DNA of 64,000 nt from Gemmatales bacterium (GTDB lineage: Bacteria > Planctomycetota > Planctomycetia > Gemmatales > HRBIN36), in NCBI GenBank assembly GCA_041640595.1, contig JBEPZY010000001.1, positions 1,175,471-1,239,470 on the forward strand, given 5' to 3'. The notes beneath the pieces were generated by a model. The model ran no database searches and was not told the origin of the DNA. It worked only from the letters and a program-made list of their open reading frames with translations. The position numbers and the translations under genes were made by a program. Positions 1-64,000 of this stretch are shown one piece after another (within the stretch, counting starts at the first letter, position 1; the number at the start of each line of letters is the position of its first letter).

Positions 1-1507
1 GTTGCAATTCCGATTTCAACTGCTCCTCGACTGGCACAGCTTGCAAAAGCAACCGAAACGCCGTTTGCCGATGCCAGCCATTGCGATGTTCCAGCAACTT
101 GACCCAATCCTTCGGATCGCGGCCACCCAGACCATCCACGGGTCGGCGATTCGGCCGGTTTGTCCTTGACGTGATTCTCCAGATCCGCCCCTTCTCTTTG
201 CCCCACAGAAGGTCTGGCCGCTTGCGCAATTCGGGTGGCATGTATTCGGGATGTTCGATTACGGCCCGATACATGTCCACGACGTAAAGCGCTCCATCGG
301 GACCTTCGGTCAAAAAAACCGGCCGAAACCAGTCGTCGGACGAAGCCAGGAATTCTTTGCCGTCGTACATCGGTTTAGCGCTCAACGTTGCCCCATTGGG
401 GTAAAGCCTCTCAGCATGCACGAGATTTCCGGGCGGCTCGCATGTCAACACGACACCAGCGTATTCTGCGGGTAAAGCATCGCCGGTATATACGTGAATC
501 CCACAGGCAGCACTGAAGTGTCCCGCGTGCAAAGAAGAAGTCGTGAAATTGCGGCTGATCGGGTAAACACGTCCACCAGCACCCGCCGGATTTTCCTGCT
601 GATCCAGAACGGAAATGTCCAGCAGCAACGATGGCGGCACCAGGTTCGGTTGATGCCGTAAATAGCGTTGCTCGAAGACCACCAGACGCAGATGGTGGCG
701 GTTGTCGCAGACGAATCGTTCGCCCCAGTCGTCAAAGGTGAGTCCATACTGGCCCGGTCCCGTCAAAGCTTCGTAACGTTCCGGTTTGCGTGGGTCGAAC
801 CGGAAATCCATGTTGTTCAACGAAACCGCAGGCCCAACGGGGCGACCCTGCTGGTCGAGTCGCACCGCCTGGCCGCCTCGCAGACCGTTGGCGCAGTAAA
901 TCCAACCATCCATTCCCAGAGTGGGAAAACTCAGGCGTAGCTGTGGATTTTCCGCCGCGAATCCCCGATACCAAACCTCGCGTCGCTCGGCCCGGCCAGC
1001 TCCTTGCGTATCTGCCAGATACAGTAATTCCGGAGCCTGGGTTACGAACACACCCTGTTTCCATAACTGCAAACCATTCGCAAAAAGCAGCCTGTCGGCA
1101 AAGACGCTGGCCGTCTCGTAGATGCCATCTCCATCGCGATCGGTGAGTATCTTGATGCGGCCTTCCGGTGGCTGTCCCGGAGGCGGGCCGTTAGGATAAT
1201 CGGGCATTTCCACGACCCAAATCCGGCCGTGTTCGTCGAACGCCATCGCCACCGGGCTCTGGATAGTGGGTTCACTGGCCACCAGTTCGATTGTCAAACG
1301 ATTGTCGGCGAGTTGAAAAAGCTTGAGCGCCTGTTCCGGCGAATACGGACCATTTTGTGCCGGCAGAGGTACCTGGTTGGTACTGGCCTCGGTATTGCCT
1401 GGTGGTGCTTGGCGCTGAGCTAAACTACCCGTCATCCAGAACCCTGTTATCCCTGTGCTAAGAGCTAGCAAAATCGCCCCAAACCACCGCGCAGCTTTAC
1501 CGGTCAT
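1..1507 (-). CDS. PVC-type membrane-bound dehydrogenase-domain / heme-binding family protein, N-terminal ~502 aa (3' end runs off the window)
   Basis: Own translation of the minus strand from ATG at 1507 starts MTGKAARWFGAILLALS (signal/anchor). It continues LVASEPTIQSPVAMAFDEHGRIWVVEMPDYP, GRIKILTDRDGDGIYE and GMDGWIYCANG with no stop down to base 1. It is absent from the ORF track only because it has no in-window stop. Confidence 0.75.
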   Translation of the reverse strand, partial: MTGKAARWFGAILLALSTGITGFWMTGSLAQRQAPPGNTEASTNQVPLPAQNGPYSPEQALKLFQLADNRLTIELVASEPTIQSPVAMAFDEHGRIWVVEMPDYPNGPPPGQPPEGRIKILTDRDGDGIYETASVFADRLLFANGLQLWKQGVFVTQAPELLYLADTQGAGRAERREVWYRGFAAENPQLRLSFPTLGMDGWIYCANGLRGGQAVRLDQQGRPVGPAVSLNNMDFRFDPRKPERYEALTGPGQYGLTFDDWGERFVCDNRHHLRLVVFEQRYLRHQPNLVPPSLLLDISVLDQQENPAGAGGRVYPISRNFTTSSLHAGHFSAACGIHVYTGDALPAEYAGVVLTCEPPGNLVHAERLYPNGATLSAKPMYDGKEFLASSDDWFRPVFLTEGPDGALYVVDMYRAVIEHPEYMPPELRKRPDLLWGKEKGRIWRITSRTNRPNRRPVDGLGGRDPKDWVKLLEHRNGWHRQTAFRLLLQAVPVEEQLKSELQ

Positions 1508-1738
1508 TGATTCGCCTCCATATAGTTGCCACCTCACTGCTTAGGTTATGCGCCGTCAACGCTTCTCCAATCCCGCTGCGGCCGGCCAGTATCCTTGATG
1601 CCGAAAATTGATTCGGGTCAACACAGAAATTTGTCACCCAACCGTTGCATATTCGCAGCCTGCGCCATAAACCAATAATCGCACGCAAACCGAACTGCCT
1701 GTGATTCCGCCAATGCACTCAAGAACAGGAGGCCTTCC

Positions 1739-2737
1739 ATGCGAACGCTGCTCAGTTGCGTAACCGTAGTAGCGCTGTGCGGCTGGCTCAGCTTGGCTGC
1801 CCAACAGCAACCAGCCCAGGTCAAAGTGGCTACCGACCCGGCTCAAGCTGGCCCGGACTTTCCGTTTCAGGGCGAATATGTCGGTGAAACCGCCAGCAAG
1901 CAACGCCTCGGTGCCGAAGTGATCGCCCTTGGCGACGGTAAGTTCCGCGTCAATTTCCTTCCCGGTGGCTTGCGCGGCGAAGGTGGAAACTACGAGAAGC
2001 GCGTCGAGGCCAGTGCCCAGCGCGACGGAGATAAGGTGAAAATCGCCAGTAAGGACGGTAAATGGTCCGCCACTATCGAAAATGGCCGCATGTCCGGTAC
2101 CACTGCTGACGGTAGCCGCTTCGAGTTGAAACGAGTCATCCGCGAGAGCAAAACCCTTGGCCAGAAACCACCGGCAGGTGCCGTGGTGCTCTTCGATGGT
2201 TCCAATGCGGAAAACTGGGAACCGAAGAGCCGGGTTCAAGTCGTGGATGGCGCCCTGGTTGGCAACGACATCGCCAGCAAGCAAAAATTCCGCGACCACA
2301 AAGTTCACCTGGAGTTTCGCCTGACTTTCATGCCTTATGCTAGCGGTCAGGGACGCAGCAACAGCGGTGTTTATATCCAGCATCGCTACGAAATACAGGT
2401 GCTCGATAGCTTCGGTTTGCGCGGCGCGAATAACGAATGCGGCGGAATTTATGGTCAATACGCTCCCCTTATCAATATGTGCTATCCACCGTTGCAGTGG
2501 CAGACTTATGACGTCGAGTTTAAGGCAGCCCGTTTCGACAGCACCGGTAAAAAAATTGCCAACGCCGTCATGAGCGTCTGGCACAATGGCGTGCTCATCC
2601 ATGATAAAATCCAGCTCAAGGGACCGACTGGTGGCGGTCAACCCGAGACGGATACACCCGGCCCTCTTTTCTTGCAGGGGCACGGTGGCCAGGTCCGCTA
2701 TCGCAATATCTGGGTGGTCGAGACTAAGTCCGACTAA
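1739..2737 (+). CDS. secreted DUF1080 (3-keto-disaccharide hydrolase-like) domain protein
   Basis: Signal peptide MRTLLSCVTVVALCGWLSLAAQ. The C-terminal HLEFRL..SNSGVYIQHRYEIQVLDSFG..GGIYGQ..LQGHGGQVRYRNIWV matches the DUF1080 signature. Confidence 0.8.
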   Translation: MRTLLSCVTVVALCGWLSLAAQQQPAQVKVATDPAQAGPDFPFQGEYVGETASKQRLGAEVIALGDGKFRVNFLPGGLRGEGGNYEKRVEASAQRDGDKVKIASKDGKWSATIENGRMSGTTADGSRFELKRVIRESKTLGQKPPAGAVVLFDGSNAENWEPKSRVQVVDGALVGNDIASKQKFRDHKVHLEFRLTFMPYASGQGRSNSGVYIQHRYEIQVLDSFGLRGANNECGGIYGQYAPLINMCYPPLQWQTYDVEFKAARFDSTGKKIANAVMSVWHNGVLIHDKIQLKGPTGGGQPETDTPGPLFLQGHGGQVRYRNIWVVETKSD

Positions 2738-2756
2738 CAGCTAACTCCTAAACTCA

Positions 2757-3470
2757 ATGCCGGACATACCCATCCTCCGAGTCCTGCATGTTTATAAGTA
2801 TTACATCCGCGGCGAGGAGCGGATAGAGGTTCTGCAGGACTTATGCTTAGAGGTCCCGTCAGGCGAGTTTATCGCCATTATGGGGCCGAGTGGCTCTGGT
2901 AAAACCACTTTGCTTAATCTAATCGCCGGTTTAGATCGCCCCAGTGAAGGCGAGGTCTGGGTCGGACAGCGCCTTATCTCCGCCATGTCGGAATCTGAAC
3001 TTACCCGCTGGCGCACTCGCAACATTGGTTTTATTTTCCAGTTCTATCACCTCATTCCAGTTCTAACTGCCTACGAAAATGTTGAGTTGCCGCTGTTGCT
3101 GTTGCCGCTCAGCGCTGCCGAAAGGCGAGAGCGCGTGGAATTAGTCTTAGAACTGGTCGGACTGGCCGATCGCATGCGCCACCGTCCTGGTCAGCTTTCC
3201 GGTGGACAGCAACAGCGCGTCGGGATTGCTCGCGCAATCGTTACCGACCCGACCCTGATCGTTGCCGACGAACCAACCGGTGATCTCGATGCACGTTCCG
3301 CTCGGGAAATTCTCGACCTCATGCAGGAATTGCATCAAACGTTAGGAAAAACCATTATCCTGGTCACTCACGATCCCCGGGCCGCCGAACGGGCCCAGAG
3401 AATTGTCCACCTGGAAAAAGGTCGGCTTGTCGCTGTCGAAAAACACGACGCCCTTTCCAGCCGATTCTAA
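2757..3470 (+). CDS. ABC transporter ATP-binding protein (LolD/MacB/FtsE-like)
   Basis: Walker [10 protein letters not shown], signature [14 protein letters not shown], Walker [13 protein letters not shown]. No permease gene is adjacent. Confidence 0.9.
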
Positions 3471-3479
3471 ATCCTAACC

Positions 3480-4361
3480 ATGACTACCAGCAAGGAACAC
3501 TTTTCCTGCCACGTGGCCATTATCACGGTAAGTGATACCCGTACCGAAGCAACCGATACAAGTGGTCAGTTTTTGCGCCAGCTATGCACCCAGGCTGGAC
3601 ATCAAGTTAATTTCTATGCTATCGTCCCCGATGATCCGCAGCGCATTCAGCAAATCTTTTCCGATTTAGATCAGCGCACCGATATAGATGTTATTTTGCT
3701 GACTGGCGGCACCGGCATCTCCCCGCGCGACCAGACTTACGAGGCGGTAATTGCACTATTGGAGAAACGTTTAGATGGGTTCGGTGAGCTTTTTCGCTAC
3801 CTGAGCTACCAAGAAATTGGAGCAGCAGCGATGCTTTCGCGGGCAGTTGCCGGGGTTTGGCACGGGCGTTTAGTTTTTAGCCTCCCAGGCTCCCCGGCAG
3901 CGGTGCGCCTGGCCATGGAACAACTTATCTTGCCGCAACTTTCCCATGCACTGGCGCTAGTGCGTGGCCAAACTACTCATCATCCTCCATGCCGGCACCA
4001 CCATACATCGGAGCCAACCTCTTCCGATAAACCGCCGACACAGCCTATCTTTCTTCGACCGAACCAACACGCTCAGTTTAGCTCTAATAAAATGGCGAAA
4101 GTTACACTCTATCAAAGTGAACGGTTCTTCCTTGGTTTGAACTGTCTTGAACCCGGTCAGGAGCACCAGCTTCATTCGCACCCCGGTCAGGATAAAGCCT
4201 ATCTCGTATTACAGGGTCAGGGCTTGTTCCTGCTGCCCCAGGGCGAGCAACCTATGCAGGAAGGTGATATGTTAGTAGCCCCCGCTAATGTTCCGCACGG
4301 CATTCGTAATACAGGCAAGCAAGGCCTTATCGTGCTGGTACTGATGTCTCCCCCGCCATAG
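3480..4361 (+). CDS. moaB: MoaB/Mog-type molybdopterin-binding domain fused to a C-terminal cupin domain
   Basis: Residues ~10-165 (ITVSDTR..LLTGGTGISPRDQT..GFGELFR..LSRAVAG..SLPGSPAAV) are MoaB-like. A His/Pro-rich linker follows. Residues ~205-293 (GQEHQLHSHPGQDKAYLVLQG..APANVPHGIRNTG) are a cupin. Confidence 0.7.
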   Translation: MTTSKEHFSCHVAIITVSDTRTEATDTSGQFLRQLCTQAGHQVNFYAIVPDDPQRIQQIFSDLDQRTDIDVILLTGGTGISPRDQTYEAVIALLEKRLDGFGELFRYLSYQEIGAAAMLSRAVAGVWHGRLVFSLPGSPAAVRLAMEQLILPQLSHALALVRGQTTHHPPCRHHHTSEPTSSDKPPTQPIFLRPNQHAQFSSNKMAKVTLYQSERFFLGLNCLEPGQEHQLHSHPGQDKAYLVLQGQGLFLLPQGEQPMQEGDMLVAPANVPHGIRNTGKQGLIVLVLMSPPP

Positions 4362-4380
4362 CAACGAACTTGACGCCGAT

Positions 4381-5859
4381 ATGGATAGTTACGTGCCCAC
4401 CTGGAATGCTGGATCTAAGATCAATAGCGTTTCCGATCGCCAATACGCCGATGTTATCATCGTCGGTGGGGGCATTTCTGGACTAAGTCTGGCCTGGCGT
4501 CTCACGCAAATAGCGCCAGCGCTGCGGATTAGGGTTTTGGAAGCTGCCGATCGCCCGGGCGGCACTGCCTGGACGGATTACGAAAATGGTTTCCTTGTGG
4601 AACATGGCGCCAATGGCTTTCTCGCTAATAAAACGAGTACCTGGGATTTAGTGCGGGAATTAGGCTTGGCCAACGAACTGGTTGCCGCTAACCAGACCGC
4701 ACGGTATCGGTATGTTTTGGACAAGCAAGGACTATATCTGTTGCCCAACGGCTTATGGTCATTGTTTAGGTTTCCGCTATTAAGTTGGCGGGCTAAATGG
4801 GCCATTCTAACGGAATACTGGCGCCATTCCGCATCTTCCGAAGACGATGAATCAGTATATGAGTTTATATCGCGCCGCACGAATTGGGAGGTAGCTGATT
4901 TATTTGCCGAACTGCTGGTGACTGGCATCTATGCAGGCAATCCACACGAACTGAGTATGGCCGCCTGTTTTCCACGGGTCGTCCAAATGGAAAGGCGAGC
5001 CGGTAGCGTTACTGCCGGCTTTTTCCAGGAACGACGGGAACAAAAACGACACCATCAACAACCCGCGCAAGCTCCTGTAAAGCGATCGCAACTGTATTCC
5101 TTGCGGCGAGGGATGCGTCAGCTCATCGAAACCCTGGCCCAACGATTAGCTCCAGTGCTACATTTAGCTTCACCGGTACACCGTATTGAGTACGTTGACA
5201 GCGAAGCAACGCATCGCTGGCGAGTATCTTGCCAGGAAACAACCTGGCACTGCCGGGAGTTAGTCCTTGCCTGCCCTGCCTATGTGCAGGCACAATTATT
5301 AGAACCCCTTTGTAGCGAATTGGCCCGTGAAGTTAAAACTATCCCCTATGTTCCTGTCGCGGTTATCGCTCTGGGGTACCGCGAAAATCAATTAGGCAAA
5401 CGGCTTGTCGGGTTCGGTTACCTGACAACCTGGAGGTCGCAAAGTCGTATGCTCGGTGCGCAATGGTGTTCCTCTATATTTCCAGATAGGGCTCCCGAGG
5501 GTCACGTTCTTATGCGTTATATGGCCGGAGGCAGTCGCCGGCTCCAAGTATTAGAACAACCGGATGATCTCCTGGTCAGCGAAGCGCATGATGAAGCCAG
5601 GCGACTTTTAGCGATTCAGGGAGCGCCTTGTTATAGCAGAGTCATTCGCTGGCCCCGAGCTATCCCTCAATACACACTAGGCCATCAAAAACGCCTTGCC
5701 AGGATACGAAACCTCCTAAGCCGATGGCCAGGCCTGCATTTGACAGGAAATGCCTATGAGGGTGTCAGCCTGAATGATTGCGTCGAGCGTTCTAATCAAC
5801 TCGCCACCTATTTAACTCAGCGGCTAAACGCGGTTCTAGCGACTCAGGACTCGGCGTAA
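4381..5859 (+). CDS. hemY: FAD-dependent protoporphyrinogen/coproporphyrinogen oxidase (HemY type)
   Basis: Dinucleotide-binding N-terminus DVIIVGGGISGLSLAWRL, 492 aa, C-terminal LTGNAYEGVSLNDCV. Confidence 0.75.
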   Translation: MDSYVPTWNAGSKINSVSDRQYADVIIVGGGISGLSLAWRLTQIAPALRIRVLEAADRPGGTAWTDYENGFLVEHGANGFLANKTSTWDLVRELGLANELVAANQTARYRYVLDKQGLYLLPNGLWSLFRFPLLSWRAKWAILTEYWRHSASSEDDESVYEFISRRTNWEVADLFAELLVTGIYAGNPHELSMAACFPRVVQMERRAGSVTAGFFQERREQKRHHQQPAQAPVKRSQLYSLRRGMRQLIETLAQRLAPVLHLASPVHRIEYVDSEATHRWRVSCQETTWHCRELVLACPAYVQAQLLEPLCSELAREVKTIPYVPVAVIALGYRENQLGKRLVGFGYLTTWRSQSRMLGAQWCSSIFPDRAPEGHVLMRYMAGGSRRLQVLEQPDDLLVSEAHDEARRLLAIQGAPCYSRVIRWPRAIPQYTLGHQKRLARIRNLLSRWPGLHLTGNAYEGVSLNDCVERSNQLATYLTQRLNAVLATQDSA

Positions 5860-7263
5860 CCAATCTTGAAAGGCACTGGTGCCATCGAAAAGGAACAACT
5901 CCTGCATATCATAGTTGGGCCAGGGCGAACGATCGGTAAAGGGCTGGCTTTCGTCTTGGAGTAACCGCATCCAGCCACGTTTCAGCATGGGATGCATATA
6001 TTGATAGCCAGGCAAGGGTGCAATATAGGTTCTAAGTCCGAAAGCTAGCCCTTCGTATAAAGCAGTCGAAAACACCCCGACTTGAATGCTCGAACAAGCC
6101 TGCAGATCGTAAATTGAAGTTCTAACGTCAGCAATCTCGACACCGTGATCCAGCAAGTCTCGTTGCCGCTCTGGTGGAAAGTATTCGGAAGGGTGAGGCC
6201 GAAATATCACTCGAAATGCTCGTGGTGCAGCTCGGGCCAGTCGAATCGCCCACTGAGCCAGTGCATTACCACAGCCCGGCTGCGATAAGACGAGCACGCT
6301 CGGTTGCCGTGCCGGACACTCCGACTGCTGCACCAACGATTGAAAAAACGGAAAGCCCACCTCAACGGCATTATCCTGCGCTACGGGTAAATCCATAACC
6401 TTGCGCCAATAAGGACCAAAGAGTAGTGCATAGTCAGGATATGTTTTCTGTCTAATCCCCGGCGGTGTAGTATAGGTGAGATCGTATGGTCCGATAAGGC
6501 CGTGCTGCATCTCAGCGGTTACTATACCTAGGTCGCGGCATGCTTCCACAAACGCCCGCTCGGCAGGATTAATCGCCACGATAATACCCAAACGAGGACG
6601 AATTCGACGCAACAAATCCCGATATAATCCGCGTAAACAACGGCGTGCCGCCAGGTACGTCCGCCCCAGCTCAGCAACAGGCACCTCCATCCGAAACCTG
6701 GCTTGCAAAGCCGATTCTAGACCTAACAGCCACCGTTCTACCCTGCCAGAAATTCCCCACATTGTTCGGCGATAACAGGCGGCCAATCCAGCCAGAAGGT
6801 CGGTGTAGTAAACATGCTTAGTTCTGGTGGGCTGAACATGTCGGCCACCTTCGGGGCGTTCCAGGTAAATGTAAGACCCATTTAGATTATCGAGAAACGG
6901 GTCTAAATACGGGTCGTGCCAGCAGAACTCTCGCCATACTCTGCGAGCAATACCCAGACAGACAACAGGACGCGACGGCGCAAAATAAGGATTCGCAGCG
7001 AACATTCCACGTAGCAAACCCGGATCTGCTACCCGCCATATCAAGGGCCTGGGTACGGGTGACAACGATTCCATAAAGCCACTTAGTTCCTGTAATTTCA
7101 GAAATACGGGTACCCGGACATATTCCCAGAGGGGAACTTGATCTTCAAAAAAGTCCCAGGCGCCGACCTGCCACTCCCAATCGAGGAAGCCCGACCACAA
7201 CTCTTCCCAGCGATTTGCCTCAGCTAAAAAGTCGCCCAAAGGAAGGCGAGTAGATGCCTGCAT
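5836..7263 (-). CDS. hypothetical protein, possibly a GT-B-like capsular polysaccharide biosynthesis enzyme
   Basis: 475-aa ORF directly upstream of the Wzt/Wzm-like genes on the same strand. The C-terminal RVIFRPHPSE..VGVFSTALYEGLAFG resembles GT-B/capsule-synthesis folds. The function call is weak. Confidence 0.5.
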   Translation of the reverse strand: MQASTRLPLGDFLAEANRWEELWSGFLDWEWQVGAWDFFEDQVPLWEYVRVPVFLKLQELSGFMESLSPVPRPLIWRVADPGLLRGMFAANPYFAPSRPVVCLGIARRVWREFCWHDPYLDPFLDNLNGSYIYLERPEGGRHVQPTRTKHVYYTDLLAGLAACYRRTMWGISGRVERWLLGLESALQARFRMEVPVAELGRTYLAARRCLRGLYRDLLRRIRPRLGIIVAINPAERAFVEACRDLGIVTAEMQHGLIGPYDLTYTTPPGIRQKTYPDYALLFGPYWRKVMDLPVAQDNAVEVGFPFFQSLVQQSECPARQPSVLVLSQPGCGNALAQWAIRLARAAPRAFRVIFRPHPSEYFPPERQRDLLDHGVEIADVRTSIYDLQACSSIQVGVFSTALYEGLAFGLRTYIAPLPGYQYMHPMLKRGWMRLLQDESQPFTDRSPWPNYDMQELFLFDGTSAFQDWLRRVLSR

Positions 7264-7275
7264 GAGTCCGGCCTG

Positions 7276-8034
7276 CTAAGCTGCGCTCCGCTGGTTAGAT
7301 GTCATATACTCTCTGTAGGCTTCCACAACAGTTTGCGGATCGCCTTGCATGACAATTTCTCCATGATCCAGCCAGACCATGCGCGTGCAAAGTTTCGGCA
7401 CGGTGACCGTGTCGTGCGTGGCAATGACCAGCAACCGCGATTGATGTATCAGTTCCATAATACGTCGGTGTGCTTTTTCCTGGAAACTTAAGTCCCCCGC
7501 ACTAAGTATTTCATCAATCAACAAGATTTCCGGTTCAATCTCGGTGGCTATAGAGAAACAGAGACGCACTAACATTCCGCTACTATAAAATCGAACCGGG
7601 ATGTTGAGAAACTCTCCCAGCTCACTAAATTCAGCAATGCGTGGTCGGCGTTGGCGTACCTCCCTGGGAGTCAAACCTTGAAGGTAGCTACGATAAGCTA
7701 TATTGGCCCAGCCCGTGGCATCGGACTCGATACCGACACCGATATCAAGTAGGGTAGAAACTCGTCCCTCCACCTCCAGGTGTCCGGAGGTGGGAGGATA
7801 AATTCCCGCAAGTAGTTTCAAGAGTGTAGTTTTGCCAGCACCGTTGTGACCGATGACACCGACTCGCTCTCCCTCGCGGATTTCCAGATTGACGTTCTTG
7901 AGCGCATGCACTTCCATAACCGGATTGACTGAACGACGGAAAAATCCTCCCAAGAGAAATTGCTTCAGGGGAATGCGCTTGTGCCGGCGAACGCGGAAAG
8001 TAAGGTGCACATTGCTTAGACGGATATGCACCAT
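7276..8034 (-). CDS. polysaccharide/O-antigen export ABC transporter ATP-binding protein (Wzt/TagH/KpsT-like)
   Basis: Walker A GHNGAGKTTLLKLLAG, signature-like YSSGMLVRLCFS, Walker B ILLIDEILSAGD. It lies adjacent to an ABC-2 permease gene. Confidence 0.85.
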   Translation of the reverse strand: MVHIRLSNVHLTFRVRRHKRIPLKQFLLGGFFRRSVNPVMEVHALKNVNLEIREGERVGVIGHNGAGKTTLLKLLAGIYPPTSGHLEVEGRVSTLLDIGVGIESDATGWANIAYRSYLQGLTPREVRQRRPRIAEFSELGEFLNIPVRFYSSGMLVRLCFSIATEIEPEILLIDEILSAGDLSFQEKAHRRIMELIHQSRLLVIATHDTVTVPKLCTRMVWLDHGEIVMQGDPQTVVEAYREYMTSNQRSAA

Positions 8035-8071
8035 AGTTGAGGACTCCCTACGCGCTTGCCCGTGGAGGTTA

Positions 8072-8878
8072 TTAGAGGCTGAAAATGATTTTCCGCTCGT
8101 TGGTTACCAGCAGGAAAATAGCAAGGCCAGCTAGCACGACCACGGTGTTGATGGCTATAAGAAAATCAGCCAGCGGAGGAATGCGGCCATACAGGACCGG
8201 TTCTCTTACCAGCTCTACGATATAACCGAGCGGATTATAGGTCAAAATCGTAACAAGCACTCCTCGTTGAGCGAACATTTGCTTAGGATAAAAAACCGGC
8301 GTAAGATAATAAATCAACTGAAGCAAAATGCCGGCAAGATGATGCGTATCTGGGAAATGCACATTGATGATACCGAAAATGGTCGTCAAAGCCCAGCTAA
8401 AAAAGAAAAGCACCACCAATATGGGCACTAAGATCGGCAAAGCCGCAAGGTTTGCAAAACCCCGAATCATCCAGCTTAGCAGGATGGTGAATGCCAACAG
8501 GATCAAGAAATGTAGTGCCACGCTCAGAGCAGTGCGCAATGAATACATGGCGAGTGGCGCGGGGTAAGAGCGGATATACTTTTCGCCGACGAGTATGCTA
8601 TGGCATCCTTCGAGAACGGAGTTAGAAATAAAACCCCAGATAGCGACACCAGTAAACACATAAGGGGCATACTCGCCCAAGTTCGTTTCTACGAATATCT
8701 GACTAAAAACCAAGCACATGACCGTAGTATAAGCCAGGGGTTGCAGCAATGCCCAGGCAATTCCCAGAAACGACCGGCGATAACGCGCATCGAGATCCAG
8801 CTTGACCAAGGCCAGCCAGAAATAGCGGCGTTTCCAGATTTCAGAGAGATAATGTGCGGTGTAAGAAAGGGCAGCCAT
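8072..8878 (-). CDS. ABC-2 type polysaccharide export permease (Wzm/TagG/KpsM-like)
   Basis: 268 aa with about 6 hydrophobic spans and an N-terminal RYRRSFLGIAWALLQPL motif typical of ABC-2 permeases. Confidence 0.85.
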   Translation of the reverse strand: MAALSYTAHYLSEIWKRRYFWLALVKLDLDARYRRSFLGIAWALLQPLAYTTVMCLVFSQIFVETNLGEYAPYVFTGVAIWGFISNSVLEGCHSILVGEKYIRSYPAPLAMYSLRTALSVALHFLILLAFTILLSWMIRGFANLAALPILVPILVVLFFFSWALTTIFGIINVHFPDTHHLAGILLQLIYYLTPVFYPKQMFAQRGVLVTILTYNPLGYIVELVREPVLYGRIPPLADFLIAINTVVVLAGLAIFLLVTNERKIIFSL

Positions 8879-9053
8879 AGAATGCGTCCCAGTGTGCTCC
8901 GGTTTCTATATCCACAATTGGCCGAATCCTAGCAAAAGATGCAATGAGGCGGAAGGCCAGATTACAAGCATCCAGTGGCCAGCTCGAGGAACGCAGCAAA
9001 TGTCGTTGTTACGGGGCCTGAACGATTGGTGCCTGGCTGGCCGGTGGAAACGG

Positions 9054-9722
9054 TTACAGATACGGTTCATGGACCTCGCGGCTGCGAACAATGCGAGCGG
9101 GAAGACCGTAAGCGACGACCTGATCGGGCAGGTCTTCGACCACCAGGGCCCCTGCTCCAACCACGGTGGCCTTACCAATTCGTCGTCCGTGAAGCACGCA
9201 AGCACCCAGGCAGATAGCAGCGTAGGCGCCCACACAAACACCGCCGCCCAGACACGCATGAGGGCCCAGGCTGGCGAACTCGCCCAGTCGGCAGTCGTGA
9301 TCCACCGAACAATGCGTGTTCAATATGCACCCCGGCCCAATCTCCGCACCGGCATTGACGATGGCTCCAGGCAAAACCACCGTACCGGTTCCCAGTCTGG
9401 CAAAAGGCGAGACCCAAGCCGTGGGATGCACCGCGCTGACAGGCTGCCAGTGCGGAAAACGTTGCAGTATCCGTTGCGTTAGTTGCCAGCGTTGCCAGTT
9501 GTCGCCGATACCGATCACAAAGCCATCAATGCGAAATTGCTCCGCCAAACGCGGCAGGTCGGCGTCGTTTCCCAGTATCGGCACGCCCAAAAGCGAAGTG
9601 CCCGGTGCCAGCCGGGGATCAATGATGCCGGTAACCTGCACGCGATCCTCAGCGAGCAGCGTATCGAGCACGACCCGGGCGTGACCGCCGGCTCCGAAAA
9701 GCAAGACGTTGAGACGCGACAT
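9054..9722 (-). CDS. NeuD/PglD-family sugar O/N-acetyltransferase (hexapeptide repeat)
   Basis: N-terminal Rossmann-like LLFGAGGHARVV followed by left-handed beta-helix repeats (IGPGCILNTHCSVDHDCRLGEFASLGP..). Confidence 0.85.
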   Translation of the reverse strand: MSRLNVLLFGAGGHARVVLDTLLAEDRVQVTGIIDPRLAPGTSLLGVPILGNDADLPRLAEQFRIDGFVIGIGDNWQRWQLTQRILQRFPHWQPVSAVHPTAWVSPFARLGTGTVVLPGAIVNAGAEIGPGCILNTHCSVDHDCRLGEFASLGPHACLGGGVCVGAYAAICLGACVLHGRRIGKATVVGAGALVVEDLPDQVVAYGLPARIVRSREVHEPYL

Positions 9723-9986
9723 AGGATGGTCGCTGTATCAAGCCGGGAATGGTACCGTTCGGCCAAACAAGGGAGATACCAGAACCGGAAGTGTGCGCGA
9801 AGTCCAAATTTACCAGCTCCGCACGGACTCGCTTTGGGCTCCCGTGATCCGCATGGTGACGTCCAAAAACCCTCTTGCTGACCAGCCTGGCAGGGAAATT
9901 TCGTATTGCTCTTGACCTCGGGCCCGAGGCGGGTATGGCAAGGTTGATGGTTCCGGATATCGAACAGCCGAGAATTGGAGGGGCGC

Positions 9987-10472
9987 ATGCGCTGGCAAAT
10001 CACGGCGGCACTGGTTCTAGGAATGGCCTTGGGCTGGTGCCTTGGTGGCGAGTGGTTCCGAGGCGGCAACGTGCGAGCCGGCAACGACCGCTGGCAGGAA
10101 TTTGCTCTGGCCACCGGTGCCATTCTGGCCGGCCCGGTCGGACACGATCAGGATGGCGTCTGGCTGCTCGATTCCAAAAACGGCAAGCTCCTCGCTTCGG
10201 CTGTGAGCCGAACCACAGGCCGTATCTTACCCTGGGCTGAAGTAGATCTTTCGCGGGAGTTCGGACTTGCCTCGCCTGCTCAGGGACAATTCCTCATGAC
10301 TACCGGTCAGGTTGGCCGCGGAGCTTCCGTCTTATTCGTCGCCGAGGTCACCAGTGGTCGGCTGGCAGTTTATTCCATGAGCCTGGCGGAAGGACAAAAT
10401 CCCGGCGTAGTCGTGCGCCGACACGACCTGGTGGCATTTCGTCCCGGCTCGGTGCGTAGCTCTCCTAACTGA
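9987..10472 (+). CDS. hypothetical membrane-anchored protein
   Basis: GGAGGGG Shine-Dalgarno before the ATG at 9987. N-terminal TM segment MRWQITAALVLGMALGWCLG. No recognisable domain. Confidence 0.5.
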   Translation: MRWQITAALVLGMALGWCLGGEWFRGGNVRAGNDRWQEFALATGAILAGPVGHDQDGVWLLDSKNGKLLASAVSRTTGRILPWAEVDLSREFGLASPAQGQFLMTTGQVGRGASVLFVAEVTSGRLAVYSMSLAEGQNPGVVVRRHDLVAFRPGSVRSSPN

Positions 10473-10671
10473 TTCCCTGTCGTGCGATTTCCTGCAACAG
10501 CTGCCGCGCCACTTTGTAGGCGTGGCGGATGGTGACGGCACGAGCTTCGATTTGTTCTGGCGTGTAGTACCGGCCGGGCTCTGCTCGTGGAAGTCCGGCC
10601 AATTCGAGCACCAGGGGAAGCAAGGTTACGAATTCCCGAGCCCGTTGCTGTTGCAATTCCAGTTCAGTCAT
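10465..10671 (-). CDS. small hypothetical protein (68 aa)
   Basis: AAGGAG Shine-Dalgarno 7 nt upstream of the ATG. Balanced helical composition. No known domain. Confidence 0.5.
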   Translation of the reverse strand: MTELELQQQRAREFVTLLPLVLELAGLPRAEPGRYYTPEQIEARAVTIRHAYKVARQLLQEIARQGIS

Positions 10672-10820
10672 GGCTAAGCTCCTTGGCGTGCCTGCCAGCG
10701 AATAACCTCACCGGTGGCCAAGCCGATTTTCGGGTTTGCCTGCTGCCAAACGCCTCGCTTTTTCTTAGCATACCCGAAAATGCGTCCGAGTAAAATAGCC
10801 AGGCTACTGGAGGATGCGCC

Positions 10821-11045
10821 ATGACTAGCCTTCCCGACCCTTCCAACCCCGCTCCACGATGCATCCACTTGTGCTGCAAGTCCATGCTCACCTACGGGGA
10901 ACAATTCCAAGAAGACCCTGAATTTCAGGCCGGACTGGTGGATTTCTGGTGTGTGCTTACCGCACGATCCACGGGGCCAGACGGCGGTGACGTAAGCTGG
11001 CAGGCCTGCTGCGACCCAAACCGCACCTGTTACCGCGAATATTGA
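10821..11045 (+). CDS. small Cys-rich hypothetical protein (74 aa)
   Basis: GGAGGA Shine-Dalgarno 6 nt upstream and C-biased third codon positions. Conserved-looking CxHLCCKSM...CW..C...GPDG...C..CC motif. Confidence 0.55.
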   Translation: MTSLPDPSNPAPRCIHLCCKSMLTYGEQFQEDPEFQAGLVDFWCVLTARSTGPDGGDVSWQACCDPNRTCYREY

Positions 11046-11276
11046 TGCAGGAAACCGCGGCAATCGCTGACGGCGTTCTATACTACTCAAGAGCCAAAGC
11101 GCTTCGTCCTGTTCCATCGGCAAACCGAATACTTCCCAACTTGGATGGACGCGTCCTGACCCACACAAAGCGGTGCAAGATAATATCTGCATCACTGGCA
11201 CCCGACTGGAATTTCACGTCTTTTGGGCGCTGGAAAGTGATGAAGAAAATTTCGCCTCGCATCCTGGCGGATTAGC

Positions 11277-12389
11277 ATGCGACTACTTTGCCCCCACTGC
11301 CGCAAAGAAGTACAAGTTGGCGACCACCTTGCTGGGCAGGTTTCCACTTGCCCGCTGTGTCAGAAGCCATTCCGCGTGCCTGTGCCACCTTCGGCTTCGG
11401 CTGGGACGAGTCAAGCGGCCACCGCGCCCCCATCGGTCGCCCCTTCGACCTCCAGCGTACCGCCGCCCAGTGCGGGAGCGGCAGGCTGGGATACCGCAGC
11501 ACGGGGAGTGGCACCGAGTCCAGGTGTCCCGACTTCCGCGCCGCCTGCCCCAGGCTACACGCCAACGTTTTCCCCTTCGACTGCAACGCCGCCTTACGTT
11601 CCTCCAATCTCGCCTCAGCCGCCGATAAGCAGTCCGTTAGGCGCTACGGGCCCGGCTGCGCCCTCGCTCCCGGTCTCCCCTGGCGTAGCTGCATCGCCCA
11701 CGCTACCGCCCCCTGTGCCTTCTCCGGGCTACTCGGACTCCATCCAGCTTCTAGTTCTTTCGCCTGTAAAATTGCAGTTCCTGCAATTTCTGGGAATGCT
11801 TCTGTTGGCAGTGCTTCTGTTTTTTCCCTGGCTTCGCGTGCCTCCCGGCACCGGGATTCTCTTCCAGCAAAACGGGTTTCAGCTAGCGTTTGGTCGCGGA
11901 ACCGGCGAGCTAAAAGACAAAATCGAACCCGGCGTCTCGCCTTTGGGGATAATTTTTTTCTTTTTAGCCCTCTTCTCCGCGATCCTGAGCGGTCTTTTGC
12001 TATTAGCCGCGAAGCTGGACTGGCCGGAATTAAGACCCTACCTGCGTTTCCGCCATTTGCTGACCGGCGGACTGATTTTGCTCCTTGCCACAATATTGTC
12101 GTTACAGGTTCTTATAGGCTTCCCCTTGAATGCCGCCTGGACAGCAACTGCTAAGCTTTCCGATGAGGATGCGAAAAAAGTATATCAAGCCGTCGAAACC
12201 GCACAGGTTTCGTGGTTAGATGTATTAGCTCGTTCCGTAATTAAAAACCCGGAAGAGCATATAGGGTGGGGCTGGGGACTATACGGAACATGCCTGTTAG
12301 TGATTTTGCTCGTAGCTCTGGCACTGTTGGATTTCTGGCAGCAGCGTCGCGGCAGTCCCCTTCCGCCTCGTCTATTATTAGAAAAATAA
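11277..12389 (+). CDS. zinc-ribbon / Pro-rich linker / multi-pass membrane protein
   Basis: N-terminal CPHC..x..CPLC zinc ribbon, a ~140-aa P/S/A-rich low-complexity region, then about 5 predicted TM helices. Confidence 0.7.
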   Translation: MRLLCPHCRKEVQVGDHLAGQVSTCPLCQKPFRVPVPPSASAGTSQAATAPPSVAPSTSSVPPPSAGAAGWDTAARGVAPSPGVPTSAPPAPGYTPTFSPSTATPPYVPPISPQPPISSPLGATGPAAPSLPVSPGVAASPTLPPPVPSPGYSDSIQLLVLSPVKLQFLQFLGMLLLAVLLFFPWLRVPPGTGILFQQNGFQLAFGRGTGELKDKIEPGVSPLGIIFFFLALFSAILSGLLLLAAKLDWPELRPYLRFRHLLTGGLILLLATILSLQVLIGFPLNAAWTATAKLSDEDAKKVYQAVETAQVSWLDVLARSVIKNPEEHIGWGWGLYGTCLLVILLVALALLDFWQQRRGSPLPPRLLLEK

Positions 12390-12946
12390 GTTCCCGCATG
12401 AACGCAGGCTTACCCAATGGCTCGACGTTTGACATGTCCCGATCGGCAAGCTAAGTTTCAGCGGGCGCACCGACACTCGCGGACAAAGTCAGGCTAGGCT
12501 CTGTCACGCATTCGGCAGCGTTATGTTATAACTTTATAGCCACAGGGCTGTCGTGAGGAAATCGAATTGGGGCAATCCAGGAGGCTGGGAGGCCATGCGC
12601 TACATGATCACGGATGAAATGTGGGTGGTTATCGAGGAATGTTTGGCCCAAGCGAAGATAGAAAAACGGGGCCGACCCGCAGAGATTTCCGACCGCAAGT
12701 TCCTCGAGGCCTTGCTCTCCTTGCTCTACGTGGCGCGAACGGGGATTCCCCGACGGGATTTGCCCAGGGAATTTGGGAAATGGGATGCGATTTACAACCG
12801 GTATCGCCGCTGGCTCAAAAACGGTACGCTGCAGAGGCTGTTTGAGTTGCTCACTGCCCACCCAGAGTTAGCGGCCATCAGACGCATCCTGATAGATGCC
12901 ACGAATGTGCGAGCCCATCGGTGCGCGGCAGGGGCACCGAAAAAAG

Positions 12947-13050
12947 GGTCTGCCTCCGAGCAGGGTCCGCGTGGGAGTCGGCAGTTGTAAGTGGTCGGAC
13001 AAGCGAAGTTCCGGTCTGCCTCCGAACAGGGTCTTGGTCGGAGTCGGGGT
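12947..13050. repeat. 66-bp-period duplication inside the transposase gene
   Basis: GGTCTGCCTCCGARCAGGGTC occurs at 12947 and 13013. Similarity extends ~38 nt; the remaining ~28 nt is unrelated filler. Confidence 0.8.
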
Positions 13051-13211
13051 GGATTCTCGACGAAGATGGTGCTCACTGCCCTAGATGAGAACACACCGGT
13101 GGCCGTAGAGCTGTTACCTGGTCAGGTGCATGAAGCAACGCAGGTCGAGAAGATGCTTGATGCGAGCCAAGCACGTCTTCCTCAGATTGAGGAAGCGGTG
13201 GTGGATAAGGG

Positions 13212-13368
13212 GTTTGACGGTGAGCCACAGCGGGCAGCTATGGTCGCTCTTGCATGCATTGTTGGCCCCCCTGTGCGGAGTTTGACGGTGAGCCTCAGCG
13301 GCAAGCGATGTTGTGAGTTCGCCTGCGCCTCCGGGTCGTTGTCCGCGTTTGACGGTGAGCCACAGCGG
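13212..13368. repeat. three copies of a 22-nt core at 68/67-bp spacing inside the transposase gene
   Basis: GTTTGACGGTGAGCCNCAGCGG occurs at 13212, 13280 and 13347, separated by 46- and 45-nt fillers that share only their ends. Confidence 0.8.
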
Positions 13369-13617
13369 CAAACCATGGCAAGTCGGAACATCCGGCCGGT
13401 GATTCCCTATCGAGCCAATCGGCAAAAAGGGGGGGCGACTAAACCGGAAGGCGTATGCGGAGCGTAACAAGATAGAACGGCTGATTGGCAAGTTGAAAGA
13501 GTTTCGTCGCATCGCCACACGATATGACAAGTTGAAAGAGACATTTCTTGGCATCATTCAACTGGCTCTCGCATACATTTGCCTAAAAGCTAAGTTAATC
13601 GTCAACAGAGCCTAATT

Positions 13618-14124
13618 ATGACAGCATTAGCGACTGGATTTTCTCTAAGCACGGCAACAAGCCTGACGCTGGTTACGGGATACTGGCCAGGTTCCGGTCT
13701 GGGAGGCGTGCTGGTGTTTGCAGTGAGCTTTGCTGCATTCTGGGGATTCAGTATGTTAGTTGGGGCGCTGAGCCGGAGCAGTGCTGCCGTGCTGGTTGCG
13801 AATGTCCTATTGTGGTTGGTAAGCTACGCGGTGAACGTTTCGCACTTATGCCAGACCTCGTATCCGAGCGAGCACATCACTGCTTCAGTTTTGGCCCGGC
13901 TACCTTACTGGTGCTTGCCGAAACCGGCCGACTTGTTGATACTGTTGAGCGACCTCATCGGTGCAGGCCAACATTTCGCCAGCTTCCCGGAACTACTGGA
14001 TTCCCGAAACGTGGCTGAGTTTAACCCATGGTGGAGCGTTGGAAGCAGTTTAGGCTTCGGTCTGACCATGGCTGTCCTGGCCGGCTGGGAGTTACGCCGG
14101 GCGGAAACAGAAGTCTTTTCATAA
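13618..14124 (+). CDS. hypothetical 4-TM membrane protein (resembles the C-terminal part of an ABC-2-type permease)
   Basis: 168 aa with four hydrophobic spans. The ATG lies 5 nt after the IS right end. The function call is weak. Confidence 0.5.
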   Translation: MTALATGFSLSTATSLTLVTGYWPGSGLGGVLVFAVSFAAFWGFSMLVGALSRSSAAVLVANVLLWLVSYAVNVSHLCQTSYPSEHITASVLARLPYWCLPKPADLLILLSDLIGAGQHFASFPELLDSRNVAEFNPWWSVGSSLGFGLTMAVLAGWELRRAETEVFS

Positions 14125-14241
14125 GTTGCCACTTCAGCAAGCCTTATGAAAACAGGAAAAAAGGAAACATTTTTACGCGGCTATACTTGACGAAAAAGTA
14201 AACGTTCCTAGAATACTGGCAGCCACGAACGGTAGCTGACC

Positions 14242-14817
14242 ATGAAAATTTCCGCCCAGGAAGAGTATGGCTTGCGGTGTCTTTTGCAGCTAGCGGTCGC
14301 TCCGGATCACACCCGGACGATCGCCGAAATAGCTGCCGCGGAGGGTCTGTCGCAACCGTACGTCGCGAAACTGCTGGCGGTGTTGCGTCAGGAAGGGCTG
14401 GTGGAAAGCGTGCGTGGTCGGACTGGCGGCTACCGGCTCACGGAGCGACCCGAAAAAATTCAGCTTGGTCGGGTGCTGCGGGCTCTAGGCCAGCCACTAT
14501 ACGATGAGCCGGACTACTGCCGCCGGCACGCCGGCACAGAAACCGAGGGCAGCTGTGTTCACAGCCTGCAGGCCTGCAGTCTGCGAGCCTTGTGGCAGAC
14601 TTTGGAGACCTGGCTCCGCCACGCCCTGGATCAGCTGCACTTGAGCGATCTGTTGCAGTCACCCTGTGATTTAGCTCAGCGACTCAGGCAACGCCTGGAA
14701 CAAGCGATCCAGGAACTACCCGCGGCTACGGAATCGTCCCTGATTTCCGGCATTGACACCACTAAATTGCAAAGACGCCCTGCGGAACTTAGTCATGCCT
14801 GGCCTGCGGACTCCTAA
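14242..14817 (+). CDS. Rrf2-family transcriptional regulator (IscR/SufR-like)
   Basis: [58 protein letters not shown] winged-helix region, a Cys cluster, and a position directly upstream of sufB. Confidence 0.85.
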
Positions 14818-14912
14818 ACACTCTAATTAGTCTCGTTAAGCAAGCGCGGAACAATCAGCTTTTCCCCTTAGCATCCCGAATTCATGCGAGCCTGAACAAA
14901 CGGAGATTCGCT

Positions 14913-16361
14913 ATGCCGACGGATACAGCAACGATTGCCCAGCTCACTCAGCGCGAATACGAGTGGGGCTTTTATACTGACATTGAAGAGGAGAAAGTCC
15001 CTAAGGGACTTAACGAGGATATTATTCGCACCATTTCTCGACTCAAAGGCGAGCCGGATTGGTTGTTAGAATGGCGTCTCAAAGCATATCGGCACTGGTT
15101 GACGATGGAAGAACCGAGGTGGTGGCCCCACATCCAATACAGTCGCATTGATTATCAGGATATCCACTATTACGCAGCACCGAAGCGACGTAAACCGCTG
15201 GCCAGCTTAGACGAAGTGGACCCGGAAATCCGCCGTACTTTTGAAAAACTAGGCATCCCACTCGAGGAGCAAAAACGCTTAGCCGGGGTTGCAGTGGATG
15301 CGGTTTTCGATAGCGTCTCCGTGGCTACCACCTACAAAGAAAAGCTCAAGCAATTGGGCATTATCTTTTGTTCCTTCTCCGAAGCCGTAAGGGAGTACCC
15401 GGACTTGGTGCGACAGTATCTCGGTTCCGTGGTTCCTTATAACGACAACTTTTTCGCTGCCTTGAATTCTGCCGTATTCAGCGACGGATCATTTGTTTAT
15501 GTTCCTCCGGGAGTGCGATGCCCTATGGAACTTTCGACCTATTTCCGGATCAATGCACGGGAAACCGGTCAGTTCGAGCGTACCTTGATTATTGCGGATC
15601 GCGGCAGCTATGTGAGCTACCTCGAAGGTTGCACTGCTCCGATGCGAGATGAGAACCAGTTGCACGCGGCGGTGGTAGAACTTATTGCGCTCGACGAAGC
15701 CGAAATCAAGTATTCCACAGTGCAGAACTGGTATCCGGGTGATAAAGAGGGGCGCGGCGGGATTTACAACTTCGTCACCAAACGCGGTGCATGTCGAGGA
15801 CGTCGCTCGAAAATCTCCTGGACGCAGGTCGAAACCGGTTCGGCAATCACCTGGAAATATCCGAGTGTCATCCTTCAAGGAGATGAATCCGTAGGCGAAT
15901 TCTATTCCGTAGCCGTTACCAATAACTATCAACAGGCCGACACCGGTACGAAGATGATTCATATCGGTAAGCATACACGCAGCACAATCGTTTCAAAAGG
16001 TATTAGCGCGGGGCATGGGCAAAATACCTATCGAGGCTTGGTCAAGGTGATGAAAGGGGCGGCGTATGCCCGCAATTATTCCCAGTGCGATTCCCTGCTC
16101 ATCGGGGACAAATGCGGCGCCCACACCATGCCCTATATCGAGGTTCGCAATTCGACAGCCCGTGTCGAGCATGAGGCCTCGACCTCGAAAATTGGGGAAG
16201 ACCAGATCTTCTATTGTCGCCAGCGGGGCCTTTCAACTGAAGACGCCGTAAACATGATCGTCAACGGATTTTGCAAACAGGTGCTCTTGAATTTGCCTAT
16301 GGAATTTGCAGTGGAAGCCCAAAAGTTGCTGGGAATCAGTTTGGAAGGAAGTGTCGGCTAA
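14913..16361 (+). CDS. sufB: Fe-S cluster assembly scaffold SufB
   Basis: 482 aa with conserved blocks [27 protein letters not shown] and RGLSTEDA, followed by sufC and sufD. Confidence 0.95.
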
Positions 16362-16394
16362 AAATCAATGTGTAAATAGTGCGAGGAGCTAAAG

Positions 16395-17165
16395 ATGCAA
16401 CCCATGCTAGAAATCCGTGATCTCCATGTGCAGGTGGAGGGAAAAGAAATCCTCAAGGGGGTAAATTTAGTACTGCCCGTTGGCCAGGTACATGCGATAA
16501 TGGGGCCGAACGGCTCCGGTAAGAGCACCCTGGCTGCTGTATTAGCGGGGCGAGAGGATTATGAAGTTACTCAGGGGGAAATCCTCTATCAAGGGCGATC
16601 GCTACTGGAACTTGACCCCGAAGAACGTGCCCGGGAGGGAGTTTTCCTGGCGTTCCAATATCCGGTAGAAATACCCGGTGTAACAAATATGTATTTCCTC
16701 CGGGCTGCGGTTAATGCGATTCGTAAGCATCGCGGCCTGCCGGAACTTGATGCTATGGACTTTCTCCAGCTGGTACGCGAAAAGTTGCGTCTTCTGCGCA
16801 TGGACGAATCCCTCTTGAAACGCTCCGTTAATGAGGGATTCAGCGGTGGCGAAAAGAAACGCAACGAAATTTTGCAGATGGCGATATTAGAGCCGAAACT
16901 CTGCATCATGGACGAAACCGATTCCGGTCTTGATATAGATGCTTTACGTGTCGTAGCCGATGGTGTTAATTCTCTTCGTTCGCCAGAGCGTAGCATACTG
17001 GTGATCACGCATTATCAACGCCTGCTCAACTATATCATTCCCGATCAGGTACATGTATTAGTAGATGGCCGAATCGTTCGCAGTGGTCCCAAAGAACTGG
17101 CTCTGGAACTGGAAGCAAAAGGTTATGGCTGGCTAGAACAGCAGCTGGCAACGAGCAAACTCTAG
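16395..17165 (+). CDS. sufC: Fe-S cluster assembly ATPase SufC
   Basis: Walker [25 protein letters not shown] signature, Walker [16 protein letters not shown]. Confidence 0.95.
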
Positions 17166-17189
17166 CAAATCACTAATAATGGGTGCGCT

Positions 17190-18518
17190 ATGCTGAAGAC
17201 ACGCGGGCCAGGAAGTAAAATCACCCAGCAATGGTCGGCTTTCTTGAGAGGTCAGCCGACACAAGAACCTCGTTTCGTCGTAGCCGCCAGGCAAGCGGCA
17301 GAAGCTGCTTTTTCAGAACTTGGCTATCCACTGCGTAGAAATGAAGACTGGAAGTACACCAACGTCGCCGCCGTTGCCCAGACCGCATGGCAACCAGCAC
17401 CACCGGCACAACTGGTGCGCCAGTTTGATTGGGAAGCAGTTCGGGTCATCATCGCCAACGGTCGCGTACTTGATGTACACGTACCGCCTGCCTCGGCCAA
17501 TAAACTTCGCATTATGAACTGGCATGACGCATCTCAAAAGCATGTCGATTTCCTGGAAAGCCATTGGAATCGGACAGCACGCTGGTCTCAGCATGCCTTT
17601 GCCGCGCTTAATGCTATGCTTTTCGAGGATGCGGTTATAGTGCATGTGCTGCCGAATCAAGACCTTGATTTGCCGGTGCATATAGAAATATATCAGCAAG
17701 CAAATGAGCAACTGGAACCACAGGCGGTGTTTCCCCGCATCCTGTTCGTTCTGGGGCAAGGAAGCCGTGCCAGTCTGGTCGAGAGCTACAGTGGCGGTTC
17801 TGAGCGGTGTTTCACCTGCGGAGTGGTAGAACTTATCCTGGAGCGCGGCGCTCACCTTAGTTACTATAAGGTTCAGCAGGAGCACCCAAATAGCATTCAT
17901 ATCGTTCAAGCCTATGCGCGATTGGCACAGCAGGCAGAATTACAAGCTTACATTGTTTCCCTCGGTGGAGGACTGGTGCGAAACGAGTGTGATGTAAGGC
18001 TGGAAGGCGAATACGGTTCTTGCACTTTGAATGGCCTTTATTTAGCGCGGGGCAAGCAACATATTGACAACCATACCGAAATCGAACATCTGGCACCCGC
18101 CTGTACCAGTTACGAATTGTATAAGGGGATACTTAGCGAACGAGGTCACGGCGTTTTTCAGGGCAAGATTTACGTACATCCGGGAGCTCAAAAAACCGAT
18201 GCCAAGCAGACGAATCAGGCCCTGTTGCTTTCCGACGACGCCGAAGTGGACTCTAAGCCTCAATTAGAAATCTACGCCGATGACGTTCGCTGCACTCATG
18301 GAGCGACAGTCGGCCAGTTAGACGAACAACAGCTCTTTTACCTGCAGACCCGGGGGATCGGCAGGGAACAGGCACGAAGCCTGCTGATTTATGCTTTTGC
18401 CGAAGACATCGTCTCTCGGATTCAAGTCGAGCCGGTGCGTCTCCAGCTCGAGGACCTCCTCCTGGCCGAGGAAGGCTTGCCGCTGGAGCGCGAACTCAGG
18501 AGATTGTCGCTGCCATGA
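17190..18518 (+). CDS. sufD: Fe-S cluster assembly protein SufD
   Basis: 442 aa in operon position between sufC and sufS. C-terminal block QLEIYADDVRCTHGATVGQLDEQQLFYLQTRGI. Confidence 0.9.
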   Translation: MLKTRGPGSKITQQWSAFLRGQPTQEPRFVVAARQAAEAAFSELGYPLRRNEDWKYTNVAAVAQTAWQPAPPAQLVRQFDWEAVRVIIANGRVLDVHVPPASANKLRIMNWHDASQKHVDFLESHWNRTARWSQHAFAALNAMLFEDAVIVHVLPNQDLDLPVHIEIYQQANEQLEPQAVFPRILFVLGQGSRASLVESYSGGSERCFTCGVVELILERGAHLSYYKVQQEHPNSIHIVQAYARLAQQAELQAYIVSLGGGLVRNECDVRLEGEYGSCTLNGLYLARGKQHIDNHTEIEHLAPACTSYELYKGILSERGHGVFQGKIYVHPGAQKTDAKQTNQALLLSDDAEVDSKPQLEIYADDVRCTHGATVGQLDEQQLFYLQTRGIGREQARSLLIYAFAEDIVSRIQVEPVRLQLEDLLLAEEGLPLERELRRLSLP

Positions 18519-19783
18519 CCCGCATCACATCTGTACCGGCAGCCCAGAAGAGCATGCTCCGCTCCTGGACACCTGAGACTTTGCGGGCGGAGTTTCCTAT
18601 TCTGCTACGCCCGGTGCGGGGAAAGACGCTGCACTACCTGGATAACGCTGCCACCACCCAGAAACCGCGGGTTGTTATCGAGTCGCTGGTGCGGTATTAT
18701 GAGGAATGGAACGCCAATGTGCATCGCGGCATTCATTATCTAAGCGAACAGGCGACACATGCCTTCGAACAAACACGTACGACCGTGCAGCGGTTTATAG
18801 GTGCTCGTAGTTCGCGCGAGATCATCTTTACACGCGGAACAACAGAAAGTATCAACCTCGTAGCCTGGTCGTTTAGTCGTCGCTTTATGCAGGCGGGTGA
18901 CGAAATTATTATTACGCACTTGGAACATCATTCTAATATCGTGCCCTGGCAGATGGTTTGTGAAGAGCGCGGTCTGAAGTTGCGTGTTGTTCCGTTGACA
19001 CCGGAAGGAGAGTTAGACTGGAAAGTTTTCGAGCGTCTGCTGAGCCCGCGCACGCGACTGGTAGCCGTAGCGCATGTTTCTAATGTGCTTGGGACAGTAA
19101 ATCCGGTGCAAAAAATTGCTGAGCTGGCCCATGCTGCCGGAGCACGGGTTCTTGTAGATGGTGCACAAGCCGCACCGCATTTGCCGGTCAATGTCCAGGA
19201 GCTCGATTGCGACTTTTATGCGTTCTCAGCCCATAAGATGTATGGACCGACGGGCGTAGGCGTGCTTTACGGGAAAGAAGAATTATTAGAGGCTATGCCA
19301 CCTTATCAAGGTGGTGGTGATATGATCGCTTCGGTAACCTTTGAAAAAACGACCTACAATGTGCTACCCTATAAGTTTGAAGCTGGCACGCCGAATATAG
19401 CGGACGTGGTTGCATTCAAGGCGGCTCTGGATTTTCTGAATCAGCTGGGTATGGAAGAAGTAGCCGCCCAGGAGGAGAAGTTGATGGAGTATAGCTTACA
19501 AGCATTACGCGAGATACCCGGGTTGACTATTTACGGCAATCCGGCATGGCGATGCGGTGCCATTGCTTTCAATTTAGACGGCGTCCATCCACACGATTTG
19601 GGAACTGTACTTGATCAGCAGGGTATCGCCATACGCACAGGACATCACTGTGCCCAACCGTTAATGGAGTGGTTAGGAGTCCCAGCTACCGCACGGGCCT
19701 CGCTCGGCATTTACAATACTGCAGAAGATATAGATGCCCTGGTTGCCGGATTGTACCAGGCCCGAGAATTTTTCCGCATGTGA
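18515..19783 (+). CDS. sufS: cysteine desulfurase SufS (class V aminotransferase)
   Basis: PLP-lysine motif FSAHKMYGPTG and active-site RTGHHCAQP. It overlaps the sufD stop by 4 nt. Confidence 0.9.
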   Translation: MTRITSVPAAQKSMLRSWTPETLRAEFPILLRPVRGKTLHYLDNAATTQKPRVVIESLVRYYEEWNANVHRGIHYLSEQATHAFEQTRTTVQRFIGARSSREIIFTRGTTESINLVAWSFSRRFMQAGDEIIITHLEHHSNIVPWQMVCEERGLKLRVVPLTPEGELDWKVFERLLSPRTRLVAVAHVSNVLGTVNPVQKIAELAHAAGARVLVDGAQAAPHLPVNVQELDCDFYAFSAHKMYGPTGVGVLYGKEELLEAMPPYQGGGDMIASVTFEKTTYNVLPYKFEAGTPNIADVVAFKAALDFLNQLGMEEVAAQEEKLMEYSLQALREIPGLTIYGNPAWRCGAIAFNLDGVHPHDLGTVLDQQGIAIRTGHHCAQPLMEWLGVPATARASLGIYNTAEDIDALVAGLYQAREFFRM

Positions 19784-19802
19784 AATCAGGATAGCCACTA
19801 AC

Positions 19803-20264
19803 ATGTCTGATTTGCGAGACCTTTATCAGGAGGTGATTCTCGATCACCAGAAGCATCCGCGAAACTTTCGGGTGCTTGCCGAGGCAACGCGGCGTCAGGA
19901 AGGATATAATCCCCTCTGCGGAGACCGCCTGACGCTGTATATAAAGCTAAGCAACAATCGTATCGAGGACATCGCTTTCCAGGGCAGTGGCTGTGCAATC
20001 TCTATGGCGTCTGCGTCGGTCATGACTGAGGCGGTAAAAGGCAAAACCGTAGAAGAAGCCGAGGCACTTTTTCACGCCTTCCATGAGCTCGTGACAGGCC
20101 AGGAATCTCCAGAAGCTGCGTCAGCCGCACGGCCACCGCTAGGTAAACTGGCGGTTTTCTCCGGAGTGCGAGAATTTCCGGTACGGGTCAAATGCGCCAC
20201 ACTACCCTGGCACACCCTTCACGCTGCCCTGCAAGGCCGGCAGGAAACTGTTTCCACCGAATAA
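19803..20264 (+). CDS. sufU: SufU/IscU-like Fe-S scaffold / sulfur acceptor
   Basis: MSDLRDLYQEVILDHQKHPRN..NPLCGD..GSGCAISMASAS. The start is taken at an internal ATG of track ORF 19734..20264. Confidence 0.85.
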   Translation: MSDLRDLYQEVILDHQKHPRNFRVLAEATRRQEGYNPLCGDRLTLYIKLSNNRIEDIAFQGSGCAISMASASVMTEAVKGKTVEEAEALFHAFHELVTGQESPEAASAARPPLGKLAVFSGVREFPVRVKCATLPWHTLHAALQGRQETVSTE

Positions 20265-20325
20265 ATAAAATATCTCGCTATCTTGAAGTACGCAGCACTT
20301 TGATTGCTCCCGATGGGATATACCT

Positions 20326-20721
20326 ATGAGCAACAATGACAAGACACTAAATTCCCAGACTGACAGCGAAACTCAGGAATCGCACTGTGCAACACCGAGC
20401 GAACAAATAAATCACCTTGAACTAGAACAGCAGGTGATTCGCGTGTTGCGATCTATTTTCGACCCGGAAATACCCGTGAACATATATGATCTTGGGCTGA
20501 TTTATAAGCTGGAGGTGCAGCCCACGGGGGAAGTTTATATCCGGATGACGCTCACATCACCGATGTGTCCGTCGGCTGCGACGCTTCCGTACGAAGTGGA
20601 GCAGAAGGTGCGTCAGGTACCTGGTGTCAAGGAAGTTAAGCTGGAGCTGGTCTGGGACCCGCCCTATCATCCCTCTATGATGTCTGACGCCGCGCGTATT
20701 CAGCTCGGATTTTTTGATTGA
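20326..20721 (+). CDS. DUF59/MIP18-family Fe-S assembly protein (SufT-like)
   Basis: IFDPEIPVNIYDLGLIY..MTLTSPMCP..LVWDPPYHPSMMS. Confidence 0.8.
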   Translation: MSNNDKTLNSQTDSETQESHCATPSEQINHLELEQQVIRVLRSIFDPEIPVNIYDLGLIYKLEVQPTGEVYIRMTLTSPMCPSAATLPYEVEQKVRQVPGVKEVKLELVWDPPYHPSMMSDAARIQLGFFD

Positions 20722-20776
20722 ATTGCGTAACTTCCGGTCACGTAGTCGCTAAATGGCGATCTAATCTCCAAGCTAC

Positions 20777-21454
20777 TTAGTCAGGCTGCGTTCGCGCACG
20801 ACTAACCAGCAGATGCGCTAAGCGAGTTGGTTCAGGAACGCGGTAGCCGCGACAGCATTGCATTGTCCAGAAGATAGCCTGCTCCAGATCGAGACGATGT
20901 CCTATGGAAACATAAATCGGGCGAACATGAAGCCGGGTGCGTAAAACAGCGCCCACGATCTCCTCACAGTCGTAAAGAGGCACCCACGCACCAACCTGGT
21001 CGGGCACTTCGTCATGTTTGCCAATCAAGCGGCTTTTCGCACAACCGATTGTCGGGATGTCGAGAAGCACCCCTAAATGACAGGCAATGCCAAACCGGCG
21101 GGGGTGGGCATAACCATGTCCATCTATCATCAGCAGGTCGGGTTGCCTGTGAAGATGTTGCCAGGCATGAAGGACGCCAGGGCTTTCTCGAAAGGATAAT
21201 AGCCCGGGAACATAAGGAAACGATACCGGTTGTCGCACTACTTGTTGCTCGATTACCTGATTATGCTTACGGTCCCATATAACTATAGCCGCCACGAGAT
21301 GACGGTCACTGCGAGTGTAAGCGACGTCCGCTCCGGCAACATAGCGGCAGGAATACAACTTACCGGCGAGTTGTACCCGGCTGGCCAGTTGCTTCTGCAA
21401 AGCGATGGCCTGCTGCGGCGTAAGTTCCCAGGAATGAACCTGTCCGGCGATCAT
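20777..21454 (-). CDS. nfi: endonuclease V (deoxyinosine 3' endonuclease)
   Basis: [50 protein letters not shown]. Confidence 0.9.
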
Positions 21455-22542
21455 GCAGCTTGCAAGGCTAAACGCTTAGCTGTCTCTTGAATGATAATGG
21501 CTGCCTGTTCGGCTTGCGCTCGACTAACATCCAGATGAGTAACTAAGCGGATACGCTGGGGGGAAACCGGTAGTACAAGAACGCGCTGTTCGGCCAGGGC
21601 GCGAGCAAAATCCGCCGCAGTACCTAATCTCGGATCAATGTCGGCATAGAGGATATTCGTTTCGATGTGCTGGGGAAACAAACGAAGCCCCGGGGTATTA
21701 CGAATGGTTTGTGCCAGGATTTGGGCGTTTTGATGATCCTCGGCCAGGCGGTGGAAGTGGTGTTCGATCGCGTATAATGCAGCCGCTGCTAAGACACCGG
21801 CCTGACGCATGCCCCCGCCAAACAGCTTGCGGACACGCCGTGCCCGGCGGACAAAGTCTTTCGTACCGGCCAGTGCCGAGCCTACCGGAGCACCGAGTCC
21901 CTTGCTGAAACAGACCGAGACAGAATCGCAGGGTTCGGCCCAGTCCCGAAGCGGAATGCCGGTCGCGATAGCAGCATTCCACAATCGTGCCCCGTCAAGG
22001 TGCACGACCAGATTGTGGCGGTGTGCCCAATTAGAAATACGGCGAATCGCCTCCAGTGGGAAAATGCTACCGCCACCGCGATTGTGTGTGTTCTCGATGC
22101 ATACCAAGCGTGTACGCACCAGATGATCATTATCCGGTCGAACTAACCCTTCGAGATGTTGCACATCGAAAATACCGCGTTCGCCCTCGATGGTGCGGCA
22201 CATAACACCGCTAAGCACTGCCGGGCCGCCTGCTTCATAGTTGTACACATGGGAATTAACGTCGCATATTAGTTCGTCACCCGGCTGGGTGTGCACCTTG
22301 ATGCAGATCTGGTTAGACATAGTACCCGAGGGCACGAAGAGCGCGGCTTCTTTACCTAATAACTCGGCAACGCGTTCTTCTAAACGTCGCACAGTGGGAT
22401 CTTCACCGAAAACATCGTCGCCTACTTCCGCAGTAGCCATAGCCGCTCGCATGCCCGCGGTGGGACGGGTAACCGTATCGCTGCGCAGGTCAATTACCGA
22501 TGTCGCTCGTCTCATATTCACACCTCGTTTCCGGATAAGCAC
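21451..22542 (-). CDS. ltaE: low-specificity L-threonine aldolase
   Basis: [39 protein letters not shown]. The true start may be the ATG at 22515. Confidence 0.85.
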
Positions 22543-22624
22543 TTTGCCAGTGCGAATCTTTTGCTGTTATATAGAGCCAGAGCACAGATTGGCGATGCTG
22601 TGACAGTGAGCAGGCAGCGCGTTC

Positions 22625-22984
22625 TCACTCGTGTTCCGTCAAGGGACTCAAGCGCACGGCTGTTCCATAGCACAAAACTTCGGTGACACCCTGCATGAAC
22701 TCCGTAGCATCGTAGCGCATGGCAATGATTGCGTCGGCACCGAGTTCCCGGGCGTGGTCTATCATGCGGGCAAAGGCTTGTTTGCGTGCTTCTTCGCACA
22801 CCGTAACCCAGGTTTCGATGTTGCCGCCAACGATGGATTTCAGTCCGCCAAGAAAGCCACGGGCAATTCCCGTGGAGCGAACGACTATGCCCCGCACAAT
22901 GCCGAGGTACTCCGTGATAGTGTAACCTTCGACGTGGTTGCTGGTGGTAACGATCAAATAGCCTGGTTTGCCCCCTGCACTCAT
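22625..22984 (-). CDS. ybjQ: YbjQ/UPF0145 family protein
   Basis: 119 aa with TEYLGIVRGIVVRS..GGLKSIVGG..AR..A..RM...A.ELGADAIIAMRYD. Confidence 0.85.
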   Translation of the reverse strand: MSAGGKPGYLIVTTSNHVEGYTITEYLGIVRGIVVRSTGIARGFLGGLKSIVGGNIETWVTVCEEARKQAFARMIDHARELGADAIIAMRYDATEFMQGVTEVLCYGTAVRLSPLTEHE

Positions 22985-23106
22985 ACGTTGTGCCCTCAGT
23001 GGTAAGCATGCGAAGTTTTTCAGGCGTGAATTAGTTTATATCAGAGGCTGGGAAACGGCAGTAGAATATCGTGGTCGGAGCATGTAGCACATTCCTGGGA
23101 GAACCA

Positions 23107-24237
23107 ATGGCTGGTAATACCTTCGGATTGCTCTTTCGCGTCACTACGGCCGGTGTCAGTCACGGCCCTGGCTATGTCTGCATCGTGGACGGCTGCCCGC
23201 CGGGATTACCTCTTTCCGAGCAAGATCTGCTGCCAGACCTGGCACGCCGACGGCCGGGCCAGTCGAAACTGGTGACGCAACGCGATGAGCCGGATTACCC
23301 GGAAATATGGTCTGGCGTCTTCGAGGGCAAAACCGACGGCACGCCGATTGCTATCTTGTTCCGTAATCAGGATCAGCGGAGCCAGGATTATAGCGAGTTG
23401 CGCGACAAATATCGTCCCGGACATGCGGACTTCACTTACGATGCCAAGTATGGTTTTCGGGACTACCGCGGCGGTGGTCGGTCGAGTGCTCGTGAAACGA
23501 TTTGCCGGGTTGCCGCCGGTGCGATTGCCAAAAAAATACTTGGACAACTCGGCATCCGCGTTGTCGGTTACGTGAAACAGATTGGCGACGTGGTGGCTAA
23601 TGTAACCGACCCCGCCAGCGTTCGTCTGGAAGATGTAGAAGCCAACCCCGTGCGCTGCCCGGACCCAGTCGCTGCGGAACACATGATGGCCCTGATTGAT
23701 CAGGTGCGCCGTGAACTGGATTCGATTGGCGGAGTGTGTGAAATTGTGGCCACCGGTGTGCCACCTGGACTGGGTGAACCGGTCTTCGACAAGCTGAAGG
23801 CCGACCTCGCCCACGCTTTTTTATCGCTGCCCGCGGTGACCGGGTTTGAATACGGTGCCGGTTTCGCCGTCGCCCGAATGCGTGGCAGCGAAAATAACGA
23901 CGCCTTTATTCGCAAGCCGGACGGCCGCATCGGCACCGAGACCAATCGGCACGGTGGTATCCTGGGCGGGATTTCTACTGGTGAGCCGATCGTGTGTCGG
24001 GTAGCGCTCAAACCGACTTCCAGCATTCCGCAACCTCAGCGCACCGTGACTCGAAACGGCGAACCGACCACGATCCTGGTCAAAGGCCGACATGATCCGT
24101 GCCTGTTGCCGCGTTTCGTGGTCATGGGTGAGGCAATGCTGGCCCTGGTCCTGGTGGATCACTGGTTGCGCTGGCGAGCCCAGTGTGGTAGCATCCCTTC
24201 TCTCGAAGTGCCTGCTGTCTTCCCCCATCGGACTTGA
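23107..24237 (+). CDS. aroC: chorismate synthase
   Basis: [46 protein letters not shown]. Confidence 0.95.
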
Positions 24238-24248
24238 CCAAGGCCAGG

Positions 24249-24872
24249 CTAACGCGGTTCCTGGCTGTCATCCGGAAGATGAATGCGCAAGATACGCCGG
24301 GGACTTGCGACTGGCGGAGTTGCCGTCGGCTGATGCAACGGTAGCGGCTTCGCCGACAGAGCAGTGAACGCCTCGCCCGGCACTGCCGGCAGCTCAACAG
24401 CGTCCGACGCCAAATCATGCGGTTCCCGGACGCGAATAGCGGAAGATGCCGGAAATCCAGGTGCTGTCACCGGTGCCGCTGGAACCAATGGTGGCGTCCC
24501 CGTCATTGCTGAACCAGGACTAACCGGTACATTTTGGACCGTTCTTATGGGATACACCAGACCGCCGGGGATAGCGTTAGAGTGCGTTGATGGCACTATC
24601 CGTGAACCCATAGCTGGTTCAATGGGGCTGCCAGGCGTGGTGTAGCCACTTATCACGGGACCTGTAATGCTCACGGGGCCTGTAGTTGTTGCAGCGTTAC
24701 CTGGCCAGGGGCGCCAGCTGGTCGGGAAATAACCATAATAGCCACCGAAAGAACTAAGTCGCGGAGCGGGAGCCGCTAAACCTAATTTTTCCCCTAGCTG
24801 TGCCCTTATCGCCTGCGGTGAGCCTAACAGCACCAATCCGGTCAGCCAGCAAGCGATTAGTAATCGCGCCAT
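24249..24872 (-). CDS. secreted hypothetical protein (Pro/Gly/Thr-rich)
   Basis: GGGAGG Shine-Dalgarno before the ATG at 24872. Signal peptide MARLLIACWLTGLVLLGSPQAIRAQ. No domain recognised. Confidence 0.5.
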   Translation of the reverse strand: MARLLIACWLTGLVLLGSPQAIRAQLGEKLGLAAPAPRLSSFGGYYGYFPTSWRPWPGNAATTTGPVSITGPVISGYTTPGSPIEPAMGSRIVPSTHSNAIPGGLVYPIRTVQNVPVSPGSAMTGTPPLVPAAPVTAPGFPASSAIRVREPHDLASDAVELPAVPGEAFTALSAKPLPLHQPTATPPVASPRRILRIHLPDDSQEPR

Positions 24873-24903
24873 CTTAACAGCCTCCCGAATTGCATCGAAG
24901 CGC

Positions 24904-25314
24904 TTAGCGATAAGGTATTGCCCACACTCTGCGAGTTGCCGCTGAGGAAACACTCGGCGTGGGCGAGATCGGCCCCTGACGTGGCCCGACATTAAAATAC
25001 CAGCCGGTGTTCATGAAATAAGTTGGATGGCCGGTCGCAGGCATGGTCTCCTGCTGCTGCAAAATTTCCTGCTGTCGGCGAAGGTCGCCTAAACTAAGTT
25101 GCATCTGGCGAACGGTCTTTCGCATCTCTAATTCCGGTCGCACCAGTGTAAAGTAGTTAAACCCGGGTCCGCCACCCCGACGCAGGAGGTTGAGATAAGG
25201 ACTTACAGCAGGTGGCGAAGGGCGATTGTTCGGCACCTGCGCCATCGTGTCACTATGGGCAAGTTCAACCGCTGCGATAAGAAGGATGGCATTTCTTAGA
25301 AGTGTCCGCCTCAT
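24904..25314 (-). CDS. secreted hypothetical protein
   Basis: Signal peptide MRRTLLRNAILLIAAVELAHS, then SPYLNLLRRGGGPGFNYFTLVRPE and a coiled-coil segment. Same strand as, and downstream of, the Wza-like gene. Confidence 0.55.
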   Translation of the reverse strand: MRRTLLRNAILLIAAVELAHSDTMAQVPNNRPSPPAVSPYLNLLRRGGGPGFNYFTLVRPELEMRKTVRQMQLSLGDLRRQQEILQQQETMPATGHPTYFMNTGWYFNVGPRQGPISPTPSVSSAATRRVWAIPYR

Positions 25315-25388
25315 ATAAAGTTCCCCCTTACATGGAGATTCGGTTGCCGATAAAAGTATAGCCGGGCGTCGCGTGGCAATGCAAGGTA

Positions 25389-26492
25389 TTAGAATCCAGT
25401 GCCGCTGGCGTTACGGTTATTACCATTGCCTACCGCACGAATAGTTGCGTTGCCTAGCAAGGTGACACCAAAGAGCCGTTCAATGGGGGTGAGGATTTTA
25501 GCCAGTGTATTATCCAGCGTGATCCAGTGATCAGCCTGGACATAGATGCGATCGCCTGGCAATATCTGGTAATTAGTTGCCGTGCACCCGCGCATGGTGA
25601 TGGCTTCCCAATTGACTGGCAAAATTTGTTCACCCCCTGCTTCCGGCGGTGCCGGGCGTGCGATCCAGATGTGTTTATTAGAGGCCTGGAAGGGTAACCC
25701 GTTCACCTTGGCAAGGGCATCTAAGACTGTCTCATTGCCGGTTATCGGCAAGGGGATAATTTGCTGACCATAACCACCGCCGTCGAAAATGACGTAATAG
25801 ACTTTGCTGTTATAAGCGAGCACATCCACGGAAACTTCGGGATCCTGCAAAAATTTAGAAAGATGGCGTTCGATGGCGAGTTTAGCTTCGGCGAGGGTCA
25901 TGCCGGCCACATAAACACTACCATAAGTGCCCAGGCCAATCGTGCCATCGGGCCGGACTAAGTGTTCGCCACGAATTTGCTGGAGTGCCCGCGATTCTGC
26001 CAAGCTCACGGTAACCCGCGGGTCTTTGAGAATCCTGCGAAGGTAAGATTCGATGGTCTGGCGAGCTTCTTCGAGGGTCTGACCGGCAACGCGAACCGAA
26101 CCGTAACTTGGACCGAGCAGAATTGTCCCATCCGGGTCCACACGGTACAACCCTGCAATAGGTTCATCCGGCAGCGTGCCTAACACCTGTATGAACAGCA
26201 CATCCAGAGGCTCGATGCGATAGGGCGGCAACGGAATGACCCGTACCGCGTCAATCAGCAAAATGTCCGGCGGCTCGATTACGTAGCTGGGCAACGACAC
26301 TTTTTGCAGCTCGCGCGGCAGGTCGGGAAAAAACGGCTGGCTCATGCGAGTGTCAGCACAACCAACAAGCCACAGCGCTGCGCACATCAGGAGCGTTCCG
26401 GTTGCGCTTGGGCGCGACTGCAACCGAGATTTTCTCCCAGGCGCCACTGGAATCGCGCAGCTAGTCGGACTGAAGCAAGCTGGCCCCGTCAT
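25389..26492 (-). CDS. polysaccharide export protein (Wza/KpsD-like, Poly_export + SLBB repeats)
   Basis: Lipobox-like LWLVGC. Repeated Y.I.P.D.L.I motifs (YVIEPPDILLI, YRIEPLDVLFI, YQILPGDRIYV) and SLBB-like V.V.G.V..PG segments. The exact start is uncertain. Confidence 0.8.
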   Translation of the reverse strand: MTGPACFSPTSCAIPVAPGRKSRLQSRPSATGTLLMCAALWLVGCADTRMSQPFFPDLPRELQKVSLPSYVIEPPDILLIDAVRVIPLPPYRIEPLDVLFIQVLGTLPDEPIAGLYRVDPDGTILLGPSYGSVRVAGQTLEEARQTIESYLRRILKDPRVTVSLAESRALQQIRGEHLVRPDGTIGLGTYGSVYVAGMTLAEAKLAIERHLSKFLQDPEVSVDVLAYNSKVYYVIFDGGGYGQQIIPLPITGNETVLDALAKVNGLPFQASNKHIWIARPAPPEAGGEQILPVNWEAITMRGCTATNYQILPGDRIYVQADHWITLDNTLAKILTPIERLFGVTLLGNATIRAVGNGNNRNASGTGF

Positions 26493-26659
26493 GTCTCCCC
26501 GCGCAAAAAGCTGGCATGGATATAACCGGCTGGCCAGGAAATGCTAGTCCAGCTTTCACATCGCTAACGTTTGTGCAGCCGCAGTTTCGTTCAGTAAGCG
26601 GCCAGTCGAACCGCATCATGGAAGCGATCGCTGGCGTTCGCTCAAAAGCAAGTTCAGCC

Positions 26660-26735
26660 AAAGTCAGCGTTGCCGCGGTTCGGCGAAAGCAGGTTATTGC
26701 GGTTTGTCCGATACAACTTCGGGAAGGGTCAGCAA
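26660..26735. repeat. solitary degenerate copy of the 71-74-bp repeat family seen at 56-60 kb
   Basis: GGCGAAAGCAGGTTATTGCGGTTTGTCCGATACAACTTCGGGAAGGGTCAGC aligns by eye with the unit junction GGCGAAAGTGCGGCTATG..TGCTGGAGTTTGTAGCG and with TGCGGTGTTTGTTCGCAATGTGACCGAGGGTCTGG. Confidence 0.35.
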
Positions 26736-27257
26736 TTCGCCGCGAGGTAAGTGGGCGGGTTGGATGACCTCAGCTATTGGCAGGCAAAACAGGTCGCGTT
26801 ACAAAGGCTGGAAATGCTCGCCCCAACCGAAACCATCTCTGTCTTCTATCCACCAGCGGCAGGTTCCATGAGCTCGAAATGCTTGCACAAGGCAAAGATG
26901 GCTGGACAAGTTTACAGTTTTCGGTCGGTCCTGGCCGTGTTTTTCAGCGAGGCTGTTGTTCGAGGACAGGGGGCGATAACTCACGTGCCAACCGGACATT
27001 GTGAAACGTTGCCGAGTCAAGATCACCTGCCTACCGAGCCGAACAACTGGTCTCGTCAAGCCGATGGCTTTGTGATACAAGGGGCGAGCCGAATCGCTGA
27101 CCCGCATCGCTCATAAGGCTTGCTGCTAAGGAAGTGCCCGGAAAAATTGGCAGCTTCGCGGCAAGGGCTGGTGAGCCCGCATAACCGCGTGAGGCAAACT
27201 ACTTCGCCGGGGGTCAGCAAACTCGGTGTCGCCGCCAGGTGAGCGGCTAGCTAAACC

Positions 27258-28862
27258 ATGCGGGGCTGGCGGATCCGCCACAAACTGATTGCCGGGCTGA
27301 CTCTCGTCGTCAGCTGCGTCGGGGTGTTACTGACTGGCACCCTGTGGGGGTTATTTTCGTATCGCGCCACGATGAAAAGCATTGATAGCAAACTTGCCGA
27401 ACTGCGTACCGCCCAGGAAGTGCAAGAGGCGGTGATGGCCCTGGCGGCACTGGCGGAAACCGAACAGGCCGTCACCATCTCGGAATTTGCCCGACGGCTC
27501 GAACAAGCCCGACAAGCGTTAGCAGCTTACCAGCAGCAACTCGAATACAGCGTTGCCCTGGGTCGCGATCCGGATCGCGGCCAGGATGAACGCGATGTCG
27601 TGGATGCCTTCAGGGCACTGCTGGCAGAATTGGACCAGCTAATCGGGCAGACGGAACCGGCGGTGATGAGCGTGGGAGGGGGCGAAGTTCGGCCACTGCA
27701 GGAAAAAGCCCTGACCGTTTTGCAACGGCTACGCCAGCTAGCTCCGGAACTGCGGGAGGTAATTCATAGCGATCTGAACCGACGTATCCATGCGGCCCGG
27801 CACGATTATCGAAATAGCCTGCTGGCCGTGTCGCTTGCTTCCGGCCTGGCCGTGTTGCTGGTCTTAGCGCTGGGCTTGCTGGCTTACCGCTGGATCATGG
27901 CACCCATTCGTGAATTGCACCAGAAAGTCATGCGATTGGCCCAGGGAAACTTCGACAGTCACATCTCGGTGCAGAGCCACGATGAAATGCGTGACCTGGC
28001 GCAGGCCTTCAATCACATGATAGACCGCCTGCGGGAGATTTACCGCGACCTGGAACGCCAGGTTCAGGAACGCAGCCGACAACTGGTGCGTTCGGAACGC
28101 CTGGCAGGCATTGGTTTCCTTGCCGCAGGCGTAGCCCACGAAATCAATAATCCGCTGGCCAGTATCGCCTTTTGCTGCGAAGCTCTGGAAAGACGCCTGA
28201 CCGACCTGCTGGGCGACAAACAGGACCATCCTGATTACGCCACCGTTTTCCAGTACCTGCGGATGATGCAACAGGAGGCTTTCCGTTGCAAAAAGATCAC
28301 GGAAAAGCTCCTGGAGTTCAGCCGCGTTGGTGAAAAGCATCGAGAAGTTACTGACCTGGCCGAACTCGTTCAATCGGTGCTGCAAATGGTGGAACACATG
28401 CCCCATCACAAAGGGAAAATCGTCCGCTTCGACATTCGCCATCGGCCGCGGGTGCTGGTGAACGCCCATGAAATCAAATCCGTGGTGCTCAACCTGGTGG
28501 TCAACGCCCTGGAAAGCATGGATGAAGGCGGGGAGCTGGTGATCACGCTGGACGCCGACCAGGACTGGGCAGTGATGACCTTCCGCGATACCGGTTGCGG
28601 CATGACACCCGAAGTGCTGGAAAACATCTTTGAGCCGTTCTTCACCCGCAGCCGCACCGGTAAGGGAACGGGGTTGGGTCTATCCATCACGCACCACATT
28701 GTAACGCAGCATGGCGGAGAAATCGAAGCCCACAGCGATGGCCCCAACCGCGGCAGCACGTTTACCGTGCGATTGCCACTTCGTGCCTCATTGGCAACGG
28801 AACCAGCGCGCGAGCCGAAAGTAACCAACTCACACTCGCCGCTCCTGGCTAAAGCGGCTTGA
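27258..28862 (+). CDS. sensor histidine kinase (TM-HAMP-HisKA-HATPase)
   Basis: H-box [15 protein letters not shown]-box [12 protein letters not shown]-boxes DTGCGM and GTGLGLSI, plus a HAMP-like segment after the second TM. Confidence 0.9.
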
Positions 28863-28887
28863 GGATGAACCGGAGAGGAGGTCAGTA

Positions 28888-30297
28888 GTGCAGGCGACAG
28901 CAACGCGACGCTTGCGCGTGCTTTTTGCCGACGACGAACCCCACTTGCGAGAATTGCTCCAGACCGAATTGAGCCGCCTCGGACATTACGTTACGGTTTG
29001 TCCGGATGGCCCGAGTGCTCTCAAAGCCCTGGAAAAGGGGAGTTACGACGCGGCTATTCTGGATATTCGCATGCCCGGCATGAGCGGCCTGGAAGTGCTC
29101 ATGCGGATGAAACAAATTGCACCCAATACCGAGGCGATTTTGCTGACCGGCCATGCCAGCCTGGAATCGGCGGTGGAAGCGTTGCGGCTGGGAGCGTTTG
29201 AATATATCACCAAGCCGTGCAAGCTGGCGGAAATCGAAGCGGTGTTACGCCGCATTGCCGAGAAAAAAGAACTCACCCTGCACAATCTCGCCTTGCAACG
29301 CCGCCTGCGCGCTGCCGAAGGGCCGACTGTGCTCATTGGCGAATCTCCGCCCATGCAGCAGGTGCGACGCCTGATTGCAACCATCGCCCCTACCGACGCC
29401 ACGGTGCTGATTTTGGGAGAGACCGGCACCGGCAAGGAACTGGTGGCCCGCATCATCTACGAACAAAGCCGGCGTGCGGCTATGCCTTTTGTTCCGGTTA
29501 ATTGTGGTGCTCTTTCGGAAAACCTGGTCGAGAGCGAACTCTTCGGACATCGCAAAGGCGCGTTCACCGGTGCCGACCGCGACCATAAGGGATTATTCGA
29601 GGTGGCCAACGGGGGTACCCTGTTTCTCGATGAAGTGGCAGAGTTGAGCAAGCACATCCAGGTGAAACTGTTACGCTTTCTGGAATCGGGCGAGATTCGC
29701 CGCGTCGGTGAAACTGAACCGTTTCGCACGGACGTGCGGGTGCTGTGTGCCACCAACCGAGACCTGCGGCAGATGGTGGAACGCGAGGAATTTCGTGAGG
29801 ACCTTTACTTCCGCATCAACACTTTCGAGATTCATCTCCCACCGTTACGGGAGCGACGAGCGGATATTCCGGAGCTAGCCCGGCATCTTCTGGCGCGGGC
29901 AGCACGCAAACCGGTGGAACAGGTGGCGGAATTGCTGCGTCCAGAAACACTTGACGCCTTGCTGGAGCACGATTGGCCTGGCAATGTTCGCGAACTGGCC
30001 AACGCCATGGAGCATGCCTGGATCGTTTCCGGTGGCGGGATGATTACTCCCGATCACCTGCCGCGGCACGTCGTGGAACGTGCTGCCGGGGTCAGTCTGG
30101 CCACAGTTCGACAGCACGGTCCTGGAGAACCCCCGCAGCCACGCACCCTGCGCGAAGTGGAAATGGAACACGTGCTCCGCGTTCTGGAAAAACATGGCGG
30201 TAACAAACCCGCGGCCGCTGCTGAACTCGGCATCAGTCTGAAAACACTTTACAATAAACTGCATCAGCTCGAGGCCGAGCGCAAACAGGCGGGCTAG
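28888..30297 (+). CDS. sigma-54-dependent response regulator (NtrC family: REC + AAA+ + Fis-type HTH)
   Basis: REC domain with [14 protein letters not shown]; AAA+ [18 protein letters not shown] and ESELFGH motifs; C-terminal [19 protein letters not shown]. Confidence 0.9.
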
Positions 30298-30463
30298 CCC
30301 ATTTCCATGGGGCTATCAACCTAAAAGTCTGCCCAGCAACGACGGCACATACACGGAGCATCTGTCCAGCCTGTACGCCTCATCGCTCTTTTTGAGGACA
30401 GAGCGGTCAAACTTTTCGGGTTAGAAGACCGGCCAGCGACGGGCAACATTTTCCACAGGATAC

Positions 30464-30910
30464 GTGGCCATGTCGAGCGAAGCTGTTAGCCGCACCACGC
30501 CGGCAACTGCTGGCCAGAATCGGGGCGAAGTATCAGCACGTCCACCGCGACGCTGGCGGGATAAGTTCGCCGATGCTTTCCGCGGTCTCAAGCTGGGAAT
30601 CCGTGGGCAGTCCAGCTTTTTCGTACATTTTTTCGTGGCCGCCGCTGCCCTGGCTGCTGCTTGGGTAATGGCCCTGGACTGGGTCAGCTGGTGCTTGCTG
30701 CTGTTATGTATCGGCATGGTTTTGACAGCTGAGATGTTCAACAGCGCCCTGGAGACGTTTTGTCGCGGTCTGGACGAACCCAGCCGTAACCGTTGTGCCC
30801 CGGCTCTGGATATTGCCGCAGGGGCAGTGCTTTTAGCGGCGAGCACGGCAATTCTTGTCGGGGGAGCAATTTTTCTGGTTCGGCTGGCTGTTTTGCTGCA
30901 CTGGTTCTAA
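30464..30910 (+). CDS. dgkA: diacylglycerol kinase family protein (prokaryotic DgkA type)
   Basis: 148 aa with 3 TM helices, FADAFRGLKLGIRGQSSF, and EMFNSALE catalytic-loop motif. Confidence 0.8.
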   Translation: MAMSSEAVSRTTPATAGQNRGEVSARPPRRWRDKFADAFRGLKLGIRGQSSFFVHFFVAAAALAAAWVMALDWVSWCLLLLCIGMVLTAEMFNSALETFCRGLDEPSRNRCAPALDIAAGAVLLAASTAILVGGAIFLVRLAVLLHWF

Positions 30911-30976
30911 AAGAGCCGCACCGTTGACTAAAATAATCGAGGCGAGGACGGAAACTCATCCTGGAGAGGGCTGCTT

Positions 30977-31699
30977 ATGCGCGTCCTGGTGGCTATTCCC
31001 GTATATAACGAAGAGCGGAACGTTGTGACGGTGTTGCGACAGGTTCGGGAATGGGTGAGCGAAATCCTGGTGGTCAATGACGGTTCGACCGATGGCACAG
31101 CCGATTTGCTGGCCCGGGAAAAAGACCTGCATTTGATCACACACCGGCAGAATCGGGGTTACGGAGCGGCGATCCGCTCGGCCATGGCGTTTGCCCTGGC
31201 GCATCGTTACGAGGTGCTGGTGACCATGGACTGCGATGGCCAGCACGAACCGCACCGGATTCCCGTGTTGCTGGAAGCCCTCAGCGAGGAAATCGAGCTG
31301 GTCTCCGGCTCACGTTACCTGCGCCGTTTTCATCATGACGACGAACCGCCACACGACCGCAGACACATCAATCAAGTCATCACCCAGGAGCTCAACCAGC
31401 GACTTGGTTTGCAAATCACGGATGCTTTTTGCGGTTTCAAAGCCTATCGGGTGCGTGCGCTCAAAGACCTGGACCTCGACGAAGATGGCTGGGGCATGCC
31501 TTTGCAACTGTGGGTACAGGCAGCGTTTTTAGGCTGGCGAATCCGCGAAGTGGCTGTCCCGCGCCTCTACCTTGACCCCCATCGAGCTTTTGGCGGTACG
31601 TTGAACGATCCCGAGGTGCGGCTGGCTTATTATCGCAGTGTCCTCGAACGGGAACTAACCCGCTGTCTCATTGGCTGGCGGGGAGGCTACCGCGGATGA
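30977..31699 (+). CDS. family 2 glycosyltransferase (polyprenol-phosphate sugar transferase-like)
   Basis: VAIPVYNEERNV..VVNDGSTDGT..MDCDGQHEP (DxD region). Confidence 0.85.
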   Translation: MRVLVAIPVYNEERNVVTVLRQVREWVSEILVVNDGSTDGTADLLAREKDLHLITHRQNRGYGAAIRSAMAFALAHRYEVLVTMDCDGQHEPHRIPVLLEALSEEIELVSGSRYLRRFHHDDEPPHDRRHINQVITQELNQRLGLQITDAFCGFKAYRVRALKDLDLDEDGWGMPLQLWVQAAFLGWRIREVAVPRLYLDPHRAFGGTLNDPEVRLAYYRSVLERELTRCLIGWRGGYRG

Positions 31700-33399
31700 A
31701 TGCCGCCAGATGGCATGCCCCGCAGGAAGACGGTGGCACACTCATCGAACCACCACCGTCCAACTGGCCTGAATGTGTAAAGACCAACGCCGAGTGTTTC
31801 CGGACAATCGAGACGCGATTCTGTGGCATTTCGTTGGCCGATTGGCGCAGCGAACTGCGCACCCTGGTTGCGCAATTGGCAAGTGTTCAGCTTCAGCGCT
31901 GGGGCGAAAATGTCCGCTGGCCCGAGGGAGGATTTCTGGTAACCGGCCATCAACCGGAATTGTTCCATCCCGGCGTCTGGGCCAAGTGCTTTGCCCTTGC
32001 CGAGGCTGCACCAAAAATCGGATTAGTCCCACTGAATTTGATCGCCGACCACGACCAGCCGAAGCCTCTGGCCATTCGTGTCCCAGTCCGCAATGAACGG
32101 GGGCTGACTACGGAGTGGGTTCCGTTCTGCGATGCCAGCCCTGCCCTGGCATGGGAAGAATACGCTGTTAGCTGGGGACAGGAATACTCGTTACCAACAC
32201 TGCAGGCACAACTTCAATCGAGCCCGCCTATCCCCACACAGTCGGCACCAAACTTGTGTTCGGAAGAACGTTTTCAAAATTTCCCCAAACAGGTCGTGCG
32301 AATATGTGGTGATTTGTTACCGGAGATGATTCTGCCGGACTTCTGGTCGTTAGCGATGGAGCTAGCGGCGCGACTCAATCCCCCGGCCTGCCTCGCGGAG
32401 ACTTTGTCCGGAGCCAGAAGGCTCTGGGAACAGCGCTGGGGTTATCACAACGCCGAATTGCGAGTCTCGGCCCTGTCAGATACGGAACCGTTTCATGCGT
32501 TTGTCGTCACGTTGCTCGATCAATTGCCGAGCTTTGTCCAGCAACACAACGCCGAACTGTACGCTTTTCGACGCGAGAACCGTCTGCGCAGTCGCACCCA
32601 TCCGGTGCCTCCATTGCGGAGCGCTGAGGGTTGGTGCGAATCTCCTTTCTGGGCGTGGACGCGTGGCCAACCGCGACGACCGTTATGGTGGTCTGCTCGG
32701 AACGATGGCTGGCAATTGCGTTTGGGGGAAGCCGGCCCAATTCTTCACGTCCGCGCCGTTCGACGTCGGGAAGATTTATCAGTCTGGCGGCAGGCACTTC
32801 AGCAGGCCGGGTGGAAAATTCGTCCCCGCGCACTGACCCTGACACTTTTCGTCCGCCTTTTCCTTGCTGAGCTGTTTGTGCACGGCATCGGTGGAGCAAT
32901 TTACGACCGGTTTACCGACCGACTACTATGGCGTGTGTGGGGAATCAAGCCGCCGCACTACACGGTGGTTTCGGCAACGTTGCGGTTACCATTGCCGCGT
33001 CCGGCAGTACCCTCGTGGAACCGTGCGGAGTTATTACAGCGTGTGCGCGATTGCCAGTTTAACCCCGACCGCGTCTTACCACCGCAAGCCCTGGCGCTAC
33101 CGCAAGTGCAATCGCTGGTAGCGCGCAAACGAGCTCTTCTGCAGCAATGGGCTGAGGCTAGCCGAGAGCAACGACCGGTCCTGCATCGGCAGCTTGCAGA
33201 AATCCGCGAGGCTTTGCGGCCTATGACGCGGCAGGTCGAGGCAGAGCTACGCCAGCGACTCAATATGCTCGCCCATTATCAGGCACAATCGGCTCTGGTA
33301 ACGGCTCGCGACTGGGCTTTCGTCTTATACAGTGACAGCGCGTTGACACACCTGGTGGAAATCGTCCGGCAAAAATTCTCGGTGTTGCGAGGCGTTTGA
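31696..33399 (+). CDS. conserved hypothetical protein, distant BshC-like (putative ligase family)
   Basis: 567 aa, with its start overlapping the GT2 stop (ATGA). TGHQPELFHPGVWAKCFALAEAA..GLVPLNLIADHDQP resembles the GGQQxGLxxGPLYxxxK...LA...P.fW.a.eDHD block of BshC, and there is a C-terminal coiled coil. The assignment is weak. Confidence 0.55.
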   Translation: MNAARWHAPQEDGGTLIEPPPSNWPECVKTNAECFRTIETRFCGISLADWRSELRTLVAQLASVQLQRWGENVRWPEGGFLVTGHQPELFHPGVWAKCFALAEAAPKIGLVPLNLIADHDQPKPLAIRVPVRNERGLTTEWVPFCDASPALAWEEYAVSWGQEYSLPTLQAQLQSSPPIPTQSAPNLCSEERFQNFPKQVVRICGDLLPEMILPDFWSLAMELAARLNPPACLAETLSGARRLWEQRWGYHNAELRVSALSDTEPFHAFVVTLLDQLPSFVQQHNAELYAFRRENRLRSRTHPVPPLRSAEGWCESPFWAWTRGQPRRPLWWSARNDGWQLRLGEAGPILHVRAVRRREDLSVWRQALQQAGWKIRPRALTLTLFVRLFLAELFVHGIGGAIYDRFTDRLLWRVWGIKPPHYTVVSATLRLPLPRPAVPSWNRAELLQRVRDCQFNPDRVLPPQALALPQVQSLVARKRALLQQWAEASREQRPVLHRQLAEIREALRPMTRQVEAELRQRLNMLAHYQAQSALVTARDWAFVLYSDSALTHLVEIVRQKFSVLRGV

Positions 33400-33419
33400 A
33401 CCCATAGCGGTTCACCGGA

Positions 33420-35765
33420 CTAGGCCGCTTGGCTGTGCGACCAGCAACAGGAGGACGCCTTGCCCACTGCATTCAAGGTACGTTTACGCTCCGCCACTTC
33501 GTAAAAGATATCGAGCAGAGCCCGGTACAAATGATCCATCGTCCAGTCTGCGGCAGCACGACGAGCATGCAGGGAACATTGCCGGCGGATATCTGGTTGG
33601 GAGAGCAAATCCAGATACTCCGCCAGTCTCCAGTAATCATGCGGGTCATCCAGCACGAAACCGTTCAGCGGCGGGGTCAACAATTCGGCGGCGCCGTTGT
33701 AGCAGGTGGTGATGACGGGCAAACCGCAGGCCAGGGCTTCCATGACTACCAGCGAACAGGGATCGTAAAAGGTGGGATGCACGACAAAATCCGCAGCGAA
33801 GAAGCAGCGTCGCACGTCCGCTTGGTAGCCGAGAAAATGTACCTGTTCACTCACGCCCAACCGGTGAGCAAGTTGTCGGTAAGCGACATCCTTCCGACTG
33901 CCGCAAACCAGCAACCGCAATGGTTTGCCGCGAAGAACCTGCATGGCCTGGAGAAGTGTCCCCAGCCCTTTGAGGGGATAGTTGTGGCCGACGAACAACG
34001 CCACCGGGACATCGGGGGCGATGCCCAGGCGTTGCCGCATTTCCTGCCGCAGATTTTCCCGCTGGTCCTCGGCGAATCGCTGAGGATCAATGGCGGCATG
34101 CAAAACACGAATTTGGTCGGCAGGAAGATGGTAATAGCGTTGACAATGGCGTTTGACCATATCGCTTACCGCGATGATCAACGGTCGGCGTCCGCGACAA
34201 AACTGTTTGCGCTCCAGCAGTAAATACGACCAGTAGCAGATGTCCAGCATGCGCCACACTCGAGCTATCCCCCGTCGCCACCAACTGCGATAGCGCAGGA
34301 TGTTGTGGTCGGCGTTGGCCACATGCAAACCGCCTCCGAGAATGATTACGTCCTGGTGCCAGGTTTTGACAAAGCCGACCGTAACGTCAAAATGCTGTTG
34401 TCGCAGGGCATCTTCGCAGGATTGTGCGAAATACCACGGCCGCAAAAACCGCGGCATCCACCGCATCGGCAAACGGTGGAAAATGAGGCTGTCTGGCAAA
34501 GCCTCCGCATCCCGCTGCCAGGCAAAGAGGTGAACCTCGTGACCGTCTCGTATCAGTCGGCGAATCAGATCCACGATAAAGACTTCCATGCCCCCACGGG
34601 CCGGATACACTTTGTCGTAACACAGCGCAATCCGCAGCGGTACTGGATGGCAGGGCAGAATGGACGAAGAACTGTTCCCGCTACTCCAGACACGAAGGCC
34701 TGCCGCCCGACCTCCACTGCTCTCCGACGGCGTTTCGATTGTTGGCGTGGACGGTTGGTCAGATCGTGATGAACTCGTTGTCGCCTCAGTATGTATCCAC
34801 CAGTTTCGCTTGGATTGTACACCGGCGTGATGGGCATTTTGCCGGCGATAGCGTTCGGCTTTGCGCAGGACTCGACGCAATAGGCGCAGGTCGCATGGGT
34901 TTAGCTGGTCGCGATTCAGGTAGGAGCGGAAGAAGATCATCCAGTCGTCCGGCTCCAGGCCCGGTACGGACATGGAGAATGCTAATTGTGCTAAATCCTT
35001 GGTTCGCCAGCGCCAAACGAGCCAGTTATGCTGTCGCATCCGGTGCAGGTCAATCAGATAGATCCGGTCGCGCAATTCTGCATCGGGGCGCAAACACTCA
35101 GCGGGCAGGAAAAAGTGGCACAGGTACAAATCCTTGTGGAATCGTTGGGCAGCATGTAAGCGACGCACCAGCTGACCCAGATGCTGGAGCAAGCACGTTT
35201 TCCAGTGCTGAAACTCCTGCGGAGTAAGCATTCGCCAGGCAAGCGGTATAGCCTGGTGCAACGGAAGCATGTCTTGGAGCTCGCGCACCGCCAGGAAACT
35301 TTGCAGACGCAAGCCCGGTCCAAAATGTTCTCCTGCGGCCAGGGCTTCAGGGACAGCCAATCCCGCTGCTTTCGCCCATTGCAGGTTTCGCCATTCCTGC
35401 ATGGCACTGGATTCCCCGAACCCACATAACACCGTCAGACGCTGCCACAACGGTAACCAGTAGTGGCGTTTCAAAAAAAGAGTCAATTGACCGTCGGGGC
35501 CGCTCACGGTCAACTTCCCCACCGAACGCCCTTGCTTGGAACTGGCGATTTCCTGCACCGACCACCGCAGCACATCTTGCACGGCAGCCTCGCCGAAGTA
35601 GCGCCGCCAGGTCGGTGTGCTTTCCACCACGACTTTTCCTCGCCGCCAGCGTTGCCACCATGCATACCAGCTCATCCTGGTCTCCGGTTCTTCCGTAAAA
35701 TCTTCGCTCAGCCAGTCTCTCGAATCGCCCGAGGTCACGCAGCTAGCCAACTTGCGCTGTGGCAA
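33420..35765 (-). CDS. fusion protein: N-terminal lipopolysaccharide (Kdo/WaaP-family) kinase + C-terminal GT4 glycosyltransferase
   Basis: The N-terminal ~330 aa contain HKDLYLCHFF..IYLIDLHR (kinase catalytic/DxD-like loop). The C-terminal ~400 aa contain ARGGMEVFIVDLIRRL..GHEV and EALACGLPVITT (GT-B/GT4). Confidence 0.8.
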   Translation of the reverse strand: MPQRKLASCVTSGDSRDWLSEDFTEEPETRMSWYAWWQRWRRGKVVVESTPTWRRYFGEAAVQDVLRWSVQEIASSKQGRSVGKLTVSGPDGQLTLFLKRHYWLPLWQRLTVLCGFGESSAMQEWRNLQWAKAAGLAVPEALAAGEHFGPGLRLQSFLAVRELQDMLPLHQAIPLAWRMLTPQEFQHWKTCLLQHLGQLVRRLHAAQRFHKDLYLCHFFLPAECLRPDAELRDRIYLIDLHRMRQHNWLVWRWRTKDLAQLAFSMSVPGLEPDDWMIFFRSYLNRDQLNPCDLRLLRRVLRKAERYRRQNAHHAGVQSKRNWWIHTEATTSSSRSDQPSTPTIETPSESSGGRAAGLRVWSSGNSSSSILPCHPVPLRIALCYDKVYPARGGMEVFIVDLIRRLIRDGHEVHLFAWQRDAEALPDSLIFHRLPMRWMPRFLRPWYFAQSCEDALRQQHFDVTVGFVKTWHQDVIILGGGLHVANADHNILRYRSWWRRGIARVWRMLDICYWSYLLLERKQFCRGRRPLIIAVSDMVKRHCQRYYHLPADQIRVLHAAIDPQRFAEDQRENLRQEMRQRLGIAPDVPVALFVGHNYPLKGLGTLLQAMQVLRGKPLRLLVCGSRKDVAYRQLAHRLGVSEQVHFLGYQADVRRCFFAADFVVHPTFYDPCSLVVMEALACGLPVITTCYNGAAELLTPPLNGFVLDDPHDYWRLAEYLDLLSQPDIRRQCSLHARRAAADWTMDHLYRALLDIFYEVAERKRTLNAVGKASSCCWSHSQAA

Positions 35766-35776
35766 GTTTCAGACAA

Positions 35777-36670
35777 TCACGCGTCAGCATAAAGGAGGCA
35801 ATCCTGGAGAGCTACCTGCCAGCGCCGCTTGCGTACCACCGTTTCACGGCAACGCTCAGCTTCGCGCCGCACAGCTTTCCACAAAGGCAGACACCGGGCG
35901 CCAGTCGGTTGTAGTCGGTCTCCTCGTAGTTGGCCGGCGGTCAAACGCCCCAGATAGGTTTCCAGGAACTCCCGAAATTCCCCTGCTCTAGCCTGCCCTT
36001 GCGGCAGGGACGAAGCCAGTTTGGCCAGTTCGCGGATGCGTTCGGGCCAAGGGACGAACTTGTCCTGCCAGGAGCGAGCCAAATCGAGTACACCGATTTC
36101 CTGGTCAGTTAACCGCACGTAAATGTGCCAGGCATACAGATCGGGGTGGGCCAACCCGGCTCCGTGAAACTTAGCGAGCCAACTGGCCAATCGTTTCAAT
36201 AGGCCTTGCCATTCCTCGGTAGAGGCTCCAATAGCGTATTTGTCCAGTGGTACGCAATCCTGAAGTTCGGCAGTCAGCAAAAAGCCCTGCGAGCCGCGCT
36301 GCCCACAAGCCAGCACTGTTGGCACCAGAAAACCCGCCGCCTGTGCTCGGCGTAACATCCGCCATTCACGAACCGATTTGCCTACTGGTCCAAAACCATC
36401 CCACCAGTTGCGGAATTTTTCCTTGGCAGCAATGCGAAATTCTCGTTTCAGATACGCCGTCAATGGCCCCAAGCGCAGGCGTGTTACACTACGGCTACCG
36501 TTTTGCCGACGCCGCACCACCACACCTTGGCTCACCTTCAAAAAATCATCGAAGCGCAGCAGATTTTGTTCCTGCAGCAGGGTCAGGTAACCAGGATGCC
36601 GCCACAGCAATTCCATCGGCTCGCCTCCGTGCTCGAAAAGACCTAATAATTGGCAATTGGGAAACAGCAC
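35777..36670 (-). CDS. lipopolysaccharide kinase (Kdo/WaaP) family protein
   Basis: LKREF..REWRMLRRAQAAGFLVP..GLAHPDLYAWHIYV..IGVLDLARS. Confidence 0.75.
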   Translation of the reverse strand: MLFPNCQLLGLFEHGGEPMELLWRHPGYLTLLQEQNLLRFDDFLKVSQGVVVRRRQNGSRSVTRLRLGPLTAYLKREFRIAAKEKFRNWWDGFGPVGKSVREWRMLRRAQAAGFLVPTVLACGQRGSQGFLLTAELQDCVPLDKYAIGASTEEWQGLLKRLASWLAKFHGAGLAHPDLYAWHIYVRLTDQEIGVLDLARSWQDKFVPWPERIRELAKLASSLPQGQARAGEFREFLETYLGRLTAGQLRGDRLQPTGARCLPLWKAVRREAERCRETVVRKRRWQVALQDCLLYADA

Positions 36671-36676
36671 TCGGCT

Positions 36677-36788
36677 CGCTTCCGTGCTTTCGCTGTAATC
36701 AAGGATGATAAGGCCTCGGGGCGGGCAAATCTCGCAGTGGGGTTAGACCACCGCTTCCGTGCTTTCGCTGTAATCGAGGATGATCAGG
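36677..36788. repeat. 75-bp direct duplication in the intergenic spacer of the LPS operon
   Basis: CGCTTCCGTGCTTTCGCTGTAATCRAGGATGATMAGG occurs at 36677 and 36752, matching at 35 of 37 positions. Confidence 0.85.
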
Positions 36789-36855
36789 AGAGGCCTGCCA
36801 TCGCCTTATGGAAGCTGGTGCTTTCACGATGCGCTTGCGAATCCGTGATCGGGAA

Positions 36856-38040
36856 TTAAGGATTCCGGTTTAGGCTAGGGATGAATGCAGCCGAGGCTTG
36901 CACAGTCTCGAGCGGGACAGTGCAAGCATCCCGCCAGCGATGCAGCCAGGAGCATGCCTGTTCAAAGACAAATTCGGGCGCCAGTTCGCGCATGCAGCGG
37001 TGATCGCGCGGGCATCGCCGCAATTGACACGGTCCGCAGGAGACAACCTGTTGCAGGTGCAGCGAGCGCGGATGGAAAGTTTCCGTCCAGGCGATGTGAG
37101 TCGGCCCGAAGATTGTAACCACTGGACGGTCAAAAGCTACGGCAATGTGTCGCGGCCCGCTGTCCGTAGTAATCAGCATCGCCACCCGTTTCAGGCACGC
37201 CTTGACCAATCCCAGATCGATCCTTTCGTGGTGCAATCCATAGACCTGCGGATGGCTGGAGAGCTTTTCAATTTCCTGGGCAATTTTTCGCTCGGCTGGC
37301 CCACACAAGACCAGAACACCACATGCCAATTCCCAGGCCAGCCGGCGGGCCAGTTCCGCGAAATAATCCACAGGCCAGCATTTCGCCGAACCGTAAGCCG
37401 CTCCGGGGTGTAAAGCCACCACCGGACGAGTTTGCCAATTCCGCTTCTGCCAGATGCGCTCTGCGGCCGCCTCCTGCTCTGGTGTGGTAAATAGCTGCAT
37501 TTGCACTCCGGGATCGGGGCATCCCAATCGCTGAGCCAGGCGGTTATAGGCCAGCAGGACGGGATAAGGTAACCGTCGGCCCTTTTCGATGGCTGGCCAG
37601 TCGAGTGCTTCCGTGAGTAACCAGCTGCGACCATCTCGTCGGTAACCGATACGGTTTCGGCAGCCACCCAGCCATGCCGCCAGCGCTGTCCGCAGGGAAT
37701 TGGGAAATAATAAGCCCCAAGTTGCCTGCCTGGAGCGCAGTTGACGTACCATCGGCCAAAAATCGTCACTGGCAATCGCGTCGTCGAACCAGGGACATCC
37801 CGCCAGCAGTTCGGACAGATAACGCCGATAAACCGCAACGATTAACGCCTGCGGAAAATGCTGTCGCAAAGCCCTCAGCGCCGGCGTGCACATGACCACA
37901 TCTCCCACCCAATTCGGCAAAAACACCGCCAGCACCGGTTTGGCGTCAGGCTTCGTTCCGGCAACCAGGCGAACCCCACCGGTGGTTTCGTCGAGCATCG
38001 GGGTGGTCATGGCCGAACGAAACCTGCGGCTGCGCTGCAA
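36856..38040 (-). CDS. family 9 glycosyltransferase (LPS heptosyltransferase)
   Basis: FLPNWVGDVVMCTPALRAL, TTDSGPRHIAVAF, and GPTHIAWT with a C-terminal Cys motif. Confidence 0.85.
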   Translation of the reverse strand: MQRSRRFRSAMTTPMLDETTGGVRLVAGTKPDAKPVLAVFLPNWVGDVVMCTPALRALRQHFPQALIVAVYRRYLSELLAGCPWFDDAIASDDFWPMVRQLRSRQATWGLLFPNSLRTALAAWLGGCRNRIGYRRDGRSWLLTEALDWPAIEKGRRLPYPVLLAYNRLAQRLGCPDPGVQMQLFTTPEQEAAAERIWQKRNWQTRPVVALHPGAAYGSAKCWPVDYFAELARRLAWELACGVLVLCGPAERKIAQEIEKLSSHPQVYGLHHERIDLGLVKACLKRVAMLITTDSGPRHIAVAFDRPVVTIFGPTHIAWTETFHPRSLHLQQVVSCGPCQLRRCPRDHRCMRELAPEFVFEQACSWLHRWRDACTVPLETVQASAAFIPSLNRNP

Positions 38041-38156
38041 ATGGGACAGCCAGCACAGTTCTCGTGACTGAGCTGAACAAACTTATCTCCAGCAAGTGCC
38101 GTCTTTCGAGGAAGCAAGCTCCACACTGGTTCTGTCCTCCCTGGAAAGCGGACGAC

Positions 38157-39707
38157 CTAAGCCGCGCGGCTAACGGTCGCAGTCATCAACCGATGAATTA
38201 AAGCGGTGGTGCTGAACCCGTCATGGTACGCGGCAATATGGACACGCCCACCGTAAGATTGCACGAAATCGGCTCCGATTACTTCCTGGGGCCGGTAATC
38301 ACCTCCTTTGACAAGCACATCGGGCCGAATCCGGCGGATCAGTTCCAGAGGTGTGGCGTCGTCGAAGACCACCAGAAAATCCACCGCCTCCAGTGCCGCC
38401 AGGACGGCCAGCCGGGCTTCGCACGGTTGCACCGGCCGATTCGCTCCTTTCAATTGCCGAACGCTGGCATCGCTATTGACCGCCACAAACAGGACATCTC
38501 CCTGAGCTTTGGCTTCCTGCAAATAACGCACATGGCCCACGTGTAACAAATCAAAACAACCGTTGGTGAAAACGATACGCAGACCCGCCTGGCGGCAACG
38601 CTCGACTACGGCAGGGATTTCCTCGCTACTCAGGATTTTGCGAGGCGTAAGTCCCGCAGATTTTCGCCAGGAATTTCCGAACTGGCAGGCAGATTCCATT
38701 TCGCGGAGGTCCTGCAAAATTTCGTCGCGTGTTACGGGAGCAACACCGATCCGCTCGACTTCCAGTCCACCGGCCACATTGGCCAGACGGATAGCCTCGG
38801 GATAATCCGCTCCGGCCGCCAGTGCCATTCCCAGCATGCTCAAAACCATGTCGCCAGCTCCGGTAATGTCATACACCTGCCGGGGACGTGTCGGAAAATG
38901 CGATCGGCGGCCACTGCGGTCAGCCAGAACCATGCCGTCCTTGTCGAGGGTGACAATGCACGCTTCCAGTCCCAGCCAGTCCAGCAACTGTCCGGCGGCA
39001 GCCAGTGCCTGCGGTACCGTAGTCGTCGCCAGTCCGGTCGCCAACGCAGCTTCGAGACGATTGGGCGTCAGGGCTGTGCAGCCCCGGTATTTTTCGTACA
39101 CGTGGTTCTCGGCGGAACTCTTGCAACGCACCGGGTCTGCCAGGATTTGTTTGCCTCTCGTTTTTGCTTCTGCCACCACCCAGGCCAACAGCGACGGCGT
39201 GCAAACGCCCTTGTCGTAATCGCTAACCAGAACGAGATCGGCCCGACCTATCCGCGGACGCAAAAGCTCACGCAACCGCGATTCGATACCGGAACCGATC
39301 CACTCACGGCTTTCGTAATCCACACGCAGCATCTGCTGCGGATGGCGTTGCTGGGCCCGACCCATGTAACGTTCTTTGACGGTAGTGGGTCGGTCGGAGT
39401 CCACCAGCACAGCTTCGCGTTCCACTCCCAGATCATCGAGAAGCTGGCAAACACGGCGAGCATCGGCATCCTCACCAATAACTCCGGCCAGCATTACTCG
39501 AGCTCCCAGCGCACGTAGCAGGGTCGCCACACTACTGGCACCACCCAACCGTTCTTCCTTGCGATCCGCATGCAATAGCACCACCGGAGCTTCCTGACTG
39601 ATCCGTTCAGCGTTGCCCCAGATGTAGCGGTCGAGCATGATGTCGCCCACTACAAGAATTTCCGGTTGACCCAATCGCTCCACCAGTGCTATCAGGTCGT
39701 TGGTCAT
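38157..39707 (-). CDS. hldE: bifunctional D-beta-D-heptose 7-phosphate kinase / heptose 1-phosphate adenylyltransferase
   Basis: The N-terminal ribokinase-like domain has VVGDIMLDRY and DITGAGD. The C-terminal cytidylyltransferase has FTNGCFDLLHVGHVRYL. Confidence 0.9.
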   Translation of the reverse strand: MTNDLIALVERLGQPEILVVGDIMLDRYIWGNAERISQEAPVVLLHADRKEERLGGASSVATLLRALGARVMLAGVIGEDADARRVCQLLDDLGVEREAVLVDSDRPTTVKERYMGRAQQRHPQQMLRVDYESREWIGSGIESRLRELLRPRIGRADLVLVSDYDKGVCTPSLLAWVVAEAKTRGKQILADPVRCKSSAENHVYEKYRGCTALTPNRLEAALATGLATTTVPQALAAAGQLLDWLGLEACIVTLDKDGMVLADRSGRRSHFPTRPRQVYDITGAGDMVLSMLGMALAAGADYPEAIRLANVAGGLEVERIGVAPVTRDEILQDLREMESACQFGNSWRKSAGLTPRKILSSEEIPAVVERCRQAGLRIVFTNGCFDLLHVGHVRYLQEAKAQGDVLFVAVNSDASVRQLKGANRPVQPCEARLAVLAALEAVDFLVVFDDATPLELIRRIRPDVLVKGGDYRPQEVIGADFVQSYGGRVHIAAYHDGFSTTALIHRLMTATVSRAA

Positions 39708-39767
39708 GCACTCACACCTCGGTTTTGTGGGAAAGGCACAATCGGCTTGGCTGTTCTCTGCCCGAGC

Positions 39768-40871
39768 TTACCTTCGCAGCTGGTGCAAATGCGACACTGC
39801 TCCATCCGCTACCGGTGCTGCCAGCGCACAAATTACCGCCGCGTGCAATAACGGGATGAGGATTTCGTGATGCCCGATAATTTCGATGCTGGCATCTGCG
39901 GGTCGCTCACAAACGTTGACCCGACTGCGGTACTGCACATGCTTATCGAGGTTCACCGTGAGCAACCCCTGCAGCGAATAGCCAAGATTGCGAGCCACGC
40001 TCACGGCTTTCAGGAAAACTTCCGGCATGATGACTGCACTGCCGAGATTCATCCAGATACCATGTGCCAAACCCGCGACCACACCGCAAAGTTTTCGGAA
40101 ATCCGTAAGACTCGCTTCGCCCAGGTCGGCTCCGCGAACCTGTGGATGCATGTGCACGATATCCGTCCCCAGTGCCACATGAACGGTACAGGGAATACCG
40201 GCTTGATATGCCGTCGCTACCAGGCTGCAATGCAGGTATGGCAAACGGTCTTCCACCATGCAGGCACCCAGGGCAGCTCCCAAGCCGATACCTTCGCGGG
40301 CAGCACGTTCGGCGGCTCGAGCGAAGATCGCTGCCGTTTCGCGGGCCATGCCGAATTTTCCCTGCGGTAATTGTGCGGCAACATCCTCGCTGGTCTTCCC
40401 GGCGCAGGCGAGCTCAAAATCGTGAATCGCCGCCGAGCCGTTCATGGCTACCGCATGCAGGATGCCGCGCTGAATCCAGTCGTTCAGGTAGGGACCGCAA
40501 CCGGTCTTAACCACGTGCCCGCCAATCGCCGCCACGACGGTGTGCTTATTTCGCACTGCGTTCACGATGGCGTCGCGCAGACGCCGTATCTCTACGGCTG
40601 CCAGTTGCTGCGGCAGACTTTCCAGCCAATCGCTAAAACTTACTCGACCTGCTAGAGGACGGCCCAACTGTCCCACGTGCACCTTGCTAGGACGATCATG
40701 GAGCGAATAGGTGGTGAGCCGTTCCCAGGGCAGATCGGCGGGCAAACCAGCTTGCGAAGCTCTGCTGCGAGCAGCATCGTCAGTAGTGGGACAGGATGCT
40801 GACGTCCTGCGGACGCCAGACTCGGCACCGAGGCAATCCGAATCGCACGGTCGGGCAGGATTACGTTCCAT
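39768..40871 (-). CDS. conserved hypothetical protein (deoxyhypusine-synthase-like fold suspected)
   Basis: 367-aa ORF between hldE and lpxK on the same strand, with GGHVVKTG..MNGSAAIHDFE..HVALGTDIVH blocks. Function not established. Confidence 0.5.
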   Translation of the reverse strand: MERNPARPCDSDCLGAESGVRRTSASCPTTDDAARSRASQAGLPADLPWERLTTYSLHDRPSKVHVGQLGRPLAGRVSFSDWLESLPQQLAAVEIRRLRDAIVNAVRNKHTVVAAIGGHVVKTGCGPYLNDWIQRGILHAVAMNGSAAIHDFELACAGKTSEDVAAQLPQGKFGMARETAAIFARAAERAAREGIGLGAALGACMVEDRLPYLHCSLVATAYQAGIPCTVHVALGTDIVHMHPQVRGADLGEASLTDFRKLCGVVAGLAHGIWMNLGSAVIMPEVFLKAVSVARNLGYSLQGLLTVNLDKHVQYRSRVNVCERPADASIEIIGHHEILIPLLHAAVICALAAPVADGAVSHLHQLRR

Positions 40872-42141
40872 GACCGGTTCCTAAAACGGCAAGTTCTCCG
40901 CTGCGGTTGCGGTCATCCGAAGTAGTGGAGGTTTCGGAAGGTCTCAGAATCTGCCGGACTCGCTGCCACAAAATGTCCCCGCCTTCGATCCAGGCAAATT
41001 CGCAGACCAAAGCCCATAACGGTTTGCCCGCCAGCTCCCGCATGGGTAGTTTGACCAGGTCTTTGCGGGTTGTAACGGCGAAGCTGGCCTGCGGATAAGC
41101 GGAGGCCCAGTTCCGGAGTTGGTCAAGGATTTGCGAGTAATCGCAATGGTCGGGACAGAAACAACTGGCCACGATTTCCGCCCCCAATTGTCGCAAACCG
41201 GCCAGAAAAGCAGCAGGATTACCAAGGCCACAAAACGCCAGTATTTTCTCGCCTCGCAGTTGTTGCAATCCCGCAACGGTGCCTCCGGAGTTGACGAGAT
41301 GCGCCGGGGCGTGGCGGGCCAGTGTCATGACCGCCTGCGGAGCCGTCTGGGCGATTTGCCGCTGCAACTCACGACAACGCTTCTCACTCACCAGGTCGCA
41401 CCGAGTGAGCACAATCACGTCGGCTCGTCGCAACGCGCTACGCGGTTCACGGAGCATACCTCGGGGCAGAAGATGGCCCCACCCCCAGGGATTCGTGGCA
41501 TCCAGGAGAACAATGTCCAGGTCGCGGTGGAGCCTGCGGTGTTGAAAACCATCGTCCAGCAGCAATACCTGTGCACCGTCCGCAATAGCTTGCCTGGCCA
41601 GTTCGGCACGATTCCTCCCCTGCCGGAGCAGGATGCCCGGTAACTCAGCCAAAAGTTCCCGCCCTTCATCGTTGTAAGTTTGCTGCCAATGTGTTGCGGC
41701 GATTGCGTCTGAACCCGCATGCTCACACGGCAAACACCTTGTCGCCGCAGATGCCCTGTAACCCCGGCTCAAAATAGCCGCACGCAACCCCGTTTGAAGT
41801 AAACGCTTAGCCAGCCAGGCAACCAGAGGCGTCTTTCCCGTACCCCCTGCTGTCAGATTGCCAACACTGATAACCGGCACCGGTACGGTCAGCACCCGCG
41901 AGCGAAAGGTATCGTAAAACCGATTGCGCAGATGCACAGCAACGCCGTATCCCAGGCTGGCCAACCACAAGTTACCGCGAACCAAAGTTGCAGGCCAGGA
42001 CCTCTGCTCGGCGGAGATGGTTTTCCACCACCACGCCGCCAGACGTTCCTTGATAGAGCCGGCCAGCATAAGCGGATTCGGTTGGAGTTCCGGCAGCATA
42101 CACGGTTGAACCCAATTGGTTCCTACAAGCCCATACCACAA
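40861..42141 (-). CDS. lpxK: tetraacyldisaccharide 4'-kinase
   Basis: PVISVGNLTAGGTGKTPLVAWLA P-loop, then ILSRGY..LLDDGFQH..TTRKD. The annotated N-terminus may be too long. Confidence 0.85.
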   Translation of the reverse strand: MWYGLVGTNWVQPCMLPELQPNPLMLAGSIKERLAAWWWKTISAEQRSWPATLVRGNLWLASLGYGVAVHLRNRFYDTFRSRVLTVPVPVISVGNLTAGGTGKTPLVAWLAKRLLQTGLRAAILSRGYRASAATRCLPCEHAGSDAIAATHWQQTYNDEGRELLAELPGILLRQGRNRAELARQAIADGAQVLLLDDGFQHRRLHRDLDIVLLDATNPWGWGHLLPRGMLREPRSALRRADVIVLTRCDLVSEKRCRELQRQIAQTAPQAVMTLARHAPAHLVNSGGTVAGLQQLRGEKILAFCGLGNPAAFLAGLRQLGAEIVASCFCPDHCDYSQILDQLRNWASAYPQASFAVTTRKDLVKLPMRELAGKPLWALVCEFAWIEGGDILWQRVRQILRPSETSTTSDDRNRSGELAVLGTGHGT

Positions 42142-42178
42142 AAACAGGCTTCGTGCAATGCCAACCCGACCGGTGTGG

Positions 42179-42192
42179 TTAGGTTAGCCTAA
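42179..42192. promoter_or_regulatory. palindrome TTAGG-N4-CCTAA (copy 1)
   Basis: TTAGGTTAGCCTAA lies in the AT-rich lpxK / porin-like intergenic region. Confidence 0.25.
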
Positions 42193-42266
42193 TTATTCTG
42201 ATTAGCCAAGCCGAATGATAATTAGTGGTACCTAATGCTCATAGTTAGTGCCACCTAGCTAAGAAA

Positions 42267-42280
42267 TTAGGAAAACCTAA
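42267..42280. promoter_or_regulatory. palindrome TTAGG-N4-CCTAA (copy 2)
   Basis: TTAGGAAAACCTAA lies 21 nt upstream of the ATG at 42301. Confidence 0.25.
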
Positions 42281-42300
42281 CAATATTGCGGAAGGTCTCT

Positions 42301-43161
42301 ATGAACGCATACAGTCTAAACTTAGGCACGATGGCGCTATGGCTGGCATTTTCGGAAACAGTGTTAGCCCAGCTCCCGCCCAATACCGCGTCAGGCAACG
42401 GAATTGATAAACCTGCCTTCCGCCCTACCAGCGAAGCCACAGCCAACAGCCGATCAACTTCGATACGCCGACCAGGGCCTGACACTGCCGATCTACCTGA
42501 CAGCCCTTACGCTGTACCGCCAGGTGTCGTTTACGTTGAAACCGCACTAACCTATCAGCGGAGTAAGTCTCCCGCTGATCATGAGTATTTCACGGCCACA
42601 CTGGTTCGCGTCGGTCTTCTACAGAATTGGGAGCTACGGGTGGGCGGTCCGGGTTTGATCGTTCGGGATGGTTTGCCAGACTCCACTACCGGATTTGGCC
42701 CGATTACCATCGGTGCGAAGTGGCACTGGTGGGAGGAAATCGAGGACAGGGGAACTCCTGCGGCCGGACTGATTTTCCAGGTAACCACCCCAACCGGTTC
42801 CGATGCTTTTCGGCCTGAAATTGCCGAACCGGCTGGCTTCCTCTCTTTTTGCCATCCACTGCCCTGGGAAATGGAATTTGAATGGAACGTTGGTCTTGCT
42901 CTGACCAGGGGCCAATGCGAGCGGACTCAGCTTGAGGGTTGGCTATTGTGGGCTTTGAGCAGGCAAGTTACTCCGAATTTGAACGTATTTATGCACGGCT
43001 ACATAGTTACGCCGGGCCTCGTCAGCGAGACCGAAATCGTTTTGGGGCCTGGTCTGATCTGGTTTATCAGCGAACGAATGGCATTGGATACCAGCTCGGT
43101 TTTCGGCGTTACCGACGATGCTCCTACCATCGCACGCGTGGGATTGAATCTGGCCTTTTAG
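42301..43161 (+). CDS. outer-membrane beta-barrel protein (MetA-pathway/'transporter' family-like)
   Basis: Signal peptide MNAYSLNLGTMALWLAFSETVLAQ. Alternating beta-strand pattern with YVETALTYQR..LVRVGLLQNWELRVGG and a terminal aromatic residue (..LNLAF). Confidence 0.6.
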   Translation: MNAYSLNLGTMALWLAFSETVLAQLPPNTASGNGIDKPAFRPTSEATANSRSTSIRRPGPDTADLPDSPYAVPPGVVYVETALTYQRSKSPADHEYFTATLVRVGLLQNWELRVGGPGLIVRDGLPDSTTGFGPITIGAKWHWWEEIEDRGTPAAGLIFQVTTPTGSDAFRPEIAEPAGFLSFCHPLPWEMEFEWNVGLALTRGQCERTQLEGWLLWALSRQVTPNLNVFMHGYIVTPGLVSETEIVLGPGLIWFISERMALDTSSVFGVTDDAPTIARVGLNLAF

Positions 43162-43379
43162 CATCGGACGTCGAATTTCCCCCTGTCAGGTGTGCCAGTG
43201 GTGATTCGTTTCGGAGGCCAGCCACATTCTCGTCGGCTTCCTCGAGGTTTAACCTACGCGAGGATGTGCCAGGGGGCTTCGTTTCACAAGCCAGCCAAAT
43301 GACCGACGTGTGATATTTCGCTACCTTATACCGTAACTTCCTGCCCACCAAAAGTCCCTGCCCAACGGAGTCAGCAACC

Positions 43380-45794
43380 ATGAAACAATGTCTGCTGGGG
43401 AACACGTGGTTACTGGTGATTCTGGTCGGAGCGGCGATGATCGGTTCAGCCCAGGGAGACCGTGTCAAACCGCCCGACCGCATGGTGCAAGAATTACTGC
43501 AACTTTCGCCCGACGTGTATCCGACGCAGTCAGATGAGGCAAAGCGTTTACGGCAAGCGTGGCCGGAATTGTTGCGTGATGGCTTACGGCAGGCGAATCG
43601 TCGCAGTACCCAACAATGGCAAGGCTTGCAAAGTCGGGCCGATTGGGAGCAATTCCGTCGGGAAAAACTGGCAAAGCTTCGCCAGGCCCTTGCCATTCCC
43701 GAAGCTCCACCACCTGCGCCACGGGTAATGGTGACCGGACGCATCCGCGGCGAAGGTTACCGCATCGAAAACTTGCTCTACGAAAGCCGGCCTGGTCTGT
43801 GGGTCAGTGCGAATCTCTATTTGCCCGAACCGGTCCAGGCAAAGCCAGCCGGGTTGATCCTGGTGCACAGCCATCACACTCCGAAATGGCATACTGAATT
43901 GCAGGACATGGGCATCCTGTGGGCGAAAGCGGGATCGGCTGTGCTGGTGCCGGACTTGCTCGGTCACGGTGAGCGGCGGACCCATCCTTTCGTAGATGCC
44001 AAAAGTTTCCCCGAACCATTCCGGGTGGGTCGGCAGGATTATTACTTCCGCTACAACACGGCAGCGCAGTTGTACCTGCTGGGAGAAACGTTGATGGGCT
44101 GGATGGTGTGGGATTTGCGATGCGGTGTGGAGGTGTTGCTCAAGCATGCTCAGGCGGATCCAAAGCGGATCGGCATTTTGGGCTCTGTGGCCGGTGGAGG
44201 CGATGTGGCTGCTGTAACCGCCGCCGTCGAGGAACGCATCTCCGCTGCGGTGGTCTTCAACTTCGGCGGACCGGAACCGGAAGACCCGTTCCCACTACCA
44301 GACGATGCCGAGGTCTCTTTCAACTACGCAGGTAGTGGCTCCTGGGAATCCACGCGCAACCTGATCCATTCGGCCCGTGATGGATTTTTGCCGTGGGTCA
44401 TCGTGGGAGCGATCGCCCCGCGACGGCTCTGCTATGCTCATGAGTTCAGTTGGGACCGCGAGCGCGATCCAGTATGGAGACGCCTGCAGCGCATTTGGGC
44501 ATGGTATGAGGTGCCGGAGCATTTGCGCTACGCTCACGGTCGCGGTCAACTAAGCGGAAAGCCCCCGGAAAGCACTCACTGCACCCATATCGGCGAATTT
44601 CACCGTCGCTCCGGAGTTTACCAGGCACTCCAGGCATGGTTTGGTTTGCCAATTCCGCAACACGAAAACACGACGCATTATTCCATCACCGAACTGACCT
44701 GCTGGACAGAAGAAGCACGCAGGCAGCTCCGTCCATTGCCCTGGCCCGAATGGCTTTCGCGCTGGTATGAACAACAAAAGGCGAGTATCAAAACTACTTC
44801 CGTTGGCCCGACGGCAAACGAAGTATGGGCTGGCTGGGTCAAACGAAACGCCGATCGGCAAAAGGAGCCCGCCCGCCCTGCTCTGGTTCGCCAGCAAGCG
44901 TTCCAGGGAGGTCGTGCACAGTGGTGGCTGGTATCCAATCTGGACGGCATGCCAATCCCTGTTATGTTGCTCCTCGCTGATACTGGGGGTAAACAAAAAC
45001 CGGGCGTGGTCGCCGTCTGTTCGCAGGGCAAGGCAAGGTTTTTGCGTGAACACGCCGGAGCGGTGGCGCAATTGCTCGCCTCCGGTGTGGATGTCTGCCT
45101 GGTGGATGTGCGCGGCGTTGGCGAGACGGCAACGGAGAGCGTTCCCAGTCGCACGGGTGCAGGCACGTCGCATGCCGCTACCGCACTTATGCTCGGCCAG
45201 AGTATCGTCGAACTTCGTCTGCTGGATCTGCTGGCCGTTGTAGGCGACGAACAATCGCCCAGGGCCGATAATGCCCCCAAGCGGCGGATAGCGGTGTGGG
45301 GAACGGATGAAGGTCCGGTCAATGGGCCGGCAATTATGACCGAAGTGCCCTGGGATGCGAGTCGGTTGCCGGCTTTCGCCGACCCGACCGGTCCTCATTT
45401 AGCCTTACGTTTGGCAGCGCTGGATAAAGCGGTGGTAGCTGTCTATGCTGCCGGTGAACTGGCGAGTTATCGTTCCGCCCTGGCCTCCCCATTCTTGTTT
45501 CTGCCGCTGGCTGCTATCGAGCCGGGTATGCTCGATCCGAAACGGGGTCGCGGCGACCCAGCCGACTTATTGCCTAGCCTTGCTCCACGGCCAGTACGGC
45601 TGGAAGCGCTTCGGGATGCCCGGAATCGTTTGCTCAACGATGCTTCCGTGCAATCCTGGCTCGCAGACTTACACGCCACACTTCGCCAGTACGGACACCG
45701 CCAACCGGAAACGTGGCTCCAGGCCAGCAGCCAGCGCAGTTCTGACACCGACATCGCCCTCTGGCTCCTCCGCCACCTTCACCGCAATCACTGA
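43380..45794 (+). CDS. secreted 804-aa protein with an N-terminal alpha/beta-hydrolase-like region
   Basis: Signal peptide MKQCLLGNTWLLVILVGAAMIGSAQG. LILVHSHH..VLVPDLLGHGER..RIGILGSVAGGGD resembles dienelactone-hydrolase/Abhydrolase_7 proteins, but a canonical GxSxG motif is not evident. Confidence 0.55.
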   Translation: MKQCLLGNTWLLVILVGAAMIGSAQGDRVKPPDRMVQELLQLSPDVYPTQSDEAKRLRQAWPELLRDGLRQANRRSTQQWQGLQSRADWEQFRREKLAKLRQALAIPEAPPPAPRVMVTGRIRGEGYRIENLLYESRPGLWVSANLYLPEPVQAKPAGLILVHSHHTPKWHTELQDMGILWAKAGSAVLVPDLLGHGERRTHPFVDAKSFPEPFRVGRQDYYFRYNTAAQLYLLGETLMGWMVWDLRCGVEVLLKHAQADPKRIGILGSVAGGGDVAAVTAAVEERISAAVVFNFGGPEPEDPFPLPDDAEVSFNYAGSGSWESTRNLIHSARDGFLPWVIVGAIAPRRLCYAHEFSWDRERDPVWRRLQRIWAWYEVPEHLRYAHGRGQLSGKPPESTHCTHIGEFHRRSGVYQALQAWFGLPIPQHENTTHYSITELTCWTEEARRQLRPLPWPEWLSRWYEQQKASIKTTSVGPTANEVWAGWVKRNADRQKEPARPALVRQQAFQGGRAQWWLVSNLDGMPIPVMLLLADTGGKQKPGVVAVCSQGKARFLREHAGAVAQLLASGVDVCLVDVRGVGETATESVPSRTGAGTSHAATALMLGQSIVELRLLDLLAVVGDEQSPRADNAPKRRIAVWGTDEGPVNGPAIMTEVPWDASRLPAFADPTGPHLALRLAALDKAVVAVYAAGELASYRSALASPFLFLPLAAIEPGMLDPKRGRGDPADLLPSLAPRPVRLEALRDARNRLLNDASVQSWLADLHATLRQYGHRQPETWLQASSQRSSDTDIALWLLRHLHRNH

Positions 45795-45988
45795 ACCTCT
45801 AACCGTAACCCTGCCGGGCGAAATTGCGTTCGGTACTTGATCCGCGATCAAGCAACGGCAAGAGGAATAATCGCTAGGATGATTGCAAACCGGAATGGTT
45901 CGACTGAATGAACCGCACATCGCTATCCAAGCCGGCTCTACCGAAGAATATCCAGTGCGGATAAGCCAAGTTTGGGAAGGAAGTGGGC

Positions 45989-46441
45989 ATGCTTACGCGG
46001 CAGGAATTCGATGTCATTCTCGCGGACACCACCAAGCGCATCCTGGGAGATATTGATTGGCGAGAAGATGCAGACCATTCTCCGGCCCGCGAATTTCGCA
46101 TCGAGGTTAGCTCGGATAACGGATGGCCCATTTTCATCGTCGGCCGTTGGAATCCCTATGCCGGGACGTTGAGCTACGTTCTCATCCATCGCGGTGCCGG
46201 ACGCATCTACGGACTGGACCTGGGCGCTGATCATCACAATCCTACTTGCGAGCGGGTCGGCGAGAAACATAAGCACGCATGGACTGAAGAATTTCGCGAT
46301 AAGCAGGCTTACGTGCCCAGCGACATCACAGCGTCTTGGGACCAGCCCGTGGAGGTGTGGCGTCAGTTTTGCCGTCAGGCCAACATCACGCACCAGGGTC
46401 AAATGCATCCTCCCTCGGTGCAAGGGGAACTAATCCCATGA
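45989..46441 (+). CDS. hypothetical protein (150 aa) with a His-rich DHHNP..GEKHKHAW motif
   Basis: GGAAGG Shine-Dalgarno and good third-position C/G bias. Its stop overlaps the next gene's start (ATGA at 46438-46441). No domain recognised. Confidence 0.6.
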   Translation: MLTRQEFDVILADTTKRILGDIDWREDADHSPAREFRIEVSSDNGWPIFIVGRWNPYAGTLSYVLIHRGAGRIYGLDLGADHHNPTCERVGEKHKHAWTEEFRDKQAYVPSDITASWDQPVEVWRQFCRQANITHQGQMHPPSVQGELIP

Positions 46442-47214
46442 CTTGCGAAGAACTGCGTGCGCAATTGCACGCATCCGGACATCTGCTATTTGAATGCAGT
46501 CCGGCCCCACGGGAAGGGATCAGAGTCCGGACATTTTTGCTTTATCCGGACGGAGGCATCATTGATGTTTTCGTCGTGGAGCGGGATGGACAGTTAGAGG
46601 TGACCGATTTCGGCGAAGCTTTGGGCTGGCTTCGCCTGCAATCTCCGAGAGGACATCTTTCCCCCAAGCAAAAGCGTCTGATTGCTGACGTATGTCTTAC
46701 CCTGGGCGTGGAATGTTTTCGTGGCCAGCTGGTGTGCCGAGTCAAAAATAATGACGTCTCCGCGGCAGTTCTGAAGGTGGCTCAAGCAGTGCTGCGCGTG
46801 ACCGATTTGTGGTTCACCATGCGCACGCGAGTAATTGAAAATGTCGCAGACGAAGTGGCGGACTGGCTCAGCGAGAAAGGCATTGCCTTTGAACGTGGTG
46901 CCACACACGTCGGTCGTTCGGGACGTGTCTGGACCGTGGACTACCAGACGCACTTGCCTCAACGTACCTCGCTTGTTTTCCTGCTCGCTACAGGTTCGCG
47001 TGCGGCAGCCCGTCGAGTCACCGAACATGTGCTGGCCGGGTTATACGACCTCAGCCACCTCAAGGTAGTGCAGCCCCAGCTTGCGTTCGTCTCACTTTTC
47101 GACGACACCGAGGACGTCTGGCAGGAAGAGGATTTTCGACTCGTCCAGGATTTGTCCGTGGTGGCACGATGGTCGCGGCCGGACGAGTTCGAAAAGATAC
47201 TGCGGGCCGCATGA
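46438..47214 (+). CDS. hypothetical protein (258 aa), possibly DUF1828/DUF1829-like
   Basis: Translationally coupled to the upstream gene. The N-terminal C..L....G..FE......I.V......PDGG.I.V.V.E..G...VTD.G pattern recalls DUF1828. This rests on recollection only. Confidence 0.6.
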   Translation: MTCEELRAQLHASGHLLFECSPAPREGIRVRTFLLYPDGGIIDVFVVERDGQLEVTDFGEALGWLRLQSPRGHLSPKQKRLIADVCLTLGVECFRGQLVCRVKNNDVSAAVLKVAQAVLRVTDLWFTMRTRVIENVADEVADWLSEKGIAFERGATHVGRSGRVWTVDYQTHLPQRTSLVFLLATGSRAAARRVTEHVLAGLYDLSHLKVVQPQLAFVSLFDDTEDVWQEEDFRLVQDLSVVARWSRPDEFEKILRAA

Positions 47215-47620
47215 ATTGCAAACACCGCCGGCTCATTGCCAGGCAACCACCGCTCCGACCCCACAAGCAGCTCTCGGCGACACGCGAACATGAGGCTGAT
47301 TTCTGGCACAGCCGTTCAGGGGCCATATACCCCTACTTACACCACCAGCGTCAGAAAAACAGAACCAGGGTGGAATCCCGCTGGCAGCACGCCACACGTT
47401 ATCGGTGACACGCAGCTATTGTCCCTGTTCACGCTTAGTTACGGGCTTTGTTCACGATAATTTCTTTGGCAAGCCAACGAATAAACACGAGGAGCAAAGT
47501 CAAGGGCAAAACCAGCAGTGCGTTCCGAATATATTTCCTAGCTAGCCCACGGCCAGGCTTCTTTTTTCGGTGCTCAGGCGAACATCCGGAACCGAGTCGG
47601 CAAGGTGGACACCAGGCGAC

Positions 47621-48508
47621 ATGGACACCACGCTGTTAGCCGACAACACCGTCGGCAAAATCTATTTCGCGGATAACCTGGAGGTGCTCAGGACGTTTCC
47701 GGACGAATCGGTGGATTTGATCTACATCGATCCGCCGTTCAACACCGGGAAGGTACAGGAACGCATCTCCATCAAAGCGGTGAGGTCGGAAGAAGGTGAC
47801 CGGGTCGGCTTTCAGGGACGTCGCTACCAAAGCGTCGTCATCGGGAGAAAGCGTTTCGCGGATATGTTCGACGACTACCTGGGCTTCCTGGAACCGCGTC
47901 TGGTCGAAGCCTACCGCATTCTCGCGCCCCACGGATCGCTGTATTTCCATGTGGATTACCGTGAGGTGCACTATTGCAAGGTGCTGCTCGACTGCATATT
48001 TGGCCGACAGTGTTTCCTGAACGAAATCATCTGGGCCTATGACTACGGTGGGCGTCCTAAAGACAGATGGCCGGCTAAACACGACAACATTCTGCTTTAC
48101 GTGAAAAGTCCTGGTCAGCACGTGTTCAATGCAGATGCGATCGAACGCATACCGTATATGGCCCCAGGATTGGTAGGTGCGGAGAAAGCAGCCCGCGGAA
48201 AACTACCGACCGATGTCTGGTGGCACACCATCGTTCCGACCAATAGCGCTGAAAAAACGGGATACCCGACCCAGAAGCCCCTGGGCATCCTTCGCCGCAT
48301 CATTCAGGCCTCTTCTCGACCGGGTGCCGTTGTGCTCGACTTTTTTGCCGGCAGCGGAACGACCGGGATGGCTGCCCTCGAACTGGGCCGCCGCTTTATT
48401 CTCGTGGACAACAACCCCGAAGCCCTGGCAGTGATGGCTCGCCGCTTCGACGGCATCAAAGGAATCACATGGTCCGGCTTCGACCCTGCTGCATCGCGGA
48501 GAATTTGA
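47621..48508 (+). CDS. beta-class N6-adenine/N4-cytosine DNA methyltransferase (N6_N4_Mtase family)
   Basis: Motif IV IDPPFNTG precedes motif I VLDFFAGSGTTGMAA, which is the beta-class order. Also YPTQKPLGILRRII. The start is taken at the ATG at 47621. Confidence 0.9.
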   Translation: MDTTLLADNTVGKIYFADNLEVLRTFPDESVDLIYIDPPFNTGKVQERISIKAVRSEEGDRVGFQGRRYQSVVIGRKRFADMFDDYLGFLEPRLVEAYRILAPHGSLYFHVDYREVHYCKVLLDCIFGRQCFLNEIIWAYDYGGRPKDRWPAKHDNILLYVKSPGQHVFNADAIERIPYMAPGLVGAEKAARGKLPTDVWWHTIVPTNSAEKTGYPTQKPLGILRRIIQASSRPGAVVLDFFAGSGTTGMAALELGRRFILVDNNPEALAVMARRFDGIKGITWSGFDPAASRRI

Positions 48509-48720
48509 ATCCGCAATTTCGATCAAAGGAATCGACTGGTTCGGTTTCGACCCGCTAGCGATTGCGACAGCGTTTCAATCCCACCGATCGAAGGAACCGC
48601 ATGGTCCGGCTTCACCCGCAATGGTCGTTTTGAACGAATCCGTTACCGCGGCACCTAAGGAATATGCTTCGGCTTCGACCGAACCTTTACCGGAAACACG
48701 TCTGGCAGCGGCAAGCGGCG
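48455..48720. repeat. about four diverged tandem units of 63-67 bp, starting inside the methyltransferase 3' end
   Basis: AAGGAAT..GGYTTCGACC cores occur at 48459, 48526, 48591 and 48657 (3 x 66 = 198). Inter-core segments share TTTSAATCC. Confidence 0.75.
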
Positions 48721-48945
48721 GTGCAGTTCTACGGCGACGAGGCGATGAAGCTGCTCCGCGACGCGGTGGCTAAGGGATTCAAGGATGCCGCTCGCATGAA
48801 GAAGGACAGCGCCTTCGACGTGATCTGATTGGAAACAGTCACGGCAACGTCCAGCGCCCGCATGCAAAAGGACAGCGACCTCGACCCGCTGCGGCAACGT
48901 TCCGACTTCCAGCAATTGCTGCAGGAGTTGCTCGGCCCCCGGTGA
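48683..48945 (+). pseudogene. C-terminal fragment of a TPR/kinase-associated protein, with an internal 66-bp duplication
   Basis: ..QFYGDEAMKLLRDAVAKGFKDAARMKKDSAFDVI* is followed by MQKDSDLDPLRQRSDFQQLLQELL*. CGCATGMARAAGGACAGCG occurs at 48793 and 48859. Confidence 0.5.
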
Positions 48946-49406
48946 ATCGGTCAATAACCAGTTTCCCCTGGAAAAGTGCGATGACCGCCCAATGGTGGAC
49001 CACGACGGCCCGAGTCCGCAAGCAGCGGACTGGTGGCCACGTGTCACATGGATTTTTGGCAGGTCGGTTGGCAAATTGGGACACGCCACAACGCCTTCTG
49101 CAACACACGTGAAGGGGAGCGTTATTGTGGCCAGAAGAAAGTCGGTGCCGGAGAGGTTTTCGACAAGAATGGCGGCATCGCCCCTCGCAGTCGGGAACAA
49201 TAGCGGCATGGCCTGCCACAATGGGGGCCGATATTGGTCCCGCAATCAGGATCGCTGCCGAAGCCCCATCGGAGCCTGGTGCTGGCTTGCTAATTCAATC
49301 CAGCCGTCGCTCGATTAGCACCGTCGAGGAATTATTGGACCTTGGTGCGGGCAGCCGGTCGCGGCTCGTCCTCGCAAGCGCAGCAAGCCCCAAAACGCCT
49401 CGTGCA

Positions 49407-49503
49407 CGGTTTACTGGCGAGCAGTTTGTACCTACCCCTACATCGGTTTCAAACTCTGGTTCTGATCCCGCTCGGTTTACTGGCGAGCAGTTTATGCCTA
49501 CCC
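49407..49503. repeat. 66-bp-period duplication (31-nt core + 35-nt filler)
   Basis: CGGTTTACTGGCGAGCAGTTTRTRCCTACCC occurs at 49407 and 49473. Confidence 0.85.
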
Positions 49504-49657
49504 GCACCGCCGTCTGATGGATCCCCAGAAAGCTGAAGAGGTGACGCAGGCCTTCTTTGCGAAGCTGCTGGCCAGGAAATACCTCCACGCACTCACGCCA
49601 ACACGGGGACAATTCCGAGCATTTCTGCTGACCGCTTGCCGGCGTTTCCTGCAATAA
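49408..49657 (+). pseudogene. fragment of an ECF-like sigma-70 factor (region 2), disrupted
   Basis: The frame reads ..VYWRAVYAYPHRRLMDPQKAEEVTQAFFAKLLARKYLHALTPTRGQFRAFLLTACRRFLQ*, truncated after about 46 aa. The upstream duplicate copy reads VYWRAVCTYPYIGFKLWF*. Confidence 0.5.
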
Positions 49658-49708
49658 GCGCTGGAGCCGGGCCGCCCTACAGAAGCGCGACGACGTGCGG
49701 GGCGGCGG

Positions 49709-51658
49709 TTATTTTTTCACTTCGAAGTCGGCGTCAATGACGCCTTCGGATGGACCGCCAGTCTGACGGCTGCCATCGCCACTGGTGGTGGTTCCCGCAC
49801 CGGCCGCCTGGCGATACAGGTGCTGCGACATGGCGTGGGAAGCCTGTTCGAGTTCGGCAATGGCTTGACGAATGGCGGTAATGTCGTCGCCCTTCATCTT
49901 TTCCTTGAGCCGGGCTATGGCCGACTCCACCGCGGCCTTGTCGGCGCTGGAGAGTTTGCTGCCGTGCTCGCGCAACACTTTTTCGATGTGGTAGATGAGG
50001 TTGTCAGCCTGGTTGCGAGTTTCGGCCAATTCGCGGCGACGACGATCCTCGGCCGCGTGGGCTTCGGCTTCTTTGCGCATGCGTTCGATTTCGGCCTGGG
50101 TCAGGCCGCTGGACGCTTCGATACGAATCTTTTGCTCCTTACCCGTGGCCAGATCACGGGCCGAGACATGCAGGATGCCGTTGTGGTCCACCTCGAAGGT
50201 AACTTCGATTTGCGGCACGCCCCGCGGGGCTGGCGGAATGCCTTCGAGGTTGAATTGGGCCAGCAAACGGTTATCAGCGGCCATTTCGCGCTCGCCCTGG
50301 AACACGCGGATGGTAACTGCTGTCTGGTTATCTTCGGCAGTGGTGAAAATCTGCTTGCGGGACGTCGGGATGGTGGTGTTGCGCTCGATGATTTTGGTGA
50401 ACACGCCACCCAGCGTTTCGAGACCGAGCGAGAGCGGCACAACGTCCAGCAGGAGCACTTCCGATTTGCTCCCCAGCAAGAGCTGGTGGCCCTGGATGGC
50501 GGCACCTACCGCAACGACTTCGTCGGGATTGACGCCCTTGTGCCCTTCTTTGCCGAAAATCTCCCGCACCAGTTGCTGGACGCGCGGCACGCGGGTCATA
50601 CCGCCGACGAGCACCACTTCGTCAATGTCGCTGGGTTTCAAACCAGCATCGCGTAGGGCCTGCATGACCGGTCCGCGGCAACGTTCCACCAGATGCTCTG
50701 TCAACTGCTCGAATTTCGACCGGGTAATGGTCATTTGCAGGTGCTTCGGGCCGCTCGCATCAGCGGTGATGAACGGCAGGTTGATGTCGGTCTGGGTCTG
50801 GCCGGACAATTCCTTCTTGGCTCGCTCGGCTGCCTCTTTCAGCCGCTGCATGGCCATGTTATCCTTGCGCAGGTCAATGCCGGTTTCCTTCTTGAACTCA
50901 TCGGCGATGTAGTTGATCAGCACCTCGTCCCAGTTATCGCCACCCAGGTGGGTATCGCCGTTGACCGCCTTCACTTCAAACACGCCATCGCCCACCTCCA
51001 GGATGGATATGTCGAAAGTACCGCCGCCCAGATCGAAGACTGCGATCTTCTCGTTTTTCTTCTTTTCCAAGCCGTAAGCCAGGGCAGCCGCGGTCGGCTC
51101 GTTGATGATACGCATACGCTGACGAACGATTTTGCCGGTCTTCGGATCTTCCAGTTCCCATTCGGGGTCAAACCCGGCAATGGCAGCGGCATCAATGGTG
51201 GCTTGGCGTTGGGCATCGTTGAAGTACGCGGGCACGGTAATCACAGCCCGGCGAACCTTATGGCCCAGATAGTTCTCGGCCGCCTCCTTCAACTTGCGCA
51301 GCACCATGGCCGAGATTTCGGGCGGCGTGTAAATCTTGTCGCCGATTTTAACGGCGGCCATTCCTTTGGAGTCGGGCACCACTTCATACGGAACCATCTT
51401 GCGTTCCTGCTCGACTTCCTCGAAACGCCGACCCATGAAACGCTTGATGGAGTAAATCGTGCGTTTCGGGTTGGTGATGGCCTGGCGTTTGGCCGGATCG
51501 CCCACCAGAATTTCGCCCTTGTCGGTAAACGCAACCACGCTCGGCGTCAACCGGTTGCCCTCCTGGTTGGGGATCACTTTCACCTCGTTTCCTTCCATGA
51601 CTGCCACAACGGAGTTTGTGGTGCCCAGGTCAATTCCGATAATCACGTCGCTAGCCAT
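49709..51658 (-). CDS. dnaK: molecular chaperone DnaK (Hsp70)
   Basis: [26 protein letters not shown] and [10 protein letters not shown], in a 649-aa protein. Confidence 0.97.
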
Positions 51659-51945
51659 GGCTCACTCCTGTCATTAGAGGTTGGTCGTTTTCCAGTCCGT
51701 TCGCTCCCTGCGGCCGGGGCGGGAAAATTGCCCACCCCTACGGTAGGCAAGCGCGGCAGCACCAGCCGAGTTAGGGTAGGTTCTCTGCAGCTCGCCGCAC
51801 CGGTAAATCGTTCTCTCTTCAATTGTACAGCATAGGAGCAACCGACGTGCCAGGAATTCTGGTCAGCGAGCAAATCATCAAGTGTTTGTATCACAGCGAC
51901 TTGCGTCATAAGCCGTTATCGGGGCTAGTCCAGGTTCGCGGAAAA

Positions 51946-52011
51946 ATGCCGATTCGGCAGTATTATGGTGGCCAAAACGACGCCATCGGCTGATATATGC
52001 CATTTCGGCAG
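51946..52011. promoter_or_regulatory. two copies of ATGCCRWTTCGGCAG (core palindrome TGCCGA-T-TCGGCA), 51 bp apart
   Basis: Located at 51946-51960 and 51997-52011 in the dnaK/pheA divergent intergenic region. Confidence 0.2.
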
Positions 52012-52095
52012 CATGGAATATTGGCGGGCAGGAACAGCCAGGCTGGCAGTTTTGCAATTCCCATGATTTTTGCCGGAAAATCTTTGTGTAGATTA

Positions 52096-52124
52096 TTGAC
52101 AGTGGACAGTCGCGGTCATAAATT
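52096..52124 (+). promoter_or_regulatory. sigma-70-like promoter candidate for pheA
   Basis: TTGACA, then 17 nt, then TAAATT, ending 35 nt upstream of the ATG at 52159. Confidence 0.35.
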
Positions 52125-52158
52125 ACAATGGCATCAGGGAATTCAGTCGAGGCCAGCC

Positions 52159-53292
52159 ATGAGTCGCAAGTCGAGCGAAGATGGCAGCGTCACTGTAACT
52201 CGATCCCAGGCCCAGTTGCGGTCGTTGCGGGGCCAAATTGACAAACTCGATTTGCAAATCCTCAAGCTGATCAACGAGCGGGCAGCCATTGCCTTGAAAA
52301 TTGGCCAGTTGAAAAACGATCACGGTCAGGAAGTTTTTTCGCCAGCACGAGAAGAGGAAGTGTTGCGGCACGTGTTGCAAGCCAATAAAGGGCCGCTCTC
52401 GGAGCAAGCAGTTCGGGCCATTTTCCGGGAACTCATGAGTGGTTCGCGGGCCTTGCAAAAGGTGCTGCGTGTGGCTTATTTGGGCCCGGAATACAGTTTC
52501 AGCCATCTGGCCGCACTGGAACGGTTCGGGCAAAGCGTGGAATTCATCCGCGTTGGTACGATTGCCGCCGTTTTTGAGGATGTGGATCGTGGCCAGGCCG
52601 ATTACGGCGTCGTGCCGCTGGAGAATTCCACCGATGGCCGCATTGTGGACACCCTTGAAATGTTTGTCCGCATGCCGCAAATCAAGATTTGTGCCGAAGT
52701 GCGACTGCGGATCCACTATCACCTGATGGCGAACTGTGCCCCCAGCGAAATCCGCCGCGTTTACAGCAAGACGCAGGCCTTATCGCAGTGCCGCAACTGG
52801 CTGGCCAAGAATGTTCCGCAAGCCCAGCTCATCGAGGTCGCGAGCACGGCGACGGCGGCGGAACTGGCCCAGCGGGAGCCGGGAGCGGCTGCAGTAGCGA
52901 GTAGGCAGGCGGCTACGCGGTACGGCTTGCGTATCCTCTTTTCCAACATCGAGGACTATCCCTACAACGAAACGCGTTTTGCCGTCATCGCCACACAGTC
53001 CCCGCCGCATTCCTCAGAGGTGCCGGAAAAGACGGCCGTCATGTTTCAGGTGCCGCATCGCCCCGGTGCTCTGGTGGATGCGCTCAACGTCTTCAAGCAG
53101 AACAAGGTCAATCTGACCTGGATTGAATCGTTCCCGGCTCGTTCGGGTCGGCCGGAGTACGTGTTTTTCGTGGATTTCGAGGGGCATCAGGACGAACCCA
53201 AGATTCGCCGCACCCTCGAAGCGCTCCAGGAGCACTGCGAACGTGTGGTCATCCTCGGCTCCTTCCCCACCAGCGAACCCGCGGAAACGTAA
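52159..53292 (+). CDS. pheA: bifunctional chorismate mutase / prephenate dehydratase (P-protein)
   Basis: Chorismate mutase helix LRGQIDKLDLQILKLINERAAIALKIGQLK. Prephenate dehydratase VAYLGPEYSFSHLAA..PLENSTDG..TRF. C-terminal ACT domain. Confidence 0.9.
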   Translation: MSRKSSEDGSVTVTRSQAQLRSLRGQIDKLDLQILKLINERAAIALKIGQLKNDHGQEVFSPAREEEVLRHVLQANKGPLSEQAVRAIFRELMSGSRALQKVLRVAYLGPEYSFSHLAALERFGQSVEFIRVGTIAAVFEDVDRGQADYGVVPLENSTDGRIVDTLEMFVRMPQIKICAEVRLRIHYHLMANCAPSEIRRVYSKTQALSQCRNWLAKNVPQAQLIEVASTATAAELAQREPGAAAVASRQAATRYGLRILFSNIEDYPYNETRFAVIATQSPPHSSEVPEKTAVMFQVPHRPGALVDALNVFKQNKVNLTWIESFPARSGRPEYVFFVDFEGHQDEPKIRRTLEALQEHCERVVILGSFPTSEPAET

Positions 53293-53534
53293 GCACACTT
53301 GCCCGCCCCCGCCTGCGTATCATCCTCGTCCTCGCCACACTTAAAGCTGTTCGCACCACATCCGGCCTGCCTGGTGTGCTGTGCGTCACCGCGACGCGAA
53401 TTAACTTTGGCCGCTACTGCACGGTAAACAGTTCCAGCTCGGCTTCGGTCGGCCAAGGCAAAAAAGCGAACCAGTCTGGGTTGTTCGAGAAATCCAAGTT
53501 GCGGAAGGCTCTGGCAATATGGTCCCGTAGGCTT

Positions 53535-56144
53535 TCAGTTGGCGAAGGGGACGAGGCGATAAGAAAACTGCACGTCATCGGCCGGGGTCAGGCTGTCGGC
53601 CAGCTGAATGAAGAGCGTTCCCTGGGCGGCGCGGTGCACCGGTCGCGGTTTGTCGAACTCAATCCGCACGCCGAAACCGCCACGATCGATCAGCACCCCT
53701 CGCGCCATCACCGGCTTGTCGGCAAGTGGCTCGCCCGCCTGACCGTCGTCGCCCAGTACCGTAACGGTGGTCGGCAGCGGTTTCTGTCCTGGCCGGGCTT
53801 TACCCTGCGGCAAAAACGGAATGAGTTCGTACACCTCGCGGACCTTGCCACGGAACGGATTTTTCAGCCACAGCGCCAGTAGCTCTTTATCCTGCGTCTG
53901 CTGCAATTGTACCTGGCAGCGGATGCCGTCCGGTTCGAAGATGTACACCCGCCGGCAGCGTAACGGTGTTCCGCGGATGTCACCGGAGCTTTCCACCCGT
54001 TGTCCGACAAGGCGGGCATCGAAGTGTTCGCTATCCCCGGCGACAAACGGCGAACCGTCGGCCTGAATCCCGGCCAGGGTGTGCAGGCGGAAACCGCGCC
54101 ATTGGGAAACGTCCATATTCTCGCCATAAGCCCCATTGAGCACCGAAGCCAGGACCAGTCCCCTACCCGGCACATGCAACTGGCAGATCATGCCGCCACC
54201 GTAACCGGATTGCCCCAGGTGGCTGTGCGTTTCCCATTTCGGCGACAACCGACCGTGATAGGTCAGGACGTAATAGTTTTTCCGGCGAGCGGCGAACCAC
54301 TCGTTGGCCCCGTTGACCGACTCGGTGAAATCCGGCCCCGGCAAACCTTTCCAGGCGAAAGGCCCTTCGGTCTCGATTTTCCAGTGGGGATAGTAGTGGG
54401 TACGGGAACTCCACGGCCCAGCAGGAACGTTTTCGTCGGCCAACGTGTAGCTGAACCATCGCCGCACGCCATCGTACACCTTTTGCAACCGCGGATCGGG
54501 CAGGTCAGCCAGGATTGCTTGCCACGTTGTCAGGATGTAAGAGCCGTAGTGATACGCATAGGCGAACCCTTCCTGCACCGGTCCGGAAGGCCCGACGCCG
54601 ACTCGTTCGCCCCAGCCACCACGGGTAAAACGCTCCCAGTAGGTGTCGAACAATTCCTTCTGCAGCGGATCGCCGGTCGCTTCGTAACAATAACGCAGCG
54701 CCGCCAGCACCTGGGCGTATGAGTTGCCGTTGACCCGTTCCCAACTGCGGCAAAACGCCAGCCGATCACCAGCCACCAGAAACGCCTCGCGGACGATCGC
54801 TTTCACCTCGTCCGGTGCATCGCTGTGTTGCAGGATGTGCCACGCCGGCCGCCAGTATTGCCACGCATAGTTGCTGAACTCGTAAGCGAGATTGGCAAAC
54901 GGCCCACCCATCGCGACGGCGACGTGATCGTTCGGCCCGATGGCTCGCAGCCCGGCGAACAGTTCCCGCAACGCCACATTCAACGCCGCACGGTTTTTGT
55001 GTGCGGGATAATGATGCATAATCCGATCGCACAGGGGCGGCTGGCCGTACGGACCGTTCACCGGCAAAAAGTTTGGTCGCTGCGGAAGCACAGGCAACTT
55101 CTGTCCCGGCGGATAGCCCGCCACCGGTGTCGCCAGTTCCCCTTTTTCGTTCCGCACCTCGAAATCTTCCGGCCGCAGCTTCTTCAGCCAGTCGTGGAAG
55201 CGAACCTGGAAGCCGTGCCAGAATACCTCGCCGTCGTGATAAATGGCACCGTTGCGGATCGCCCGAGCCGTCGCTTCATCAGCTGCCAGCACCGCCGGCA
55301 CTGCCGGTTCGCCCCGATGGTGTACGTTGGCATTTCGCTGCAACCGCAACTTCACCAGGAGCAGGAAATCATTATCCCCCGGCGATACTTCCAGCCGCAG
55401 CACCTGATCCCACAGTTGTTCCGGCTGGGCAAAATCCACCGCCGTCTTCCAGAAAATCGGTCCCGGCTCGTTGGCCACCAGTTCCTTGCCGTCGGGAGTA
55501 TAGATCGCCACACGCCGTTGTCGCGGCCGGTCGTATTCCGCGATCGCCACATACAGCCCGACGCTGCCCCGCGGCACATACAAATACGCTCGCCGCCATT
55601 GCTCGCCGTGCCCGTGCAGCCAATCCGGATGGCCCGCCATTGCCGTCGGCAGCTCCGGTTCGATCTTGAACGACACTACATGATCCGTCGCCCCGACGAT
55701 CACCACCCGATACACGCCCGCCTGTCCCCCACGCACTGCAAAGCGAAAGTCGCGCTTCGGCACCGCCGCCAGCCGGGCCGGGTCCATGACCGCACTCCAG
55801 CGAAGCAATGCCGCTCCCTTTTCCTGAGCGTAAGCGTGATACCACGCTTCATGGTCCCAGCCGCCCATCGGCAACTGAAACAGCGGCTTGGTAATACCGT
55901 CATCGGGCAGCACTTGCCGCACCACGCACCGCCCCTGCGGATCATACACCTTCACCAGCACCTCACGCGGGCCGAACTCATACAGGTTCAGGTCGCGGAC
56001 ACCCAGATGCACCGTGAAATCCTTACCCGCCTCGTTGACCACGAAGACGGTAATCCCGTCATGCAACCTATGCGTGGATTGTGCCTGCAACAGCGGCGCG
56101 CACCCTATCAGCATCAGAGCCACCAGTACCGCGTTCCTTTTCAT
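53535..56144 (-). CDS. large secreted hypothetical protein (869 aa)
   Basis: Signal peptide MKRNAVLVALMLIGCAPLLQAQ and balanced composition. The antisense 445-aa ORF is R/H/P-rich and implausible. No domain recognised. Confidence 0.7.
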   Translation of the reverse strand: MKRNAVLVALMLIGCAPLLQAQSTHRLHDGITVFVVNEAGKDFTVHLGVRDLNLYEFGPREVLVKVYDPQGRCVVRQVLPDDGITKPLFQLPMGGWDHEAWYHAYAQEKGAALLRWSAVMDPARLAAVPKRDFRFAVRGGQAGVYRVVIVGATDHVVSFKIEPELPTAMAGHPDWLHGHGEQWRRAYLYVPRGSVGLYVAIAEYDRPRQRRVAIYTPDGKELVANEPGPIFWKTAVDFAQPEQLWDQVLRLEVSPGDNDFLLLVKLRLQRNANVHHRGEPAVPAVLAADEATARAIRNGAIYHDGEVFWHGFQVRFHDWLKKLRPEDFEVRNEKGELATPVAGYPPGQKLPVLPQRPNFLPVNGPYGQPPLCDRIMHHYPAHKNRAALNVALRELFAGLRAIGPNDHVAVAMGGPFANLAYEFSNYAWQYWRPAWHILQHSDAPDEVKAIVREAFLVAGDRLAFCRSWERVNGNSYAQVLAALRYCYEATGDPLQKELFDTYWERFTRGGWGERVGVGPSGPVQEGFAYAYHYGSYILTTWQAILADLPDPRLQKVYDGVRRWFSYTLADENVPAGPWSSRTHYYPHWKIETEGPFAWKGLPGPDFTESVNGANEWFAARRKNYYVLTYHGRLSPKWETHSHLGQSGYGGGMICQLHVPGRGLVLASVLNGAYGENMDVSQWRGFRLHTLAGIQADGSPFVAGDSEHFDARLVGQRVESSGDIRGTPLRCRRVYIFEPDGIRCQVQLQQTQDKELLALWLKNPFRGKVREVYELIPFLPQGKARPGQKPLPTTVTVLGDDGQAGEPLADKPVMARGVLIDRGGFGVRIEFDKPRPVHRAAQGTLFIQLADSLTPADDVQFSYRLVPFAN

Positions 56145-56171
56145 GCGAGCGCTCCTTGTTGACCTCCAGCG

Positions 56172-56540
56172 TCCGCAGTCTTAGCCGCGAGTGCTCCAAC
56201 TATTCCACCTGAGATGGTGATCGAAATGCTAAAGGGGTAATGTGCTTGTAGCGTTAGCCGTAAGCGACCCAAGTATCCCACTCAGGTGGCGAAAGTGCGG
56301 CTATGTATTCTGCTGGAGTTTGTAGCGTTAGCCGCCAGTGCCCCTAGCATCCCAGTCGGATTGCAGCAGTGCGGCAATGTGCCCTGTTTGGGTTTGTAGC
56401 GTTAGCCGTAAGCGACCCAAGTATCCCACTCAGGTGGCGAAAGTGCGGCTATGTATTCTGCTGGAGTTTGTAGCATGAGCCGCCAGCGATCTAAGTATCT
56501 CAGACCTGGGCCGGATTGTCTGGTGCTCGCTGACACTTTC
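56172..56540. repeat. tandem array, about 5 units of 74 bp
   Basis: TTGTAGCGTTAGCCG starts at 56246, 56320 and 56394, and the variant TTGTAGCATGAGCCG at 56468, an exact 74-bp period. Units 56246-56319 and 56394-56467 are identical; the others are ~70% similar. A degenerate unit lies upstream. Confidence 0.9.
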
Positions 56541-56638
56541 GCCGTCAGCGTGTATCGCAACGGTGCCGCTACCCCGTCATTATGCGAACCCCAGCCCACG
56601 ATGTACACACACCTCTGTTCGTTGACCGCTGATTTGAC
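56537..56638. repeat. ~100-bp direct repeat, copy 1 (left flank of the small membrane-protein gene)
   Basis: TTTCGCCGTCAGCG..CCGCTACCCCGTCATTATGCGAAC..GATGTACACACACCTCTGTTCGTTGACCGCTGAT is ~85% identical to 57265-57429 excluding the latter's insert. Confidence 0.85.
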
Positions 56639-56873
56639 AGCGAGCTTGTTGCCCTGCTAGCCCTAGAGGGGCACATCCGCCTCTCGTTAACATTGACTCA
56701 TTCCAAGGCATGCCTTCTAGAAACGAGAGCAACTACGCCCTGGCAGACGCAGCCTTAGCGTGGCATGAGTGCTGGATTCTAGCCGGTGGCACAGCTCGCC
56801 TATAAAAATTCTTGATAAACACTCGCACAAAAGCTCGGCGAACGAAGCTGATACGGCGCAATGGGAGTCAGCC

Positions 56874-57227
56874 ATGTCCAAACGTTTTACACTTAGAAAG
56901 GTGCTGTTAGGTATAGCTAGTCTCACTGCTTTGCTGATCGGGGCTCCCATCTGGCCTATCTTTTCAATCGTAGCAGCAATGGACCGGCATTTCGATCTGA
57001 CCACAATTATCGTGCTAATGACCGTGTGGAGTGTTGCATCGCTGGTGACTTTTGGCGTGGCCATGTACTTTATCTACCTGGTATACCACAATGAAGCGCT
57101 ACAAGCAGAACAAAAGGTGATTTGGACCATGCTTTTGATATTTTTCTGGCCGGTGATGCCTGTGATATATTGGTACAACTATATTTGGAAGGAACCGCAA
57201 GCCGACCGGAGCCCACAAGGAGGCTAG
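56874..57227 (+). CDS. small hypothetical membrane protein (117 aa, 3-4 TM)
   Basis: GGGAG Shine-Dalgarno before the ATG at 56874. Hydrophobic spans include LLGIASLTALLIGAPIWPIFSIVAA, TTIIVLMTVWSVASLVTFGVAMYFIYLV and VIWTMLLIFFWPVMPVIYWY. Confidence 0.6.
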   Translation: MSKRFTLRKVLLGIASLTALLIGAPIWPIFSIVAAMDRHFDLTTIIVLMTVWSVASLVTFGVAMYFIYLVYHNEALQAEQKVIWTMLLIFFWPVMPVIYWYNYIWKEPQADRSPQGG

Positions 57228-57264
57228 CTCGTCACTACTAAATGCAGGATTCTGAACCGTCGCC

Positions 57265-57429
57265 TTTCCGCCGTCAGCGTATGTCGCAGCGTTCCGCTAC
57301 CCCGTCATTATGCGAACTCGTCAAGGTTAGCTATAGACCATCCAGAGACGCACCCAATTACCCTGCTGCGTCATTATGCGAGCCCAGCCCAGGATGTACA
57401 CACACCTCCGTCCTTGACCGCTGATCGAC
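57265..57429. repeat. ~100-bp direct repeat, copy 2, carrying an internal 66-bp-period duplication
   Basis: Homologous to 56537-56638. GTCATTATGCGA occurs at 57304 and 57370. Confidence 0.85.
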
Positions 57430-57710
57430 TTCAATGACCGCTCCTTATAGACAGAAGGAATTACACTGTGCTATCTTTCATTAAGTAGCAACTGCTACCC
57501 TAAGCGCGAACAGTACTGTCAAGCTACCAACAAACCAAATCACAATCCCCTTCTTAGCAACACCGGCCTAACATTACTGATATGCCTAATAAGACGGGGC
57601 CTGAGCATCTGGAATCCATCGGCGCGAAGATGTTCCCCCTTGGTCAGGTGAACCACGCCTGGATATGATCTCGTCTACTTCCTACCCACACGGGAGAGGA
57701 CATAAGTCCT

Positions 57711-57938
57711 ATGAAGAGGTCCATCCGCAATTTCACTACGTACGATCGCGGTAATGCCGATGAGCTATTTGTAAGCGTCAGCACCGAAAATGGCCTCATA
57801 GCGCTTGTGCTGTCGCTGAAAGCTGACGGTGATATTACCGTGTTCCTGGACACCCCTGCTGCTAGAGAGCTAGCAAACGCACTCATTGAGGCAGCTAACC
57901 AGTCCGAATTAGAATACCCGCCCCACGAAACTACGTAG
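57711..57938 (+). CDS. small hypothetical protein (75 aa)
   Basis: GGGAGAGGA Shine-Dalgarno upstream and plausible globular composition. No domain recognised. Confidence 0.45.
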   Translation: MKRSIRNFTTYDRGNADELFVSVSTENGLIALVLSLKADGDITVFLDTPAARELANALIEAANQSELEYPPHETT

Positions 57939-58391
57939 TTGTTGTTGCTGATGGGGGTCGGGGCGCGTTAGGACTGGGCTTTCGACCAGTACCTGCGGAA
58001 ACCGATCGAGGAGTGGATCCGCATGTGCAAGTGGCGTTCGCAGCCTGTGTTCAAAACACAGAGTGCATTCAATTTTGGGATAGCTTTGCGGCTGGACGGG
58101 AATCGCAGTGGCGATCAGCGCCTTTCCAGCCAGTGCACCTCAACTTCAGATGAGTCGTAAAATATTAGTGGGGTCGCGCCTTTACACCGCTGCAACTACA
58201 AGAATCATTCACATTCGGCCTCAGCATGGGCGAGCCGGTTTGAATTGATTATCATACACTTCGAGGGCATAAGATACCCCGTACTGACTCGGATGTGTTG
58301 GAGAGTAAACTTCATTCTTCTGGAGACAACCTAACAAACTAGTCACGGAAGCTTTTCGTTAGACAATTAACGAGTACCAGAGGAGGTTCAA

Positions 58392-58829
58392 ATGACACCA
58401 GAAGAGGTAATATCGAGGGCGGAAAATCAGCGAGAACTAGAAGATATACCCACTTATGATGCCTTCTTCCACCCGTCTCATATCGAATTTTTCGCAGAGC
58501 TTTTCCAGCTGAGGATTCCTATCTGGATTCCGGATTATGACCTCGCCAGGTTGAAGCGTAAGATATGGTTCATTAAGGTGATGGAGGTACCGACCAGGCG
58601 TCATGATCTACTTGTTTACCACGTCCAGAGGTATTTCGTCGAGCGGGAGGCTGAGCTAGACCGCCATGTGCTTGGAAGGTTAATCTACTCCCCTGAGAAG
58701 CGCTGCCTATCGCTATTTTCGAATGACGGTCTGAAGGTCGAAATGGAAGTGTCGGCATTATGCGTTGAGCTGATAAAAAGACAAGAAGTGCGGTGGGATT
58801 GGCGTTGGCTTGATATCATCTGTTGTTAA
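58392..58829 (+). CDS. hypothetical protein (145 aa), in a lower-GC segment
   Basis: Strong AGGAGG Shine-Dalgarno 6 nt upstream. Local GC is visibly lower than the surroundings. No domain recognised. Confidence 0.55.
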   Translation: MTPEEVISRAENQRELEDIPTYDAFFHPSHIEFFAELFQLRIPIWIPDYDLARLKRKIWFIKVMEVPTRRHDLLVYHVQRYFVEREAELDRHVLGRLIYSPEKRCLSLFSNDGLKVEMEVSALCVELIKRQEVRWDWRWLDIICC

Positions 58830-59169
58830 GATAATGGGACTTACGTGTGCTAGGCTTTTGGTACCCTTGGGCAACAGCGGGTATTCACTCTTGGGGGCGT
58901 AACTCTTCGCGTTTCGCCCTACGCGTTGCTGCGACCCACAACCTAGCCACCCCTCCGCGAAGACCCACTCTCGTTCATCACCGGCGGTGACCGCGATAGG
59001 GGATGTAAACTAGCCATGCCCCTTTCTCGGTATGAGAGAAACTAAGCAGACCGCCGGGCATGTAAGTTGCGAAAACGTGTTCGTGCCTCTACTTATACAT
59101 GCACAGAAAATCAGCGCATCGCTGAACAGAGAAATTGTGGCACTATACTTGAGAATTCACTTCCCGGTA

Positions 59170-60020
59170 CAATGCAAGTTGGCACACCGTTTGGCTTCCA
59201 ATGTTAGCCGCGAAGGAGACTTGCCTTTGGCCTTGAGTTGCAATGCAAGTTGGCGCTCCGTAGGCCACCGAACGTGTGGCTCTTTGTCCGCGGCTCCAGT
59301 TATAGGCGCAAAGGAAACCAGAGCCTCGTCGGGCCGGAAAAGTTGCCAGAAACTATTGTCGGCTGTCATTCCTGGTTATTAATGGCTCCAATTGCTGGTT
59401 CGATGCGAAGCTAATAGATCGCCGGGCAGGTAGGCTGATGTGCGTTGTTCGCAAGCGTCTTGATGCGAATCGGACAGCTAAGCTTGCAGGCAGACTGCTG
59501 TCCTCTGTCCGCAACATAACCGAACATGTGACTAAGCTCTTAGGCGCAAGGACATTCTAGCCGGACTGCTGTCGTTTGTCGCAACGTGACTGAGGGTCTG
59601 GTTAGTGTTTAGGCCCAATCTACATTCCCGGCGGGCTGCGGTGTTTGTTCGCAATGTGACCGAGGGTCTGGATAGGCCTATAGGCCCAATCTGCATTCCG
59701 GGCGGGCTGCGGTGTTTGTTCGCAATGTGACCGAGGGTCTGGATAGGCCTATAGACCCAATCTACATTCCCGGCGGGCTCTGGTGTTTGTTCGCAATGTG
59801 ACCGAGGGTCTGGATAGGCCTATAGGCCCAATCTGCATTCTGGGCGGGCTGCTGTCGTTTGTTTGCTACGTGACCGAGCGTCTGGATAGGCTTTTAGACC
59901 CAATCTACATTCCGGGCGGGCTGCTGTCGTTTGTTTGCTACGTGACCGAGCGTCTGGGTAGGCTTTTAGACCCAATCTACATTCCCGGCGGGTCCGGTGT
60001 TTGTTCGCATCGCCACTTAT
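59170..60020. repeat. tandem array, about 12 units of 69-72 bp
   Basis: Units start at 59572, 59641, 59712, 59783, 59854, 59926 and 59997 (GTGTTTGTTCGCAATGTGACCGAGGGTCTGGATAGGCCTATAGGCCCAATCTGCATTCCGGGCGGGCTGCG). The central units are ~90% or more identical, and units become progressively degenerate toward 59170. Confidence 0.9.
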
Positions 60021-60047
60021 AGGTGGGACAAAGCTTACAGTGCTGGA

Positions 60048-60215
60048 CAGGTATAGCGGTGCGGGGAACGGTGAGCAAACTCCTCTAATTCGGCAGAGTC
60101 TTCTTTATAAGTGGAACCGGGAAGGTATAGCTGTGCGGAACCTTGATAGGACGCCGTATCGGTCTCGTGCTCGCGAAAGTAACCGGGAATGTAAAGCTGT
60201 GCGAAAGCGCTAAGC
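60048..60215. repeat. three degenerate units with 73/67-bp spacing
   Basis: GGAMMGGKAWRGTAWAGCKGTGCGRRR cores have GTATAG/GTAAAG at 60051, 60124 and 60191. Confidence 0.6.
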
Positions 60216-60490
60216 GAACTCGGTTGGGTGGCGGTGGGCGACTCCGCCGACCCGAACCGAGTCGCGTCCGGCCTGCGTTAGCGAAACCCCGAAAGTCTTG
60301 TGATGCGGATCGCTCAGCTTCGCATGGAAATAGCTAGCTGCCTGCCGTCGGCCACAGTGGGCGGAGCGGGATGGCAGTCGGAAAAGCGGGTTGGACTCAC
60401 TCCTCACCAGAGAAATACGCAGAACCCGAGGAGAAATTAGGTAGCCAGCAGTTAAAAAACCGTCAGTCCATCCCCGAATTCCGCCGGGGC

Positions 60491-60519
60491 TTGACGGAAC
60501 CCAGGTGAGTCGGTAAAAT
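60491..60519 (+). promoter_or_regulatory. sigma-70-like promoter candidate
   Basis: TTGACG (60491-60496), then 17 nt, then TAAAAT (60514-60519). Confidence 0.4.
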
Positions 60520-60520
60520 T

Positions 60521-60539
60521 GGTATAACATGGTAATACC
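60521..60539. promoter_or_regulatory. imperfect 8-3-8 palindrome (possible Zur/Fur-family operator)
   Basis: GGTATAAC-ATG-GTAATACC lies immediately after the -10 element. It contains TATAACAT, reminiscent of enterobacterial Zur boxes. Confidence 0.3.
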
Positions 60540-60814
60540 GACGGTGAGCAACTTGGTTCAGATGGCTTCGTGCCTCTCGGACGGCCAGATGGTCAGGGAA
60601 GGCATTCCGAATGGCTTACAGGGCCGAAGGAGGCCCTTGCTGGCCAAAATAAACAAGCCATTGCCCAGCCATGGTGAAGGAACGCGCTGGTGCAGAACAA
60701 CCGGGAGCCGCAGAGCCTGTTCCACACAAGCTAGGAAGCAAGTCCTTTCTTGTCAATAACTTATGGCGAAAATCGCGGCGTATTTCCTGAAAATTTAGCA
60801 AATGGAGGTGGAAA

Positions 60815-61849
60815 ATGCGTGTCGGCAGAAAACCGGCAGACTCAAAGTCTCCGCAAGTGCAAAAATGGTGGCTGCGAATCCCGGCCAAATGGCTCGCGGT
60901 CGGTTTGGTCGTGTTGTTAGGCATGACGGCTGGTGGATGCGTGAGGCGACTGGAAGGCGATCCCTGGGGTGGGACGTCGAAACTTCGCGTGCTGGCGACG
61001 ATCGTGCCCTGGCACTGTCTGGCCGCCAGCATCGCGGAACCGGAGGCTGATGTCCGATGTTTGTGCATAACCAACGGTCCGCACGAATTTCAGCCGACGG
61101 CCGAAGAAGCGAGGCTGCTCAACAGTGCCGACCTGGTAATTGCGAATGGTCTGGGGCTGGAAGGGTTCCTGGTGCCGATGCTGCGTGGCAGTGGGCGGAA
61201 AGACTTGACAGTGTTGCGGGTGGCGGAAGAATTACCGCGTCGCGGCGGCAAGTTGATCGAGGTACCGGGCTATGAACATCACGGGCACGTGCATGGTCCT
61301 GGTAACGATCCCCATGTCTGGCTGGGTTTCCAGGAAGCGGAGTTGGCGGCCGAGATGATTACCGAAGCGCTGAGCCAGGCCCGTCCAGAGCATAAGGAAG
61401 CATTCCAGCAACGCTGCGAACAGGTCAAGCAACGACTGAATGCACTGCGTAAACAAGCTGAACCGCTGAGTCGCACGCAGGGCGCCCTTCTAACCGCTCA
61501 TGACGCGTTTCGCTATTTCGGACGCTCGGTGTTCGGAGCGGACTACGAACAGCGGCTGATTGCCGTGCGCGGTTTGCACGGAGAAGAACTTGCCGCGGCC
61601 GACTTTGATAAACTGGTAATCGAGTGCCGCCGCAAACGTGTCCGTGCTTTCGCGATTGAACCGGGGTCTTCTCGCGTGATCCTGGATCGCATCCAGGAAA
61701 GTCTTGGAGAAAAACTGCCTGTCCTCGAACTCGACCCGATAGAAACGGCCGATCCAGACCCGCAACGCCGCTTCTATGTCTCCCCCGACTGGTATTTCAA
61801 GGTCATGGAAAAGAACCTGCAACAACTCCTTGGGGTATTTCAGCCATGA
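60815..61849 (+). CDS. znuA: metal (Zn/Mn) ABC transporter substrate-binding lipoprotein, TroA/ZnuA family
   Basis: GGAGGTGG Shine-Dalgarno, lipobox LGMTAGGC, the His-rich loop YEHHGHVHGPGNDPHVW typical of ZnuA, and a downstream ZnuC-like ATPase. Confidence 0.85.
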   Translation: MRVGRKPADSKSPQVQKWWLRIPAKWLAVGLVVLLGMTAGGCVRRLEGDPWGGTSKLRVLATIVPWHCLAASIAEPEADVRCLCITNGPHEFQPTAEEARLLNSADLVIANGLGLEGFLVPMLRGSGRKDLTVLRVAEELPRRGGKLIEVPGYEHHGHVHGPGNDPHVWLGFQEAELAAEMITEALSQARPEHKEAFQQRCEQVKQRLNALRKQAEPLSRTQGALLTAHDAFRYFGRSVFGADYEQRLIAVRGLHGEELAAADFDKLVIECRRKRVRAFAIEPGSSRVILDRIQESLGEKLPVLELDPIETADPDPQRRFYVSPDWYFKVMEKNLQQLLGVFQP

Positions 61850-62607
61850 AGCCGTCGGACGATGCCCTGGTTACGGTGGAAGACCTAAGTGTCACGCTGG
61901 GCGGGAAAGCTATCCTGCAGCACCTGCATACGCGAATTCCGCGAGGCCAGATCACAGCGCTCATCGGTTTGAATGGTTCGGGCAAGACAACGTTTCTGCG
62001 GGCGATCCTGGGTGAGGTACCGTACACCGGACGGGTGGTTTTTCACTGCGGCCACAATCATCGCTCCAGGCATCCGGAAAAGATCGGCTACGTTCCGCAA
62101 CGGTTGCTTTTTGATATGAACCTGCCGATTACCGTGGTGGAACTGCTAGCGTTGGGAATCACGGCACGCCCGTTGTTTCTCGGCATTGGGAAGGCGACCC
62201 GTCAGCGCATCCGCGAACTCTTGAGCCGGGTGCATGCCGAACACTTGCTCGATAGTCCCGTGGCTGGCTTGTCGGGTGGGGAATTGCAGCGTGTGTTGCT
62301 GGCTCTGGCACTGGAGCCGTTACCAGAGCTGTTGCTCCTGGACGAGCCAGCAGCGGGGATTGATTTCCGACACCAGGGAGAGTTTTACTCTCTGATCGCG
62401 GAGCTGAATCAGCAGCACGGTATTACCACCGTGCTGGTCTCGCATGACCTGAGCGTGGTAAGCAATTGTGCCCATCATGTGCTTTGCTTGCGCAACGGAC
62501 AGATTCAATGCGAAGGGCCACCCCGGGAAATTTTAAGCGGAGAGCGAATCGCGGAAATATTCGGCGAGGACAAGGCTGTTTATCCCCATCGTGCCCACCA
62601 TCACTAG
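61846..62607 (+). CDS. znuC: metal ABC transporter ATP-binding protein (ZnuC-like)
   Basis: Walker A GLNGSGKTTFL, LSGGELQRVLLALAL, LLLLDEPAAGID. It overlaps the znuA stop by 4 nt. No permease gene follows. Confidence 0.85.
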   Translation: MKPSDDALVTVEDLSVTLGGKAILQHLHTRIPRGQITALIGLNGSGKTTFLRAILGEVPYTGRVVFHCGHNHRSRHPEKIGYVPQRLLFDMNLPITVVELLALGITARPLFLGIGKATRQRIRELLSRVHAEHLLDSPVAGLSGGELQRVLLALALEPLPELLLLDEPAAGIDFRHQGEFYSLIAELNQQHGITTVLVSHDLSVVSNCAHHVLCLRNGQIQCEGPPREILSGERIAEIFGEDKAVYPHRAHHH

Positions 62608-62745
62608 CCTGGTTCCGCTCTTCCCTTGTTAGCAGTCTGTTCTGAAAATGGGCAGAAGAATATCGGGGCAGCCCTTCCAGCCCGCCTTCAGACTTGCTAT
62701 CTCCAGGGTGGATTTGTTTGACTGGCGAAACACCAGGGGAACCCC

Positions 62746-64000
62746 ATGCGTGCGGAAATCATTGCCATCGGCACGGAACTCGTCCACGGACAGAAGCTCG
62801 ACACTAACAGTGCCTGGCTGAGCCGACGGGTGCAGGAGCTCGGTCTGGAACCCACCTGGCATACCACGATTCCCGATGACCTTGAAGTCATGGTCGCGGC
62901 CCTGGATTTGGCGCGACAGCGAGCGGACCTCGTTATCATCACCGGCGGTTTGGGTCCCACCCTGGACGATTTAACCCGCGAAGCTCTGGCACGGTTGGCC
63001 GGGGTCGAACTGGTGCTGCATGAACCGTCTTTGCGTCGCATCGAGGAACTATTTGCCCGCCGCGGTCGTCCCATGCCGGAACGCAACCGGGTCCAGGCAA
63101 TGATTCCTCGAGGTGCCGAGGTCATCGTTAACGAGTTGGGCACCGCTCCCGGTATCTGGATGAGCGTGCCTCGCCAGCCGTGTGGTTGCCCCCGTGAAGA
63201 CAGCCCGCTGACGCTGGGCCTGGCTAAGCCGCGAACGTTAGTCATAGCCTTGCCCGGAGTGCCGAGCGAACTTTTTGCCATGTGGGAAAAAGAAGTTCGG
63301 CCACGCCTGCAAAAGCAACTGCCGGGTGGGGTAGTAGTCCGCGAACGATTGCTGCATTGTTTCGGGCTGGGCGAATCCGCCATCGAGGCCAAACTCGGTG
63401 ATCTGACACGCCGCGGTCGCAATCCGGAGGTGGGAATCACCGCTTCCGATGCGGTGATCACGCTGCGGCTGGTGGCCCGTGCGGCTACGGAAGCGGAAGC
63501 ACTCGCCCTTTTGCAAACCGATGAAGCGTATATTCGCCAGCAACTGGGGGAACTGGTATTCGGTAGCGGACAGGAAGAACTGCAACATGCTGTGGCCTCC
63601 CTGCTGGCAGCCACAGGCCAGACGCTGGCAACTGCGGAAAGCGTAACCGGCGGACTGCTCGCCAGTCGGCTCACTCAGGTTCCCGGTATCAGCAAATGGT
63701 ATCGCGGCGGAATTGTGGCTTATCAGACGCCCGTAAAAGCCGAGGTTCTGGGCGTAGATAAGGAGTTACTGGATCGCTTTGGGGCGGTTTCCGCACCAGT
63801 AGCATCGGCGATGGCGGAACGCGCTCGACAACTTTTTGCTTCCGACCTGGCTCTTTCGACCACCGGTGTCGCTGGCCCCGATCCGGATGAGCGCGGCAAT
63901 CCGGTAGGTCTGGTGTACATCGGTTTGGCTTATCCGGGCGGCGTGCACACCTGCGAGGTCCGCTGGTTCGGCAACCGCCTGGAAATTCAGAGCCGTGCTG
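62746..64000 (+). CDS. cinA: CinA-family protein (MoCF-binding domain + PncC nicotinamide-nucleotide amidase domain), 3' end off window
   Basis: Own translation from the ATG at 62746 gives MRAEIIAIGTELVHGQKLDTNSAWLSRRVQELG..VIITGGLGPTLDDLT.. and later LATAESVTGGLLASRL..STTGVAGP. There is no stop before 64000, so it is absent from the ORF track. Confidence 0.9.
   Translation, partial: MRAEIIAIGTELVHGQKLDTNSAWLSRRVQELGLEPTWHTTIPDDLEVMVAALDLARQRADLVIITGGLGPTLDDLTREALARLAGVELVLHEPSLRRIEELFARRGRPMPERNRVQAMIPRGAEVIVNELGTAPGIWMSVPRQPCGCPREDSPLTLGLAKPRTLVIALPGVPSELFAMWEKEVRPRLQKQLPGGVVVRERLLHCFGLGESAIEAKLGDLTRRGRNPEVGITASDAVITLRLVARAATEAEALALLQTDEAYIRQQLGELVFGSGQEELQHAVASLLAATGQTLATAESVTGGLLASRLTQVPGISKWYRGGIVAYQTPVKAEVLGVDKELLDRFGAVSAPVASAMAERARQLFASDLALSTTGVAGPDPDERGNPVGLVYIGLAYPGGVHTCEVRWFGNRLEIQSRA

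Follow-up and report, generated by a model that had tools for sequence, protein, structure and literature searches.

A candidate PDC-M24 cassette beside a solitary beta-class DNA methyltransferase in a Gemmatales bacterium

Three genes that had been proposed as an atypical restriction–modification (R-M) or defence module are, in all likelihood, two independent units that adjoin incidentally: a two-gene cassette (genes A and B), whose products would act as a complex, and a solitary, vertically inherited DNA methyltransferase. They are not a new kind of R-M system. On sequence comparison, A-B is a copy of PDC-M24 (phage defence candidate, multi-gene no. 24). PDC-M24 belongs to a set of 145 untested candidates defined through 'guilt by embedding', from their location inside BREX, DISARM or Type I R-M systems (Payne, Hughes, Fineran & Jackson, bioRxiv 10.1101/2024.01.29.577857). 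The features of the locus are listed in Table 1; the window is the whole 64,000-nucleotide stretch of Gemmatales bacterium DNA that was analysed.

Table 1. Features of the A-B and methyltransferase locus (positions in the window)
Feature	Position	Strand	Description
Gene A	45989-46441	+	150 aa from ATG; DUF6978 / PDC-M24A
Gene B	46438-47214	+	258 aa; PDC-M24B
Overlap of the A stop and B start codons (ATGA)	46438-46441	+	Read directly in the sequence; translational coupling
Methyltransferase gene	47621-48508	+	295 aa; beta-class DNA methyltransferase
A-B cargo segment	45803-47542	n/a	1740 bp; blastn against L084
Cargo 3' tail	47215-47542	n/a	Non-coding
Methyltransferase's own conserved 5' region	47543-47620	+	78 bp common to L084; blastn identity of 93% resumes at 47543
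Deletion scars	48509-49708	n/a	blastn against L079 and gene calls

Gene products and their structural relatives

All three genes are real and intact, with open reading frames as given in the initial annotation, and the ATGA overlap of A and B is directly visible. Homologues of A begin at the same methionine. The methyltransferase frame opens at GTG 47570, and the real start is the ATG listed in Table 1, as judged from JGI gene calls in sibling contigs and from homologues; it lies 406 bp after the stop codon of B, in agreement with the spacing of about 400 bp estimated at first. Both A and B match their PADLOC models nearly end to end and are adjacent on the same strand: A matches PDC-M24A (PDLC04533, E = 5e-67, residues 1-144 of 150), and B matches PDC-M24B (PDLC04540, E = 8.8e-86, residues 3-256 of 258).

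Gene A belongs to Pfam DUF6978 over its full length (6e-13). The DHHNP...GEKHKHAW cluster noted initially is present, and it lies in a loop (DHHNPxC...GEKHKHxW) that carries a His triad, H82, H94 and H96, conserved throughout the family. The AlphaFold2 (AF2) model of A is beta-rich (pLDDT 82.7), with the motif loop itself modelled at low confidence (pLDDT 51-63). This model gave no significant or informative Foldseek match in PDB or BFVD, and a search of PDB sequences with the A profile found nothing. The proposed resemblance to His-Me-finger nucleases gained no support from Pfam or Foldseek, and concerns precisely the low-confidence loop of the model. An exhaustive profile search recovered 512 representatives, essentially all of them stand-alone proteins of about 150 aa; the seven longer matches, checked with Pfam, had no informative partner domain.

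Gene B encodes two domains. The N-terminal domain (residues 1-130) is DUF1828 (Pfam 8.6e-9 for residues 35-121, above the cut-off). The C-terminal domain (residues 135-258) is, as modelled, a PD-(D/E)xK-like domain, putatively of the DUF1829 type. In the AF2 model of B (pLDDT 89), the secondary structure of residues 135-221 follows an alpha-beta-beta-beta-alpha-beta topology, and the top Foldseek matches of B are all PD-(D/E)xK proteins with probabilities up to 1.0 (Cdn1, Can2, VC1899, R2 RLE, AF1548, Bax1 and BstEII, with the small subunit of BspD6I also matched), at modest TM-scores of 0.26-0.33 over the whole query. Among the candidate catalytic residues only E139 and D168 are conserved, and the domain has no identifiable (D/E)xK triad, with none on strand 3 (residues 177-183, TSLVFLL). 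Its other invariant motifs are GRSG, TGS and DDTED. Searching PDB sequences with the B profile found nothing. A relationship of B to the N-terminal nuclease domain of HsdR was considered and rejected (hhalign probability 0.4%).

The reading of B as DUF1828/1829-like stands for DUF1828 by Pfam; for DUF1829, B itself has no Pfam match, and its motifs align by eye with those of canonical paralogues (GKSG..D-F with GRSG..D-Y in B, and ILNDSD with SLFDDTED). The B profile reaches these DUF1828-DUF1829 proteins at 9e-8. At 254 aa they share the length and two-domain plan of B and sit in the same Type I operons, whereas the C-terminal domain of B has diverged too far to be recognised by the Pfam DUF1829 model. 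Experiments have linked DUF1829 to defence through DS-6B of HipAD, the one studied DUF1829 protein, which is a non-toxic, DNA-binding partner (DefensePredictor, PMC13092281). By analogy, B may be a regulator rather than an effector. DS-6B differs in its partners, with DUF3037 and a HipA kinase alongside DUF1829 in place of DUF6978. The best Foldseek matches of B, Can2/Card1/Cdn1 and VC1899 (approximately 215-222 columns), also consist of two domains, a sensor followed by a PD-(D/E)xK nuclease at the C-terminus. However, their RMSD to B is high (10-12 Å), the N-terminal domain of B is not Rossmann-like by secondary structure, and cyclic-oligoadenylate machinery was not found near A-B. Judged from the models, the resemblance to these CARF-nuclease effectors is architectural only.

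The initial placement of the third gene among beta-class methyltransferases with motif IV before motif I agrees with Pfam, the PDB relatives and a reading of the sequence. The protein belongs to Pfam N6_N4_Mtase (2.4e-46, above the cut-off), has its DPPF motif IV before its FAGSGTTG motif I, and matches PADLOC MTase_II (3.7e-145). Its closest relatives of solved structure are the beta-class enzymes M.RsrI (7.6e-29), CcrM and M.MboIIA, which share the family, the motif order and the DPPF catalytic motif. The enzyme is probably N6-adenine specific. We rejected its identification as a CcrM-type alphaproteobacterial cell-cycle enzyme; it scores 83 bits against the NCBIfam CcrM equivalog cut-off of 830, and also falls below the YhdJ cut-off.

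Distribution of A-B and its place in Type I operons

We compared 61 dereplicated genome loci that contain A-B relatives. Type I genes occur within 10 kb in 31 of the 61. In 18 loci the pair is strictly embedded in the order hsdM-hsdS-[A-B]-hsdR, and inclusion of three DUF1828::HsdR fusions raises this to 21/61; the order recurs in independent lineages. These operons correspond to the defining context of PDC-M24. Together with the PADLOC match, they bear out the initial view of A-B as a pair of co-translated genes with links to defence, and they run counter to the outcome that would have spoken against it, namely homologues never found near methyltransferases or defence genes. The copy in the window, in contrast to the defining context, is not embedded in any defence system: HsdM, HsdS and HsdR models matched none of the window's open reading frames, and A-B does not lie between hsd genes. 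The remaining loci of the census stand alone among unrelated housekeeping neighbours, with no neighbour family in more than 2 of 75 proteins.

Three observations support an A-B complex. First, the two genes overlap by ATGA, GTGA or TTGA in 33 of the 41 relatives with an intact A. Second, they are naturally fused as A::B in one genome (L064). Third, in three Latescibacterota genomes the DUF1828 N-terminal domain is fused in frame to a full-length HsdR, and each fusion retains A upstream. Both genes are under purifying selection (dN/dS 0.05-0.07). A tblastn search with B against plasmids, phages and IMG/VR found none, and B gave only weak matches in PHROG.

A less probable reading of these data is that A-B is a selfish toxin–antitoxin or addiction cassette that lacks any role dedicated to phage defence and gathers in R-M operons and permissive slots since insertions there are tolerated and co-transferred. 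It would suit two small, translationally coupled genes, whose co-directional overlapping layout fits that of Type II toxin–antitoxin pairs, as well as a patchy distribution over more than 10 phyla at 55-80% identity across phyla. The stand-alone loci among housekeeping genes, the VapBC-like pairs that share the same operons as A-B relatives, and the window copy as swapped-in cargo point the same way. Nevertheless, neither A nor B matches a known toxin or antitoxin family in Pfam or NCBIfam, and a strict placement between hsdS and hsdR, like the in-frame fusions, suggests more than passive hitch-hiking. Toxin–antitoxin and abortive-infection roles are, moreover, not mutually exclusive.

We regard as unlikely a reading in which A-B is a Type I R-M accessory that docks on HsdR via DUF1828, whether as a regulator or as a PrrC/EcoprrI-type guard triggered by the inhibition of restriction, with the window copy decoupled or serving a distal Type I system. 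In its favour, about one third of the loci show strict same-strand embedding, and L066, L072 and L073 have a stand-alone DUF1828 domain between hsdS and hsdR. There is also a precedent in PrrC, an accessory module held in check inside the EcoprrI Type I operon; A-B relatives are likewise inserted between Type I genes, and the DUF1828::HsdR fusions hint at a physical coupling to the R-M complex. PrrC, however, combines an ABC-ATPase and an anticodon nuclease in a single gene and has no sequence or fold relation to A-B. Half of the A-B loci lack Type I genes within 10 kb, the fusions occur in a single phylum and may have arisen by deletion, and B and HsdR share no profile similarity. Furthermore, TgvAB, a GmrSD-like Type IV system whose two genes lie inside the VPI-2 Type I operon of V. 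cholerae, acts independently of HsdR (PMC11411939). TgvAB resembles the embedded A-B relatives as a two-gene cassette nested in hsdMSR, but it carries DUF262 and DUF1524 (His-Me finger) domains, to which those of A and B are unrelated.

Probable separate histories of the cassette and the methyltransferase

In the loci surveyed, a methyltransferase of this family has A-B as its neighbour only in the lineage of the window. Of 63 B-centred loci, only that of a near-identical twin contig (L001) carries a like methyltransferase, apart from one weak match at the far edge of another (L074), and neither A nor B lies near the methyltransferase relatives in any of 80 methyltransferase-centred loci. A syntenic relative, L084, keeps the methyltransferase (93% identical) at the same locus without A-B: homology ends at 45802 and resumes at the 3' border of the cargo segment, which is replaced by 1262 bp of unrelated sequence. 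In this comparison the dS of the methyltransferase, 0.263, matches the 0.273 of the flanking gene. The 5' region that it shares with L084 indicates that its expression signals are independent of A-B. At the borders of the cargo we found only chance-level matches to terminal repeats, in the flanks of the cassette no remnants of hsdS, hsdR or hsdM, and in the 3' tail no conserved open reading frame, Rfam match or hsdR/hsdS remnant.

The methyltransferase family has a restriction enzyme of its own. In 10 of 54 relatives (approximately 19%), the gene immediately after the methyltransferase encodes a different PD-(D/E)xK protein of about 190 aa (PADLOC REase_II, 5.5e-33); the family is also found in solitary contexts, in Roseiflexus and others. 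Neither this enzyme nor a remnant of it was detected by tblastn near the methyltransferase in the window; apparent remnant matches turned out to be methyltransferase C-termini within stop-to-stop frames. No gene for a restriction enzyme, a specificity subunit, a controller or a Type I component could be recognised in the window, as the initial description of an orphan had it. The L084 synteny, which finds the methyltransferase solitary and conserved at this locus, the 0/80 count and the different downstream enzyme lead us to conclude that it is an orphaned Type II enzyme and that A-B is swapped-in cargo.

It is therefore highly improbable that A and B are the two subunits of a restriction nuclease whose partner is the methyltransferase downstream, in an R-M or defence module resembling an atypical Type II system, as first proposed. 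The three genes do share a strand within 2.5 kb, B is PD-(D/E)xK-like with BstEII and the BspD6I small subunit among its fold matches, and no other restriction enzyme is nearby, but the pairing is largely refuted by synteny and the two censuses. The methyltransferase's own 5' region and its 406-bp distance from B also count against the pairing, and in a sibling (L080) the methyltransferase is frameshifted by a 1-bp deletion in a GGG run, which may be an assembly error, while A-B is intact.

In L084 the replacing sequence holds a decayed DUF4357 gene (Pfam 6.5e-13). The slot upstream of the methyltransferase has accordingly received cargo of an R-M-associated type in two lineages, A-B here and DUF4357 there; such repetition may point to an attraction that is not random. 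It is conceivable that a Type I system lies elsewhere in the genome, or that the adjoining methyltransferase is put to some functional use.

The right-hand border had been described as decayed gene fragments and repeat arrays typical of variable or defence islands. The fragments at 48.5-49.7 kb are indeed decayed, as deletion scars relative to a sibling strain (L079), with the loss of a 1084-aa Ser/Thr-kinase/TPR gene and a 497-aa gene; they include a remnant of the 3' end of the kinase gene and an ECF-sigma-like fragment, and tblastn found no restriction-enzyme remnant among them. The repeats amount to weak arrays of 2-4 copies at a spacing of about 66 nt, and TRF found nothing there. The surrounding genes are housekeeping genes (LPS core genes, DnaK and PheA), so the locus does not represent a defence island. 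When ten further large open reading frames of the window were scanned with PADLOC, no convincing defence system emerged; SufS (18515-19780) matches SspA/DndA models, but was rejected as a defence gene because it adjoins SufBD. Scans for Rfam families, tRNAs, promoters and terminators gave nothing useful.

Proposed mode of action and implications

We favour two independent units. A-B would be an autonomous, horizontally mobile two-gene cassette that is found characteristically between hsdS and hsdR of Type I operons, or else alone among housekeeping genes; here it appears to occupy a variable site for cargo, flanked by an 804-aa chromosomal gene and the methyltransferase. The latter would be the vertically inherited lone survivor of a Type II R-M family whose true enzyme is the different protein downstream in some relatives. 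A mobile cassette next to a vertically inherited survivor would make their adjacency incidental. A and B may be made together and act as a complex, in which the DUF1828 domain of B could serve as a docking or regulatory module, its C-terminal domain could bind or cut nucleic acid, and the His triad of A could form a metal site, catalytic or sensory. Such a pair would constitute a toxin–antitoxin-like or abortive-infection defence module, which may be coupled to HsdR where it lies in Type I operons.

A bolder and rather improbable extension is that PDC-M24 is more than a passenger and serves Type I restriction enzymes as a dedicated partner. DUF1828 would dock on HsdR, as frozen in the fusions, A would sense a phage cue or an anti-restriction protein, and the PD-(D/E)xK-like domain would be a back-up effector. 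If so, the stand-alone copy in the window would show that the module also works autonomously.

A new atypical R-M system would have mattered, and that reading fails. The case also carries a caution: a nuclease-like gene beside an orphan methyltransferase is no evidence of an R-M pair until the synteny of relatives has been checked. What the window does provide is a clean, intact copy of PDC-M24, a candidate defence system that is widespread across phyla. The two-domain architecture of B, the His triad of A, the conserved translational coupling and the natural A::B and DUF1828::HsdR fusions give new handles on this system, with concrete mutants and partners.

Identity of the A-B gene pair and of the downstream methyltransferase

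Direct reading of the sequence confirmed the three open reading frames and the overlap between A and B as described in the initial annotation. The true start of the methyltransferase is ATG 47621, which agrees with gene calls made independently on sibling contigs and with the homologues and leaves a gap of 406 bp after the stop codon of B. Its assignment to the beta class, with DPPF ahead of FAGSGTTG, is borne out by a Pfam N6_N4_Mtase match (2.4e-46) and by the closest solved structures (M.RsrI, CcrM and M.MboIIA), all of which are beta-class.

Coordinates of the A-B pair and the methyltransferase in the window
Feature	Position	Strand	Description
Gene A	45989-46441	+	150 aa; ORF read directly
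Gene B	46438-47214	+	258 aa; ORF read directly
A stop/B start overlap	46438-46441	+	ATGA; read directly
Methyltransferase	47621-48508	+	295 aa from ATG 47621; ORF opens at GTG 47570

A is a full-length DUF6978 protein (Pfam, 6e-13), and B contains a DUF1828 match at residues 35-121 (Pfam, 8.6e-9); neither has an NCBIfam match. In PADLOC, A and B match PDC-M24A (5e-67) and PDC-M24B (8.8e-86), respectively, almost end to end. The source of the PDC systems is Payne et al. (bioRxiv 10.1101/2024.01.29.577857). A literature search returned no mention of PDC-M24 and no function for DUF6978, for which one preprint merely repeats the annotation 'putative metal-binding histidines'. The matches support the earlier view of A-B as a defence candidate, but not as something new, since the pair is already catalogued; A-B is another case of a known candidate system, PDC-M24.

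The resident methyltransferase and the surroundings of the locus

The METHYLTRANSFERASE is a resident gene separate from A-B. The sibling contigs (98-99% identical) share the order 804-aa gene, A, B and methyltransferase. We compared the window with a more distant syntenic relative, L084 (GCA_053493615.1; DNA 88-93% identical, methyltransferase 93%), in which the order is GT9, PfkB, a hypothetical gene, LpxK, OMP, an 801-aa gene, the slot preceding the methyltransferase, the methyltransferase itself, DnaK and PheA. Homology ends at 45802, 8 bp past the stop of the 804-aa gene, and restarts at 47543, 78 bp ahead of the methyltransferase ATG. The slot measures 1740 bp and holds A-B in the window, whereas in L084 it measures 1262 bp (8660-9921) and holds a frameshifted DUF4357 pseudogene (Pfam 6.5e-13), with no traces of A or B. 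This makes the slot that precedes the orphan methyltransferase a variable cargo site. The methyltransferase and the flanking 804-aa gene have equal dS values against L084 (0.263 and 0.273, respectively), which shows that the methyltransferase diverged together with the chromosome.

The methyltransferase family is unusually conserved: even between distant phyla, with members in Roseiflexus, Anaerolineae and Ozemobacter, identity is ~65-84%. We also took a census of 80 metagenome loci centred on methyltransferase relatives (39 with at least 2 kb of upstream and 54 with at least 700 bp of downstream sequence), and neither A nor B was found at any of them. Given this absence and the L084 methyltransferase without A-B, the proposal that the three genes form an atypical R-M module is not supported. 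Directly downstream of the methyltransferase, on the same strand, 14 of the 80 loci (10 of the 54 with at least 700 bp downstream, ~19%) carry a ~190-aa gene for a PD-(D/E)xK restriction enzyme with a PADLOC REase_II match (5.5e-33) and a textbook D...EIK motif. No remnant of this enzyme was found in the window, in L079 (a sibling contig) or in the compared loci L084, L081 and L085, and other methyltransferase homologues stand alone among housekeeping genes, the family being mostly solitary. Thus, the methyltransferase is an orphaned Type II enzyme, neither a CcrM-type cell-cycle enzyme nor a partner of A-B; it scores far below the NCBIfam cut-offs for both CcrM and YhdJ. In the sibling contig L080, the methyltransferase is frameshifted by the loss of 1 bp from a GGG run at ~11855 (window ~47843), and A-B is intact. 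The frameshift may mark a genuine pseudogene or be an assembly error at the homopolymer in this metagenome contig, so it speaks only weakly against dependence of A-B on the methyltransferase.

Regarding the right border (48.5-49.7 kb), the interpretation as defence-island debris is replaced by gene losses. Compared with L079 (12945-19015), two genes are missing from window 48509-49708, a 1084-aa Ser/Thr-kinase/TPR gene and one of 497 aa. The ~3.3-kb loss of the kinase gene is bounded by repeats of the 'KDSxxD' C-terminal motif (48789-48819 and 48855-48885), and an ECF-sigma-like fragment is left at 49517-49657. The locus is flanked by LPS-core genes and DnaK/PheA, its GC content is unremarkable, and it contains no tRNAs or Rfam matches. 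The L079 kinase matches PADLOC PD-T4-6 models, as is expected of any Ser/Thr kinase. A ~32-nt motif, ATCAAAGGAATCACATGGTCCGGCTTCGACCC, is present at 48455-48690 in four degenerate copies (~81-84% identical) spaced 65-67 nt apart; the first falls within the 3' end of the methyltransferase and the other three come after the stop codon. This array is also present in L079, and L084 has copy 1 only; TRF reported nothing, and the lag-66 autocorrelation was not above that of control regions. Window 42187-43099 is another indel polymorphism at the locus, and both the window and L084 carry a Phenol_MetA_deg-type outer-membrane protein gene (291 aa, 42286-43161) that L079 and L080 lack. Finally, ORF 18515-19780, with PADLOC matches to SspA (1.5e-59) and DndA (3.7e-58), adjoins SufBD (14913-16358); its most likely identity is SufS, a housekeeping cysteine desulfurase, which makes the defence match a false positive.

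Genomic settings of A-B relatives and a possible tie to HsdR

Detectable homologues number 908 for B and 723 for A. In each of four independent B-homologue neighbourhoods (69-77% identical; Pfam-annotated), the order on one strand is HsdM-HsdS-[A-B]-HsdR, and some of these operons embed extra genes, e.g. AAA_14/DUF4143, Fic or SLFN. A B-centred census of species-representative genomes gave 63 loci (61 after dereplication) from Binatia, Acidobacteriota, Chloroflexota, Latescibacterota, Myxococcota, Poribacteria, Tectimicrobiota and several proteobacterial classes, on which local HMMs for A, B, HsdM, HsdS, HsdR and the window methyltransferase were mapped. Type I genes lie within 10 kb of A-B in 31 of the 61 loci; strict embedding, in which hsdM or hsdS precedes A-B and hsdR follows it on the same strand, occurs in 18, and a further three carry a DUF1828::HsdR fusion. 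Loci without Type I genes are mostly from Dehalococcoidia and are flanked by unrelated housekeeping functions, each Pfam family occurring in at most 2 of the 75 neighbours. Therefore, A-B behaves as an autonomous cassette, for which the Type I operon is a preferred but not obligatory home. Apart from that of the twin contig, which is 99% identical, the only window-like methyltransferase was one weak match at the far edge of L074. Searches of sequenced plasmids and phages and of IMG/VR contigs found no copies of A-B, and the weak PHROG matches suggest distant phage relatives only. By eye, pairs resembling a Phd/YefM antitoxin and a PIN (VapBC) toxin adjoin B within its Type I operon in L023, L025, L026, L031 and L066.

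Several observations indicate that A and B function jointly and point to a link with HsdR. A and B are under purifying selection (dN/dS 0.05-0.07 against distant relatives), and a 4-nt overlap of the A stop and B start (ATGA, GTGA or TTGA) is found in 33 of the 41 loci with intact A. The two are fused into one 416-aa ORF (DUF6978 + DUF1828 by Pfam) in L064, a Dehalococcoidia genome (9551-10801). In L015, the 'B' gene (10001-10774) is a deletion derivative in which residues 1-25 of A run straight into B at about its residue 28. The DUF1828::HsdR fusions, from three Latescibacterota genomes (L069, L070 and L071; 10001-13561), are in-frame proteins of 1186 aa that combine the first ~127 residues of B with full-length HsdR; A is kept upstream of all three and overlaps the fusion start by 4 nt. 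Related genomes (L066, L072 and L073) have the DUF1828 domain alone between hsdS and hsdR, and in the operons of L017 and L039 a canonical 254-aa DUF1828+DUF1829 paralogue directly follows B.

Predicted structures and proposed mechanism

The AF2 model of B (pLDDT 89) shows two domains, both confident, with a flexible linker between them at ~130-133. The topology of the C-domain is alpha-beta-beta-beta-alpha-beta, and its Foldseek matches in the PDB (Cdn1, Can2, VC1899, R2 restriction-like endonuclease, AF1548, Bax1, BstEII and the BspD6I small subunit) all belong to the PD-(D/E)xK superfamily, with probability up to 1.0 and modest TM-scores. The conserved residues (E139, GRSG159-162, W165, D168, TGS185-187, R192/R193, E196 and DDTED222-226) include no clear (D/E)xK on strand 3, so that nuclease activity of B is only plausible. 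No profile similarity was seen between B and the nuclease domain of HsdR. Among DUF1829 proteins, only DS-6B of HipAD has been studied; it is the non-toxic partner and a predicted DNA binder (PMC13092281). For A, the model (pLDDT 82.7) shows a beta-rich fold, and nothing in the PDB or BFVD matched it significantly. The Pfam and Foldseek results speak neither for nor against a His-Me-finger fold of A. Across 512 family representatives, A is a ~150-aa stand-alone protein in which H94 alone is invariant, H82 and H96 are conserved in at least 90% and the cysteines are not conserved; this pattern looks like a His-triad metal site.

In the mechanism we propose, A and B would form a complex in which DUF1828 of B would be a docking or regulatory domain, the PD-(D/E)xK-like domain would bind or cleave nucleic acid and the His triad of A would bind metal. 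A-B may be a defence module of the toxin-antitoxin-like or abortive-infection type, with a possible coupling to HsdR where it is embedded in a Type I operon. The fusions offer some experimental traction on PDC-M24, an untested candidate.

Follow-up and report, generated by a model that had tools for sequence, protein, structure and literature searches.

The tandem repeat arrays A and B look like the largest cases of genome-wide duplications of 65–76 bp that resemble CRISPR-style spacer insertion scars. They lie near one end of the window, the whole 64-kb stretch of DNA that was analysed, from a hot-spring Gemmatales bacterium (Planctomycetota) representing one species-level lineage. The chances of our three-layer explanation, taken as a whole, are nearly even.

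A strain-variable islet with a decaying Rhs-type module

We are highly confident that the region is a strain-variable islet, which is flanked by a conserved 869-aa gene and znuA and has a decaying Rhs-type module as its core. Its features are:

53535-56144, minus strand: 869-aa gene, start codon 28 bp from array A
56537..56638, no strand: direct repeat R1, left copy of a segment of ~100–165 bp flanking the 117-aa gene
56874..57227, plus strand: gene of a 117-aa small membrane protein, between R1 and R2
57265..57429, no strand: direct repeat R2, which holds R-S-R locus T7
57658..58990, plus strand: decayed Rhs-type toxin/immunity module, assigned by DNA homology to Rhs loci
57711..57938, plus strand: 75-aa ORF, likely immunity protein
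57946..58391, plus strand: 141/143-aa partner gene, here a pseudogene without a start codon and with three or more frameshifts (tblastx frames, translations)
58392..58829, plus strand: 145-aa ORF in the Rhs module
58952..58990, plus strand: Rhs core-end remnant encoding ...REDPLSF...
57716..59345, no strand: strain-variable 1.63-kb segment, missing from contigs L020 and L021

As an earlier note on this DNA had pointed out, the island is lower in GC (52.2% vs 56.3% for the window). The comparison of strains proposed there revealed both array-length polymorphism, in line with a satellite-like behaviour, and the presence or absence of the enclosed ORFs: contigs of other strains (97–98% identical) carry fewer units, or are without the 117-aa gene or the segment 57716-59345. 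In relatives, islet and arrays are both absent from the neighbourhood of the 869-aa orthologue (74–85% protein identity). Mobile DNA found in the islet comprises an IS element (L010) and a methylase-containing gene block (L032/L033).

The direct repeats bracketing the 117-aa gene were recovered as first described (repeat families D5, D7, and D8). In this strain R1 is without a 66-bp S+R sub-unit, and L004 has 66 bp extra at this place. The 117-aa gene, which has an alternative GTG start at 56769 giving 152 aa, shows a pS of 0.04–0.05 vs a pN of 0.007–0.011. It is missing in L010, L020, L021, and L034, where a single hybrid R copy remains. Segments of the islet are lost by two routes, namely recombination between direct repeats for the 117-aa gene and illegitimate deletion for 57716-59345. 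The deletion junction of the latter in L020 and L021 reads ATGAA-ccc-GAAACTAT, and no repeat was found at it. The segment diverges between strains by only ~0.9% vs 3–4% for its flanks.

The Rhs-type module opens with the 3′ tip of a toxin gene, followed by the 75-aa gene, the 143-aa gene with its frameshifts, the 145-aa gene, and finally the Rhs-core remnant. Its DNA is about 80% identical to L031 685-1815 and 79% identical to L023 9542-10594; an RHS_repeat match (E=4.5e-14) lies at L023 5497-6153. The product of the 75-aa ORF is likely to be an immunity protein, judging from its gene context: a homologue (83% identical) follows, at a distance of 11 bp, an Rhs C-terminal toxin ORF with the motif NPVSYVDPTGL. 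The DNA of this ORF is 100% identical across nine strain contigs. The homologue of the 145-aa ORF (78%) is always located 28 bp behind another ORF, within Rhs/YD-shell orphan-module arrays. Module boundaries of L023 and L024 show the 35-bp core-end motif as well (L024 6388, 9390, and 10560; cf. L025 1464-1600). The three enclosed ORFs described in the earlier note do exist and have no Pfam domain. They are not orphans: an Rhs toxin/immunity module known elsewhere includes the 75-aa and 145-aa genes, and the 117-aa protein has 138 homologous cluster representatives.

The module resembles the orphan Rhs toxin/immunity modules known from polymorphic toxin systems (Zhang et al. 2012, PMC3482391; Poole et al. 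2011, PMC3150448) in its small genes behind an Rhs C-terminal toxin ORF with a DPxGL motif, core-fragment remnants at module boundaries, strain-variable gene content, lower GC, and pseudogenised genes; some strains are without the Rhs-type module. It differs from them in that the window retains neither the Rhs gene nor the toxin and in that the module is isolated between housekeeping genes. Since no toxin is left and the module stands alone, it is predicted to confer at most orphan immunity.

Independent, non-coding array families

The following repeats were found in the islet:

56172..56540, no strand: array A, five units of 74 bp with an exact period (TRF, repeat finding, nhmmer)
59170..59261, no strand: weak direct-repeat pair of 21–28 nt with a spacing of 71 bp
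59485..60016, no strand: array B, about seven units of 70–72 bp and a terminal 38-nt half unit
60041..60206, no strand: family C, three 26-nt repeats at 60041, 60115, and 60181

The tandem arrays are non-coding, were made locally, and form independent families rather than copies of a mobile element or an RNA element; our confidence in this is good. The exact period and the approximately five units previously seen in array A were obtained with both TRF (56246-56499) and nhmmer (five units, 56174-56540), and the units at 56246 and 56394 are identical at 74 of 74 positions. Two decayed edge units enclose inner units of alternating subtypes (a-b-a); two to five copies are present in other strains. 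The division of the array A unit into an R and an S part is weak (17% vs 39% divergence in one independent comparison).

Array B was located by TRF at 59562-60009 (6.3 copies, 88% matches), and about eight units from 59485 to 60016 are significant with nhmmer. The period of 71/72 bp was thereby confirmed, and the count of 12 units from 59170 onwards had to be reduced; no periodicity was detected in 59262-59400. Array B has three unit subtypes and a copy number of 3–8 across strains. It had been stated that no frame stays open across the units. A 79-aa ORF (59783-60022) does run through the 72-bp units, and as its frame shifts in the 71-bp units, array B is still non-coding. The three looser units reported near 60048-60215 correspond to family C (family D6 of the repeat search), the repeats of which are 69–88% identical and enclose unrelated inserts of 48 nt and 40 nt (periods 74 and 66).

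The view that the units form one dispersed, REP-like family was not borne out. Arrays A, B, and C and a further array, D, from a related Rhs locus are mutually unrelated. The similarity between A and B is at chance level, with 39 of 300 shuffles scoring equally well, and the nhmmer profiles of the two gave no cross-matches. The supposed solitary copy at 26660-26735 is noise (no nhmmer match at E<=10; z<=1.6). The B junction pattern occurs in the JGI metagenomes at this locus only, and the single match of the B-core pattern in GTDB genomes is due to chance. The palindrome ATAGGCCTAT, attributed to most young units, is confined to one unit subtype.

The units of A, B, and D are homologous end to end, with higher-order patterns of 148 and 142–144 bp. 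The arrays keep unchanged positions in all strains and are no more conserved than their flanks. Their copy-number changes between strains are most simply explained by unequal crossing-over or slippage. In accordance with the earlier view that the units match no known non-coding RNA, Rfam gave no match even at E<=1 and no tRNA was found. The suggested covariation analysis of the aligned units detected no covariation. A stable fold was not found either (fold z-scores −0.04 to −2; array B consensus −3 kcal/mol), and no single-strand DNA hairpin beyond shuffles was seen in A, B, or the R1 segment (z −0.04 to −1.4).

A common spacing and the R-S-R loci

Close direct repeats in the window gave 26 matches at 12 loci, all with a lag of 65–75 or double this value, the sole exception being a lag of 55 within locus T3. 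Shuffled windows gave 0–1 matches vs the 26 observed, and two 50-kb stretches of E. coli, analysed as a control, gave lags of 119, 180, and 192. The lags in contigs of relatives (L016, L023, L024, L025, and L032) fall in the 64–76 band. The small loci have the structure R-S-R, in which a native R of 24–39 bp is duplicated around an unrelated S of 31–48 bp:

12947..13377, no strand: loci T1 (R35, S31) and T2 (three R34 copies, S34 and S33), within a transposase pseudogene of the IS5 family (12553-13560)
36677..36788, no strand: locus T3 (R37, S38, period 75), in the spacer that separates two LPS-core genes
43192..43300, no strand: locus T8 (R36, S37, period 73), intergenic
48455..49503, no strand: loci T4 (four R32 copies, beginning within a DNA methylase gene at its 3′ end; periods 67, 65, and ~68), T5 (R31, S35), and T6 (R34, S32)
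R 57292-57315, S 57316-57357, R 57358-57381, no strand: locus T7 (period 66), within R2

The T4–T6 stretch is identical in the independent assembly L001. R is ordinary native sequence, such as transposase motifs, the Rhs YRARWYD motif, or a methylase C-terminus, and the S insert disrupts the reading frame of this sequence. The R copies are 72–95% identical at T1–T8 and 69–88% identical at C. At these nine loci the identity of S to both flanks is at chance level, as is that to other S segments, T4 excepted. Neither a copy of S elsewhere on either strand of the DNA examined nor a shared S motif was found, and a search of IMG/VR with five S segments yielded no protospacer. The total of R+S (65–76) is held more tightly than the length of R (24–39). 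The same layout is seen in array D, which has a 74-bp unit and reads exactly (R37-S37)n-R, with the 37-nt R at both ends and alternating with a 37-nt S (7.5, 14.5, and 12.5 copies by TRF on three contigs of one sample). B, like D, ends in a half unit (38 nt in B, the 37-nt R in D).

Possible origin of the arrays

We tentatively propose that the units are founded by duplication of a repeat-sized target together with insertion of a spacer-sized segment, as in off-target integration by Cas1-Cas2, and are then amplified by crossing-over. In the founding event, which would set the unit length, unrelated spacer-sized DNA (S, 31–38 bp) would be inserted and the native repeat-sized target (R, 31–39 bp) duplicated on each side, giving R-S-R with a period of 65–76 bp. 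This geometry is that of the products of off-target integration by CRISPR Cas1-Cas2 ('neo-CRISPR'). Unequal crossing-over between the two R copies would then amplify the R-S unit to (R-S)n-R. This would explain why all units of an array are homologous, why unrelated arrays have a common period, and why arrays end in a half unit. The arrays themselves are probably inert and, as by-products, make the islet more plastic. As every unit of A and B carries a homologous S half, it is only their geometry that points to an R-S-R origin of these two arrays.

According to Nivala et al. (2018, Nat Microbiol; summarised in bioRxiv 10.1101/148544), spacers integrated off-target have been shown to start new arrays in E. 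coli, and two further species offer circumstantial evidence. The loci agree with neo-CRISPR in the repeat-length non-CRISPR target duplicated around a spacer-length unrelated insert. They also agree in having successive units at a single site, as seen at T2, T4, C, and the L010 IS copy, and in periods of 65–68 and 71–76 bp, which are within the range of natural CRISPR arrays. They differ in the variable R length, in the absence of cas genes and of a canonical array from the window, in a locus density far above that reported, and in large arrays that amplify one S instead of gaining new spacers. A Cas1-Cas2 ruler should fix R, whereas the apparent R varies here from 24 to 39 nt, and 12 loci per 64 kb would correspond to roughly a thousand per genome, far above any off-target integration reported. 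No cas1, cas2, other cas gene, or CRISPR array was found in the 64-kb window, and the R segments have no repeat-like or leader-like motif in common. The earlier statement that the arrays, being homologous over the entire unit, are not CRISPR holds for a canonical array and has to be qualified for the geometry, with its repeat-sized and spacer-sized halves and half-unit ends. Canonical arrays share the 65–76 bp period, these two halves, and, in the mini-arrays T2 and C, unrelated spacers. Here, however, the 'repeat' differs per locus and is ordinary native sequence of 69–95% identity, the spacers of A, B, and D are all alike, and a leader and a nearby cas gene are absent.

The arrays might instead be neutral minisatellites (VNTRs), which arose by slippage duplications and unequal crossing-over in dispensable DNA; the common period would then reflect a non-CRISPR physical constraint, for example the ~65-nt SSB wrapping mode or a nucleoid protein, or be in part coincidence. 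The homology of the A, B, and D units throughout, with their higher-order patterns, the copy-number variation between strains, and the lack of structure or conservation above the flanks fit this explanation, and unique long-unit non-coding satellites are known in prokaryotes, usually without special significance (PMC6749651). Like bacterial VNTRs (e.g. mycobacterial MIRU-VNTR; PMC6749651), the arrays consist of 40–100 bp units, head to tail, intergenic, and strain-variable in number, with young central units, decayed edge units, and no obvious function. MIRUs, however, are one dispersed family at dozens of loci, whereas each array here is its own family, with a common period without common sequence and half-unit ends. 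We consider this origin unlikely, as simple duplication predicts an S resembling the flanks and whole unit numbers, whereas nine loci have an S related to neither flank, and D and B close with a half unit. Furthermore, the spacings at all 12 loci lie within a band of 11 bp, where the E. coli controls have none. A ruler-based insertion process other than Cas1-Cas2 would account for the better conservation of R+S than of R alone, for a locus number very high for off-target CRISPR integration, and for the absence of cas genes from the window. It might, for example, integrate fixed-length DNA or cDNA pieces (~65–76 nt), partly homologous to the target; alternatively, a nuclease or transposase not yet characterised might make ~35-bp staggered cuts and the gap be filled with foreign DNA. 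No enzyme apart from the CRISPR integrase is known to duplicate a target of ~30–40 bp while inserting ~30–40 bp. Both a reverse transcriptase and an unusual transposase are absent from the window, and such a process appears rather improbable.

A role as functional cis-elements, in which the copy number of binding sites or promoters sets the expression of flanking genes (array A for the 869-aa gene, arrays B and C for znuABC), is very improbable. Array A does begin 28 bp upstream of the 869-aa start codon, array positions are constant in all strains, the units contain short palindromes, and the island has nine promoter-like matches vs 3.6 expected. The palindromes differ between unit subtypes, however, and none of the promoter-like sites is repeated in each unit; 869-aa orthologues in relatives have short, array-free upstream regions, znuA is 800 bp from array B, and like repeats also occur in pseudogenes and gene 3′ ends. 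The earlier ideas of a tandem small-RNA locus or of scaffolds capturing cassettes were assessed as an integron-like or CALIN array, with the units as attC-like sites or sRNA genes. The small same-strand ORFs in lower-GC DNA, one of them variably present between direct repeats, would suit this. Integron attC/CALINs likewise have short repeats interleaved with small promoterless-looking same-strand ORFs in a variable region. This reading is already largely refuted and retains hardly any probability: hairpins of A, B, and R1 are no more stable than shuffles, the window has no integrase, the junction of the second variable segment is without a repeat, Rfam is empty, and array B, with its consensus fold of −3 kcal/mol, shows no covariation. 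The units also differ from attC sites in having no imperfect-palindrome hairpin, no correctly arranged R''/R' core pair, and no IntI, and they are tandem, with no cassettes in between.

Tandem arrays of the islet

Tandem Repeats Finder detected exactly two sizeable arrays in the 64-kb window, both in the islet (~56172-60300) between the gene of an 869-aa protein and znuA:

Array A, 56246-56499: period 74, 3.4 copies, 74% matches
Array B, 59562-60009: period 71, 6.3 copies, 88% matches

With nhmmer unit profiles, array A is resolved into five units (56174-56540), in agreement with the about five 74-bp units of the earlier note, and the units at 56246 and 56394 are indeed identical. Array B is likewise real and comprises about seven units plus a 38-nt partial one (59485-60016). 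Its supposed extension to 59170 did not hold, as similarity is marginal left of 59485 and 59170-59261 is a separate weak pair. The three looser units to its right were recovered as 26-nt repeats at 60041, 60115 and 60181 (family C). The 100-bp segment at 56537-56638 (R1) was found again at 57265-57429, which places the gene of a 117-aa membrane protein between direct repeats, and the lower GC content of the island is borne out (52.2% versus 56.3% for the window). No comparable periodicity appeared in shuffled sequence in the autocorrelation scan, and the core observation therefore stands. Arrays A and B had also been regarded as one family with a solitary copy at 26660-26735. This copy is undetectable, the A and B profiles matching the window only inside the arrays; the profiles give no cross-hits, and 39 of 300 shuffles score as well as A against B.

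The reading as a tandem small-RNA locus finds no support in Rfam, in single- and two-unit folds or in alignment folds. Rfam 15 yields no family at the gathering threshold in the window and none at E ≤ 1 in 56000-60900, and ARAGORN gives no tRNA match. Single units and unit pairs, as RNA or DNA, fold no better than shuffles (z −0.04 to −2.0). When 19 distinct B units and 10 A units, collected across all strains, are aligned, their consensus folds reach −3.1 and −12.1 kcal/mol, respectively, each with one covarying pair. The recombination-scaffold or integron reading is likewise unsupported by the DNA folds and by the lack of an integrase family among the window proteins. Folded as DNA on either strand, A, B and R1 show no hairpin signal (z −0.04 to −1.44), the order GTTAGCC...GGCTA is, by reading the sequence, wrong for attC, and Pfam reveals no integrase, cas or reverse-transcriptase gene among the ~45 window proteins. 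The palindrome ATAGGCCTAT, which the earlier note placed in most young units, is restricted to one B subtype; not being common to the subtypes, it speaks against an array of binding sites. A promoter array was rejected too: a promoter/terminator scan shows mild promoter-like enrichment, but no site is repeated once per unit. A REP-like dispersed family finds no second locus in the window, and B patterns find no further locus in collections. The collection scans (GTDB, JGI) used patterns of array B; the B junction pattern returned the same locus in two more JGI metagenome strains plus two chance matches, and the B-core pattern returned one chance match, in a Spongiibacteraceae MAG, in the GTDB genomes, among which the source genome is not included. 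The small-RNA, attC/integron, REP-family and binding-site-array readings are unsupported. Because defining features of CRISPR, integron attC, REP/MIRU and Rfam families were tested and not found, the arrays are placed outside all of them.

The arrays themselves are of a known kind, the non-coding minisatellites of bacteria (PMC6749651): like minisatellites or VNTRs, they consist of head-to-tail non-coding units of 10-100 bp whose copy number is polymorphic between strains. Nothing indicates a function of their own; they are not conserved beyond their flanks, and unit number varies. Repeats of the array type sit where insertions are tolerated, in intergenic DNA, gene 3′ ends and pseudogenes. 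Most likely, what the arrays contribute is homology through which parts of the islet are deleted or rearranged, as with the 117-aa gene.

Genomic setting and variation between strains

The islet has housekeeping neighbours, the gene order being dnaK, pheA, the 869-aa gene, island, znuA/znuC, cinA and asd. The gene bordering it on the left is:

53535-56144, minus strand: 869-aa protein with a signal peptide and no Pfam domain

This secreted protein has homologues across Gemmatales and Planctomycetota (201 at E ≤ 1e-20, to ~45% identity), the named ones all annotated 'hypothetical protein'; its nearest named relatives come from hot-spring MAGs ('bacterium HR36', 'Gemmatales bacterium'). In relatives with 74-85% protein identity, the 869-aa gene has different neighbours, a short upstream spacer and no arrays. 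These genomes offer no orthologous intergenic region for comparison. It follows that the islet is confined to this species-level lineage. On its znuA side, ~300 bp upstream of the gene and between it and family C, the best regional sigma-70-like promoter match lies at 60491-60519 (TTGACG, 17-nt spacer, TAAAAT; 10 of 12 positions). A DUF1828 protein gene, with an N6/N4 DNA methylase gene after it, occupies 46336-48508, a block that may be a defence or restriction-modification-like module. DUF1828 is also paired with DUF6978 close to the 869-aa homologue in contigs L016 and L017.

Exact-protein look-ups plus one metagenome scan yielded about 20 further contigs of the locus, all drawn from other samples and 97-98% identical. 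The 75-aa protein and protein P0264 returned strain contigs in the exact look-ups; the 145-aa and 117-aa proteins gave no match. Two Logan contigs match the window at 100% identity and break off within arrays A and B. Five units of array A are present in the window, L032 and L034, three in L004, L020 and L021, and two in L010; array B has eight in the window, six in L032, L033 and L035, about five in L004, L021 and L034, and three in L020. Array-length polymorphism is thereby supported, at 2-5 units for A and 3-8 for B, in short-read assemblies that may collapse repeats.

The presence or absence of the enclosed ORFs varies as well, the 117-aa gene and the segment 57716-59345 each being missing in some strains. 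The 117-aa gene is absent from L010, L020, L021 and L034; each of these retains a single hybrid of the two flanking repeats, a sign that the gene was deleted by recombination between them. In L020 and L021, 57716-59345 is missing too. The junction, ATGAA-ccc-GAAACTAT, keeps 58 bp of the left end of the module and has no repeat, so this deletion is illegitimate. Where the 1.63-kb segment is present, it is ~0.9% diverged between the window and L004, as against 3-4% in the flanks, and this low divergence points to recent exchange between strains. In the deletion strains, the 75-aa gene keeps its ribosome-binding region and start codon, now joined to array-B-proximal DNA (L021 2125-2373); the resulting 82-aa ORF runs into old B units and is probably meaningless. 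Larger changes are found on the left side. An IS5-family element (DUF4096 ORF, minus strand) adjoins array A in L010 (1-700), inserted at CTAAAGGGGTAATGTG in the first unit. In L032 (1-2750) and L033 (1-2760), the 869-aa gene has largely given way to an HTH gene, an N6/N4 DNA methylase gene and a 304-aa gene; homology to the window restarts 75 bp inside the 869-aa gene, which is called only as a 46-aa stub. The islet is a hot spot of gain and loss.

A decayed Rhs module in the islet

None of the island proteins has a Pfam family, in agreement with the earlier note, which saw no recognisable domains. They are not orphans: the 75-aa and 145-aa genes have homologues in Rhs loci, and the 117-aa protein is a member of a broad small-membrane-protein family with 138 cluster representatives, its gene showing pS > pN. 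A 78%-identical homologue of the 145-aa protein is found in related loci (L023-L030) among arrays of Rhs/YD-shell fragments and small ORFs, always 28 bp after another ORF. The DNA at 57946-58986 is 79% identical to the 143-aa gene, the 145-aa gene and ~150 bp downstream in these loci, and the 143-aa gene in the window carries at least three frameshifts. The 75-aa protein has an 83% homologue (82 aa) in L031, which begins 11 bp past the stop of a toxin ORF; this ORF contains the Rhs core-end motif NPVSYVDPTGL, after which comes a C-terminal domain of ~220 aa. The predicted toxin ORF and the 75-aa homologue stand in the classic toxin-immunity order, and a 141-aa gene and the 145-aa gene come next in L031.

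A 35-bp motif at 58952-58986 (...REDPLSF...), which belongs to the Rhs core end, recurs at module boundaries in L023 and L024 with 86-91% identity; RHS_repeat is matched in L023 at E=4.5e-14. The homology of the 75-, 143- and 145-aa genes and the core-end motif identify the central part of the island as a decayed Rhs orphan module. Rhs orphan toxin/immunity modules are a known class (PMC3482391, PMC3150448). Two features of such modules are seen here, namely homology to genes that come directly after an Rhs C-terminal toxin ORF with the PxxxxDPxGL core end, and core (YD-repeat) sequence at the boundary. The 75-aa and 145-aa genes are intact and almost invariant between strains, and from their context they are at most putative orphan immunity genes; neither their products nor the Rhs C-terminal toxin have a Pfam or PDB sequence match.

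The related Rhs loci contain a third array, at the edge of the Rhs orphan-module array, with the following copies, all from one metagenome sample:

Array D, L023 11135-11688: 74-bp period, non-coding, 7.5 copies
Array D, L024 12281-13353: 74-bp period, non-coding, 14.5 copies
Array D, L025 5819-6739: 74-bp period, non-coding, 12.5 copies

Array D is unrelated in sequence to A, B and C. A coding array is also found in L023 (14581-15486; 72-bp period, 12.6 copies, 85% identical), which encodes the 24-residue leucine-rich repeats of a 541-aa ORF and is unrelated in sequence to A, B and D. Derivation of the arrays from these coding repeats or from one another was rejected, the similarity being at chance.

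A common spacing of close direct repeats

In a search of the window for direct repeats at a distance of up to 110, all 12 families found were spaced 65-75 bp. Autocorrelation over lags of 26-200, requiring 18 or more of 22 positions to match, gave 26 matches at 12 loci, with lags of 66-75 or their doubles; the sole exception, 55, lies inside one locus. The density is about one locus per 5 kb (12 in 64 kb). Two 50-kb stretches of E. coli K-12, used as controls, gave three matches, at lags 119, 180 and 192, and shuffled windows gave 0-1. In relatives, the lags were 76 (L016), 64, 65 and 74 (L023), 66, 74 and 76 (L024), 69, 71, 71 and 74 (L025) and 73 (L032). What is new here is this lineage-wide 65-76-bp ruler together with the anatomy of the loci. 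The small loci of the window, T1-T8, and family C are bipartite, with a segment R in two to four copies (72-95% identical) and an insert S in between.

Dimensions of the R-S-R loci
T1: R 35 nt; S 31 nt; period 66 bp
T2: R 34 nt; S 34, 33 nt; period 68, 67 bp
T3 (36677-36788): R 37 nt; S 38 nt; period 75 bp
T4 (48455-48685): R 32 nt; S 35, 33, 36 nt; period 67, 65, 68 bp
T5 (48789-48885): R 31 nt; S 35 nt; period 66 bp
T6 (49404-49503): R 34 nt; S 32 nt; period 66 bp
T7: R 24 nt; S 42 nt; period 66 bp
T8 (43192-43300): R 36 nt; S 37 nt; period 73 bp
Family C: R 26 nt; S 48, 40 nt; period 74, 66 bp
L016: R 39 nt; S 37 nt; period 76 bp
Array D: R 37 nt; S 37 nt; period 74 bp

R measures 31-39 nt in nine of the 11 loci, and most S measure 31-38 nt. 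The identity of S is at chance with the upstream flank and the downstream flank and, T4 excepted, with other S; in T4, S1 and S2 are related (z=3.5). No other copy of S was found on either strand in the window or the related loci, no motif is shared among S beyond shuffles, as a transposon footprint would be, and an IMG/VR protospacer search with five inserts as short 22-24-mers gave no match, an uninformative result. T3, T8, T4, T5 and T6 lie in intergenic DNA, at the 3′ end of the DNA methylase gene and in the pseudogene debris separating that gene from dnaK.

R is native coding sequence in T1, T2, T4, T5 and L025. The first two split a pseudogene:

12553-13560: IS5-family transposase pseudogene, DUF4096 + DDE_Tnp_1

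In both, R copies conserved transposase motifs. T1 stands directly 3′ of an A_AAA_AAG slippery heptamer, and in T2 the FDGEPQR-encoding segment is present in triplicate. In L010, another copy of this IS holds three R and two further unrelated S segments. T4 begins in the C-terminus of the DNA methylase and T5 lies in a TPR-like tail; at L025 1400, R duplicates the Rhs motif YRARWYD. In each coding case S breaks the native reading frame, and therefore S and one R were added as a block. Array D has the form (R37-S37)n-R, with R at both ends alternating with one S family, and its last R provides the end of a pseudouridine synthase gene, namely ~10 codons and the stop codon. Array B also finishes on a partial unit, of 38 nt.

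Origin of the loci and comparison with CRISPR

Cas1-Cas2 attacks a CRISPR repeat at its two borders, one on each strand, and the repeat is doubled when the gaps are repaired. A ~31-39-bp target duplication around a ~31-38-bp insert is the product of CRISPR spacer integration; no other integrase or transposase is known to make target duplications of that size. The loci show what an off-target Cas1-Cas2 product would, a native target of repeat length duplicated around an insert of spacer length that is unrelated to the flanks. They depart from established CRISPR arrays in that R differs at all 12 loci, is native and has copies only 72-95% identical. S segments are unrelated, as unique spacers are, in T2, C and the L010 IS copy, and homologous in A, B and D. 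Integration at non-CRISPR sites that founds new arrays has been shown in E. coli, with circumstantial natural cases (Nivala et al. 2018, as summarised in bioRxiv 10.1101/148544).

We propose that each locus would have been founded by a spacer-type insertion, giving R-S-R, and that unequal crossing-over between R copies would then have amplified the unit. Founding insertion with amplification would explain why unrelated arrays have a common period, why arrays end on half-units and why the S halves are homologous throughout the large arrays; T4, with its related S1 and S2, would be an intermediate state. For arrays A and B, we infer an R-S origin solely from geometry. The two period classes, 65-68 and 71-76, could correspond to two adaptation modules. 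That an integrase of the CRISPR type made the founding insertions is a tentative reading, with a chance somewhat short of even. Against Cas1-Cas2 stand the lack of a cas gene, leader or CRISPR array in the 64-kb window, where Pfam finds no Cas family among the ~45 proteins, R lengths that vary beyond what a molecular ruler should permit, R segments without a common motif, the extraordinary density of 12 loci per 64 kb, and the five inserts that found no counterpart in IMG/VR. No usable CRISPR parameters for Gemmataceae were found in the literature. A ruler-based mechanism of a kind not yet described is held to be improbable. Plain slippage minisatellites, with the length constraint left unexplained, are considered unlikely, if less so than a mechanism of a new kind.

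By themselves, the arrays are ordinary minisatellites in a decaying toxin/immunity islet and at most strain markers. The wider pattern would carry more weight, with its strict 65-76-bp spacing of every close direct repeat, small R-S-R loci with foreign inserts and unrelated arrays of equal period. The origin of new arrays has so far been studied mainly by over-expression experiments in E. coli. If Cas1-Cas2 is responsible, the loci would give off-target spacer integration its first dense record from nature. They would be a new natural variant, of unusual density, of something known from experiments, and would show how non-CRISPR sequence can give rise to CRISPR-like arrays and bacterial satellites. 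If it is not, a DNA insertion mechanism with a length ruler, not yet known, would be implied. It is possible, if not quite an even chance, that ruler-based insertion in Gemmatales, by a promiscuous CRISPR integrase or an undescribed mechanism, scatters R-S-R scars in dispensable DNA. Some scars would then amplify to satellites, and the lineage would be a natural fossil record of the birth of CRISPR-like arrays.
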